Below, piece by piece: positions 1 through 64,000 of a DNA stretch of 64,000 bases. The position numbers were made by a program, and so were the translations under genes. Positions within the stretch are counted from its first letter, which is position 1. Every line of letters starts with the position of its first letter. Origin of the DNA: Chrysemys picta bellii (taxonomy: Eukaryota); assembly GCF_011386835.1 (NCBI RefSeq), contig NC_088800.1, positions 10,416,001-10,480,000 on the forward strand, read 5' to 3'. Under the pieces are notes generated by a model, which saw only the letters and a program-made list of their open reading frames with translations, searched no databases and was not told the DNA's origin.

Positions 1-375
1 ATTCTCCAGAGACATGAATCTGGCACTTTCATGGGCATTAAAATTCACTCTTTTTTTAAGTTGAGAACTGTATGATTATTATTATCCCAAATGCTTTCAT
101 TGCTAGGATGCATTTTTTTCTCTAAAGTGTCTCTGAACTTTCACACGAGGTTTCTGGGATATCTACCAGCATAAAAATCTATCTTTGTTGGGTTTTATAC
201 TCTTGCTATTTTACAAGGGTTACAATAACAAAGCAAATTATTTCACTTATTTCTGGGATGAAAGTTCATTTTTTCAAACAAGTTGTGGTTTTCCATGGTA
301 TCTGAAAACAACTCTCCTGAAATTTTATGTTAGGCTAGTCCAAGGGACATGGGTTCTTTTGTCATAACTCTACAA

Positions 376-708
376 CAATGGTTCTCAAACTGGGGCCGCC
401 GCTTGTTCAGGGAAAGCCCCTGGCAGGTCAGGCCGGTTTGTTTACCTGCCCCATCCGCAGGTTCGGCCGATCACGGCTCCCGCTGCCCGCAGTTCACCGC
501 TCCAGGCCAATGGGGGCTGCGGGAAGCAGTGCGGAACAAGGGATTTGCAGGCCGCCACTTCCCGCAGCCCCCCTTGGCCTGGAGCGGTGAACCGCGGCCA
601 GTGGGAGTCGCAATCGGCCGAACCTGCGGACACGGCAGGAAAACAAACCAGCCCGGCCCGCCAGGGGCTTTCCCTACACAAGCGGCGGCCCCAGTTTGAG
701 AACCACTG
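376..708. mobile_element. Non-autonomous hAT (Charlie-like) palindromic MITE, TIR variant A
   Basis: TIRs caatggttctcaaactggggccgcc / ggcggccccagtttgagaaccactg. 8-bp TSD ctctacaa (368-375) / ctctacga (709-716). Near-palindromic body; four more copies in the window. Confidence 0.92.
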
Positions 709-1105
709 CTCTACGAGATATTTGAAAATGTTAAAAGTCATCCAATATACCAGTCCAGCAATTTTTAGACTCAGAGATTGGGGCTCTAGCAGTCAAAGTC
801 CCTATTCCTTCTGAAAAATCCCAGCTTTGCTATGATAGTTGTCATGACACCCACAGGCTTCACTAAAACTTTAGTTTGTCAAGGCAAGAGTCCATTATTC
901 AAAGATTCATCACAGGTTTCCATCTAGCATTCAACAGTCTAGGATTTGGGTGTGAGAAAGTGACAGGAATGGAAAGCTCACCTTTGAAAAGGTATGTTAG
1001 ACATGTGGCACTCCCTGATATGTTAGACATGTCTCACGGTTACCTTGTGCTCCCCTAGTCTGTTTCCTGTATCCACCCGTGGCCCTTCATCATATAGACA
1101 TATAT

Positions 1106-1235
1106 TGTAAGCTCTTTAAGACAGGGACTGTATTTTCTCCCTGTGGGCACAGTGCCTTTCACAATGGAGCCCCAGACCTTGATTGAGAGCCCTAAGTCCC
1201 ACCATAATGCAAATGACAATGATGATAATGACTGC
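1106..1235 (+). mobile_element. L2-derived / MIR-like SINE 3' tail fragment
   Basis: tgtaagctc...cagggactg...cagtgcct...acaatgg, also seen at about 7880-7995 and 30140-30270. Family recognised from memory. Confidence 0.5.
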
Positions 1236-1400
1236 ATTAGCTTAGCTTAAAGAGACTCGGCAAAGAGCAAGGAGAACTTAAAATCATTTTTTAATTAAAA
1301 ACCAAACCAAAAACCAAACCAAAAGCAAACCCAGAAATGAATGTTAGTATTGTAAAAGGTGCTCATGAATGTAACAGCAGAAGATAACATTTTAATTTTA

Positions 1401-1606
1401 AAAAGAACAGGAGTACTTGTGGCACCTTAGAGACTAACAAATTTATTAGAGCATAAGCTTTCGTGGGCTACAACCCACTTCTTCGGATGCAAGTGGGTTG
1501 TAGCCCACGAAAGCTTATGCTCTAATAAATTTGTTAGTCTCTAAGGTGCTACAAGTACTCCTGTTCTTTTTGAGGATACAGACTAACACGGCTGCTACTC
1601 TGAAAC
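1401..1606. mobile_element. Penelope-like element terminal fragment in inverted-repeat configuration (copy A)
   Basis: Arms about 1401-1480 and 1491-1570 are reverse complements, followed by a 35-nt tail ending ctctgaaac. Flanking duplication aacattttaatttta at 1386-1400 and 1604-1618 overlaps the element end. Confidence 0.8.
1451..1490 (-). ncRNA. Minimal type I hammerhead-ribozyme-like motif (PLE copy A)
   Basis: Minus strand reads GCAU-CCGAAGA-A-GUGGGU-UGUA-GCCCAC-GAA-AGCU-U-AUGC. Stem I GCAU/AUGC, stem II 6 bp, core is a U4C variant. Confidence 0.6.
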
Positions 1607-2059
1607 ATTTTAATTTTACTGTATTTTGTTTGTATTAAGTATGCATGTTGAGTTTTTGTCATAGGTGTCCAAATAGGCTTTTGCAAGTCTAAATATTACC
1701 AATTATTTACTCAGTGTCAGTGCTGATGGTACTTTACAGGTACAAAACAAGACAAAGTCTCTAGAACCTGGGAGCTTTATGATATTAAAAACCAGATAAT
1801 TTGGTGACTATTGGCAACTGACCATTGCTTGGTCTGGATCATCTACTCGGGGGCTAAGAGGAGAGAACATTGTTATAAAAGGTGGGGAAGGAATACAATA
1901 TATCCTAATATGTTTTTTCCTACAATTATTGTTTGGTCCTTTCTTCTTTTTTTAAAACTGATCATAATTATATTTAATAATCATGATCCATCACCAAGGT
2001 GGTGGTGGGTATCTCTGGAGTGGAAATTAATACTGGAAATTGTTACTGCTTTTAGGACC

Positions 2060-3110
2060 AAGAAAGCCATATTATGAGCCTATTGCTGGATCTCTCCACA
2101 GCATTTGCTATGATCAATGGTAGAACTCTGCTGCTCTGTTCCAGAGGTGAGGCAGAGGAAGTTCCTGCTGAGATGGTTTTAATCATTTCTCACAGGCTCC
2201 ATTCAGAGAGTTGTGATGGGCACCTGCTGTTTCACCTCTGTAGCCCTCACTTGTGGAGTCCCCCAGGAACTCAGCCTTTCTCTCTCGCCTTCTGCTCGTC
2301 ATCTATATGAAGACAGATTTTGGAACATCATGGACTAAAAGGCCAGCCCTGTGCAGATAACACCTAGATCTATGTCACCTTCATGTCACACACAGACAGC
2401 ACTGTCTCTCCAGGCTGAGATGAGCAACTATCTGGAAGAGCAGGTGCGTGAAGATGGATCCAGAAAAGCCTGAAATGATACTTGCAGTGAGAGGGAAGTG
2501 TTTAGAAGAACTTGCCACCTCTGGAACATTACCTTCCAATGAGTGTTCACCCTCAGATCATTAGAACTCACACAGACTCATTATTTCTAGATCCCCAAAT
2601 AGCTGCAGATGAGAAAAGTGTCCCTTTCTATCTAGGGCTGCCCAATCTGACTCCTGTCAGTTTTGGATATAGCCCCAGGGACCTATGTATTTGTGATTTC
2701 CAGACATCATTATTGTAAATCTTTGTACCTTGAAATGAAACCATTCTTAGTGGTTCTGAACATAGCAGCCTTTCTGACTGGCAACACAAGTCATAGAGAA
2801 CTCATCACCCCAATGCTCCACTCTCTACAGTGGTTCCATGGGGAATACTGGGTCAGATTCAAGGCTTTGGTCTTCATCTTCAAAGATCCCTATGGAACCA
2901 GCTCAAGTTGCCTCATTACCCTACAAGAACATGACCTCCCACAACAGTTATGTTCCACTGGGACCATGGAGCTGTCAGCCTCAAGAGTGAAACTTGTGCT
3001 TGTAGGAAAAAGAGGTTTTTGAGTGACTGGCCTGGAGCTCTGGAACTCCCAGAAGAGATAAGGATGACCATGAACCTCAGTGTTTTCAGTCCAAAATGCA
3101 AAATGAATTC
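2060..3110 (+). mobile_element. Decayed L2 LINE ORF2 remnant
   Basis: LLLDLSTAF (2074 ORF) resembles RT motif LLDLSAAFD. AAFLTG..RELITPMLHSLQW...VRFKALVFIFK (2663 ORF) resembles the L2 C-terminal HITP.L..LHWLP...FK motif. Confidence 0.65.
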
Positions 3111-4374
3111 TTCAGTCTACCTATCCGTACTGATACTATGCATACCCACACACCTGTCCAGCCCCTTTTGATAGGGGAAGTAGGAGACAGAAAGAGAGGG
3201 ATGTATTTTTGTGTACATACTTCACTATTTTGGGTAGGAGGAATTTAGATACCCTACTGATGGCTACCATATAAGCAATTAGAAAGACATATAAAGCCAA
3301 TTTTAAAAGACCATCTTAGTTTAGAAGCTAGGTACCTATTTTTTTCAGTTTCAGGTTCACATCTATGGGTACCCAAATATTTTACTTCAAATTCTGCAAT
3401 ATCTCCTAATTTTAATGCTTCTTTTGAAAAGGGGTATAATTATTATTGCAAACTGTTCAACGGCACTTCTCTGATCTGGAAATGGCAATCATTAAAATAA
3501 AATAAAATAAAATAATTATGTTCTTTAATGTATTTGAAGTGCCAATTCTAAAAATCAGTGTGTGTGTGTACATATATATGTATATTTTTTTTCAAGTCAA
3601 TCCTTTAAATGTATAATAAGCATACTCAAATTTGAGGAGTTGGAGAACAAAACTTTCTTTGTTCTGTGAATATTAGCTTCCAGCAAACTTTCAGTATGTG
3701 CTTGTCTCAAACAGGACTTGGAAAATAAGGGTGGGATTTTTTTTTAAATGCACAGTATTGGCCTCACTCTATGCCCATGGAAATCAGTGGAGTTTTACTA
3801 TTGATTTAAATGGGAACAATATTAGGCCAAAGCCAAGAACATTCAAAAATTCAACCCCAAAAGTATATCTTAATAAAATTATGTGCAGATCTAATTTCCA
3901 CCTGCCACAAAACCCTGAAATTAAATAAATGAACATTAAAAAAAAATTAGTGACTCATTTACATACATTGGCAAATAGGATCTAAATGTTAAAAAAGCGA
4001 AAATCAGAGTGAAAATAATGGTATGGCTATATATAATGCTGTTCAATATTCACTGTCTATATTTATTAAAAAGAGAAAAAAATTAAAAAGAAGAGAATTT
4101 TCTATGCATAAAAATAATTCGAAATTTTAAGACTTACAAAAGAATTATTCACTGAGAACAAGTTTGCATTCACAGTTAAGTAACACTTGACTATTTGAGC
4201 ACCTACACAAAAAAGAAAACCTTTTTGTACTTGTAAAACCTGCCAGACTTTCAGTGGAAATCTCTGATTTATATCTTTGATGTTTCCTTTTTATATACAG
4301 ATATATCTCTGCTTTTAAAAATGCTTCACAAACAGCTTAGCATTTTTCGCGGTTGTTCACCAGCACCCCAAACT

Positions 4375-4900
4375 CAATGCCAGCCAATCAGATTGGTAAT
4401 TCTAATAAACTAATTATCTTCTCCTCTTGATGCAGTTTGGTTGTATTTTAAATCTTCCCCCCGCCACACACCTTTTCCCTATTTGGAACCAATCACACGT
4501 TTATTCCCACTTCAAAAACAAACAATTCCCTCCCTCTTGCCCCACTTTTTTAAATGACATCTTCAGTCATTCATGAGTTAATAAAATCTCAAAGTCATCT
4601 GGGGATAGATAAGGAGAAAGAAAGAAGAGTATTGTACACATAATGACAGGCTCCCTGCTGCCCCTAAGATGTCATGGGTCAGCCATGTTAAGAATGTGTG
4701 CGCCCAATCATCTGCTGATTTTTATCAGCAAGGCCTCAAGCAGAATCTGACACGGGCCAGTTTGGGAGTTACAATGAATAAACAATGACTTCTTGGATTG
4801 TTGGCGGCTGTGTGATAGAGTGAGGGGGTTTATATATACTAAAACATGATGACATTAGCAATCAATACACCCATTACTGGACAAGTTATTGGACGAAGAA
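4375..4900 (+). promoter_or_regulatory. Candidate promoter/enhancer with CCAAT cluster and TATA-like element
   Basis: CCAATCAGATTGG palindrome at 4384-4396, further CCAAT at about 4489 and 4703, TATATATA at 4831-4838. No recognisable TE sequence. Motif evidence only. Confidence 0.3.
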
Positions 4901-7759
4901 TGCACATGTCTCAAGCTTGGTGCACTTTGAACATACGACCAACAGTGGAAATCCATGGTAGTAATGTTACTTAACCCCTCATGGGCCTGATATGCTAAAT
5001 CTTATGTTGCCTTGAAGTGTCTCAGACCATGTGATAAAGGAAAGCTTGATCTGATCTAGAATGTTAAAAAAGAAACAATCGAACAAAACACCCCATTGTT
5101 GGAAGGTTATCATTTTCTATTGTGTTTCTTAGGACTTTGCTATAAAGGGGAAAGGAAAACAGACACATATTTTTTGTGTATGTTCCTTTGCTATTATAGC
5201 AACATCTCCCCTTCCTCTCAATCCAGCCCGTGTCATCATCCTGCGGGACACTTTTGTGAACTCAGAATATGCCGTGTTTATGGGTTGTCCTCGGTTACTA
5301 TGGAAGTGGTTGCGAAGATGCAAAATCGGTGTTAGAATTCATGCCTGAATCAGAGTAAAAATGAGTGTCTGTGAAAGATCCAATAGTTATTTAAACCACA
5401 AATATGCTTGGGGCTTCACTATGCAAGTTGCACAGAGCTCTGTGGTGGTTATGGTGGTGGTGGTGGGGTGCTGCAGAGGGTTATTCCCTCTTGGAGAAGG
5501 AGAAGCACAATCCATCCCGAGGCTGCTTGGTGCACTCTTGATGTATTATCCGTTAGGAGGGAACTGATAGCTCTGCACTGGCCCTTCCTGTGGGCTCTGA
5601 GCAGGGACAGAGCTATGGTCCCACTTCTTTGCTGGTGTTTTGCTTCCCCAGAAGCAGCGAAGACAGAGAGGCTCATGTTTGCAGGATCTGCTATTGTGCT
5701 TGGCCCTGGGACAGGCCATGTGAATGGGTGTGGGGGGGAAGAGTGTGTGTGGCCATTCCTATTTTCTGTGCATCCTCATAAAGGAAGATCTCTAACTAGC
5801 CCCTGACTCAGAGCCTGCACCTTTAAAATCATTGATGAACCACCTTATGATCCTCATAGAGGACTAACAGGGCATAAGGAACTCCTTGACCGCTGTATGA
5901 GGGAGGGACAGCAGCTGCTCCAGCACCACTACTCTGCCTCCTGCACTAGTGAATGGAGAGTGGCAGGGAAAGACATGGATGGAGCCTGGGCTTTGTCCCT
6001 CCATGTGGCAGCCCATGCAGCTGAGCTGGTGCTGAAGGGGGAAGTAAGCTGCTTCAAGGGCTGGCACGGTTTACTTCTCTGTTGGATCAAGGGGGAAGCA
6101 GGTAATAGGAGATGCACGTTAAGACATATCACTGTTATAGAGCGCTGTCATAAGAGCAGGGTCCAAACTGTGACATGGGCCAGATTCTCAAAGGTATTTA
6201 GGCACCTAACTCCCATTGTAATCAGTTGGGAGTTAGGTACCTTACTACCTATGATGAGCTGAGGCTCTGAGTCACACTGGTCTAATCCACTCAGGGTTTG
6301 TGGTAACGTTGTAATCTGGTCTTTAGAGTTCTGTCTTTGGCTTCGGGAGAGGGATCGGACTCAAACACAGTGAGAAAAATCACGAAAACCCATTTCCTTT
6401 TAGCTAAAATATTTTTAAAGCTTTTAGTGGGTACATTTGAATGTTCTCCCCTACTTGGGAAGAAAGTTCTTCAAAAGTCTGAAGGTGAATTTGACTAGCA
6501 TATGCCTGAACTACACTGCTACTAAATGGAAACGCTTCATAAAATGGCACCGTTACCTTACATTACAGTAAGTACTGTTTTGTCATGTTTATTTTAAACC
6601 CTTAATAAGCCTCCCTCTGTAATTTACAATTAACTTTTTGCCTCAAGGTAACAGCTACATTCACAAAAATAATGGTAATAGACTGACCTTGTTATGAATG
6701 GATAACAAGCTGGAAACAATATACTTTGTCACAGAGCATTAACTGTTACTGCTGAAATTGTAAATAATGTGTATAGAACCTGCATGTAAGTGGCTCCCCT
6801 TAAAAATATTGTGTCAATTAAACACTTGATACGTAATGTATTATTATGAAATCCATTTAAGTCCACGTATTCTAAGATTACACTCCCAGGCAGTGTTCAC
6901 CTCTGGGCTGGCCAAAAAATTTTGCAAAGATGGTCTTGCACATTCAGTGGTGCATTTCTACAGCTACATTGTGAGGCTGGCTGTGGAATCTGATCCTAAA
7001 TGTTTACAAGCTATATGGCCACTGCTGTTATTTGGACTGGTTAATTTTCTTTTTACCAGTTGTTATTACATGTAGTACTACAGTGTTCTACAGTAATGGC
7101 GTGAAACACTTTGGGCCCTGTTCTCTGATGCTTTGGGGCTGTTCTCTGCTGATCAAAAGCAGGCTTAAACCAATATTAGCTGGCCACTGGAGGGTTACCC
7201 CCAGGATCTCTGGGAGATATAAGCCACCATAGTGGCTCTCATACCATTCCTCCCTCCCAATCACTGGTGTAGAGGGTGTGACTCAGAAAAAGGGGGCATT
7301 TTTAACACCTGGCTGATCCTTCCCTGCCCCTTGGGACTATTTGCTTATGCTTGGAGGAGTACAAAGTGGTTTGGAGTCACTGTCCTGCTCTCCCACCTGC
7401 AATGAGTGTTTGTAAGCTGTAGCTTCGGTCTTGGGACTGCATTTCGCAATAGCAGTATGGCAGTGTTCTGGCTGATTACTGCTGGGCATTTACTATTTAT
7501 AAAGGGAGGGATGACACTTTAGACTGATGCCCACAAATAAAGGGCAGCATGAAAACTACAAGTGCCGAGGCATTAAAATATCTGGTTGCCAGTAGTTAGG
7601 GTTACTAACTGGCGAAACAATCTCTGACCAGCTAGCATATATCACAGAAAAATAATTAGCTAGAATTTTACTGGAGTAACTATTGCTCTTCCTGAAAATA
7701 GTGTAAATCCATTGCTTTGGGCTTTTAGTTAAGCCACCAGACTAGCACTTGGAAAATCT

Positions 7760-7998
7760 GGTTTCAGCTCCCAGCTCTGTCCCAGATTCTCTGTGTAACT
7801 GTGGGCAAGTGTCTTTTTGCCTCAGTTCATCACCTGGGAAAATGGGGATCACAATCCTTCATTTTTCTGCCTTGTCTAGTTAGGCTCTTTGGGGGCAGGG
7901 ACTGTATCTTAGAGTGTAGTTGTACAACCGGGCACAATGGGGCCTAATCGCAGTTGGGGCCCGTATGCACTGCTGTAATAGAAGCTAATAAATAATAA
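7760..7998 (+). mobile_element. CORE/MIR-like SINE with L2-type tail
   Basis: CORE motif tgggcaagt...tgcctcagtt...aaatgggga followed by an L2-like tail ending taataaataataa. Confidence 0.6.
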
Positions 7999-8589
7999 CG
8001 ACCTGGACAAAAGAATGCACTCCCATCCATGAAGAAACAGATGCATTGCATGTGTAGGACGGGGCAAAAGTCTTTTCTGTCCAGATTGGAGCCAAAATGT
8101 AATGCATTGCTAGTTGTTAAGGAACGCTTATATATCCTTCCACCTGGTATTTTTTCCCTGGGCAGCTCTGGTTTCACCTCTGAAGTCTAGTCATATTAGT
8201 TGCTGTGTATTTTGGTGCCATCCCTGTAAAGATGTGCATTTCTACTGGCAAGAAAGTGAAGGATTAGCAATGGGCAGAGGTCAAGTCAGTCAAGACTTTA
8301 AACACGTAGTCGGTTGTAAAAAAGCTTACATTACTGGGAGCTCTTTGCCAGATCAGTACTTTGATGCCAAATGTTAATCCTTGCTGGGGACATGATGGCT
8401 TGTAAATGTTATAAGAAAATATCGTTTTTCCTGGAGAAAACAGGCATTTATAGTTAAAAAAGGGGATTATTTTCCCAAGAACATTTGCATTTCATACATA
8501 CCTACCCTGCTTGAGCTCTGCCTCAGTGCTAATATTTAATCACATCACTTATTTATTTCTATAACTAAAGGGAAAAAAGTATGAGCTAG

Positions 8590-8740
8590 TGCTTAAAGCG
8601 CTGGGAGAGCTAGGCTCTAATTCCCGGCTGTGTTGGAGATGAACAAATGACCTTGGGCAAATCATTTTCACTTGCTGTATTTCATTTTTCCTATCTGTAA
8701 AATGGGGATAACGGTACACAAAAGGGGTCCTGTGAGGCTG
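8590..8740 (+). mobile_element. CORE/MIR-like SINE fragment
   Basis: tgaccttgggcaaatca...tatctgtaaaatggggataa core. Confidence 0.6.
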
Positions 8741-9319
8741 ACCATGTTTGTGACTGTCAGAAGGAAGATGCTACTGGATGCACAAGCGTTAGAGTTGCAC
8801 TGTACAAAAACCTCTACTTGCTGCTAGGAAATCCCTGGAAAGAGCTGTCTACCTACCCATGTCAACATTTTCAAAATGAACAAGTCAATCAACAAGTCAA
8901 TCAAGATTCATAAATAATTTGAGGCTAGATTGTCACAGTCCATACTCAGCCACACAGGGGACTAATTCCCTGTCTGACTCCTCTGCTTGGCTCTGCTAAG
9001 ATTGTGGCTCTGGCCACAGGGGAGAAAGCAGGGCCTACTTTTCTGAGATTCTCTCTTGCAAGGCAGTAGGGAAGGAGGAGCAGAGAAGGGCAAAAAGTGA
9101 CTTGCAAGCCAGATTAGGGTCTTGGGTACAGAGTGCAGAGTGAGCTGCCCCGCAAAACATAGTGAAATAAATGACTCCCCCCAAAATTAGAGCCAGTGGG
9201 GGACGGGGCAGGAGCTGTGACTTTTTGATTTGCTGCTTTGTCTGCTCCTGGGGTGGTGCATCTATGCACTGCCCCTTACTCAGGGCAGATTGGGGAGTTC
9301 TAGTCTGCAGGAAAGGATG

Positions 9320-9450
9320 GGCCTTTGCACTGGACTGGGACTTGGGAGATCTGGGGTCACTTCTTGGCTCTGCCAGAATTCCCATGGGACCTTGAACAAG
9401 TCACTTAGACTCTCTGTGCCTCAGTTTCCCATCTGTATTATTTTACTTTA
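9320..9450 (+). mobile_element. CORE/MIR-like SINE fragment
   Basis: gcactggactgggac...gaccttgaacaagtcactta...ctctgtgcctcagtttccccatctgta. Confidence 0.7.
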
Positions 9451-9557
9451 CTCTCTGGCTTTATAAACCATACAGGTCCTTTGCCACTGTCACAATTTGC
9501 CCCCATGACTTTCTGTCACCTCTTTTCCCATTGAGGGTAATTCACATTAAGAGTTTT

Positions 9558-9762
9558 TAGGTCTTGCTCAATATTATCCCTCCATCTTCTCCTTGGTAAG
9601 CCACCATAAGACGGTCCATCCAAGAGATTCTTACTGGTCTGTCTTCTGTCATCCTGGCCACATACCCTGCCCACTGAAGTTGTTGGGATTTCACTACATT
9701 TACTCTACTGGGCTCTCCATAGGCCTCCTGCAGTTCTCTCGTAGATATTCTCCTCCACACAT
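9558..9762 (-). mobile_element. RTE-clade LINE ORF2 C-terminal fossil
   Basis: Minus strand gives VWRRISTRELQEAYGEPSRVNVVKSQQLQWAGYVARMTEDRPVR, then after a frameshift PRRRWRDNIEQDL. This matches the RTE motifs RL.WAGHV.RM and GRPR.RW.DNI..DL. Confidence 0.7.
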
Positions 9763-9764
9763 TC

Positions 9765-9890
9765 TGTATTTGGGGATAATAATACGTTCTCACCTCCCAG
9801 TGAGATTGTGAGGATAAATCCATTAGCATTTATGAGGTCCTATGGTGACAGGAACCATAGAAGTCCCTAGACAGATAGATCTGATGACAC
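9765..9890 (+). mobile_element. MIR-like SINE 3' portion
   Basis: ggggataataatac...ctcaccctc-like segment...ttgtgaggataaat. Confidence 0.45.
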
Positions 9891-10959
9891 AGAGTCCACA
9901 AAAATAATAGAACCAAGTCAGCTTGGGGAAACCTGAGCTCCTAGGACTCACACCACATGCAGTTGGCAGCTATAAAGTTATAATACCCAGGTACAAGAAG
10001 GATTCAATATGCTTTTCTATGGCAGTGAGTAAGTGTGGTATGCTGCATAGAACTAAGTTCTAAACCGTGTGGGTTTGGTTTTGTTATGCAGATGGATTTG
10101 TTCCCCTCTTCTCCCTTTGCAATGTTTTGAATTAAAATAGCTTACTCAAGGTCAGCGAAGGCATATGGTCCTGCTCAAAACTTAAAACAAAACATTAGTT
10201 TTTACAACCTTTTGTAATTTGGTATTGTATACAACATGGTTATAGACGGAATTTCTGTAATCTTTGCAGTGGGTGACAGAAATATGAGAGCCAAATTTAT
10301 AAGCCATTTAGTGAAGCATTTAATCAATTTCATGCATAGGAAATAACTCCGATTGCTTTGCTTTATCAATCTTCTTTTCCCTCAGCCCTGCAGTCACCCC
10401 AACCTCCAAACGCTTAAAGGCAAAAAAATAGATATATATGCAAAAATCTAACGATGTACACAAAATGTCAGGAACTTCTGAGGGCTGTTTCAACTTAGTT
10501 GCCAGCATCAATAATCCCTCTTGAGGCTGTTAATATATTTCAGAAGGAAGGCAGAAAGCCTAATATTTATAGGACGTTGCAAGGCCTCTTGCTGCAAAGT
10601 TATTCATTAAACACCCTTTGCCTAGAATGACTCCCGGACACGGTGTAGAGCTATGCAGATTAAGCTTGTGTCTAGTACCGAAGTGTTTGTGTGTGGTGCC
10701 TTTAATCGCTTACAAACATTTTCCCCCCGCATCACACTAGTCCCCTACAAACATTTTTTTTCAATTCCCTGCATCACACCAGTCCTCGTATCTCTGTAGA
10801 ATATGAACGGCGGGAAAACTACGTGACAACCTCAGAAAGACACACGCTGTAATAGGAGCTAGGGATGGCTTTTCTTTTTAAAAATATACTAAGCGTTAGA
10901 TTGTGACTTAGACTGTGAGACTGCTCGGGAATCTAAGAATCTCCCTTACTCCCCTTGCT

Positions 10960-11052
10960 TGACCCAGGAATCCCTGAGTGAGATTCTGTTATGCAGGAGG
11001 ACAGACTCAGTGATCATAACGGTCCCTCTTCTTGCCTTAGAACCTATCAATC
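10960..11052 (+). mobile_element. Old CR1 3' UTR fragment
   Basis: attctgttatgcaggagg.cagact..gtgatcataa.ggtccct...gccttagaa.ctat.aatcta. Confidence 0.45.
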
Positions 11053-11215
11053 TACATGGGCTACATGGACCTTGGATTTAGGCACGTGGAGGTAAATGGG
11101 GTGACTTGCCTACTTAATCCCTATATAGAGCAGGTGGGTAGGGAAAGGGAAGAGCTTTGACTCTACCACCTATTGACAATGGGTGTAGGGATAGTAATTG
11201 AGTGATGATGTAGGC

Positions 11216-11531
11216 CAGTGTTTCCCAAACTTGGGACGCCGCTTGTGTAGGGAAAGCCCCTGGCGGGCTGGGCCGGTTTGTTTACCTGCCGTGTCTGCAG
11301 GTTCGGCTAATCACGGCTCCCAATGGTTGCGGTTTGCTGCTCCAGGCCAACGGGAGCTGCTGGAAGCGGCGTGGGCCGAGGGACGTATAGGCCGCCGCTT
11401 CCAGCAGCTCCCGTTGGCCTGGAGCAGCGAACTGCGACCACTGGGAGCCGCGATCGGCCGGACCTGCGGACCGTCCCAGCCCGCCAGGGGCTTTCCCTAC
11501 ACAAGAGGCGTCCCAAGTTTGGGAAACACTG
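11216..11531. mobile_element. hAT palindromic MITE, TIR variant B
   Basis: TIRs cagtgtttcccaaacttgggacgcc / ggcgtcccaagtttgggaaacactg. TSD atgtaggc / gtctaggc. Small deletion in the right arm near 11470. Confidence 0.9.
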
Positions 11532-12105
11532 GTCTAGGCCAGTAGAAAGTTATTATTCCCTTCCCCTCTCCATTGAACATAGGGAAGAAGAATGCCACCT
11601 GAGTCCTCTTGAGTTGATGCATTTATGCCCAATTGCTGTATCTGAAGTCCCTACCTTGACCAAGAGGCAGGTCCTAAATGATTAACCCCACCAGCATGTT
11701 TTCCTTTTGATCATGTACTATGACATCCTGCATGACACTCTGTTCAGAACAATAAATGGTGATTTTTTTTAAAGTGAAAAACTCCCGAGGGAGCAAAAAA
11801 GACAATCTCTCTCTGCTAAGCATCAGCTGCTCAACTATATTAAAATTAGACAAGGCTATGATCATGCCAGAATGGCTCCTTGCCCTCTAAAATTAGAACT
11901 GATAGAATGGTGGGCATAGTACTAAATATATACCTCATTTAAAAATAATGTGCTCTCAGGCTTTCCTAACATTTGAAAAAGTGATCAGCGTAAATTCCCA
12001 AAGTAAGATCTCCACCTGCCCCAAACATATTACAGGTGTCATATTCTATATTTTAATTTCATGGAATAGGAGGACAGTCAACAGCTGTAGAACCAAGTAC
12101 TCATA

Positions 12106-12306
12106 ATATATGGCAATATATCTATCTCATAGAGCTGGAAGGGACCCTGAAAGGTAATAATTGAATTGAGTACAGCCCCCTGCCTTCACTAGCAGGACCA
12201 AGTACTGATTTTGCTCCAGATCCCTAAGTGGCCCCCTCAAGGACTGAACTCCCAACCCTGGGTTTAGCAGGCCAATGCGCAAACCACTGAGCTATTCCTC
12301 ACCCCC
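12106..12306 (-). mobile_element. Tortoise-type tRNA-derived Pol III SINE with CR1-like 3' tail
   Basis: Minus strand has A box TAGCTCAGTGG, B box GTTCAGTCC and tRNA-like end GGGGGCCA. Tail ggtcctgctagtgaaggcaggggg...cccttccagctctatgag resembles the CR1 3' end at 61270-61340. Confidence 0.85.
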
Positions 12307-12433
12307 TAAATTATAGATTCCCTTTAAGTATTTCTTTGTCCTTTGTAACAAAAAGAGCTAGATCAAGGGACTAAAACTCAACCAGGCATCAGCTATCCTC
12401 CTGCAATGTAGACAAGAAAGGAAAGGAGAAGTG

Positions 12434-12720
12434 CCGTGTTGCAATCTCTTGCAATTTCATCGTAAGTCTTATTGTATTTGGTGTTTTTCTTTAAGCTCCA
12501 ACTCCTGAAGTCACAAGGTTAGGAATCTCAGCTTTCATCTTCTTTTAAAATAAGTTTCTAGCTATTATAGCTGAAGATAAAAGCTTAAAAATATAAACCC
12601 TAACCCTCCCCAACATGAAGGCAAAATAAAAATTATCCAATTAAGAAAACAAAACAAAACAACCTCATGGTTTTGGAAAGCATATGTCATGATTTTTGAA
12701 TCACTGGGCTTAGCAATCTT
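12434..12720. mobile_element. Old AT-rich non-autonomous DNA transposon (degenerate CAGTGTTGCCAAC-type ends)
   Basis: Ends gtgttgcaatctc and ggcttagcaatct. Internal similarity to 53290-53470. Confidence 0.4.
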
Positions 12721-14429
12721 GGAGCTGTTTGGCTTTGGGTGGGATCCTAGATTTGAGCAGAAAAGAGAAACTCAGACAAAAGCCCATCACTGTTTAAACA
12801 TCCTTGATTTGAAGCAGTTTCTATTACAAAGTGGCTTGTTTTCCTGTTTTGAAAACATGATCTGCAGGAACAACACACACTTTAGCAGCAGTCTGAATTT
12901 CTAGCACAGCCAGTGGGTGTGGCCGAGTACCCCACCCATGCAGCCCTTCCCTAGGGTGCCTACCGCAGAACTGGGCTAGATAATCACAAAGGAATGCTGG
13001 GATCTTGGAGGACTTGGAAGTCTCCATGTGGAAAAAGCAGGGTTGCTGAGAAGGAAGAGTTTTATATTTTCTCTCTGTATGTGTTTGTTGGTTGGGCTTT
13101 CAGAGTATTTGTATCATTTTGCAGGGTCTTCAAGAAAAGTGCTCTGATCAGCTGAAAAGAATTCATTTGGGCTGACTGGATGTAGAAACACAAAAAAGTA
13201 CCCTGTGCTCAGTGTGGTTCCTTCCTTAGGGGTGGGGCAAAGAAAGGGTTGGCTCCTATAAAAGCCCAAACCCCAAGCAGGAAGTTGTAGAGGGTGCTTT
13301 TGATAGTGTGTTAGGGAAAGAGTTGTTGGTCACTAAGCCTATAGATAGTGACAGACTTTTAGGAGGGTTAGAGTTTATATCTTGTTTAGACTGCTTTTTT
13401 ATTTTGTTTTTAATTTGGGCATGGGGAGGGTTTGTTTGCAGGGGTGTGAAAGAAAAGTCAGGGCTACCCACTGCAAGTGGGTTGATCCACTTAATGTGAG
13501 TCTGTACTTTCTCTACTGTAATTATGTAAGTTCATTAGTGAAACACAGATTCCATCATGTTGCTGTGGTACCTTAAAGAAATCTAATGTATTTGGATCTT
13601 TCTTTCTTTTCTGAATTTGGGCAACACTGGACCACTGAAAGGACTTTCCTTAAATAATGATATACAAAGGGCATTGGAATGATAAGGAAAGTCTGTTCAT
13701 GGGATGATGGACTAGAGAGTGTTGGGCTGGGCTCTCTTGGAAGAAGATACTCTTGTTGAGGAAGTGGAGAGGCTAGGTTCCCTACAAAGGAAATTTTGTG
13801 TGGGATGAGGAGTAGAGGGAAGATTTGGTGTAATCTGAGCTATAACCTAGGGTGCTGGTTGACTAGTTTAGCTCCTATACCGTCCTATAACTCTCTGGTT
13901 GCTGCTTCTGTCCTTAGCTACAGCGATAGCTCCAATAGTCCCTGGTCCTTCCAGTGAACCTCTAATAAGGCCTCTGAGATTCTCCTTTAGGGCAGAACTA
14001 ATAAACTTATCTTGACCTCTTTTAGAGGAGACATTTTGTTGAAAATGTCATGAGAACAGGCTCTTTCCCAAGAGACTTCTGCTATATTAATTTTACAGTT
14101 TAGTTTGTAATATTAGAGCTATTTTGTATGTTCATTTCACTGCTTGATGCCTCTACAATCTGAATATTTAATCTTTTCTTAAAAAAACAACATTGGTGGC
14201 TCCCACTGGACAAATGTCCACATCATAAAAACACTCATAATTATAATTAGAACTCAGTGAGCCCATAAAAGGGATAAGGATTGAGCATGACCTAGAAACT
14301 CAACTTCCCTCTTGACTCTAGGAGATGATTCTACAGGTCAGGGCAAGATGGAGGAATCCTGCATTCTCTTTCTTAGGGACTTGTATGCACTCTTTCCCCC
14401 CCCCCCCTCCAAAGATACTGTCAACACCT

Positions 14430-14641
14430 CTCAGAGTTGGTAAGACAACTCCCACCTGTTCATGCTCTCTGTATATGTGTGTATATATATCTCCTCAATA
14501 TATGTTCCACTCTATATGCATCCGAAGAAGTGGGCTGTAGCCCATGAAAGCTTATGCTCAAATAAATTTTAGTCTCTAAGGTGCCACAAGTACTCCTGTT
14601 CTTTTTGCGGATACAGACTAACACGGCTGCTACTCTGAAAC
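14430..14641 (+). mobile_element. Penelope-like element 3' fragment (copy B, direct orientation with tail)
   Basis: Same pLTR sequence as copies A and D, extending further 5' (tatatatctcctcaatatatgttcc) and ending ctctgaaac. 5' boundary approximate; no clear TSD. Confidence 0.8.
14518..14557 (+). ncRNA. Minimal hammerhead-ribozyme-like motif (PLE copy B)
   Basis: GCAU-CCGAAGA-A-GUGGGC-UGUA-GCCCAU-GAA-AGCU-U-AUGC. Confidence 0.6.
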
Positions 14642-14649
14642 CTCACAAT

Positions 14650-14742
14650 CTTTAATGTATTTATCCTTGCAATGCCCCCATGTGGTAAGGAAGTGCTATT
14701 ATCCTCATTTTACAGGTGGGGAACTGAAGCACAGAGTGATTA
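14650..14742 (-). mobile_element. MIR-like SINE fragment
   Basis: tattatcctcattttacaggtggggaactgaagcacagag. Confidence 0.6.
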
Positions 14743-14869
14743 AGGCCCAGATCCACATCTGCCCTTCACGTATTGCTAAAAGGAAGAGGGTACAGCTTGT
14801 ATGAGAAGTCTCCCACGTGGCTTTGGTGTAGAACAGGGTGTTTCAGTTTGGAAAAGGTTGAGAACCACT

Positions 14870-14992
14870 TCCCTAATTCAACCACAGGTTAGTGGGCCTA
14901 GATGGAGGAGTTATTGGTGAAATTCTCTGACCTGTGCTATTCAGAAGGCCAAACTACATGGCCTTCTTGCCTTAAAATCTGTGAATTTATGG
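14870..14992 (+). mobile_element. Old CR1 3' UTR fragment
   Basis: ggtgaaattctctgacctgtgctattcagaagg...ccttcttgccttaaaatctgtgaatttatg. Confidence 0.5.
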
Positions 14993-17164
14993 GAATATGC
15001 CTTAGGTCCATTTCAGTTCCAGTAGGGAGCAGAACCAAAAGGATTAAGGCAGACTCCTTAGGATCTGGGCCCCACAGTTAATTAGGGCACAAAAACAAAG
15101 CTGGATCACTAAATAGAAGTCAGCAAGAGCACATAGCTAATTGTTGCCAATCAAATTGCTTTTTGCTAGGTGCTCTGGGAGACCAGAAAATGCACCCTGG
15201 GTCATGCTGCTTCTCCTTCAACTCATCAAGTCACAGGGTAGAGTGGCGGGAGAAGGGAAGGCTAACCACAACTGGGAGCTATGTTGCTCTACTCACCTAT
15301 TGCTGTGCACCATGGGCCATCCAACTTTTTTTTTTTTGTGGGAGCGGGGTTAAGAGTTGTCAGTTTTTATTTATTCAGACTCAAGTTCTCTGGTGCATCC
15401 AGGTCCGGTGCACTCTTAATGCACCTGTGGTGAGTTCTGATTCTTTCTGGGTGGGATTTTTAAAAGGGGATAAGAGAATGAGGGTCTCATTGACTTTCAA
15501 TGGCATTGGGGCACCTAAATACCACAGGAGTGTTTGATAATTCCTCCCTCTCAAAATGGCTCCTCCACCCTTACTAACAACTACTGCAACCTGGATTTTG
15601 CCATTTTACTGGCTTCTGTGGATTCGGTCTATTTTGTTCATTTCTTGCTAGTAAACATATTTCCTGTTTATTTCTAACAGGAACCACAGACTTTCCACTT
15701 TCTAGGGGCGGCATTTACTCCAACCAAAAGAGAGACAATACTTTGAAAGCCTCCATCAAGTATTTTTTTTTTTAGTGTTTACAAAACACGGTATTTTATG
15801 GATGTAATTTATACATGGAAAAGAAGAGGGCTATTCCCGTTTTATCTTTATCTTCTACACATAAATAACAAACAACTCCAGTAATCAAAATTTACTACAA
15901 TTGTAATAGATTTTGGCATCGTTTATGTATTGCAAGGAATGTTAACATAATGTTGACTTTCAGGACTGAGGCCAGGTTTTTTTTTTAAACATTTTTTTAG
16001 GTTGGAGTCATTATAAAAAACTCACTGTAATTGAGGCTTTTATGACGTTCAAGAAATTAATTCTCATAAATAAAATTTTCTACCTCCTTCTAGTCAGAAA
16101 GTTAAAATTATCTGTGACAATGTATGCACTAAAAAGTTGAATACTATGAAAATATTTCAATAATTAATGCATGCACCATCTAGAGCAATTGACAGTGAGG
16201 TCATAAACATAATGGGCCATCTGTGTTTGATTTGTATCTGAAAATGCTTAAAGGGATAGGCAGGTATTTCAGGCTTCTCTTGGAAATGTAGATTGGCAAG
16301 ATTTTTTCACTTTCTCAGAAGGTTGTTGAGCCATTCATTGATTTTTTTTTTCTCCCCAAGTTCTTCCTGGCTAAAGCTTTTTAACATACTTCCAGTGGGT
16401 TGCTGTCCTCCTCAGACCAGGCAGAACAGACGAGTAGGACTTTAGCTTTTCTATTGCTTATATACAAAGGGTTGTGAGCTGCTCTGCTTTATTCAATTTA
16501 TATTTTGTTTAATCTATAGAATGTGACTCTTCTGGGCTCCAGCGTAATTCCATTAGCACCTATGTATTTCAGGATCCAGTTCAAAATGGCGCTCCTTGGG
16601 CCAGATCTTCAGCTGGTGTAAATCAGCAGTGATCCATGGAGCTGTTCTGGTTTATACCAGCTGAGGACTGCTTCTTGTATTTCTAGCCCCCTGTGGACTT
16701 GCCCCAGCGTATCCTTTTGGACCTTGTCTCTCTTGTGGATGGACATGTCCATCTCTCAGATTAGAATTACTTTGGCACTAAATTTCTGTGTGGTAATTAA
16801 GGGAAACAGGAATGGTAAAGTCATCATGCCTTTGGTAAGAGCAACTGTTCTCTGTGAACTTATCTCCAGGCACTTGAGTAAGACCAATATCAAGCTGAAA
16901 TGGTACAATAAAATTCCCTTATTTTCACAGGCTTGTCTGGTGACAATCACTGTCTGGTTTTGGTACAGACTGGTCCCCATGTGACAAAAGCCATTACCCT
17001 CCCTTTGCCAAATACCAGATGATCCCAGCAAAATCCATTATGCCAACCTGAATCCAGAGGAATTGCACATGTAGATCAAGGGCAGTGCACACCTCCAAGA
17101 ATATAATAATTGCAATTGTATCTATTGAAGTCTTAGTCCCATTTCATTCAAAGGGGGAGGCTGG

Positions 17165-17435
17165 TGTCGTGCTTAAGACAGCAGGCTGGGATTCATGATA
17201 CCAGGGTTCAGTACCAGGCTCTGCTGCAAACTTCCTGTCCAACTTTGGGCAAGTTACTTAATCTCGCTGTGGCTAAGGTCCCCGTGGGGTTAATAATACT
17301 CAACTTCTCTCACTTTTTGTCTTTTGTTGTTGAAAGCGAGCTTTTAAGGTCACTTTCAATATGTGTATGCGTAGCTCCTAGACAAGGAGTCGGGGATCTG
17401 TAGTAGCTGGGACAATGCAAATGGATAATAATAAA
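17165..17435 (+). mobile_element. CORE/MIR-like SINE with L2-type tail (degenerate)
   Basis: ccaggctctgctgcaaact...ttgggcaagttacttaatctc; tail ends gcaaatggataataataaa. Confidence 0.5.
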
Positions 17436-20400
17436 CTTGCTTCAGAGATAGCATCTGATTTAAAATCAGCAATGCAAGATCATTATCAAATTGTTTCATT
17501 TCATTGTTTCAATTCAAAATGTTTTTTTGTACAGTATCTACCTGTTAATGGAAATATCTCTTTTGGCCAACAAATCAACCAGTGCTAAACTCTCTTCTAA
17601 TTCTGTAGTATTTTGAGAAAAATAATGATGGCTACTATTTTGCTGATTTTATGAGCCAATATGACACTAATATTAGTAATATAATAAAAGGTCTTTAAAT
17701 GGTATTGGCAAAATCATTGGCTTTGAGGTTTCACTAAGCGGCATTGATTAAGAAATGTAAAGGAAACGAAGGTATAGGGACTACACATGCAAGATTTTGT
17801 CACTTAAGAAGTCTGGAGTAATAACTATTAGGTCAGTGGCTGTAAGACAATCCTATAAACATGGATTATAAGATTTAAACTGGGGCTTTGCCTCATAATA
17901 ATTATGTCAGCAGCTAATGGTAATATCTGGTGGGCTGCCCATTCTTCCTGCTTCCCCATTTAAAGTGACACTGTCCCAGTTTTTCAGTCTGCATCTATCA
18001 TAAAGACACATTGATTTCCTTTCTGTGGAAAACACATATTTCTTCCCTCCTGCTAAGAAGATAAATCTGACAGATTTTAATCAAATGTAGTTGTTCACAA
18101 CTACAGAAACATTTCCAGTGCCACAGATGAAAACAATTTTTGAAGAGGAGGAGGGTTCTCGAAGCCAAGTGTATTTGGAGAGTATACCTATGCTAAAAAT
18201 CTAACTCTATTCACTAGCTGCTAACAATTAATGCCCTATGGGCAGGTTTAGCTTTACTGCCCTCCAACATAATGCCTGTCTTGTAGAGGTAACCGCGAAT
18301 ACTGCTGTAGTTAAGGATCTGCCACCGGTTCTGTCATAAACTACCCTGTATCCAGGGCTTTTATAACTCAGTCATAAAAACCCTCTTCAAGCTAAAGCTT
18401 AGCTTACCCAGGCAGACCTGATTCTGATCTCAGAAAAGCAGATGATGCATGTCCCTCTGTCTCTTGTAAAATTATCTGTTGTCCACGAGGAAGGGCTCTT
18501 ACAAAACATGGACATCACACACGCCCAACTCTATGAGAAGAATTGGAAGCAATGTTTTAGTGAGAGAGTCTTTCTTCCTTTTAAAATGGTAAACAAGTTG
18601 GCTTTACTCTTTTAAAGTGAGAGGAATCTAAGTTTTCCAATTTCAGATGAATTTTTGTTCTAGTCTAACATTTTAGATAATGTTTTTTTTTTTTAGAAAG
18701 AAATTTGTTGGGCCACATTCTGATCTCATTTGTAAATCTGAAATGCCTTTTATGGTTTTAATATTACTCCAGATTTACACCACTATAAGTTAAATTCAAA
18801 CCTGGCTCCATGAAGATAAGGAGCAATAAATCTGAATAGGGCCAAGATATAAGGGAACCATGTAACATAGCAGTTATTGTGACTGAGCAAGAAAGAAAGC
18901 TAACTAGTAATATTGTAGTCCTACTAAGACAATAGCTTTCTATCCCCATGATATTGTAGACTTGGCCCTATTTATAGTAGTAAAAAAGACAACAGTGAAT
19001 ACAAAGCTAGTACACATGTATATAGTAACTGCTTTCCATAAGAGTATGTACTGTGCATTTGGAAATATGGCATGCAACACCGTTAAATTCTACAATGGAA
19101 TCAGAATGTGATAAATCTAATCCGTGTTATGGATTTATAGTAAAGAATTCATAGTACAGCTGATGTTACATGGTCTGTGTTGTGAATGACTATTATAAAT
19201 AAGGTAGCAAATTTCACGTGCTGGAAACATATTTTTTAGAGAGAAAGAGAAGCCTGGGAGGTATGTTAGCAGAGTCTAACAATCCACAGGGCCTTGGTAC
19301 ACTGCTGGCAGATAATTACCGGTGGAGCATGGGGCACCCAAGATCTATATAAATGGGAGTAGAGAGCAGTTTCTTTTTTCTCATCAAGGATTTGTTTGAA
19401 ATGCACAGGCCTCTAACAATATGCGGCGAAAGGAAATAGTGGAAAGAGAAGAGAGAGGAAACGGATCTGAGAAGGAACAGAAAGTAGGGGAAAGGAATAG
19501 CAACCCTAGAATGTAGGAATGGCTGAACCAAAGCCCTGGGTCTGAACACCCACCACATTTTGTGAATCCAAATCTGGATCCCCATCTACATTTTGTAGCT
19601 ACTCCTTGTCCTGACAAAGGCCTGAATCAAAACTATAGATCTTGAAATCCTCACCACTATGGTAGGATGAGGGTTAAAAAAATCTGGATCCCGATTCAAA
19701 CATTGCAGTTTGGGCCCTTTTTTAGGTAAAACTAAGTTGCCAAATCTTTATATCCCAGTCAAACAGATCTAAATGGCCAATTACAAGGTGGTGCAAGGGC
19801 TTGATCCAATGCCAATTGAACTCAATGGGTGTTTTCCCACTGTGCATTAGATCAGTCTCAAAATACTGCAGTGCTTGTCTTGCCTCACTTAAGGCAGAAG
19901 CCAATTGCCTCTGAAGTCAGTGGGAGTCTTTCCATTGGCTTTAATACTAACTGGATCAGGTCCTTATGGAACATGAGCAAAGAGAACCTTCTGCCAGTTC
20001 AGGAGGCTTTGGGCGTTTTACTGTTCCATTCAGCTACAGAAGTTTGATTTTGATGAACTCCGTTTCCCTAGGGATGGATGGGGATTCCTGGGATAAGATA
20101 TAAGAAGTCACTCATATCCTTTTGTTTTTTTTTTTAAATATTTGTTTCATGTTTGTGAGTGTTCTTGTATTTAATGGTTTGGGGTCTGGACTAAAGTGAA
20201 AATGTCAAAATACCACGAGAATGCCAAAGAACTTCAGCCCAGTTTTGAATCCCCAAAAGATTTGTATAGTTTGACTAAGGTTTGCATGATAAAACAAACC
20301 TCTGAACATTTTAAAGTTTAACCTACATCCTGAGATATTCTGATTGAATAGAGCTCTTGTATCATATTAGTAATCTAGATTTGGTTGGCTAAATACTTCT

Positions 20401-23400
20401 TCTGCTGATTTTTTTTTAAAAACAGTCTCTAGTTGGATAGTCACAAAAACTGTGAGCATAAATGCGTATTTAAATGTGTAGCTACCTGGTTGCACAAAGA
20501 AATCAAGTGCTTAGACAGCTAAGTGTTAGCATTTCTGCATCCAATTTTACAACATTTGAGCATGAATTCCTAATGTAGTTGACAGCATTTACTGATTGTG
20601 TCCAGCTCTTAAAGTCCCTTCTTATGTGTTGGTAAAGTGCAGGAAGACGAGTGCATCCATTAGGCTGTTACTTCCCCATGTGGGTAGGGAATAGGCCAAC
20701 CTCTCAATGTGTCAGCCAGCACAGCTGAGCTGGTGCAGAAGAAGGAATAATCTGTGCCATTTGAGCAATGCCAAAAGACCTGGTGTTGCTAATTTCATCC
20801 ATGGGAGAAGGGGGAACAAGGATCCAAATTCTGACATTCTGAGTCACATTGTGATCCCTGGTCTGTTTCTGACTTTAGTGCAGCCATGCACTCAGGGCTT
20901 GTGATAACTCAATGATCTTGCCCTGAGGTAGCAATATCAACCCAATCCTTCACACATTTAAGAACTCTTATCAAAAGTATGAATGTTGGAGGGAGGAAAT
21001 TGCTTTTATTCACTCATTCTACATTGATAATGGAGCATTAATTTAAATCAAGATCATTTTTGGCAATGAGTCAGAAGTAACCCTCAGCCGAGGCCAGTCC
21101 GACCTTTGCTATTGCCTAGCATTTTTGCTTGTGTGTGTGTTTTTGAGCTCTTTACACATTATACACTCCAGCCAGATCATTAAGACCTCATGCTTCCTTA
21201 GCTTTAAGCCAACAAGTTGATCTTCTGGTGATCAAGCCTTTTCACAGTACACTCCTGTCATTATGATTCTCCTTTCTTCAAGATCTCAAGGAAGATTCTC
21301 CTTTTAGGAGTCTATTCTCCCAGTGATTTGTGGTGGATTTGCACATTTAAGTCCCATCAAATGTGCCCAGAAACTCCCTGCACAAATCCCCCACCTCCCA
21401 AACATAGCCCATCTCTATGCTTCACTGGGAGAAAAGACCCATTAGTGTTTTAAAAAAAGTAAATTTCAAGGTTTCCTTTCTAAGCATTCCGATGGCTGAG
21501 GTTTATTCATTTCTCCCTTTTAGTTTATTGTGCGGCACCTTGAGTTATTTGCATGATAACACACCCTATAAATGGATTATATTGTAACGTATTGTGTTGG
21601 GTTAATGCTGACAACTGCTTGGTTTGGATAGCAACTTAGATTTTTAGTTTCTGATGTGCCGTTCGGAGAAATTCCTTTTGAGGGGCATGAGGCAAAGCAG
21701 AAGGGAAGATAAGGAGGGGCCAAAAGTAGGAGTAAGTTGTATGAATAATATTAGGGAATGCTGGCACTGAAAGGAGAGAAGAATACATTAACTTCAGACA
21801 CTCTGCAAACCGGGGAGAATAAACTCAACAAAACGAAGTTCCTATCCAATAGCAATGAATATGTATTTACTCTCCTACCTTTTCCCAGGATAGCAAGTGA
21901 ACTCTCTCGTCTATGACCAGCACAGCTATGCAGCAGCTATGCTCAGAGTGTCATGCCATTATATCCTGCCTATTTATAAACTGAAGTCGGTCCTCTAGAG
22001 AAGCACTATATTTTCAGAAAAGTGGTGAAAGGAAGAAAAAATCTGCCGGCAAAAAAAGGTTAGAGTCCTCTTAGACTCGAATTTGACCATGTAATGAGTT
22101 CTGGTGGGGAAGGTTTTGTAGCCTAAGCATAAAGTGTGGAAGATATAGACTCCCCTGGCAGAGATGACTTGGCCCTTCTTCCTTCAAAAGTCAATATCCT
22201 ACAGTGTATCTGCCATCAGTTTATTTTGCTGTGAGTATTTCAGGGGATATCATAGAAGCAGGATCTTACTGTGGGCACTAAGGAGCTCACAGACTTTGAG
22301 AAACTTTGGTGTGAAAGATGCATAAAGATGCTCCTTGTTATTTTATTCTGGTGGCAATGGATTGATTGACCAATTCTAAATTGCATACAGTTCTTCAGCT
22401 TGAATCAACTGAATTGCAATTCGACCAAAGGGCAATGCCCGCCATTTTCATGACAGATCTAATGGGTTCAATCCTACACGGCGCTGAGCACACTGGCTCT
22501 CCTCCTGCAAAGCCATGAGAATATGTTTAACTTTCAGCATGTATGCGTTCCCACAGAAGTTGATGGGACAACTCACATACTTGTAATTAAGCACATGCTT
22601 CAGGATCAGGGCCAGACTACTCAGCACTTTATTGTGTCAAATAATTTTTCCATGGCTTAAAGGCAGAAGGCTAATTCAGAAGTGGAAAAGTGGGTTATAT
22701 TCCTTAGCTCGCCTGCCCATTTTGTCTTCAGTTAAAATATTTAGGAGGTACAAAGTACTTCCCTCGTTTAACTAAAATAGCTCTGTCACTTGTGAAATGT
22801 AGTGGTAAATATATTAGCAAACTGTACTTTAACTGTAAGGGTTTAACGATGAAAGCTGACCAATTGCACAAACTTCATACTGTCTTTAAATTCCAAATAA
22901 AGTGCTATCCAGAATTACTTTCTTCCAGTTTCTTGACTCACAGGCATAAATACCATGTTTTCCAGCAATTAAAAAATAAAACTAAAAATGGGTTCTTTTG
23001 GAAAACGAGGAGAAAGGAGAAGCCTTTGAAATTATAAAGTGTAACTAAACTATTGTGCCCTGTCACGAAATGTCTGATCCTATTAAAGCGCCACTGCATG
23101 TAACCAGAGTACTTTAAAGAGAACGTGGAATTCTGTGTTTACTAAAGTCTACATAGCTCAGTAAAAAGATTTGGCTTCTACACATCGTTTATCAAAAAAA
23201 GAGCTGCACAAAAGGATGGACCAAACTGTGTCCCTGATTTGTGCAATCTCATAGATGTCACTGGCATCACATTGATGTAACATAATTCTGCCCTTTTGGA
23301 TGTATAAATGTTTAGACAAAGCACGTGATTCATATTTTGTTCTATGAACACATTCCCTAGTTAAAATGTTTAGACCCGGGTTCTCCTCTTACCTACCATG

Positions 23401-23478
23401 GTGTAAATCAGGAACAACCCCACTGAGTTCAGTGGAGTTACACTTGTGTACATGTGAGAGGACAATCAGGGCCTAAAT

Positions 23479-23811
23479 CAGTGTTTCTCAAACTGGAGCC
23501 ACCGCTTGTGTAGGGAAAGCCCCTGGCGGGCCGGGCCAGTTTGTTTACCTGCCCCGTCCGCAAGTCCGGCCGATCGCGGCTCCCAATGGCTGTGGTTCGC
23601 TGCTCCAGGCTAATGGGAACTGCTGGAAGCAGCGGCCAGTACGTCCCTCGGCCCGCGCCACTTCCAGCAGCTCTCATTGGCCTGCAGCAGCGAACCGCGG
23701 CCAGTGGGAGCCGCGATCGGCCGGACTTGCGGATGGGGCAGGTAAACAAACTGGCCCGGCCCGCCAGGGGCTTTCCCTACACAAGCGGTGGCTCCAGTTT
23801 GAGAAACACTG
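23479..23811. mobile_element. hAT palindromic MITE, variant A (rearranged locus)
   Basis: TIRs cagtgtttctcaaactggagccacc / ggtggctccagtttgagaaacactg. Left target gcctaaat (23471-23478). The right side is followed by an inverted copy of the left flank rather than the TSD. Confidence 0.92.
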
Positions 23812-23838
23812 ATTTAGGCCCTGATTGTCCTCTCACAT

Positions 23839-23895
23839 CCTGTCCCGTCCAGAGCTTTCCCTACACAAGCGGCGGCCCCAGTTTGAGAAACACTG
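23839..23895. mobile_element. Second right terminus of the hAT MITE carrying the true TSD
   Basis: ctttccctacacaagcggcggccccagtttgagaaacactg followed by gcctaaat (23896-23903), identical to the left target. Confidence 0.88.
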
Positions 23896-24672
23896 GCCTA
23901 AATCTATTTGTTGTGCATGAATGGTCTGGTTCTCATGTCTGTTATTCTGGTGTAAATCAGGAACAAATCTACTGAAGTCAAGGAAGCCATGTAATTCAGG
24001 AGTAACTCCTTTCAAGTTAATGGCTCTGATTCTGATCTCACTCCAATTCTATGTTGGTGCAGCTTCATTGACTTCAGTGGTTAGGGTAGGGTAAAGATAC
24101 TCTTGATTCACATTGGTGTAGCTGAGATCAGAATCAAGCTTGAAACTTTTAGCATCAGTTTAATCTAGAATGTTTTTATGCAGTTGTTGATAATAAAAGA
24201 CAAACTTCCTTTGAAAGATAGAAATAAAATGACCATCCATCTACTAAGACTTCAGTAACAAATTGTTTAAACTTTTTACTAAAAGAATATTTGTATTTCC
24301 ACAAGAAGTTTTGAAATCTGGAACAAAATGTTACCTGTTGGCCAGATGCTGATCTCAGCTACTCATGAAGAAATCCAGATTAACTTCACTAAAACCAATG
24401 CTGTTACACCAAATTTGCATAATTGTAATTGAGATCCCACTCTGGGCTAGCTAGCGTATTTGAATAATTATTTCATAGGAATTACTGAATCCTTTTTTGA
24501 TTTAAAAATGTTATTGGATATTTCAAAATGCTAAAAGGCCAGAAAAATACAGTTTTAATCACAGCTGTGCATAAAAGGGAGTACAACTCATAAGAATATT
24601 TGGCATATATGGAAACAAACAAACAAAATAAAGCAGATTATGCTTTCTTCCATTTGGCTCGTTCAGTCTGTT

Positions 24673-24840
24673 TAGAACATAAGAACATAAGAATGGCCAT
24701 ACTGGGTCAGACCAAAGGTCCATCTAGTTCAGTATTCTGTCTTCCGACAATGGCCAATGCCAGGTAGCCCAGAGGGAATGAACAGAATAGGTAATCATCA
24801 AATGATCCATCCCCAGTCACCCATTCCCAGCTTCTGGCAA
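24673..24840 (-). mobile_element. CR1 3' end fragment with (cataagaa)n tail
   Basis: agaacataagaacataagaatggccatactgggtcagaccaaaggtccatctag. Confidence 0.75.
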
Positions 24841-25205
24841 ATTACACACCTTTGTGTTATTTGGTATGACTATTGTATCCATTGAGAAAGCCCAGGATGC
24901 AGTAAACACATTACAAAGAAAATCAGCATGCATTTGAAATTAAAATGAAATTTAGCATATTGTTCAGAGAGATGCAGAATGATCTAATACTACTGTTATC
25001 TGAAGGAAACACAGGGTGATCAAAATTGATAATCATTCCTCCATTGAGGGACTGATAAAACTTTAATTAAGATAATCTACTAGAAGGTTACAATGTTTCA
25101 TGTGCGACTAATTATGACTGACAAAAATATTAATTTTAACAAACATCAATTTGTAAATTGCCTGATATTTGTATAATAAAAGACATGCGTTACATGTATG
25201 TCTAT

Positions 25206-25213
<8 letters not shown>

Positions 25214-25254
<41 letters not shown>
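25214..25254. repeat. (TA)n microsatellite
   Basis: About 20 perfect TA units. Confidence 0.98.
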
Positions 25255-25260
<6 letters not shown>

Positions 25261-25367
25261 CACACCATTTATAGTAAAAACATCTGGATTTTTAGATACC
25301 CTATAACATTTCATATAAGGTTTTCTGATGTCAAACCAATGTGTATAAATATTGTACTATTTTTTGT

Positions 25368-26280
25368 TATTATTTGTATTATGGTAGCACCCAGAAGCTC
25401 CAGTCATCAACCAGAACCCCATTGTACTAGACCAGTGCTTCTCAAACTGGGGCCGCCGCTTGTGTAGGGAAAGCCCCTGGCAGGCCGGGCCGGTTTGTTT
25501 ACCTGCCGCGTCCGCAGGTCGGCCGATCGCGGCTCCCACTGGCCAGGTAAACAAACTGGCCCGGCCTGCCAGGGGCTTTCCCTACACAAGCGGTGGCCCC
25601 AGTTTGAGAAACACTGTACTAGATGCTGTACAAACACAGAACAAAAAGATGGGTCCTGCCCAAAAGCTTACTATCTACGTATAAAACAAGAGATTACCGA
25701 TGGATACAGTCAGACAGATGGAAGAGTACAATTAAACAATGAGACAACATTGGTAAGTATGATAGACCATGGTATGAGCACCCCAGCATCCTAACATACC
25801 ATCCGAACATTGTGATGCTTTTTGTAGACATATTGGAAAAGCAGAGTTTTAAGGCGGGTTTAATGGAGCATAATAACTTAGTTTTGCAGATGTTCATGGG
25901 GAACTCCTCAGAAGTGTGAGGGGCAGCATGGGATAAAATATGAAGGTGCTTGTTTGAAAATGCAGAAAGTGGGCAGTGGAGGCTGATAAGGATTAGCTGA
26001 CCTCTCGATACTGAGTGAGAGCTGAGAGGCCCTGAAGGGCCCTGAAAGTAAAGACAAGTAGCTGATGTTTGATGTAATAGAGAAGGGGAAGCTAGTGGAG
26101 GGATGGAAAGAGAGAGGTGTTATGGTCAAAGCGACAAGCTAGGGAAATGATTTTGCAGCAGCATTCTGAATGGATTTGAGCAGTGCAAGTTTGCATTTGT
26201 CTAGGCCAGACAGAGAGGGATGTTGCAGTAATTGAGACACAAGAACCTTGGTGAGAAATTTAGATATCTGGATGGACAGT
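25368..26280 (-). mobile_element. L2 LINE 3' remnant interrupted by a hAT MITE
   Basis: L2-type 3' end ttattatttgtatt...gcacccag...cctgcccaaaagcttactatcta. Purine-rich body typical of antisense L2. Confidence 0.6.
25433..25616. mobile_element. Internally deleted hAT MITE, variant A (184 bp)
   Basis: Both TIRs intact. TSD tactagac / tactagat. The central ~150 bp is missing relative to the other copies. Confidence 0.92.
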
Positions 26281-26480
26281 GGCTGGTCTACACTACAGCT
26301 GTAAGTTGACCTAAGTTACGCTACTTCAGCAAGTAAGTTATGTAACTGAAGTCAACATAATGTAGGTTGACTTACAGCGGTGTCTACACCACGCTGAGTC
26401 GATGGGAGATGCTTTCCCACCAACTTACCTTACGCTTCTCGGGGAGCTGCAGAACAGGAGTCGACAGGAGAGCACTCTGC
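26281..26480 (+). mobile_element. Harbinger-type MITE, left part only (third hairpin variant)
   Basis: Starts ggctggtctacacta. Hairpin tgtaagttgacctaag...taggttgacttaca. No right TIR found. Confidence 0.7.
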
Positions 26481-27049
26481 CTCTATCATCTCCTCATTCT
26501 ATAATACAATAAATATGTATCTTTATTTGATGGAAATATCCTTCAGTGTAGTGATTGAATTAATTTGGCTAAGGTGACAGTGATCTTTTGCTCCATTTTT
26601 GGTTTTGTAAAGTGTGGTTCTGCTCTGAAGAAATGGCATTGTGCGTTCCATGTTTGCTGCTCAGTGACTTCCAGATCATATGTGCACTGTTTATAAGTAA
26701 CAATTGTTATTTTTCTAACTGATCACACTACAAATTCAACTTAAGACCTGAAAGTCTAGCTGTGTTCTTTCTGACTCATGCATTATCATCACTAGTAATA
26801 AAGATTCTATTGATCAGTTTCTGCCTGTCTCTCACTCCTAAGGCTATGTTGGCTCTGCCATGCTATAAAAACTTTTGCCCCTACGGTTTGTAAAAGACTA
26901 TGACTCTGAAAAAAACACAGGAGTAAATCTATTGAAAATACAGGTGCTATATTACACAGTCTTCTTTTTTCAGAGTAGCACTGTACTTTGGGTTCTGAAT
27001 GAAGTTCACAACTGAACCTCAGAGACGGAGAAATTGAACTCTGTGCAGA

Positions 27050-27920
27050 GGCTTAACACGAGGTTAAGTTCTATAGAAACTTTCAGACGATGGCTCAAGT
27101 GGAATTTATCATGCATCGTCATTGTGTGGGCCATTTGCACAAAGTGAATTATACCCACAGTACATTTAAAAATATATATAACAACAGGTCATATCTTTTC
27201 GTTGGCTTAGTGACTATACTTCATGTACTTGCCTCATCACCGATTGGTTCTATCTTTGTTTTTGAATGTTTCTGCAATATCATTATCACATGGCTCCCCA
27301 TAAGAGGCCTTCTCCATTTCAACAACTGATCCTTCATCAGTTAATCTTGGATTCTCAATTATGTTTATTTCATCTTGACCTATGTCTTCTTAGTTGAGTC
27401 AGAAAAGACCACAGCCACAATCCAATCTGACAAGATAAACTGTATAACCAAGCAACGTAAATGATTTTATACTAGTATGCTCAGACTTTTATTAACTTAC
27501 TACTTGTCTGATACATTCTTAGCAATAATGTATGTAATCAACTGTCTCAAATTGCGAGAGTCCGGAAGAACTTTTGTTCACTATGCCACGATGAGTGTAA
27601 AGGCCTTTAAAATGATGAAAATCAATGGCCTAGTTGATGTATTGTCCAGATGCATTGTTGTTGATATAGTGAACTGATATTACCATAAAAGATCAATTTT
27701 GTCTTGAGGTTCTCTCACCTGTGCTGATTGCCACATTTTTCACATATTTAAGCTATTGACATTCAGTAAGACGCAATGATGTAGGTTGGTACCCCCTCCT
27801 GATATTTGACTCCAGTTGTTCATTTCTAGCCACAACTTCAAAATTATTTTGATAACTATGAAAAGTGCTGAATGACCTGAATCTATGAATGGTGCCTTCA
27901 CAACCAAACCATGAATTATA
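27050..27920 (-). pseudogene. Possible pogo/Tigger-like transposase fossil
   Basis: Hand translation of the minus strand gives NTSTRPLIFIILKAF, KSFTLL..VYLV.DW and PRLTDEGSVVEME, in the order expected for a DDE_1 C-terminus. Many stops and frameshifts. Confidence 0.3.
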
Positions 27921-27955
27921 GCATTTTTACTTAAATTGGAACAAAACTTAATTTA

Positions 27956-27986
27956 TTATTGTTATTATTATTATTATTGTTAATAA
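27956..27986. repeat. (TTA)n / (TAA)n microsatellite
   Basis: ttattgttattattattattattgttaataataa. Confidence 0.85.
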
Positions 27987-27999
27987 TAAAAACTTATTT

Positions 28000-28553
28000 C
28001 TAAACCAAAAATTTTCATGATGAAGGCTTTCAGGTTTTCAAATATTTCCACTTTTTTCTTAAAACCAAACATTCTGAGATATCTAATTATTGTTTTTTCT
28101 CCTTTTTCACTATTTTTTCCATTATGCCACCAATTGCAACAGAATGAATTATATATGTAGGGTTCCCCCCTCACCCCCGACTTTCATTATTATCATTTTT
28201 CTGGTTTCCACTCTGACTTTTACAAATCTTTAAATTTGGAGAAGTTACATAATGGAAAAAAAGAAAGTCTGTAACTTTCCAGAGTGGCTGAGTTAGGTTC
28301 AGTTTTCCTTCTGCCACTCTAACTTTTCCAAAACAAAACAAAACTCTGGATATCCTTCGTATCTATTGTACCGAATACCAAAAAAGGGAAAACGAGAAAA
28401 ATGGACAGAAAGGGGGAACAGTGACATTCAAAATTTAGATTTTGTTGTGAAAAGATTTGAAAAAATGTTCCATTTTGAACCTTACAAAATGGTCATAACT
28501 TCAATATTTTGATTTTTTCATGAAATTGTGTTTTCCATTTTTCAACCAGCTCT
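28000..28553. mobile_element. Old AT-rich DNA transposon remnant
   Basis: Ends ttttcaaccagctct. A/T-tract body resembles 38480-38820. Confidence 0.4.
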
Positions 28554-29344
28554 TGTCTTGAGACTGAACTGTTTGCATCACTAGGGTTATCTCAATTCTG
28601 CTTGGCTTGGATTCTTCTTTTACAAGACACTATCCACAGCCACACTGTGTCTCTTCTGAATTAATTGTGGTTTTCTGCTGCATATTTTGAGTCTACACAA
28701 GTCTAATGTACATTGGATTCATCAATCATTGGCCCCATGTATCACTAATGCTAACTACTATATAAAGTGACTCATCCCCTAATTATTCCAAATACCAAGT
28801 GAGTATTCTTGTGACAGGACAATATGAGTTTGTTTGGCATAGAAATGACTAGTATAAAGTGAACACTGACAGAAGGCTTGCAAAATGATCATGAAAATGT
28901 ATCCTGGCACAAACCACATTCACCCATCTCTACTATGATGGTGATAATGGAAGAAAAAATTAATGGTAGTTCACTTGCTCATTAATAAATTACCCCCAAA
29001 GAACTAGCATTTTCTTAGAAGTCATAACTTGAAAAATCAGACAATATGGAAAATACGGTAAAATATTACAAATATTAAAATAGTTTGACAAACTGATTAA
29101 TAAACAACCTCATGAAGAGTCTCAAGGCAAATGACCCACACAAAGGGTTGTGGACAACAATTTTTGGAGGGGGCAGGAGGAGGACTTATCTCTTTGGAAG
29201 GAGGGGGCTTACACCTTCTGATTGTATTTGATTTTTCAATATTGTAATTCAGTATAATAATGATTAGGATATTACCACTTTGTACTTCATTAGCACCTTC
29301 CATTTGTTAATGAATGCTACTTTGATCTATACCAGAGGGGTGTC

Positions 29345-29470
29345 AATGTAATCATCCCCATTTCATAAATGGGAAAATTGAGGCACAAAAAAGATTAAGT
29401 TGCATACCCATGGAAATACTGGAATTTGGACACACCCAGGAATAGAACCCAGTAGAATTGACTCCAGCTG
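29345..29470 (-). mobile_element. MIR-like SINE fragment
   Basis: atccccatttcataaatgggaaaattgaggcac...ggaatagaacccag. Confidence 0.6.
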
Positions 29471-29957
29471 GTGTGAGAGAGCCACAAGAACATTCTTTCT
29501 TTTACTTTATAGGCAGAAGATGCTTGTTGTTTTTTGTGAAATCAAGACAAGGTGGCTATCCAGTTGTGCCTCATTCAAACGTCTGAACATCAGAAACAAC
29601 AATCTATTTAATCTTTCTTTTACATTAAGGCTACATGTTGCATGCCAATCATGCCTGTATAGAACTTAAATCAACCATACATAGCATAGTTGTTCTTTCC
29701 CTTGGATTAAAGATATATGACTTCTATTAATCCAGTTGGTGATGTGTTAGAGTAATGAAATATCAGCCTTATCAAGTGAAGTGCTAATTAGACAAACAGC
29801 TCTATAACCCGGTGTATTTTTCCACAGTTTTACACAGCTAGATGCTGTGGCATTGCCCAACTAGAGCATTGAAACAGAGAAACAACTGTCATTTCTTTAT
29901 TTTAAGCACATATCCTGACTTTTCTGGAAAAACCACAGAAAATATATAGTTATGGGT

Positions 29958-30272
29958 GAGGAAGGATGGGCTGGCAGCTAAGGCCATGGATGGAGGGTCA
30001 GGATATCTGAATCCAATTCCTGGCTGTACCACAGACTTCATGTGTGACCTTGGGCAAGTTAGTTAATCACTCTGTGCCTCAGTTTCCGATTTGTGAAATG
30101 GGGATAGTGAGTCTTCTTTCCTCCTGTTCTTTGTCTGCCTTGTCTATGTACAGTGTCAGCCCTCTGTGGCATGGACTTTTTCCTACTGTCCATACGTGAA
30201 GCATCTAACACATGATGCTCTGATCTCAGTTGGTCCTCTAAGTGCAATTATAATGCAAATAATTAATAATAA
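29958..30272 (+). mobile_element. Near full-length CORE/MIR-like SINE with L2-type tail
   Basis: tgtgtgaccttgggcaagttagttaatcactctgtgcctcagtttcc...gaaatgggga; tail ends gcaaataattaataataat. Confidence 0.75.
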
Positions 30273-32493
30273 TGGACCAGATGAAAAATCCCTGCAACTA
30301 TCAAAGATACTGTGCAGTCACTGAGCCCATCTCAGATATCCCTGTAGCTAGAGGTTAGTGGGAGGGCATTATTTGGTATTGCCACATATAAATTCAGACT
30401 CTCTTAAAGGCTATACGGATACTTTAAAAGCAATAGACAAAGCTTTGCTTGTGAATCTAAAATGTTTTTGAATGTTTCTTTTCATTCACTGCTCCAGGTA
30501 TGACACTGTCCATCTCACTGTCAGGAAAGAATGGAAATGCCTGCCAGAAAAATCACAAATCAAAAGAAAATAGCTTATGAAGCAGAGATGTCTTTTCCAA
30601 AGGGTCTCAAATTATAGAACAATCAGTGTGGGTGGGGTAGATATTATGAACACCTACCTGATCTTTGCAGATACTCAAGTGGCCTGATCTAAATCTTATT
30701 GGTATCAATGGAAAGACTTCCATTGACTTCAGTTGGACTTTGCATCATTTATATCTAATCCTTGTATTGAACAAGTCTAGTCCACTTGGAACTGTTAGGA
30801 CTATTTTTAAGCAAGTTACTAAAAGATATTTAGACAGAAATATCCTTGGCCTGAATGAATCACTTTCTGCATCTAATAGTTTCCCCAGAACCTGTCAAAA
30901 AAAATCATCAAAGGCTAGTACTTAGATAAACAATATCAAGATGCTTGAGTACTAAGCAGTGATAACATTTTACCTTTGTTTGCTGTGAGAAAGAGGGTTG
31001 TACATAAGCCCCACAGAGTTTTAACTTTCACCAAGTTAAATAAAGGTTTAGTAAATGGCATTCGTGCCCTTTTAACCCCCAATATCCAGAGTGCATCCTG
31101 TGTGACCATTCATTACTTATGAAATGGCTGTAATTTATACCAAATGGGGTAGGTGAATTCAAACAGAAAGATACCATCAATGATAAAAAGATAACACTTC
31201 TCTGTAACAGATGCTTCATTTTATGATGGAAATGGGGAAGCTGAATGCTGCAGGTGCCGGGCTGACATTAGGTCTGTGGAGAATCATTAGAGCCTCCTTA
31301 GAGATCTAGGTTTACTCTGTGTTTAATCAGCCACAGTCAGAAGAAATGGCTTCATTTCAGCTTGATGAGAGCCAGATTACAAAAGGAAGATAGATGGCCA
31401 ATAAGGTTCATTACTATAAGCATATTGTCTTAATTTGAAGAAACAAGCTGGCACCCTGTGCTGAGGAAAAAGTAAAGTGCAATATGGCAAATATCAAAAC
31501 CCAGTTATTTCAAGTCTCTGTGCTCCCCATAATGAGAATTTCTTGGTTGTTCTTCTTTTAACCAATATAATTTTTTAAACAAACAAACAAACAAATAAAA
31601 ATGCAACACGCCACCAACTGCCAAGTTCCTCGTGAGATTCCAGTGCTTTAGGTTCCAAAAGGCAGAAGCTTCTTGAAATATTTTGCTCATCTTAACAATT
31701 CTCCAGACTTATATATTTGAATTGACTGTTGATCAAAAAGGTCTCTGCCCATAGTATGAACATATACTGCCTAAAAAGGTCGAGGTGAAACCATCTATTA
31801 AAACCTCCCAAGACACCCACAGTCCAGCTGGACCAATGAAACTGTCAGCCAATATGGGGATGCTTGTGCCAGCAGGAAAAGGTACATTCAAAGGAGGTGG
31901 ACCTAGACCAATGAACGCATTCCCGCAAGAGACAAGTACCTCTCTGCTTTCAGAACTAAATACAGAAGTCCTTTCTTTTACTTAGCTTTCCCTCAATCTG
32001 TTCTTTGTTATTTCTCTCCCTCACAAACACACACACAAAATTTCCCCATAAACTAAACAAGCTGGTTCTTCTACAGGCCAGTGTCAAAGACAGGGCTATT
32101 GTTATTTTGATTTTGAAAAACATGGGGAACTTTCAGATAATGTGATGGGGACAAAACTATTATTACTATTAATAGTTTATTCTGGAGGAGCACCTAGAGA
32201 GGCTCCAATCATGTTGGGATAGGATGGTGACAGGCACTATCCGAACATCTAGATCTTGATTTGCAGAGGTGCTGAGCACTCACAATTTCATTTGAAGTAA
32301 ATGGGAAATGTGGGTGCTTAGCGCTTCTTAAAATCAGGACAGTAGTAAATGCTCCAAAGAGATTACAGTCTAAGGACCTGTTCCAATGGCGTAGTTTCCT
32401 CTGACTCAATGCAGTTTGGATCAGGCCCTGAAAGATAAGAAGGTGGAACAAATGGAGTAGGGCTACAGAGGGATGGGTAACATTAATAATCAG

Positions 32494-32709
32494 GTATCAG
32501 AGGGGTAGCCGTGTTAGTCTGAATCTGTAAAAAGCAACAGAGGGTCCTGTGGCACCTTTGAGACTAACAGAAGTATTGGGAGCATAAGCTTTCATGGGTA
32601 AGAACCTTACTTCTTCAGATGCAACAAGTGAGGTTCTTACCCAAGAAAGCTTATGCTCCCAATACTTCTGTTAGTCTCAAAGGTGCCACAGGACCCTCTG
32701 TTGCTTTTT
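32494..32709. mobile_element. Penelope-like inverted-repeat fragment, second subfamily (copy C)
   Basis: Tail gtatcagaggggtagccgtgttagtctg. Arms about 32529-32612 and 32626-32709 are reverse complements. 12-bp TSD attaataatcag at 32482-32493 and 32710-32721. Confidence 0.82.
32582..32622 (-). ncRNA. Minimal hammerhead-ribozyme-like motif with canonical CUGANGA core (PLE copy C)
   Basis: Minus strand reads GCAU-CUGAAGA-AGUAAGGUUCUUACCCAU-GAA-AGCU-U-AUGC. Stem II is less regular. Confidence 0.55.
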
Positions 32710-35700
32710 ATTAATAATCAGATGTTTCAGTATAGTCTGTGTGCACAATTTGTAGGTGTAATAAGCAGGAATCACAATATGCCACCTACTTAGCTGTTAT
32801 CAGATGGCAGATTTCCATACACATCATGGCAGAGGGGAGTTTTAAGGAGGCACTGGAGGGAGGATACTGTGGTTGCTTTATGGAGCTCGAGGAGGTGTTT
32901 TCAGGCAGCATGAGAGCATGAAGGTGCTTAAGGGAGAAGTGGATAATCAAGGTTGGCAGAGCAATGGAGGGGGTTGACATCACACTGATATAATGGGATG
33001 GACAGAACGGGGCTAAATTGTGAATTGGCTTTGAAAGTAACAACAAGAAGTTTGTATCTGATGCAAAGGAGAAGCCAATGGAGAGTCTTAAAGAGGAGGG
33101 TGATGCGGGTAGGGCGATGGGCCAACCAGGATGCTTTTAGCAGCTGCATTTTGAATGGAGTTGAGGGGGATGAGGTTGCTGTACTCAGGACATGAGACGA
33201 TCATCTAGAACGTCTTGATAGATAAAATAGAAAAACAAAGGATAGGAGTATCCTCCCAGTTGTCACTCGTCTATTATAGATAGTCCCATGCAAATAGTAC
33301 GCTATCTGCCATTTTCCTGGTGTCCAGGAGGGCTTTTCTGCTAACTTCCTTGTTTCATTTCTTTCAGCTTCTAGTCATTCAAGATCTCTTAACCCAATTT
33401 TACACTAATGCAAATATGAAAGTGAAGGAATGACAAATGATTTACACCGTGGTAAGGGAAGAGAATCAGGCCTTTTGAGTCCTTTGAAGCATAAAGAATA
33501 TGCTCACTTTCACCTCACCACTCTTGTTTTCCTAACACATCAAAAAAAGGATCTCAAGCTCTAGCAAGAACAATAACATTCATTTGATCCTCACATACTT
33601 TCCAAATGCCTCCTAGTAAAAGTAATAGCAGCCCATGAATAGTTACACACAAGCAAGTCTTTTTAAACAGTTCTGTACATGTCACATCTGTGGTTTTGCA
33701 ATATATGTTGCATCTCCATGGAGAGAAACCTTTAATTGTTCAACCCAATTTTATAGCTGTACTGACACAAAAGAGTAGTGAACTGATCCCTGAACTGCTC
33801 ATAAAAGTGCATTTGCACAGACTTCTCTATGGAGTGAGCTGAAGATGCCTAGATAGTCTAATGTGAATACATTATCAAACCTTACCTTTACCTAGGCACG
33901 TTGACCACATTTTTCTGAAAACGATAGGCTGAAACATTCACAAAGTGGAGACTTAAGAAGCTTAACAATTGGTAGAAATATTATCATCCACCATCGTGGT
34001 AACATTATCCAGTCATTCCCACCCACAGACATATGCATGCATGCTGGATTTAGGCTTAGAAAACTGCAAACAACACCATAAGTGTGTGGTCCTCAGTGTC
34101 TGAGGATGAAGTGAACAGAAACGTTTCAAGCACGCTAGCTGAAAGAGGGGAGGGGGAAGGGAGAGGAGCGGATTTCCCTGCCTCAGTGACGATCATCTCT
34201 CTTTCTACATACTGCTAAACTATACTTGCCAGGTATGGCTTTTATCCTGCCTTCTGAAGAGCAAACCTTTTGCCTTTTGGAATGCACCAAATAGCATGCA
34301 GTTTAAAAAATATCACCTGGTGAAATATTCTCAGACTTCCTATAGGCCCTTCCCTCCCCTCCTTGCCACTTAGCAATTACTTAATTTAAACGCTGTTATA
34401 ATTAATGGTGAAAGACCAGCTCCTCAGAGCTCTGCACCCAAGCCGGAGGGGGGGGGGGAGACATCGACAGCTTTCTGCGTTTTGCCCCACCCCCCAATAT
34501 CGGTAGGATCCTTGGCATCAATTAAAGCAAGTTCAGAGCTGCTTTAATTTGCACCAGTTGAAAAGACTTGCTAGAGGTCATTCTGTTGGCATAGGATTGC
34601 TCAACACTCTGGCCATGCCTGCTTCTGTCCCTAGGATGCCCATCGCATTCTGCAATGCCCGGAGAAGATGGGCAGGTGGGGTGGCGTGGCATACAGTCAA
34701 TTATTCCAATTTTATGCCACCTGGGATTCCCCAGGAAAAGAGGCCGCCCTGTTAGGACACCTCATTGTTCCCTTTTCATTGCAGCAAAGGGGACAGAGTG
34801 TGTGTCAAGCCTGAACTGTCTGACTTAAAGTTCTTGTTTTAAAAATGAAGCTCAACTTTGCTTTTCTGCAAATCACTCCTATGTGACTCAAAGGGGGGAA
34901 GACGACAATGTAAGTGGACAGACACCAGCTTATTAATAAGCTTTGGGCAGGCTCAGCTCTCTCGTGTATGTGCAAATGCCAATGTTAGCATTGGAAATGC
35001 AACATCATTGGTTTTGGATAGAATTTCTGCCACCAAAGGGCCTGTAAAATCTTGCTCATGTGCACAGACCTTCCTCAGTTGAAGTCAATGGGTAAATAAG
35101 GGTTATTCACAATGAGGAAGGTTTTTTTTTTCCAAGGCTGGGACTTTATTCAGTGACACAAAGAGATACCACTTCACACCTATGATGGGCATGGGGCATC
35201 TCATTAGATTCTGGCAAGAAGGTGGAATTTTCTTCCAAGCACATCTGCTGTCTGTGGACGACATTCAGTGGAATAGATTTTTTTCCCCCTCAGCGTACGC
35301 ACATGCCAAAGCCTTCTTGCGAAAAGTACTTAATGTTCTACAGCATGACAGTCATGCGGTGCCTGCCAGTGCAAAATGAACACCCTTTCTGGGATAGTTG
35401 CCATTTGCACTGGCACCAGATCCTAGTGAAACAATCATGTTGAGGCATTTTACACATGACAGTGAAAGTGCACACATGTGAAGCGCTCCTAAGTACAGTG
35501 CTGCAGATCTTGGCACACTATTTTACATTCTGCTTAGCAATCAAGTACACATGGAGCAAGAGAATCCTGTGCCAGTGACAGTTGCAAGTAGGTGGAATTA
35601 GTACCCACATAAGCAATATATTTGTCAGCAACCTAGGGAAGAATGTGCACCAGTGTTCACTCCAGATAATATCCCTGCTGGGATTTCTGGATATACCATA

Positions 35701-35799
35701 GCGTATTATGGCCTTGAAGGAGGATACTCCGGCAATATGGTTCTATCCACCTATCTGATCATCATTGTATATCTCACTTAATCAGTTCCCTGATTGCAG

Positions 35800-35972
35800 G
35801 AGACAAAGGAGTTGGCAGAACTCCCTCCCTCCTATTCTCTGTCTGTGGGACACAACGCTTTAGTCTTCTGAGGGTTGTACTACTTTGGTCTAATTTGGGT
35901 TGTTGGGTGACCTGTGCTATATCAGATTAGATGATCTGGTGGTCTCTTCTGGCCATGAACTCTATGACTCAG
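35800..35972 (+). mobile_element. Old CR1 3' UTR fragment
   Basis: gacctgtgctat..cagattagatgatctggtggtctcttctggccatgaactctatgactc. Confidence 0.55.
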
Positions 35973-37859
35973 TTGGGTGGTACATATGAAGAATTCAACA
36001 AAAACACAACATTTTCCATTGTGGATCAGACCACTGGTCCACTAAGCCTCCAACAGTGGGCAATACCTCAAGTTTCAGAGGAAGCAACAACCTAAATAGA
36101 TAAACACCCTAGAATGTACCTAAGACAACGGTAAAATGCTTTACAGGACGGAGTCTTCCTGACCACTGCAGAACATCAAGTTTGTCATGAAGCATGAAGT
36201 TAGATTTTCCATATACTGGTCTGTATGGCTACCCATAAAAGCTCAAATTCATCCCTCAACTGGCATTAATGGGTTTGCCAAGGATCATTTCAACCCATAA
36301 CTAGTCAGAAAAATTAAAATTATCCAGCTCTACTTAAAATCCTGCTACAGTATTTGGAGACTGCATTTTTTTTTTTACCTCGAGGATATAGAATAACTGA
36401 TGTAACAGTGAGGCTACTGCAAGGAAGAGGGAAATCTGTACCAGTGGTGAATGGTTCCTGGAGCTAGTTACTCACTCAAATAAGAGATTGTAAAAGAGAA
36501 AATTAATATATTTATCTTCCAGAAAGCTGCCACTTTGTATGTTTGGATCCACAACTTCATTGCTGGGTACCTATTCTGTTTGCTGCTGTAGTTATGTTGC
36601 TTCATTACTTTGCTAGAGAGAGAGGAGAAAAAAAGCTAGTAATTTATGACTCTTATTAATACGGTAGGCTGGATGTGTTGACAACATGTCAATAATTATT
36701 TCTGGAAAGACCCTAACAGTAGACTCGAGGACACTGTAAGATGACTCATTTTACCAGAAGACAGATATGTGTGACCTGAGCTTTATGACAGATGTCAAAT
36801 ATATCGAAGTGTGATATGAGGAAGATCATCTTATTGGCAAAGTAATGAGAGGCCACTGAGAAGATTAATGCTAAGTCTGACTTTTGTTGTGTGTTGTGTC
36901 CCCCTTTCCCATTTTTTCTGTAGGTGAGACAGAGGAAAGAGAGGGATCGGCCATGGTCTCGGGTAGACCTGATGTGAGAGAAATTTGGATATGCAATAAT
37001 CCCGGTCAGTGTGACACCTTCCTTTCTACTGGGAGAGTTTAAAAAACAAACAAACAAAAGCACCTCAGCAGAAATAATCCTGGCTTTTGATAAATCTGTG
37101 GCTCTGCTGTATGTGAGTCCAACTCACCAAACAGTGTGGCCCTCATCTTCCAAGTGGCTAGTGACTTTGAGTGCCCAAGTTATGACACCGTAAAGGGGTC
37201 TTATTTTCAGAACGTGCTAAGTACCCACCTCCTGAAAATGAAGCCCTTTTGTCTCAAATTGGTCATGGTCACCCCAAAATGGAGGCACCCAAATTCACCA
37301 GTCTCTTTGGAAAATGTAGGCCCAGGACATTTTTGTTTTCTGATGATAGCACAATGACACTTTCTTTTCAAATCTGGGACATTAGTCCCTGGGAACAGCT
37401 GAGACACCTTATTTGGTTGGAGTTCCTTGTTTATTACTGATCTGCACAGGAGCTGCGTGCTGTTGGCATTGCTGCTGATTCTCTCTTGAGAAGGAGAGAG
37501 AGAAACAGAGTTCCTTTCAATCTGACTTCTAGAATTCAACAAGGCACTCAGATATCACAGTGATGGTCATGGCACTGCAGCCTGGAATAGAATAGAACAG
37601 AATAGCTCTGGCAGCTTGCCATGCAGTCTAACGGTTTGCACACTAAACTCCTTCCCCAGCAGTGTTAGGGTTCTCAGATTACCACAATATGGTGGCCTTC
37701 AAGGGTCATGCCATTCCATCTTTCTGTTGGCAAGCACACCCCCACATCTCTTTTCTCTTTCATGCCTGCTTATCCCCAGAGGAGCGGAGCTCACAAAGAT
37801 GTCACCTTGAAATAAGGACACTGGACTTGCACTTCTATGATGGACGGAAGGCTACAGAA

Positions 37860-37963
37860 TAGGATGACCAGATATCCCGATATTTGGGGCTTTTTTTTCA
37901 TATGGGCTCCTGTTGCCCCCTACCCCCGTCCCAATTTTTCCCGCTTGCTATCTGGTCACCCTA
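37860..37963. mobile_element. Mini hAT (Blackjack-like) MITE, 104 bp
   Basis: TIRs taggatgaccaga / tctggtcacccta. Perfect 8-bp TSD ctacagaa at 37852-37859 and 37964-37971. Confidence 0.88.
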
Positions 37964-38296
37964 CTACAGAATGCCACGTCGATTGCAGGAATGCTAGGGG
38001 AGCACAACCCGTTCAGTATGACAGGCACAGGTGTGTCCTTTCTCATGGATGGTGTTTAATACAAAACATTGTGTTTGAAATATGAACCAGCCCTTGCATT
38101 TATAAAAGATGGTCATTTGTGTAGATCCCCAAAAGATTAATTACCCCACTATTCTGTGCTTCTGCAGGAAGGAGCTGTTACGAACTAGTGCTTAGGCTTC
38201 TGACTGACTGTTCTGAATGGCTGGGTGCAAATCCTGCTCCTTAGTCTTGTGGCTTGATAAAGCCTGGAATGCATGTTAGGGTACTGAGAAGTGGAG

Positions 38297-38469
38297 AACA
38301 GGAGTACTTGTGGCACCTTAGAGACTAACAAATTTTTTAGAGCATAAGCTTTCGTGGACTACAGCCCACTTCTTCGGATGCATATAGAATGGAACATATA
38401 TTGAGGAGATATATATACACACATTCTTCTTTTTGCGGATACAGACTAACACGGCTGCTACTCTGAAAC
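38297..38469. mobile_element. Penelope-like fragment (copy D): inverted pLTR piece plus forward tail
   Basis: Minus-oriented pLTR about 38295-38422 joined to a plus-oriented tail ttctttttgcggatac...ctctgaaac. 13-bp TSD ctgagaagtggag at 38284-38296 and 38470-38482. Confidence 0.85.
38342..38381 (-). ncRNA. Minimal hammerhead-ribozyme-like motif (PLE copy D)
   Basis: Minus strand reads GCAU-CCGAAGA-A-GUGGGC-UGUA-GUCCAC-GAA-AGCU-U-AUGC. Confidence 0.6.
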
Positions 38470-38479
38470 CTGAGAAGTG

Positions 38480-38822
38480 GAGCTGGGTTAAATTTTTTGG
38501 CCTCCTCCATTTTTTTTTCTTTTTTCATTGAAAAATGCAGATTTGTGACACTGGACTATTTTGTGAATTCATGTTGTTTTTTCCCCAAATTGTTTTGGTT
38601 GGGGGCAAAAATGAGGAAAAAAAATCAAAATGTTTTGTTTTGACATTTTCGTCTCAAAATAAACTCTTTTGAGATGAAAATGTCAAAACAAAACATCTTT
38701 TGGCTTTTTGATATGCTGGACTTCTTGGAAAATTTCATTTTTGGTTTGACCTGAACCAATTCCCTCCACCCCCCACCCAGAATTGTCAGGGAACTAAAAA
38801 TTCTATTATTCACACAGCCTTA
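38480..38822. mobile_element. AT-rich DNA-transposon remnant with central 30-bp hairpin
   Basis: Starts gagctggg. Arms 38630-38659 and 38667-38696 pair with one mismatch. Confidence 0.5.
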
Positions 38823-39749
38823 CTAAGGACCACTGTGTGGCTGGTGAATCTGTGGATACGTGAATCCACTGGTTGCACCACTCCACAGGGTTGGAGATGC
38901 AGCTGAATCTGCCCAAAAGCAGTAGTATTGATGGTGGAGCAGTTTTGGAGGAAGAGTTTATGGTCCAGCAAGCTATCGTTGACCTCCTATGTGCACAGAC
39001 AGGGCTGTTTTCCTATGAAACAGAGGTGTTTGCACATAATATCAATGTCAAAGTGGCAAAATTATATACTTCAATTAACTGAGCTGGTTTTTTAAGTCCT
39101 CATTTTTTTATCTGCGCCATTTTGTTCTTTCTTTGCACAGCACAATGGGGTCCTGCTCCATGACTAGGGCTCCTAGTTGCTACAGTAAGACAAATAAATA
39201 AATACAAATAATATATGTCCTGCTTCTCTTTTCACCAGAGACATTTTTGTCACTAAAGTGAGGTTTTTTCAAGCTGGAAAATATGAATATAAGGCAAGGC
39301 TCTTGATGAAACGGAGGGTACTTCTTGACTAAACCAAACCAAAAGTTCTTTCAACAGAGCAGGATATGTAATACATACATCAAAATCAAGAAGCTCATGT
39401 TCATGGTTTCACCAGGAATAGGACAAGTTTCTTTCATTCAGCTCCAGTAGTGGCACGAATTTAACTATATTGTGTTAGCAGACGCTGCTATATTAATTAA
39501 AAATGTAGTTTTAATTATTTACCCTACTTGGTTCATACAAATCTCAGTAGTGTAATCAGTGGGCTTCCTTAAGGATTTTCTCAGTATTCAGAAATAGAAA
39601 GGGTTTGTCTTTTCACTTTACTTAGGAGTGTATTCAGACTCTGCTTTTTTACTTCCAGGTCACCAGTTCTAATCTGGCCCAGTTGTGTCAATAATGCTTA
39701 GCAATCATATAGTATTTCTATATGTGCAATGCATTGTATGGATCAACTA

Positions 39750-40100
39750 ATTAATCTCGCAAAACCCGTGTGAAGTAAGAGGGAACGTATTATTATCCCT
39801 ATTTTACAGATGTGGAAACTAAGGCAGAGAGCTGACTCATTTAATATTAATATATGGAGATATGCCTATCTCATAGAGCTGGAAGGGACCTTGAAAAGTC
39901 ATTGAGTTGAGTCCAGTCCCCTGCCTTCACTAGCAGGACCAAGTACTAATTTTGCCCCAGACCCCTAAATAGCCCCCTCAAGGATTAATCTCACAACCCT
40001 GGATTTAACAGGCCAATGCTCAAACCACTGAGCTATCCCCTCCTTAGAGGAAATGGCAGAGACTGGAATAGAAATCAGGATAATCAGACTCTTAACCCTG
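39750..40100 (-). mobile_element. MIR-like SINE interrupted by a tortoise SINE
   Basis: attattatccctattttacagatgtggaaactaaggcagag before 39840; tggcagagactggaatagaaatcagg after 40044. Confidence 0.55.
39850..40043 (-). mobile_element. Tortoise-type tRNA-derived Pol III SINE, second copy
   Basis: Closely similar to 12106-12306. A box intact, B box mutated (GATTAATCC). Confidence 0.85.
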
Positions 40101-40858
40101 CACTTGTTCTTCCATGAGTAGTTATGTCTGATGGATGATTCTTCAGTGGTTTGATGTGCTGAGATTAGTTGTTGCAGCTGAACATAGTAACAAAACATTT
40201 ACAAAGAAAAATATCATTTTTTTTATGATGGAAATTTTCTTTCTTTTTTCTCTTACCAAACTGAGTTAGGACACTGAGGGGTCAAATCCTTGTAATTTAA
40301 TAGGACAATAGAAGATGAGTTTGAGAGCCTTAGCAAACCTTGAGGGTCCAGCTTTATATATTCTTGGCATATATTTAGTCAAGTGTTTACTTTCAGCACA
40401 AGTTGCATTTCGCACTGCAGAGCAATGGCCTTGTTGCAAACAGCAGAAAGAAGCTCAAAGCAAAGAGAAGTGGAGGGAAGAAGTGGTGAGGTTAGAGCCA
40501 AAAAGGCCTGACAGTAATATTCTGTAGCTCACAGTTGTGGGAATCTCAGTGTTTGCTTTGTTGGGAGCATGCAGGAGGTAGACAATGTTCAAACTCTATC
40601 TCCAGCCCATGGTGAATGGTAAAGAGTGGATGAGGAATTCTTGGTTTTTCTTCCTTTGTCAAATTCTCTTTTCTTCCGTTTCCAATCCCCTCTCATCTCC
40701 ACACTTCACTTTTTCTCAATCAGACGAAGGAGTCTTCTTGAATAGAAAAAGCTGCATCATCTAAGCTGTTACAACATAATAGAGAATGATGTAACTCTAC
40801 ACAGCCTGTCGTGTACCCTGGAAGTGTAATTAATAGGTGTGCTCTCCCCCTATCCAAG

Positions 40859-40933
40859 GCAGGTGCTTGACTGATACAATTTGGGATATCAAATACCAGC
40901 CTGAATTGTTTGTTGTGGGTACAAGTAGCACAG
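40859..40933 (+). CDS. Weak candidate 75-nt symmetric (phase 1-1) internal exon
   Basis: Acceptor ctctccccctatccaag|, donor cag|gtaaga. Single open frame RCLTDTIWDIKYQPELFVVGTSST. No protein recognised. Confidence 0.2.
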
Positions 40934-43286
40934 GTAAGAACACCTGCGAACCAAATACTCTTTATGAATTCTGGCCCACCTTAATTATACACTTTCTGCA
41001 AACAGTCAGTAAAAAAATCCCAAACATAAATGATCATGTAGCTTGAAGAATCAGACTTCTCCAATGATACAAGGCAAGCCTACATAAAAACATGCTTTAT
41101 AAACCAGAGTCATCAATATTCCAGGTCCTGCAGCATAGATTTCATTGAAAATCAAATGCCCTTTAAGCATATTTTCATGACAATATATCCAGTATCCCTT
41201 TCATTATATCCCCCCTCCTCTTCTCCCCTGTTCTATTTCTGGTTTGACCACATGTGAACCAAGATTAAATGATTTAGACACCTTTTTTTCCCCCCAGCAT
41301 TTGCAGTCTTCTACAAAAGTGGTTAAAATGAATTTTAATATGTTGATGGCACTTATTGAAGAGCTTAATATTCATAATAAATACCCCTTGGAAGTAATCA
41401 CTAGCACATCCTTTTGACAGAGGGGTCAAGGCTGCTAATGACAATAACTACTGCAAAATGCAATTCAGTCAATTACGTTAATTAAATTTCAAACTCCGTA
41501 ATGTCTTCCCATTTATATAGTAAACTAATAGGGGGGAAAAGAACACCATCTTTATCTACCTCCATTTATATCTCCCAAAATGTTTCCTTATGTTTTGTTT
41601 TAACATTTGCAGCTCTCACCAGCTTCTCAGAACATTTAAGATAATTATGGGCTTGGCAAATAAAGCTTATTCTTCAGCAAGAAAGGTTGAGATTTTCTTT
41701 TGAATGTTCTTTTATAGAATAAAAGCTTTTGCTTCACAGATCCTAATCTGGTATTTACAGACTAGCTTATTTTGGATAGTGCCGGCATTCCAGCGTAAAT
41801 GGTAGAAGTGTCTCCATTTCAGCGAATCCTTTTTTAATTATATTGTTTGAAATTGGAGTAAAAAGGAACACAGCTGTCTGGAGATTTGAGTAGTATACAG
41901 GTTAGAGTATACATAATGAGCTCATGAGAAATAACAGCAGCAGAAGTTTAATATATTTTGCGTCGAAGGTATTTTACACTACGGGCCAGATCCTCAGCCG
42001 GTGTAAATTGCATAGCTTGATTCTATATAGGTTCTTACACCACACTCATCACAGCAGAATCTGAATTCCTATTGACTCCAATTCATATACACCAGCAGCA
42101 GATTTGGCCCATGTTTGTAATGGAGCAATAATGTGTAAAATTAAAGCCCTACATTATCTGGAACATGCATGAATTAAATTACAACCAGCAGTGACATTCC
42201 TACTCTGAATTCAGTAAAATCAATAACATTGTTCACATGCTCACAGTAAGTACTCCTGTGAACATTTGTAATGATTGTTTTCGAGGAGGCTACATGACTT
42301 TAGTGACTATTTTAGTGTCGTCTATCTTTTGGGGAGCTCCTTATTTTGCCAGAAGTATAATCTTTGTGATCAGCAGCAAGTAAGGTTTGAAAAGGATCCC
42401 CCTAAGCAAATGCATTTGGTTCTGAAATACAGACGGGGGTATTTTCTTTGTATCTCTGTGCTTTCGCTGAACTCTTGTAAACTGCAGCAGTATCTTCAGC
42501 GGGCTCCCAAGTTCCCTGACAATGCTATAAATTTCATTAGGAAGATGAAGTCCTACAGTGCAATTAACTCCAAAAGTGGTACAAAGCAATAGCTTGGAGA
42601 TACTGGCCTACAGTACTTAGCACTTAACTCTGAAATTCAGATAAGCCCTATCAACTCAGGGTTGTGTTTAATGTTCACTCCTGCTTATATACCGCAGACA
42701 CAACCTAGCGGTCACAGTGTTAACACTCCCCAATATCTATTACAATTAGTTTTTGATTAAGAGGCCTAGCATGGCTTTTGAAGCCTTTTATGTTGTGTCA
42801 AATGGCTAGTGATGGAGTGAGATGCACAGACACCTCCCAGTAACAAAGCATCTTGTAAAAGGTTTCAAGTGAACTATTTTATCATCCTAATGGAAACCAG
42901 ATGACTCTAACTCCCCCTTTAATTTCAACTATTTACTGAAGAGTCCTTGTTTTGAATTACTTAAAGATTTATTCTAAACCACTATCTCATGCATTAAGAA
43001 TCACTAATGACAAAGCCATTTCAAGTGGAGCAAAGCTTTTAAAGACAACTGTGACTATGCCAATGCATTTTATTCTTAAGCGTATACCACTTTGTAATGC
43101 CTTTGCATTTTTATATCTCTGCTTAAATTTTCTTTCTGATTATCACGAACACAGCTTGTATTCAAACATTTTGACGCTGTAGTGGAGCGTCTAGTTGTGA
43201 TGGTGATAGTCAGTGGTTTTATTCCACATTAGGATAATTGATGACCACAATTTGGGCCTGATCCTCCACGTTGGGCCTGATCCTTA

Positions 43287-43389
43287 TCATAGACTCATAG
43301 AATCATAGAATATCAGGGTTGGAAGGGACCTCAGGAAGTCATCTAGCCCAACCCCCTGCTCAAAGCAAGACCAATCCCCACCTAAATCA
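43287..43389 (-). mobile_element. CR1 3' end (5'-truncated)
   Basis: tcatagaatcatagaatatcagggttggaagggacctcagg...ctaaatca is the reverse complement of the CR1 end at 61260-61360. Confidence 0.85.
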
Positions 43390-43394
43390 ACGAA

Positions 43395-43691
43395 GGGTAT
43401 GTCCAGATTACCCGCCGTATCGGCGGGTAGCAATCGATTTATCGGGGATCAATATATCGCGTCTCGTTAAGACGCGATATATTGATCCCCGAACGCACTC
43501 CCCATCGACTCTGGAACTCCACCAGAGCGAGCAGCGGTAGCGGAGTCAATGGGGGAGCCGCGGCCGTCGATCCCGCGCCGTGAGGACCCAAGATAAATCG
43601 ATCTAAGATAGTTCGACTTCAGCTACGCTATTCACGTAGCTGAAGTTGCGTATCTTAGATCGATACCCCCCTCCCCAGTGTAGACCAGCCC
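43395..43691 (-). mobile_element. PIF/Harbinger-type hairpin-rich MITE
   Basis: Ends gggtatgtccagatta / agtgtagaccagccc. 3-bp flanks gaa / caa (degenerate TWA). Homologous to 58249-58533 in the opposite orientation. Confidence 0.82.
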
Positions 43692-45349
43692 CAAGAGTAT
43701 CAGAGTAACCATTGTTGACTTCAGGAGAATGAGAAAGGGCTGCAGGATGAAGCGTGTAGAGGAAAATGCTGTTCTCGGTACACAGTTCAATTATTTCAAC
43801 TGAGCAGCGAGATCTTAGGAGGAAAACCTTGGCCACACTGTGTTGGTTACTCCATCGTAATGGCTGGCATTAGCTCCCAGGGTTCTAGCATTCCCCATCT
43901 GGAGATGGAAGGACTTCAGGGTGGATCACCTATCACTGCCCCTACTCCTCTCTGGCCTATTCTTTCCCTTGGCCCAAGTCATTCCGCACCTTGCTGCACC
44001 GGGAGTCATCAGAGACGTGGGCTCTGCCTCCCGGCTTGTGCAGCAGAACTCCACCATTTCCATTCAGCCTCCCCCACACAAAGAGCAAGGCTCCCCCGCA
44101 TGAGCTAGGTCATGAACTGTTTATCATGATGTCACGTAACACTGTTATTTACATCTGTGTCAGTATTTTATCATGCGTATTCTCCCGTTCTCTGTGGAAT
44201 GGCCTTCTAAGATATTCCAAGCAATACAGCTAAAATATTTTGTACTCAGTAACCCTATTTGTGTCAAACAGTAAAAGATTTCTATATATTGAAATAGTAT
44301 TATGGTGCTGAATGGTATTAAAGAATAACATGGATAGTTTAATGAATATGGAAAATTGTAGCTAAATTAATATCGAAAGAAACACTTGTGTCAGGAAAGA
44401 AAGAGGGAAAGAAATAAAGCTTTAAGCATGTAGGAATAGGTCATGTATTAAAGTATAACCATTAAAAATGTTTTGAGAAACCAATGATTACTCTGAATAA
44501 ACAGAAGGCATTGTGCTTTATTTATAAAAAACACCCAGCAAATATTGACTTCTCTTGAGGTGGATATCAAGATTTATTGACCCTTTGGGACAATGAATCT
44601 TCAGAGTTACAGAAACAAGTAGTCAATATGTATTGTTATGAAACAGTCATTGCAAATGTTTTCACTGTAAATCTCTCCATTCGGGTGATGGATTTCAAAA
44701 GTCTGACTATTTTCCCTTTGAAACCAACATCCTATAATATGTGGAGATGTACTTTAGCGGTACAGGAAAAACAAAGAAACATCTGTTCACGTCCTGCAAG
44801 GGGACAAATAATTGCTGCCAATTAGGATGCCATTATTTATATATGTGATCTTATTGGCTCATCAAAAATAAATAATATTTGTCATCACCAAACTCAGAAG
44901 CATATACGTTAATTTCTACAGATGATCTAATTGCGTGATACTGTTCCATACTTCACAGTTATTGACTTCTGAAGTTGGACTTCAGAAAGTTACTGTCTCT
45001 TTACCTTGCTGCTATCAGCCAATTGCGAGGAATTTTTTTTTTTTAATGTTTGGGACAATACTAGTTAGAGCTACAGATGGGCCCAGAGCTGGTTCTAGGT
45101 AGGGATGGGTGAGCAGAAGTAGCAGCCGGGAGGTGCTGCCCAGCTTTTTCTTTCTCAACTATTTGGGGCAGGGGATAAGAGGGGCATGTTCAAAACATTT
45201 TCTGCCCTAGCCTGCAAAATGGCTAGAGACGTTCCTAGATTGGCCTTAACTGCAAAGTTCAGATTTGGATCCAGGGCTTAACAAATTCCAAATTACAGAG
45301 GTGCATGATAATAATAAGTAATAATGGAATACATCACACATTATACCCT

Positions 45350-45570
45350 GAGATCTAAAAGCACATCACAAACATTAATTAATTAAGCTTCACAACACCA
45401 CTTCAATGCAGGCAACTATCATCTACATTTTACAAATGGGAAAACTGAGACGCTGAAAAATTAAATGACTTCCTGACGGTCACACGTGGAATCAATGGTA
45501 GAGCTGGAGTGAGAACTCAGGTCCACTGATTCTCAGTCCCTTGCTCCAACTACTAGGCAAAATTGCCTCT
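45350..45570 (-). mobile_element. MIR-like SINE
   Basis: attttacaaatgggaaaactgagacg...aaatgacttcc..ggtcacac...ggtagagctggagtgagaactcagg. Confidence 0.65.
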
Positions 45571-46047
45571 TACATGTCTTTGAAATTAGTGCTCGGAAAG
45601 TCAATTAAATACAGAAACTTACTAGAGGTCAGATGTTGGCTGCCCCTGAATGTGTGCATAAGGGAGCTGGAGGACACAGATACACCTGTACAGCTGAATT
45701 AGAGGGCAATCGGTTTCCCTGTGCTTGTCCTCCTTGGACTTGATCCAAAGCCTATTGAAAGCAGTGGAAAGATTCCCACTGACTTATGCACCCTTTGGCT
45801 TAGTTCCCTTGGCTGCCAGGTTCTGGGGAGCCATATTGTTGGCCAATCCCCTAAAGGGGCACAGTAAGAGTGTGTCAAGGATGCTGGCCCTCTGTACGCT
45901 GGCTGGTGGTCAGAAGCTGGCTCTAAGGGGAAAACAGGCTCACCTTGTTAGTGTGCTCTCTCTGCAGATTTGCCCATAGGCAGCGTGGTCTCGTTTAAAA
46001 GCTAAGAACTGTGCCTAAGTAAACTATACAGATTGCATCGTTAACAT

Positions 46048-46340
46048 CCTGGCTGGGATGATTTAGTTGGTGTTGGCCCTGCTTTGAGCAGGGGGTTGGA
46101 CTAGATGACCGCCTGAGGTCTCTTCCAACCCTAATACACCTCTACCCTGTTATAGTGCAACCCGATATAACACGAATTCGGATATAACGTGGTAAAGTAG
46201 CCCTCCCACGGGGCGGGGCTGCGCACTTCGGCGGATCAAACCACGTTCGATATAACACGATTTTACCTATAATGCAGTAAGATTTTTTTGGCTCCCGAGG
46301 ACAGCGTTATATCGAGGTAGAGGTGTATTTTATGATTCTA
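46048..46340 (+). mobile_element. CR1 3' end fragment split by a Tc1/mariner-type MITE
   Basis: ctggctgggatgatttagttgg...cttccaaccctaa [insert] ttttatgattcta. Confidence 0.85.
46137..46325. mobile_element. Tc1/mariner (Tigger-like) MITE, 189 bp
   Basis: TIRs cacctctacc...tata / tata...ggtagaggtg. TA duplication at 46135-46136 and 46326-46327. Internal cgatataacacga repeats. Confidence 0.88.
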
Positions 46341-49300
46341 ATATTTTTTTCATGGCATCTTGGGCCTGGAATTGGCATCCTTTTAAAATATATTTTAAAT
46401 TGAAATAAATTTCTGACCACACCCATTTATAACACACTTTGATTTTTTTACATACTATGCAAACGGGCCCTGATAAGGTCTCATGGGATTATAATATGGG
46501 GAAAGACACTTTATCCAACACTTTCCTATATCAACCCAACCATATTTGTCAGCCATTCCTTTCTCCCTAACCATTACTGGCATATAACAGCACTCCTGGT
46601 TCACCAACCCAACCATCAGAAATCTTTTCTGCTGGGCGATGTAACATGCCATCTACTGTAACTCGATGCTTTGACCCCTTTTATTGTTCTCTCTCTTTCC
46701 CTCCGCTCCGTTCTTCGTTTTGAATTCACCTTTTAGCTGATGCTGGATGTTATTATAACATAACCCAACTTAAATAATGTAATTTTCAAGATGAGTATGT
46801 CATACTGGGTACAATGCACTTAAGATTCAAATACACTTTTTTTTATTGTGACTGTATCACACTTGAAAGTAACATCATTTATCTTTACAAATATTCATCC
46901 ACACATACATATAGAATCTAATATATAAGTATTATAATGCTTACCATTCAGTCCCTTGTGAGTATTCATTCCTCAAGTTTTGCATCGTTTTTATTACCAG
47001 GAAGAAAACCCATAGGACAGAAAAGCCACAGTTGAGCTGAAGAGCTAACCATAAATGAACAAAAATCTCACTCCTCAAGGCATATCTGAGAGAGAAATGC
47101 TGAGAATGCAGGTGTTTTTTTTAAAAAAAAAATCTTAGTAAAACTTTTACCATTGGCAATTTAAATACATTTTGCTGAGAATCAATACACAGCTTCCGTG
47201 ATCATCAATAGGATACTAAACTCCAACATTTATATGTTTTAATATATTTTTTTCAGTAATGATCTAAAGGAGGGGCTATATTTAAAGACACAGATAAGTT
47301 TGGGGATGAAATCAATTCTTCATTTCATATTCTGCGATGTTGTCAACAGAGAGCATTGTGAGCTCAGGGTAAGAATCAATTGCAAAATATATAGCTGTGC
47401 AACACTTTTTATCAATGATTTGAATAACTTTACTGTGGCTGCCTGAAATAAAAAATAATTTGTTGGGAAGGCAAGGGAGAGAAAGAAAGAGTGAGAAATT
47501 AATGTCTTAAAATTAGGTTTCCTCTAGCTTTAATTCCATATGCCTTTAAATATTGGTCCTTGCCCTTCCCAAAGTTACTTCTATCCACTATTTTCATGAG
47601 CTTGCTGTAAACTGCCAGTTTTCCGGTGTTAATTATTAATATGACCTGTTTATGTACTAGTTATCCAGCTAACCATTAATGTCTGTTTACTCATTGATGA
47701 CCTTTGCAACTGCGTACCAGTCTCTTGGCCTGTAAATGTCAACATTTTTTTAAATAATCGAAATGCTCTTCATATCTTATGACTATCTAACCAACCCCTT
47801 AAAGATTTTTTTTATTTAATGGAAAAACAAAATGTAAATACTGTCATTTTTCAAGGATTACAAATCACCGAATTTTAAGCGAAGGGAGTTTAAGCCAAAA
47901 GGTCCATGTGAGAAAATCCAGAAGAAATAATTTCACTATAAAGTTCTCTCTCTTTTGTACTAAAAACCAAAACCCACCCAACCAGCACTAAAGGACCGGG
48001 ACCTAGTTCTGGGGAATGGAACACATTTTTCTCAAAATTTCATTAAGCACTTCCACATTCAAATAAGTCTGCAGGATTTATCTCTAGTTAGGCAGTCAGT
48101 ATACATTAACCCTGACACTGGCAAGACATTTCTAATCCACACACTCTCCTCCTAATGGCTAAAATTTAGATTAGGCAATACAGCTGGATTAAGGCAGCAA
48201 AGGGTGACCTTAATTTTACCCATCACTGCAAACTGTGTATCTTTGGGTTTTGTTAATTACATTAGCCTAATTTAAACAGACAATCAGAAGCCCAGTTAAA
48301 AACAAAAAGGAAAGCATTCCCCCCCTAGAAATGTTGTGTATGATGGTCTCTCCCTAGCTGTTAGCGAGATTATAGAAGCAGGCAGCTTTTTTCTTCTTTG
48401 GTCAACTAACATCCTTGACTAGGAAAAGCCCCATTGAAATATTATCTTTGCAATAACATTTACAATTTGTAGATTTGAAACCGGCTTTTTACTGAAATAT
48501 TTTCAAATATTAACATCTTCTTGTCCATAAGTAAGAGTGGTGGCATTTACAGAGATTACAGTTTTGAGCTATGTCGTGCGGGTATGTTCACATTTTCTCG
48601 TCCATTGAGTTCTAACTTCAATAACATTTGGGGGGTTTTATGAGCTACAACCCTGAATGCTTAGTGAGTCTGTCATTTCATGTTGAATTTATCATATAGA
48701 AAGTAAACTGTGGAGCAAGCTGTCAGAAGTCACTGTATCTGCAGTCTTTGAGGATTTGGATTGGGACTGGGTGGGAGGTAAACTTTCTAGATCTCCGCTC
48801 TGAGCTGCATAGACCATATTGTTTTTGTGAAGGAATTTGGCTGGGCAGTAACACATTTCCTTCAAACAATATGCTTCTGTACAGGATGGTTATACAGTAC
48901 TTCGAGCATATAAATGCCTCTCAGGTTTTCAGTACTGAATGATAACTCACCTTGTCTTTCTCAGTGAGGTAGGTAATAAATAGAAATCTGGACTAGAAGT
49001 GAGACATTCTGACTTAGTTAAATCTTTTGGTGTCCTGGAAAAGACAAGTAGACTCAATTACTATGCCAGCAACTATATAAAGATTGTCAAATTAAATATA
49101 AAAACTTATGTTTAAATAATGGTATGACAAAACCCAAGACAAAAGAGGAAAATCAAAGCTATGCTGACATTGTGACCTGAAATCACCGTGCTGTGGGGGG
49201 GGGGAAAAAAAAGATGTCCTCTAAAATGTGTATTATTGTCCTGAACTTCTAGAATAGAGATTGAGAGGCTAGACTTGGGTAAACCCATATTAACCTAGAC

Positions 49301-49414
49301 ACTCAAACAACTGGCTATTAAGGCATTAATTCATGCTGTGTTCCCACTATACTACAACCGCTTCTTTTTGAAACAATTCCACAGTTCATTTGCCTAATAT
49401 GTATGCATAAAAGG

Positions 49415-49945
49415 TAATAATACTAATACCTTACACTTTCAATAAGCACCCTTAATTAAGCCTCCAAAAATTCCTATGAGGTTAGATAGGTGATATATTG
49501 ATATCGCTTCACACACCACTGCAATGTTTCAAACACAACAGTGGTTTAATAATGCACAGTAACACTACACAACTGGACTGCAACTGACGAAGCATACCAC
49601 ATCCAGCTGAAACTTCAGGGAGAATTTAGGCAGAATGTAATTATTTGTACTGGACATTGTGCTTCTCCAGGACATTGGGTTAACTCCATGTTTCTTACAA
49701 ACCATACTATGGGACCTTTAATAAACCTAAATGGTAAGGACTTTAAAAAAATATCTCATTTGAAAGACCTTACCTCAGCATCCTTTACTATCATGCTAGG
49801 GAATTCAGTGCTGACTCAGAGGAGAATTCATAAACTAGAATATCCAGCACCATTTCCTGCAGCAACTAGGTCTTCCTTGTAGGTCTCCTATCTAAGACTG
49901 ACCTAGCTTGACATACTTTAGTTTGTGAAACAAGGGCCATGGCTC
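49415..49945 (-). mobile_element. Near full-length AmnSINE1-like Deu-SINE with 5S rRNA-derived head
   Basis: Minus strand: head ...ggtcagtcttagataggagacc (5S-like), then tgctgcaggaaatggtg...ctctgagtcagcactgaa, Deu-like aaaggtccca...tgtcctgg and an AT-rich tail. Collinear with 61366-61872. Confidence 0.65.
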
Positions 49946-50647
49946 ATATGTAATATTCCTCTGGGAAGCAGTGTTCTAGCTTCATCTACTTTCACATATG
50001 AATCAATGATATATTTAATCAAATTTTAAAATGCATACTATCTACATGAAGCTGTTTGTTTACCCTCTAACTATATAACCAGGCTCTATAGATCAGAGTC
50101 TCCTTTAAAAATTGTTTAAAAAAACACAGATTCTTATTTGATAGACTGGAACAGCTCTGTTTGCTTCATAGGTAGCCGGACAGTTATTTTCCACTATAAA
50201 GAATATAATATTTACCCAATGGACCAGAAAAACTCCTTCACTCACCCCATTATGCCAACGTATTTAAATACATTGAAGGCCAGGTTTTGCTTGCCTTACT
50301 CATTTTGCAGCCAGTGGGACTATTTGTGCAAGTAAAGTGATCAGGAGTTAGCCCATATATCCCGCCAACTTCTAAGACTCGTTTATAGATTTACGTATAA
50401 TAGCCTGAGGTGAGGACTTTGGGCAGACTTAGAGCTTCCATTATTATTTTTTTTATTTGTCTTGTGTCCTTCAGCTCTTCTGTCTACTTCAATGGGAGAG
50501 TGGATTATTCAGCACTGTATTCTGTGCTGTGCAGGTAGGAGATGTCTTAAATATCTATATGCTGATGGGGTGAGTGGTTAGAGCATGTTTTTTGTTACAT
50601 ATACAAAAGACCAGGAGTAATTTCCATGATCATTATGTTCCTGCAGG

Positions 50648-50726
<79 letters not shown>
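50648..50726. repeat. Compound (TC)n(TG)n microsatellite
   Basis: About 10 TC units followed by about 29 TG units. Confidence 0.98.
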
Positions 50727-50729
<3 letters not shown>

Positions 50730-51299
50730 GTTCCTGGGGAAAAAAATAGTATAATTGCAGAAAACAGGAGTATGAATTCTTACCTCTGGATGTACACTAT
50801 CCTTTTGTTAATTTGTTGAGTGCCAACAACGTGCTTGATGCCACATGGACCACAGAGGAGATACGTGTTCATATGATGTGAGAGAGCCCCTCAGCACGTA
50901 ACCTGTAACAATTTAGACTCCTTAAAACTCCCTGGGCCTAATTTTCTCCTTCAGGACATGAGTAACACCCATTGGCAGCATACCAGTATCTGCCATTTAT
51001 GTGAAAGGATGGAGTCCCCTGACACTAAATTACTCCCATTTATAACATGTATCTTAGACCTCCTTTCACACCATTTGTGTACTTCACCGATTATCTCTGC
51101 TCCCAGGAGTGTACTGCCTTGGAAATCCCATATTTGGCATCATGGGAAACATGGATCATCTTTCTGTTTAGTTCTCTTTGTATCTTCTGTTTATAATATG
51201 TACAGAGATTCAGAGCCTGAAATTTAAACACTGTAGCGATGAACACAATGTATGTTTGACCCATTGTAGTGTTTCCATGAATAAGAAATGGGGTCCTTC

Positions 51300-51648
51300 C
51301 AGGCAGGCTCTACTGTTTTTGCCGCCCCAAGCAACGTGCCGAATTGCTGCCGTAGACAGCGGGGGCAGTCCATGCGCCGTTAGGGCGGCACATGTGTTTC
51401 CACGGCGGCAGCAATTTGGTGGCAGCTTCTATGTTCAGCTGCCCGCGGTGGCAATTCGGCGGCAGCTTCTGTCTTGAAGCTGCCGCCGTGGAAATGCGTG
51501 TGCCGCCCTAACGGCGCACGGACTGCCCCCGCTGTCCGGGGCGACAGTTTGGCGCACTGCTTGGGGGCAAAAACACACGGACTGCCGCCCCTTGCAGATT
51601 GCCGCCCCAAGCACCTGCTTGGAAGGCTGGTGCCTGGAGCCGGCCCTT
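51300..51648. mobile_element. GC-rich hAT MITE (CAGGGCCGGCTC-type TIR)
   Basis: Ends caggcaggctc / gagccggccctt. Perfect TSD ggtccttc at 51292-51299 and 51649-51656. Internal inverted repeat about 51359-51533. Confidence 0.88.
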
Positions 51649-53494
51649 GGTCCTTCAGATGTCCTTCCTTCCTACTTTATCTCTTTGTCATCTCTCCCGC
51701 ACAGACTCTCCTCTGTAGCTTGGATGTACATATGGTTCTCTGGTCATTTAGAGTGACCACACCAGGATCACCAATCATAGAAGTTAAGGTGGAGGAAACT
51801 ATGGCTCACCAAAAGCATTCCCCAGTTATTGGGGTTCATTTATCATTTGGATTCAAAATGTTTGATCAAGAATCTGACTGTGTTATGGGTAAAGTATTGT
51901 AGTGTCTGATGGTGGGGAAACTGCTGCTTTAAATCTAAGGAGGTTGCTTGTTCTTCTGATAATCCTTCTGATAACCCACTCTGTGGTTCCTCCCAGAGTC
52001 CTACCCTTTCAGAGGCAGCATACCTTAGGCACATATTTAACCTACCAATCAGTGTGCCATCCCCAGCTCCTGATGTGCAGTTCTGTTCAATTCCAACACA
52101 AGGATGGGCCATGACAAACACTAAATTCCCCAATTATCCTACTCTGATCTCTTCTCCCAGAAAACTTGTTCTAACCCAATTTTAGTCTCAAGGGGTTTGT
52201 ATATAGAGAAATAAACTTTCATTGCAAAGTTTGGACCTGGGTCTGAAATTTCCACAAGGTCCAGAGCTGGTGTCAGCTCAAACTGGGTTCTATCTGGATA
52301 AATAGCTGAACTGGTGGGTGCTTCTCTGAACAGGACCTTTGAACCAACTGAGGTTCATCCATCACTACTTCAAATAAGAGAGAGAGTCCCTTTTAATTTA
52401 AATTGTGTGGGAATCTGAGTTACACTCCATGCAACTGAATAAAGCAGAGCAGAATTCTGCTTGTCACTGTCTATGCTGGACCCTTTTATAGAGCATTTGT
52501 ACCTGTTTGCATTCTCTTGAGCTGAACTGACTTAAAGATCCTAAAGGGAAGATAAATTGGGGAGATTTAAAACACAAAGGGCCCAGAACAAGACAGCTGG
52601 CTTTGCCACACCTTTCTTGAAAGAAACCCCACTGCAGGAAGTGTTTTGGGCAGGCAGGGGTATGTCCTGGGGAAGGAGAGGGTGTACCCAGGGCAATCCT
52701 GCACCCCAACTATTTACTGCATGGCCCACAGAGGCCATGACAGATAGACAAGTTAGGGCAGTCCTAACCAGCACCTGGATAAAGAAAGCACAAGCTTCCC
52801 CCATCTCCCCATGTCCATCCCCGCCCCAGTGGAGAGCCCAGCACATGGCATGAATTTGTCCATGAGAGCTCTATGATCATGTAAGATGAATCCATCCATT
52901 AATGTCCATCTGCCCGGGGTCATTGAAGGGTCTGTTAGAGATAATTAGAGGTCTGTTTTTCCTTTAAAATTTCTAGTCTGTTTCCCTCACTATTTTCAAA
53001 ACACCCTGAAGTAGACCATACATCACAATGAGGTCAAAGCGAAAGGAAGAAAAAAAACAACAATCCCTGAACAATGACAGTTTTCATTTATTATTGAGTG
53101 CGTTTTAAAGTCACCAGTCATCATCAAGAGAAGAATGGAGTTAGATGCCTGACAAGGAAGATGCTCTGTGCAGAAGCATAATGTTCAATTCACTGCCAAG
53201 GCTGCTGACTTCAGAAACAAAAGGATAATATGTGAAATAATTAATTCCCTACCTTGAAGGTAAAGTGGCATCAGAATTACACTGACTGTGTTCAGGGTTT
53301 TTTAAAGTGACTTCCCTTTTGCTAATTTGGGCTTAGTAACATCAAAAGTTTTCAAGGCCTCCAGTCCAGAAGTCACGTGACTGCACCAGAATCTCAACTT
53401 ACATTAAAAAAAAGAAGTTTTTATATCTCATGTATGTGAAGAAAAACTTGAAAACGTGTCCTAAAGCTAAAATGTCTGCTTCATTGGGGGGTGG

Positions 53495-53576
53495 GGGGGG
53501 GGTGGGGGGGAAGGGGGCACAAGGTGGAAGTTTCGCCTAGGGCGCTTTACTTCCTTGCACCAGCCCTGGCAGGGAC
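53495..53576. mobile_element. Right-end fragment of a related hAT element, preceded by a G-tract
   Basis: ggcacaaggtggaagtttcgcctagggcgc...gcaccagccctg. Confidence 0.55.
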
Positions 53577-53633
53577 AGGGCTATGTGAGGGAGTTTTGTG
53601 GCGTGTGACCAGGGCTCTATATTGCCTGAAGTT

Positions 53634-53678
53634 TTCTTTTCTTTTCTTTTCTTTTCTTTTCTTTTCTTTTCTTTTCTT
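53634..53678. repeat. (TTTTC)n microsatellite
   Basis: About 9 ttttc units. Confidence 0.95.
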
Positions 53679-54042
53679 ATGTTGTCTATTTAGGGAAGAT
53701 TCCACAATCCTTACTCATGTCGAGCAATATCTTACTCCACTAATATCAGTCACACTGCTTGTGGAATAAGGTACTACTCACTTTGACTAACGGACGTCTT
53801 TGTGGAGATGAACATTAATAGATGTCATTAGATATGATCATGAGCTTGAAATCTATAAACGACTAGTACTTGTGGAGCAAGATGCTACTCAGCGTGAGAA
53901 AGGGTGGCAGCACCTAACCTATGGATTGTAAACTTTCTGTGCCAGGCATCTGTCTCATTATAAGAAAACAATAAGCACGATCAGAAAGTTAAATAAGTCT
54001 AATTATAGATGTCTGTAAAACAAGCACAATTTGAAGGAACTG

Positions 54043-54066
54043 TAATAATAATAATAATAATAATAG
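54043..54066. repeat. (TAA)n microsatellite
   Basis: taataataataataataataatag. Confidence 0.9.
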
Positions 54067-54954
54067 TCAAAGGACAACATTTATAGGTGATGTACAATAA
54101 TATTACTGTGTGTGAATGAGTGTCAGTAATCAAACATAGTCAACGAGGAGCAGTTTTTAATGCTCAGAAAGTGTTTAAGCTCAGACAAACTTAAATATTT
54201 TCCAAAACAATTTATATTTATTAATGGCTACTACAAAATCCATTTACCCGTAATCAAGTGAAACTTAAGGGTGCTGGCTTTCTTAAGTGCCTAGAGTCAA
54301 CAATATTAAAGTAAATAGTGGAGGACATTCCAAGATAGTATTAACACAATTGATTTATTGATGATTGCACAATGGGAGGTTATCTTTTGTTAATTGACTC
54401 AGTAAATAACCTCATAGGCGTCACTAGTAGAAAAAAAATCTATTGGGTATTGGAAAGTTGACAGGGTTTAAAAGAGGGTGAGGGAGCTGTTACATTCCCT
54501 AAACAGTTTGCCCACTCACTCAAATAATAACACAGAGATAACTCCTCTGACCAGATGAAAGCACTAAGATACGTCTTGGGAGATGCTAACAAGAAACCAA
54601 GTGGGATCTGATGTGTGCCAGGATGGAAAGTGAAGCCCTCAAATTCTGGTGGCTTGTACCATGTTGCATGTGAAATGCTGAGATTTTTTTTTTGCACTTG
54701 ATTTCACATAAGCATGGCAAATGGAGTTGTGATTTTGGAGCTGTCCCTAACACAGAAAGAGCTTCAAGAAGACACATTTACATACGGTATGCTCTATGCG
54801 CATCAGACATACCTTATTTGTTCCATAACAATTTAGCCAGCCAACATTTCTCAAAGGCACGTTCGGAAAACCCAGCCCTTTCCCTTGCTTTTTGCCCTTC
54901 CCCCTCTTTCCCCGTTTCACTCTATTTTATTTAGTGTTTGTTCAGCAAATGCAC

Positions 54955-55252
54955 AGGGCTGTAAGTTCCTGATCTATTGAAGCACTTAAGCACGCGTGCC
55001 ATCCTACCAATGTCAATGGGGCCACTCTCTCAGATTAATTATGCATGTGATTAGGATCCAGATGTTTAAAGCTACTTACGCATTGGCTGTGCTCAGCATT
55101 GCAACACCTAACTGACTTAGGAGCCTAAATCTCATTATCAGAAGGATTTAGGCACTTTGGAGCCTAAATCTCATTGGCTGTCAATGGGATCTTGACACTT
55201 AGCTAAATACCTTTTAAAAATCTGGGCCAAGTGCTTTGCAGGATCAGGGCTT
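54955..55252. mobile_element. Nested ancient small palindromic MITEs (gggcc.gatcct / ccattgacttcaatggg family)
   Basis: Ends resemble ggcctgatcct / aggatcagggc, with internal gcctaaatc repeats. Similar degenerate units at about 3764, 6177, 16597, 19790, 23380, 23920, 32240, 41985, 45715 and 59880. Confidence 0.45.
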
Positions 55253-56869
55253 AGGTGTTTATTACTATTATTATTTGATCGTTTCATTGTAGGTCTGGCT
55301 GTCTCATTTCTTCAGTCTTGTCCAATGTGCACATGTCCTCAGACTGAGTTCTCTGGGCCCGTTCCTTGTTGACTTCATTACAGCTATGCCAAAGGACATC
55401 CCCACATTCAATACATTTAAAAGGATTCTGTTCTTCTCTTTCTAAAAATAGCCTTCTTCCCCTTCTGATTCTGCCTCTTTTTGCTTAATTTTCTCGTGTT
55501 TTGCCTTTAATATTCTCCCCCACCTCTCCATCTCTCTGATAGTCCCAGTTTCTGCAAGACACAGGGGGTGGGGTGGAGAATATCAGGGAGCCAACTGCAG
55601 CTGCTGGAATTTCTAGCGAATTCTATATGGACACCAGCCCCAGAATAGACGATAGCAGGAGAGAGGCTGCTCTAATTATTATTGTCATTTATTACTTGTA
55701 TATCGGGTCTACCCCAGCTGGTGACTTCCCTCAAAGAGCTATGTTGCCAGCTGGGAATTGCTTGAGTTCAGTAGCACTGTTGCCTTGTCCTTTCTGACTC
55801 CTAGCATGCTCACTAAACTGGGGCTGGGAAGAGTAGTGGAGGAGCTGGGTACACTGGTCCTTTACATACTGGAGATTCTCCTGTGGTGTGGGAATCTCAG
55901 GCTAAGGAGCTATGCCATCAGGTTCTCATCTCTTTGTGCCACCTGAAGGGGTCAAATTGAGGAGAGAATCTGGTGCTTTATCTTTTATTCTTTGATGTTG
56001 GTTTCTATTTCTTTTCTCTTGTTAAATCTCTTTTATTCCCCTTTCTGCCCTTCGCCTTCATACACTCTATTTCTGATCCCTCCATTTCTCTCCCTCCCTC
56101 CTTTTCCCTCCCCCAGCAGCCCCTTAGGACAGGGCCAGGATCAATCTGGAAGCTCTCCTTCACTCAGCATGGACATAGGACATATAGTCATTTGCTCCTA
56201 TTTCAACTGCAGTCAGCTGGGAGCAAACATCACTTCTGCTCTTGTCTGAGAACATCTAATAGACATCTGGGAAGGAGGAGACCCTGCCTATACTTTGGGT
56301 AAACAGCTGCCGAGGAGGGAACATGACTAACTAGTGATTTTTTACCCATGGTCTGTAATATGTCAGGGGATTTAGAAGGGAATTAACTCCCCTCCAGCTT
56401 ATGACCCTCCGGAATCACCTGCACCGAGTCATGCTGCTTTTCATGTCATATCAACAACCTAATGTGCAAAAATCAAACAATCTGTGCCACTTTTTTAAAA
56501 GCGTGCCCAGACTGCGGGAACAAAGGAACTCCTGTTTCCTAATCTCAATAACAATTAAGACATCAGATTAATAGAATCTTTAAATGCTTTGACGGATGCA
56601 TGTGGAACACTCTATGTTTGCATTACCATAAAGCCTATCAGCACCCTTAACATTAAAGGTCACATTCGGGAACATAAAATAACAGGGCTGCAAACAAGAC
56701 CAAGCTTGCAGTCTTGTTGTGAAAAAATGATTGTCATTTCTTACATGGCCAGTTTTTGGAGCTGCTGGTCAGCTTCACAGGATCTGTACTTTACCCCTGA
56801 GAGCCATTTCATCAGGCATGGACTTCCCTGGCGTTAAGGAGCATGTCACTCTATCTCTCCCGCTCCCCC

Positions 56870-57110
56870 CTCTTCCTCCTCTTACTTCTTATTCCCCTTA
56901 GCCCATCAGCTAGGTTGGGTTATCATGCAAGCATCTGCCATCTTCATCTGTCTGAGGTGGCACTAAGGTCCACTTGCTTACTATCTTCTTTGATGCAAGC
57001 CATTCGTTCCTTCCTCAGCTTTCCGCAGGTCACTTTCCTACCACCCTCTCCTGCCATGCTATTGTCTCCAGGTTCTCTAATTCATCCTCTGCATATTGTT
57101 TTCACCTCTT
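56870..57110 (-). mobile_element. Second RTE-like LINE 3' end fossil
   Basis: Minus strand gives GKLRKERMACIKED...DR*RWQML (compare GRPKKRW.DCIKED...DR..WR.L), followed by a GAA-rich tail. Confidence 0.4.
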
Positions 57111-58248
57111 CCAAAAGGGCTGAACCTCCCCAAAAGAGCTGGGATGGAAGTGTATAAGGTGGATATCTGATGACTTTAAAAGCACCCAATAGCTCAAGGC
57201 AGCTGGGGGCCTTTAGCCTGGGAGCACAGACTACTTAGGAGAAGGAAATTTCTGATCACAGATTCCCATTCAAGGGTTAAATGCAGCCTGGTGTTGGTCA
57301 GCAGAGACACCAGTCCCTTCTGTTGGTGGTCCACTAGGGATATGGCAACAAGGCAGGAAGAGAGCAAGTAAATACTTAGTTTAACTGGGGAAAGGCCCTC
57401 TCACTGTTGTATATGTCAGGAACGCCAACTGATATATTGTAGTTCTTATTGGTGCAAGGTGACTTCTTCCCCCTTCTCCTTCCTTGACTCAAAATTGCAC
57501 TCAGTGGTTCACTTAATGAATGTAATGCCCTTGCTAATAGGATTGAACCACAATGCCTATCCTTTAACTTGGCACCAAAGCCCTGCGTGCATTTACTTTT
57601 AGCTGGCTATTTTAAAATGCTGTCTGCCTGGTAACTGTTCCAGCGTCTGTTCTCCCAATATTCTGAGTAGTAATCCTCGGAATTATCCTGGATCAGACAT
57701 AAATGAAGAACTTGTGCAGAGGACTCAAATTTCTCTACTGGGTTGTAACTCAGGCCAGGATTAAATGCCAGCATTTATAGCGCCCCTGTGGAAGTGAGCG
57801 TTCTGAACTCCAAGGCTGACTGGATGTTCCCCTTGAAATATTTAATGTTCAAGTATTGTGGGGATACAAACATTAGAAATCTCTCTGGGGAACAAGCCTA
57901 AAAGGTCACTATTTTGGGGAGGAGTAGCTAGAGAACAGTGAACTCCAAACATTTTCCTTTGTGGGAGAGAGGGGAAGCAAAATCTTTTATTTGTCCTTTG
58001 CTTCCAACCATCCAACCTCCTGTGACCCATCATTTGTCCATTGCTCCTTGTGACACTGATGAGCTACCCCATTCACTTTCTTTCCTAGCCTGGTGTGAGA
58101 TCTATGAAAAGAGCAGCAGAGCTGATGGATGTTTGAACAGATTGGCAGGCTCCTGTCAGTGCCCCTGCAGGAAGACAGTAGAGGGACACTCAGATTTTGG
58201 CTTATGGTCCCTCTTTTGCCTTAGGATTCTCAGAGATAATGGCCCTTA

Positions 58249-58533
58249 GGCTTGGTCTACACTACCCCCCTAATTCGAACTAAGGTACGCAACTTCAGCT
58301 ACGTGAATAACGTAGCTGAAGTCGAAGTACCTTAGTTCGAACTTACCTTGGTCCACACTTGGCAGGCAGGCTCCCCCGTCGACTCCGCGGTACTCCTCTC
58401 GCCGAGCTGGAGTACCGCAGTCGACGGCGAGCACTTCCGGGTTCGACTTATCGCGTCCAGACTAGACGCGATAAGTCGAACCCAGAAGTTCAATTGCCAG
58501 CCGCCGAACTAGCGGGTAAGTGTAGCCAAGGCC
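58249..58533 (+). mobile_element. PIF/Harbinger-type hairpin-rich MITE
   Basis: TIRs ggcttggtctacact / agtgtagccaaggcc. TTA TSD at 58246-58248 and 58534-58536. Three internal hairpins. Confidence 0.9.
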
Positions 58534-59970
58534 TTAGTCAGGAGTCAGGAAGCCTTAGTATATATACTGCAGCATAACAGTACTTAGGGTAATGTCTTTT
58601 CTCTTTGCTTCTTCCACCTCCTCATATATTTTGTCATAGAAACTCAGGAAACTCTTCCTCCCAGCAACGTCTCTGTATGTGTCCCCTAAACTGAAATCAC
58701 TCAATAAAAACTGTAAGTGATCAAATTTACACCTCTGCCACCTGCTCCAAGAGTTCGGTCATTTCACCGACCCAGTGTTTCAGCACAGCAGATGTCCCTG
58801 CCACTATCTTTGACCTAATCATAGCACTTACGACCCACATGTTTCTTGGTCACAGACCAGCACAGGGTCAAAAGTATCTTACAGACCAACCACTATAGCT
58901 TGCGTTAGATCCACAAGAACAGTGTGTGAAATTCCTGTTAGGTTCAGTTTCTCCTGACCTGCGAGGGCCGGGATAGCTGAACTTCATAATCTGTCTGAAG
59001 CTTCTTCACTTCCTTGGCACTGGCAGTTCCTTGGTGGAAAGCACAGGGGGCAGAGATAGGGGGCGGGCAGAGGGAGGATGTGCTCAAATTCTAAAATCGG
59101 ATGACAGGCACAGGTGCTGGCTGTGGAATAGTGCTGCAATCCTACGGCATGCACCACAGAAATCACAGACTGGCCTCATTCTCTAGCTGTTGTGAAACAC
59201 AGATTGAGTGTCAGGAGTTATGACTGTGTTGTAAAACTGTAAACCTGACCGCATACATTTATTAAAAATTCCCTGTCACGTTCTGTAAGAATCTGGGAGG
59301 CTGCTAGTTCAGTGTCCCAAATTGGGTAATTGCATGTTACCTTCTTAATTACATTCCCTATTGTTTATCGTTGGGCACGTTAGTTTGCACTTTCTCCCCG
59401 AACCCAAAACTGGCCTGAATCAGAACTCTTGATCCACAGACCTCTAAAATAGGATGACATTTGGATCTGGATCCATATCTATTGCTAATCCCGTTTCCCA
59501 GACTTGGGGAACAACTGCCTGGGTGTCACTGGTGAAAATGGTTACCATTAACCCCAGAGGCTGCATTTCTGTGGAAAGTTAAGTGATCCCTATTCACACA
59601 GGTCCAAGTGTTTAAACAGTTGAGGCTTTCTGCCTGCACAAAATAATGCCATGTGAAAACTCTATTTTTGGGTGTACCAATTGAGTAGCTGTACATACAA
59701 AGAATACTATTGAACTTGCAAATGGACAAGTGGGTCTATAAATGAATGCATAGTGTGTACAATATTTTTCACACGGACTTTCACTTTTCTTTCGATACTG
59801 TGTGCTGCACAGTTTGAAGAACACTTGTGAAAGTTCTGCTACTGAACTACTTTCCAGTGTTCTCGCATCAGATATCACAAACCAAGGCTCTGCTTAGGCT
59901 CCCACCAAAATAAATGGCAAAAGTCCCATTGGCCTCCATAGTTCAGGATCATACCTTAAGCATGAGATGG

Positions 59971-61356
59971 CTAGATCGTTGGGTTTAACGGGTAGTGATC
60001 AATAGCTCCATGTCTTGTTGGCGGCTGGTATCAAGCGGAGTGCCCCAGGGGTTGGTCCTGGGGATGGTTTTGTTCAACATCTTCATTAATGCTTTGGATC
60101 AGTGTTTCCCAAACTTGGGACGCCGCTTGTGTAGGGAAAGCCCCTGGCGGGCTGGGCTGGTTTGTTTACCTGCCCCGTCCGCAGGTCCGGCCGATCTCAG
60201 CTCCTACTGGCCGCGGTTCACTGCTCCAGGCCAATGGGAGCTGCTGGAAGTGGCGGCCAGTATGTCCCTTGGCCCACGCCACTTCCTGCGGCTCCCATTG
60301 GCCTGGAGCAGCGAACCACGGCAAGTGGGAGCCGCGATCAGCCGGACCTGTGGATGCAGCAAGTAAACAAACCGACCCGGCCCGCCAGGGGCTTTCCCTA
60401 CACAAGCGGCATTCCAAGTTTGGGAAACATTGCTTTGGATGATGGGATGGATTGCACCCTCAGCAAGTTTGCAGATAACACTAAGCTGGGGGGGAGAGGT
60501 AGATACACTGGAGGGTAGGGATAGGGTCCAGAGTGACCTAGACAAATTGGAGGATTGGGCCAAAAGAAATCTGATGAGGTTCAAGAAGGACAAATGCAGA
60601 GTCCTGCACTTAGGACGGAAGAATCCCATGCACTGCTGCAGTGGGACCGACTGGCTAAGTGGCAGTTCTACAGAAAAGGACCTGGGGATTACAGTGGATG
60701 AGAAGCTGGATATGAGTCAGCAGTGTGCTCTTGTTGCCAAGAAGGCTAACAGCATATTGGGCTGTATTAGTAGGAGCATTGCCAGCAGATCGAGAGAAGG
60801 GATTATTTCCCTCTATTCGGCACTGGTGAGGCCACATCTGGAGTATTGAGTCTAGTTTTGGGCCCCCCACTACAGAAAGAATGTGGACAAATTGGAGAGA
60901 GCCCAGCGGAGGGCAATGAAAATGATTAGGGGGCTGAGGCACATGACTTATGAGGAAAGGTTGAGGGAACTGGGGTTATTTAGTCTGCAGAAGAGAAGTG
61001 GGGGGGATTTCATGACAGCCTTCAACTACCTGAAGGGGGGTCCAAAGAGGATGGAGCTCGGCTGTTCTCAGTGGTGGCAAGATGACAGAACAAGGAGCAA
61101 TGGTCTGAAGTTGCAACGGGGGAGGTCTAGGTTGGATATTAGGAAAAACTATTTCCCTAGGAGGGTGGTGAAGCACTGGAATGCGTTACCTAGGGAGGTG
61201 GTGGAATTTCCATCCTTGGAGGTTTTTAAGGCCCAGCTTAACAAAGCTCTGGCTGGGATGATTTAGTTGGGGTTGGTCCTGCTTTGAGCAGGAGGTTGGA
61301 CTAGATGACCTCCTGAGGTCTCTTCCAACCCTGATATTCTATGATTCTTCGATTCT
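59971..61356 (+). mobile_element. 5'-truncated CR1 LINE (RT C-terminal half plus 3' UTR), pseudogenised
   Basis: [63 protein letters not shown]. (attctatg)n tail. Flanking 9-bp atgagatgg at 59962-59970 and 61357-61365. Frameshifts and a stop at 60847. Confidence 0.95.
60100..60432. mobile_element. hAT palindromic MITE, variant B, inserted in the CR1 RT coding region
   Basis: TIRs cagtgtttcccaaacttggga / tccaagtttgggaaacattg. Perfect TSD ctttggat at 60092-60099 and 60433-60440. Confidence 0.95.
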
Positions 61357-61365
61357 ATGAGATGG

Positions 61366-61872
61366 GATAGATCAGTACTGGGAGAATAGGTTCATAAGAA
61401 ACTCCCAAGTAATTCAAGAATGTGCTTTGCTAGACACCATTCTTCCTTCTATGACCATACCAAACCACCCCAACTCTGCTAGGAGTGAGGCCTGAGGAGG
61501 TGCTGTCTTTCTGATATAACAGAGGCATTGAACACTATGGTCATTTAAAAAAAAATCCCACAGCAGTTTTCTTTACAATTTACAGTTGTCCTCAGTGTCC
61601 TGGCTAAGTTCCAAATCAGATCATTACGTTCTTTCTATCTACGTTTCCCATACAGTTTCCACTGGATACAGTATTTTTCTTCACTTCCTGTCTTAAACTG
61701 TTGGGTAGTCTTACTGCATGCTGTTAAACAGAAAACACATTTCCCTTCTCTCGCCACTGCTGGCTACATTCCAGTTGTGGGTGCAGTGATCCCTTTAATA
61801 GTTTGCATACCAGTGTGGTATTGGTAAAGCACTTCAGCTCATTTTGACATGCAGGCACTATATAAATGGAAG
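61366..61872 (+). mobile_element. AmnSINE1-like Deu-SINE whose head is split by the CR1 insertion
   Basis: ggaggtgctgtcttt...tggtcatt.aaa.atccca...gtgtcctggctaagttccaa...cttcacttcctgtcttaaactgttg...gtgatccct...gcactatataaatg. Confidence 0.7.

Positions 61873-64000: not shown

Follow-up and report, generated by a model that had tools for sequence, protein, structure and literature searches.

How an inverted piece of host DNA and a second right terminus came to lie inside the TSD of a palindromic MITE is the question raised by this locus, as neither would be present had the element simply been inserted at its target gcctaaat. The analysis was carried out over a window of 64 kb, by which the whole stretch of DNA is meant, and the answer reached is that the composite locus was very probably produced by a single fold-back template switch of the type 3-2-1-4, long after the MITE itself had been inserted. 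The arguments for this are set out below, beginning with the structure of the locus and its transposon family, followed by the copying between its arms, the limits of the copied tract and the rival explanations.

The structure of the product can be read directly from the locus. A 27-nt stretch of host flank (F) is followed by a 333-bp MITE, an inverted copy of the flank (F'), a second right end and the closing TSD gcctaaat (Table 1). The first-pass annotation of this DNA had proposed the same order, including the exactness of the 27-bp inverted copy, and each of these elements was confirmed at its position. In the repeat search, 23452-23634 and 23656-23838 were returned as one inverted pair with arms of 183 nt, 95% complementary and 21 nt apart, whilst the second right end and the first right end form a 57-nt direct repeat of 86% identity. 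Within the inverted pair, 23705-23838 is the reverse complement of 23452-23585 with one mismatch, and collinear sequence lies on both sides of it. The 27-mer of F occurs only at its two sites in the 64-kb window, even when up to three mismatches are allowed, where none would be expected by chance. When folded as single-stranded DNA, the region forms a single extended hairpin (-254.8 kcal/mol; z = -35 relative to shuffles). The whole composite feature measures about 450 bp, and F' is found between the left end of the element at 23479 and its right end at 23895, inside the TSDs at 23471-23478 and 23896-23903, which is the position by which a Pack-TIR is recognized.

Table 1. Features of the composite MITE locus and other copies of the family (positions in the 64-kb window; A19 and the like give the base and its position in the arm).
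Feature	Position	Strand	Description
Flank F	23452-23478	+	Host DNA, 27 nt, adjoining the MITE on its left and containing the left TSD copy; template of the inverted flank copy and exact reverse complement of 23812-23838
Left TSD copy, 8 bp	23471-23478	+	gcctaaat; 8/8 identical to 23896-23903
MITE body, 333 bp	23479-23811		Termini CAGTG...CACTG
Outer left arm, 107 nt	23479-23585	+	Template of the copied tract (from the arm alignment and consensus table)
Derived states of the outer left arm	23497, 23501, 23538, 23563		A19, A23, A60 and A85, respectively
First switch-point interval, left arm	23564-23585	+	From the last mirrored private site to the first unmirrored site
Mirror of the first switch-point interval, right arm	23705-23726
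Inner left arm, unconverted	23586-23634	+	Differs from the inner right arm (23656-23704) at 9 of 49 nt
Asymmetric MITE centre (loop), 21 nt	23635-23655	+	Gap between the arms of the inverted pair
Inner right arm	23656-23704	+	Ancestral right-arm sequence; own private changes at 23685 and 23674 kept
Outer first right arm	23705-23811	+	Reverse-complement copy of 23479-23585; 1 mismatch in 107
F'	23812-23838	+	Inverted copy of F, 27/27; inside the TSD-bounded unit
Second right end, 57 nt	23839-23895	+	Retained outer end of the ancestral right arm; G19 and G23 are family-type
Right TSD copy, 8 bp	23896-23903	+	gcctaaat
Other MITE copies in the window (n = 4)	376-708; 11216-11531; 25433-25616; 60100-60432

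The focal element can be classed as a hAT-type MITE on account of its 8-bp TSD, its YARNG-type terminus, its small size and its occurrence in multiple copies; YARNG is the hAT-type terminal motif. Five copies of the family, of 184-333 bp each, are present in the 64 kb, all of them flanked by 8-bp duplications (matching at 8/8, 7/8, 6/8, 7/8 and 8/8 positions) and all with the termini CAGTG...CACTG or the point variants CAATG and CATTG. The focal copy is almost fully palindromic, with arms of 156 nt. The other complete copies match it at only 81-87% identity over their full length, and the family is therefore old. The copy at 11216-11531 has a 17-bp deletion within one arm; similarity between its flanks in inverted orientation, a candidate from the repeat search, proved no better than that of shuffles, and for none of the other four copies did inverted flank similarity rise above shuffles.

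No coding function was found for the family. The ORFs across the MITE copies gave no Pfam match and no relatives and are regarded as spurious and non-coding, and the 144-aa ORF at 23541-23972, which spans every junction of the locus, gave 124 word candidates when compared with a large protein collection, none of which was significant. A string search of the literature for the MITE terminus returned no paper, and the family has therefore been left unnamed. Metagenome contigs were scanned with a 17-nt invariant core of the element, which yielded 38 loci with one match each and no further copies of the family; BLAST of the MITE against 37 of these 38 loci (all but L001, from a human-gut metagenome) found only chance matches of 19-36 nt. 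A search of the whole window against Rfam gave nothing at gathering thresholds, and the sub-threshold matches of generic hairpin or miRNA-like type on the palindrome were treated as meaningless.

The history of the arms was examined by comparing the left side base by base with the reverse complement of the right side. Over the outer 134 positions, comprising 27 of flank and 107 of MITE, the arms differ once, and over the next 49 positions inward they differ nine times; this step from 1/134 to 9/49 is unlikely to be due to chance (Fisher's exact p = 3.1e-5). In the three other full copies the same outer segment contains 15/107, 7/90 and 15/107 arm differences, and at the pooled rate of these copies the probability of finding at most one difference in 107 positions is 1.5e-5. 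The near-identity of the focal arms ends abruptly between arm positions 85 and 108. From the step and from the rates in the other copies it follows that in the focal copy the outer arms, and these alone, were made alike, and the same tract continues unbroken into the inverted flank. The lone difference between the outer arms, at 23734, is a C-to-T change within a CpG that both the left arm and the consensus retain, and is most simply explained as a mutation after the event.

The direction of copying was judged solely from the family consensus, which was drawn from the eight other arms of the four other copies in the window, and from the retained right end. Relative to this consensus, A19, A23, A60 and A85 are derived, and each of them has its mirror in the first right arm. 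A19 (A at 23497, T at 23793) and A85 (A at 23563, T at 23727) are found in none of the eight other family arms in the window, so that the two pairs of changes which the first-pass annotation had described as private to the left arm and mirrored in the right, ggAgcc/ggcTcc and gcaAgtcc/ggacTtgc, are real and correspond to positions 19 and 85. A23 and A60 are CpG sites and are not private; both are also found on one arm of the copy at 25433-25616, a 184-bp copy that is internally deleted, the other arm of which has G at both sites. This suggests a sub-lineage whose two arms differed at those sites. Further inward, the focal inner arms hold five changes restricted to the left and two or three restricted to the right, none of which is mirrored.

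Copying from the left arm to the right is thus visible in the product itself, as the second right end has the consensus G at positions 19 and 23 and, as the earlier annotation had also recognized, keeps the family-type sequence. The original right arm would accordingly have carried the consensus states, the A states having apparently been brought in from the left arm along with F. The same direction is indicated by the flanks, since the left flank lies in its native context and F' does not.

The limits of the copied tract are also directly given by the mirrored and unmirrored sites. The first switch falls between arm position 85, the last private site to be mirrored, and position 108, the first that is not, and the copied tract is therefore 112-134 nt long. 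Judging from the family consensus, the ancestral right arm was replaced over 28-50 nt, but regardless of where in this interval the switch occurred the net gain is 84 bp, the sum of 27 (F') and 57 (the retained end). The first-pass annotation had held that the strand folded back, used the left arm and 27 bp of flank as template, and then returned to its original template; the core of this proposal stands, but only the outer 85-107 nt of the arm were copied and not the arm as a whole. In the notation of the four-point template-switch model, which is reportedly that of Loytynoja and Goldman, the order of the switch points on the ancestral sequence is 3-2-1-4, and one such event covers the four mirrored substitutions, the 84-bp gain and the loss of divergence between the arms. 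As the copied arms are less than 1% diverged, compared with 8-14% between the arms within other copies, the event appears to be much younger than the insertion of the MITE, although this is a very loose estimate drawn from a single substitution.

The two switch points differ in character. The first sits within 22 nt of arm identity. At the return junction, 23838/23839, no microhomology can be inferred from the family consensus, which here stands in for the ancestral arm. Compared with the consensus, the retained end has no differences in its outer 42 nt and six in its inner 15 nt (p = 1.4e-4), and its first 17 nt, 23839-23855, are aberrant and far more diverged than the rest. The first 12 nt match the left arm at 23548-23559 in direct orientation at 11 of 12 positions, a score reached by 7 of 300 shuffles. 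The aberrant 17 nt may represent a second short templated patch, or micro template switch, or else error-prone synthesis or plain old decay; by analogy, an aberrant junction at which no microhomology can be inferred would be typical of multi-step repair synthesis.

The surroundings of the locus were also inspected. The flanks at 23000-23451 and 23904-24400 are unique in the window, there is no tandem array around the site, and no host gene was recognized in the window, the neighbouring ORFs being without a Pfam match. On either side of the MITE site, 23379-23431 and 23928-23980 form a 53-nt direct repeat of 74% identity which contains ggtgtaaatcaggaacaa; both probably derive from an older interspersed repeat, of which they are fragments, and do not belong to the event. 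A (TA)26 microsatellite is found at 25203-25254. An inverted repeat at 51314-51577 has 99-nt arms that are 81% complementary, with 66 nt between them. Several ORFs of 120-140 aa, again with no Pfam match, occupy 59995-61266 around the MITE copy at 60100-60432. By eye, we take these to resemble the C-terminal part of the ORF2 of a CR1-type LINE, in which case an older LINE would have been the target of this MITE copy.

A second palindromic repeat family is present in the window, with palindromes at 1400-1571 and 32528-32710 and single-arm copies at 14517-14606 and 38295-38382, and no Rfam family matched it. The arms of the two palindromes are 81 and 88 nt long and are 99% and 97% complementary within their locus, and the two loci are 79% alike. 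In each palindrome one arm extends outward into further repeat, with the shorter arm beginning at the same place, and for this reason the palindrome looks like a feature of the family and not the result of two independent fold-backs.

A template switch of this kind would have proceeded as follows. An old, non-autonomous and almost fully palindromic hAT-type MITE would have been inserted at gcctaaat and the switch would have taken place long afterwards. A DNA 3' end in the inner right arm, at around positions 86-107, would have paired with the complementary inner left arm and not with its proper template, the switch being primed by the arm complementarity of the MITE itself. Extension of this end by 112-134 nt would have copied the outer left arm and the 27 nt of left host flank as their reverse complement, after which synthesis or joining would have been taken up again on the original right arm, at a distance of 57 nt from the tip. 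The outcome would be outer arms made identical, with an inverted host flank and a second right terminus inside the TSD. Only the fold-back switch accounts simply for four features of the locus: the inverted flank is continuous with the converted arm, the mismatches form a step, the derived states are mirrored, and a right end of consensus type survives beside the true TSD. The length of the copied tract counts against it, as 112-134 nt is at or above that of the longest events in apes and far beyond that of typical snap-back insertions.

With regard to the trigger, somewhat less than half of the weight that we give to the template switch goes to breakage of the right arm, after which resection, snap-back synthesis with the MITE arms as primer, and end joining would have taken place. 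Resection from such a break would expose the top strand as a single strand across the element and for a short way into the flank; the 3' end could then snap back on the inner left arm, be extended to the end of the resected zone and be joined to the other end of the break. The stop after 27 nt of flank would be explained by this route, because extension would there have reached the end of the resected zone. A little over a third of the same weight goes to fork switching, in which the replication fork would stall at the hairpin and the nascent 3' end would move onto its own strand (an intra-strand switch) or onto the lagging-strand template before returning; such switching has been described (PMC7954356, PMC13100816, PMC10766183). 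Break repair is slightly favoured, given the loss of 28-50 nt, the untidiness of the junction and the fact that no microhomology can be inferred there. Sequence alone cannot separate nascent-strand fold-back, an inter-strand switch and snap-back break repair.

The other explanations that were weighed against the fold-back switch differ in whether they regard the locus as real and in how many events they call for. Palindromes are difficult to assemble, and the locus could in truth be a simple MITE to which chimeric reads, or a wrong path through the palindrome, had added the extra parts. This is very improbable, as the composite sequence returns to collinearity at a place where there is no k-mer in common with the end of F' and is then closed by the correct TSD; a De Bruijn mis-path was discounted by the same reasoning, the end of F' and arm position 57 sharing no k-mer. 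Moreover, an artefact of copying would be perfect, yet one CpG transition separates the copied arms. Private changes have been kept independently by the inner arms, and a feature of 450 bp fits well within one long read. At least two unrelated events, either arm-to-arm gene conversion plus a separate insertion, or the cutting of a cruciform to give hairpin-capped ends that were replicated and rejoined, are harder still to credit and we regard them as extremely improbable. Palindromes can extrude cruciforms and so give hairpin-capped breaks (PMC7999016, a review), but several coincident breakpoints would be required, and the duplicated right end with its ancestral states is left unexplained by cruciform resolution alone. 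The conversion tract and F' are, in addition, contiguous and equally undiverged (1/107 and 0/27), so that one tract explains both.

A more specific alternative is abortive gap repair linked to a transposase, in which excision of the hAT element is followed by refilling from the sister chromatid, the palindromic nascent strand snaps back, and the nascent ends are joined without homology. Both copies of the TSD are intact and both termini are present, as would be expected from two-sided synthesis at an excision gap, and template switching in gap repair with capture of filler is a described route for TIR elements (PMC8277862). Against this, the family looks to have been long dead at the time of the event (81-87% identity and arms 8-14% apart, compared with an event less than 1% old), no source of transposase was seen in the window, and most single-copy captures are independent of transposition (PMC8277862), and the proposal is thus considered improbable. 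An origin of F' as a hAT flank hairpin (P-nucleotides) was rejected, since the chemistry would put F' beside F and not across the element.

If the fold-back switch is accepted, the locus has some value as a record. From one sequence it can be told what served as donor and what as recipient, in which direction copying went and where the two switch points lie, the first of these to within 22 nt, and the locus can be read in this way because the transposon family supplies an ancestral reference and because the old terminus survived. It further implies that the identity of the arms or TIRs in palindromic MITEs can be reset by repair, and is thus unsafe as an estimate of age, and that host flank can, in small pieces, become part of a TIR-bounded unit with no transposase involved. 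The first-pass annotation had seen here a way for these MITEs to homogenise their arms and capture host DNA; this holds at the locus, but both processes have already been described (PMC13100816, PMC8277862). Its further suggestion, that the extra end creates a longer mobilisable unit, is formally correct as to structure but found no support, the copies being 81-87% identical and the filler occurring nowhere else in the window. It is also conceivable, but rather unlikely, that palindromic hAT MITEs in this turtle genome are recurrent hot spots of fold-back switches of more than 100 nt, which re-perfect decayed arms and pull inverted flank inside the TSD unit. If so, arm identity would be useless as an age clock, the long perfect hairpins would be able to give double-stranded RNA, and composite elements carrying host DNA could have arisen whilst a transposase was active.

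Comparable processes are known from several systems. In Ripley's model, imperfect inverted repeats are said to be perfected and lengthened by template switching. The turning of near-perfect inverted repeats into perfect and longer ones has been documented (PMC7954356, PMC13100816), and the closest likeness to the present locus is the quasipalindrome template switch (Walker et al., 2021; PMC7954356), in which an imperfect inverted repeat is likewise perfected and lengthened into its flank by one excursion and a return. In great apes, the 3-2-1-4 pattern, which makes a single inverted repeat and can arise within or between strands, ranks among the two most frequent, and the tracts copied there measure 12 nt at the median and 128 nt at most (PMC7954356). 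The tract reported here, of 112-134 nt, is about ten times that median and at or above that maximum; its seed is a transposon palindrome with 156-nt arms and not a short repeat, and its return skips 28-50 nt, leaving a second element terminus. A similar outcome, on a smaller scale, is seen in the inverted repeats of yeast promoters (PMC13100816, PMC8604942), where switching also homogenises imperfect arms and extends the repeat into the flank. However, those arms are of 9-24 bp and have been studied for their regulatory effects, whereas the present element is a transposon relic with no function indicated.

From the side of transposon biology, repair-associated switching has captured nearby non-TE DNA in old TIR elements across animals (PMC8277862), and the locus resembles the single-copy Pack-TIRs (Tan et al., 2021; PMC8277862) both in its content, nearby cis non-TE DNA between the ends of an old TIR element, and, if a break was the trigger, in its route, template switching in the repair of a break within the element long after insertion. 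It differs from them in the size of the filler (27 nt compared with a median of 224 bp), in that the filler is inverted flank continuous with the element's own arm, and in that no microhomology can be inferred at the return junction; about two thirds of Pack-TIRs have microhomology at no fewer than one of their breakpoints (PMC8277862). Break repair offers further parallels. In snap-back SD-MMEJ (PMC5728401, PMC2943611) a 3' tail similarly folds on a nearby inverted repeat and primes synthesis, and in fold-back inverted insertions at breaks (PMC11724301) the product is a templated, inverted insertion whose joining to the opposite end of the break may take more than one step. The reported insertions are mostly of about 5-34 bp (PMC11724301), whilst here the long palindrome would have formed a primer of great stability and given a tract longer than 100 nt. 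The class of mechanism is already known, and the locus is a clean, unusually long and legible case of it, in which the direction of copying is resolved and the old terminus has been preserved.
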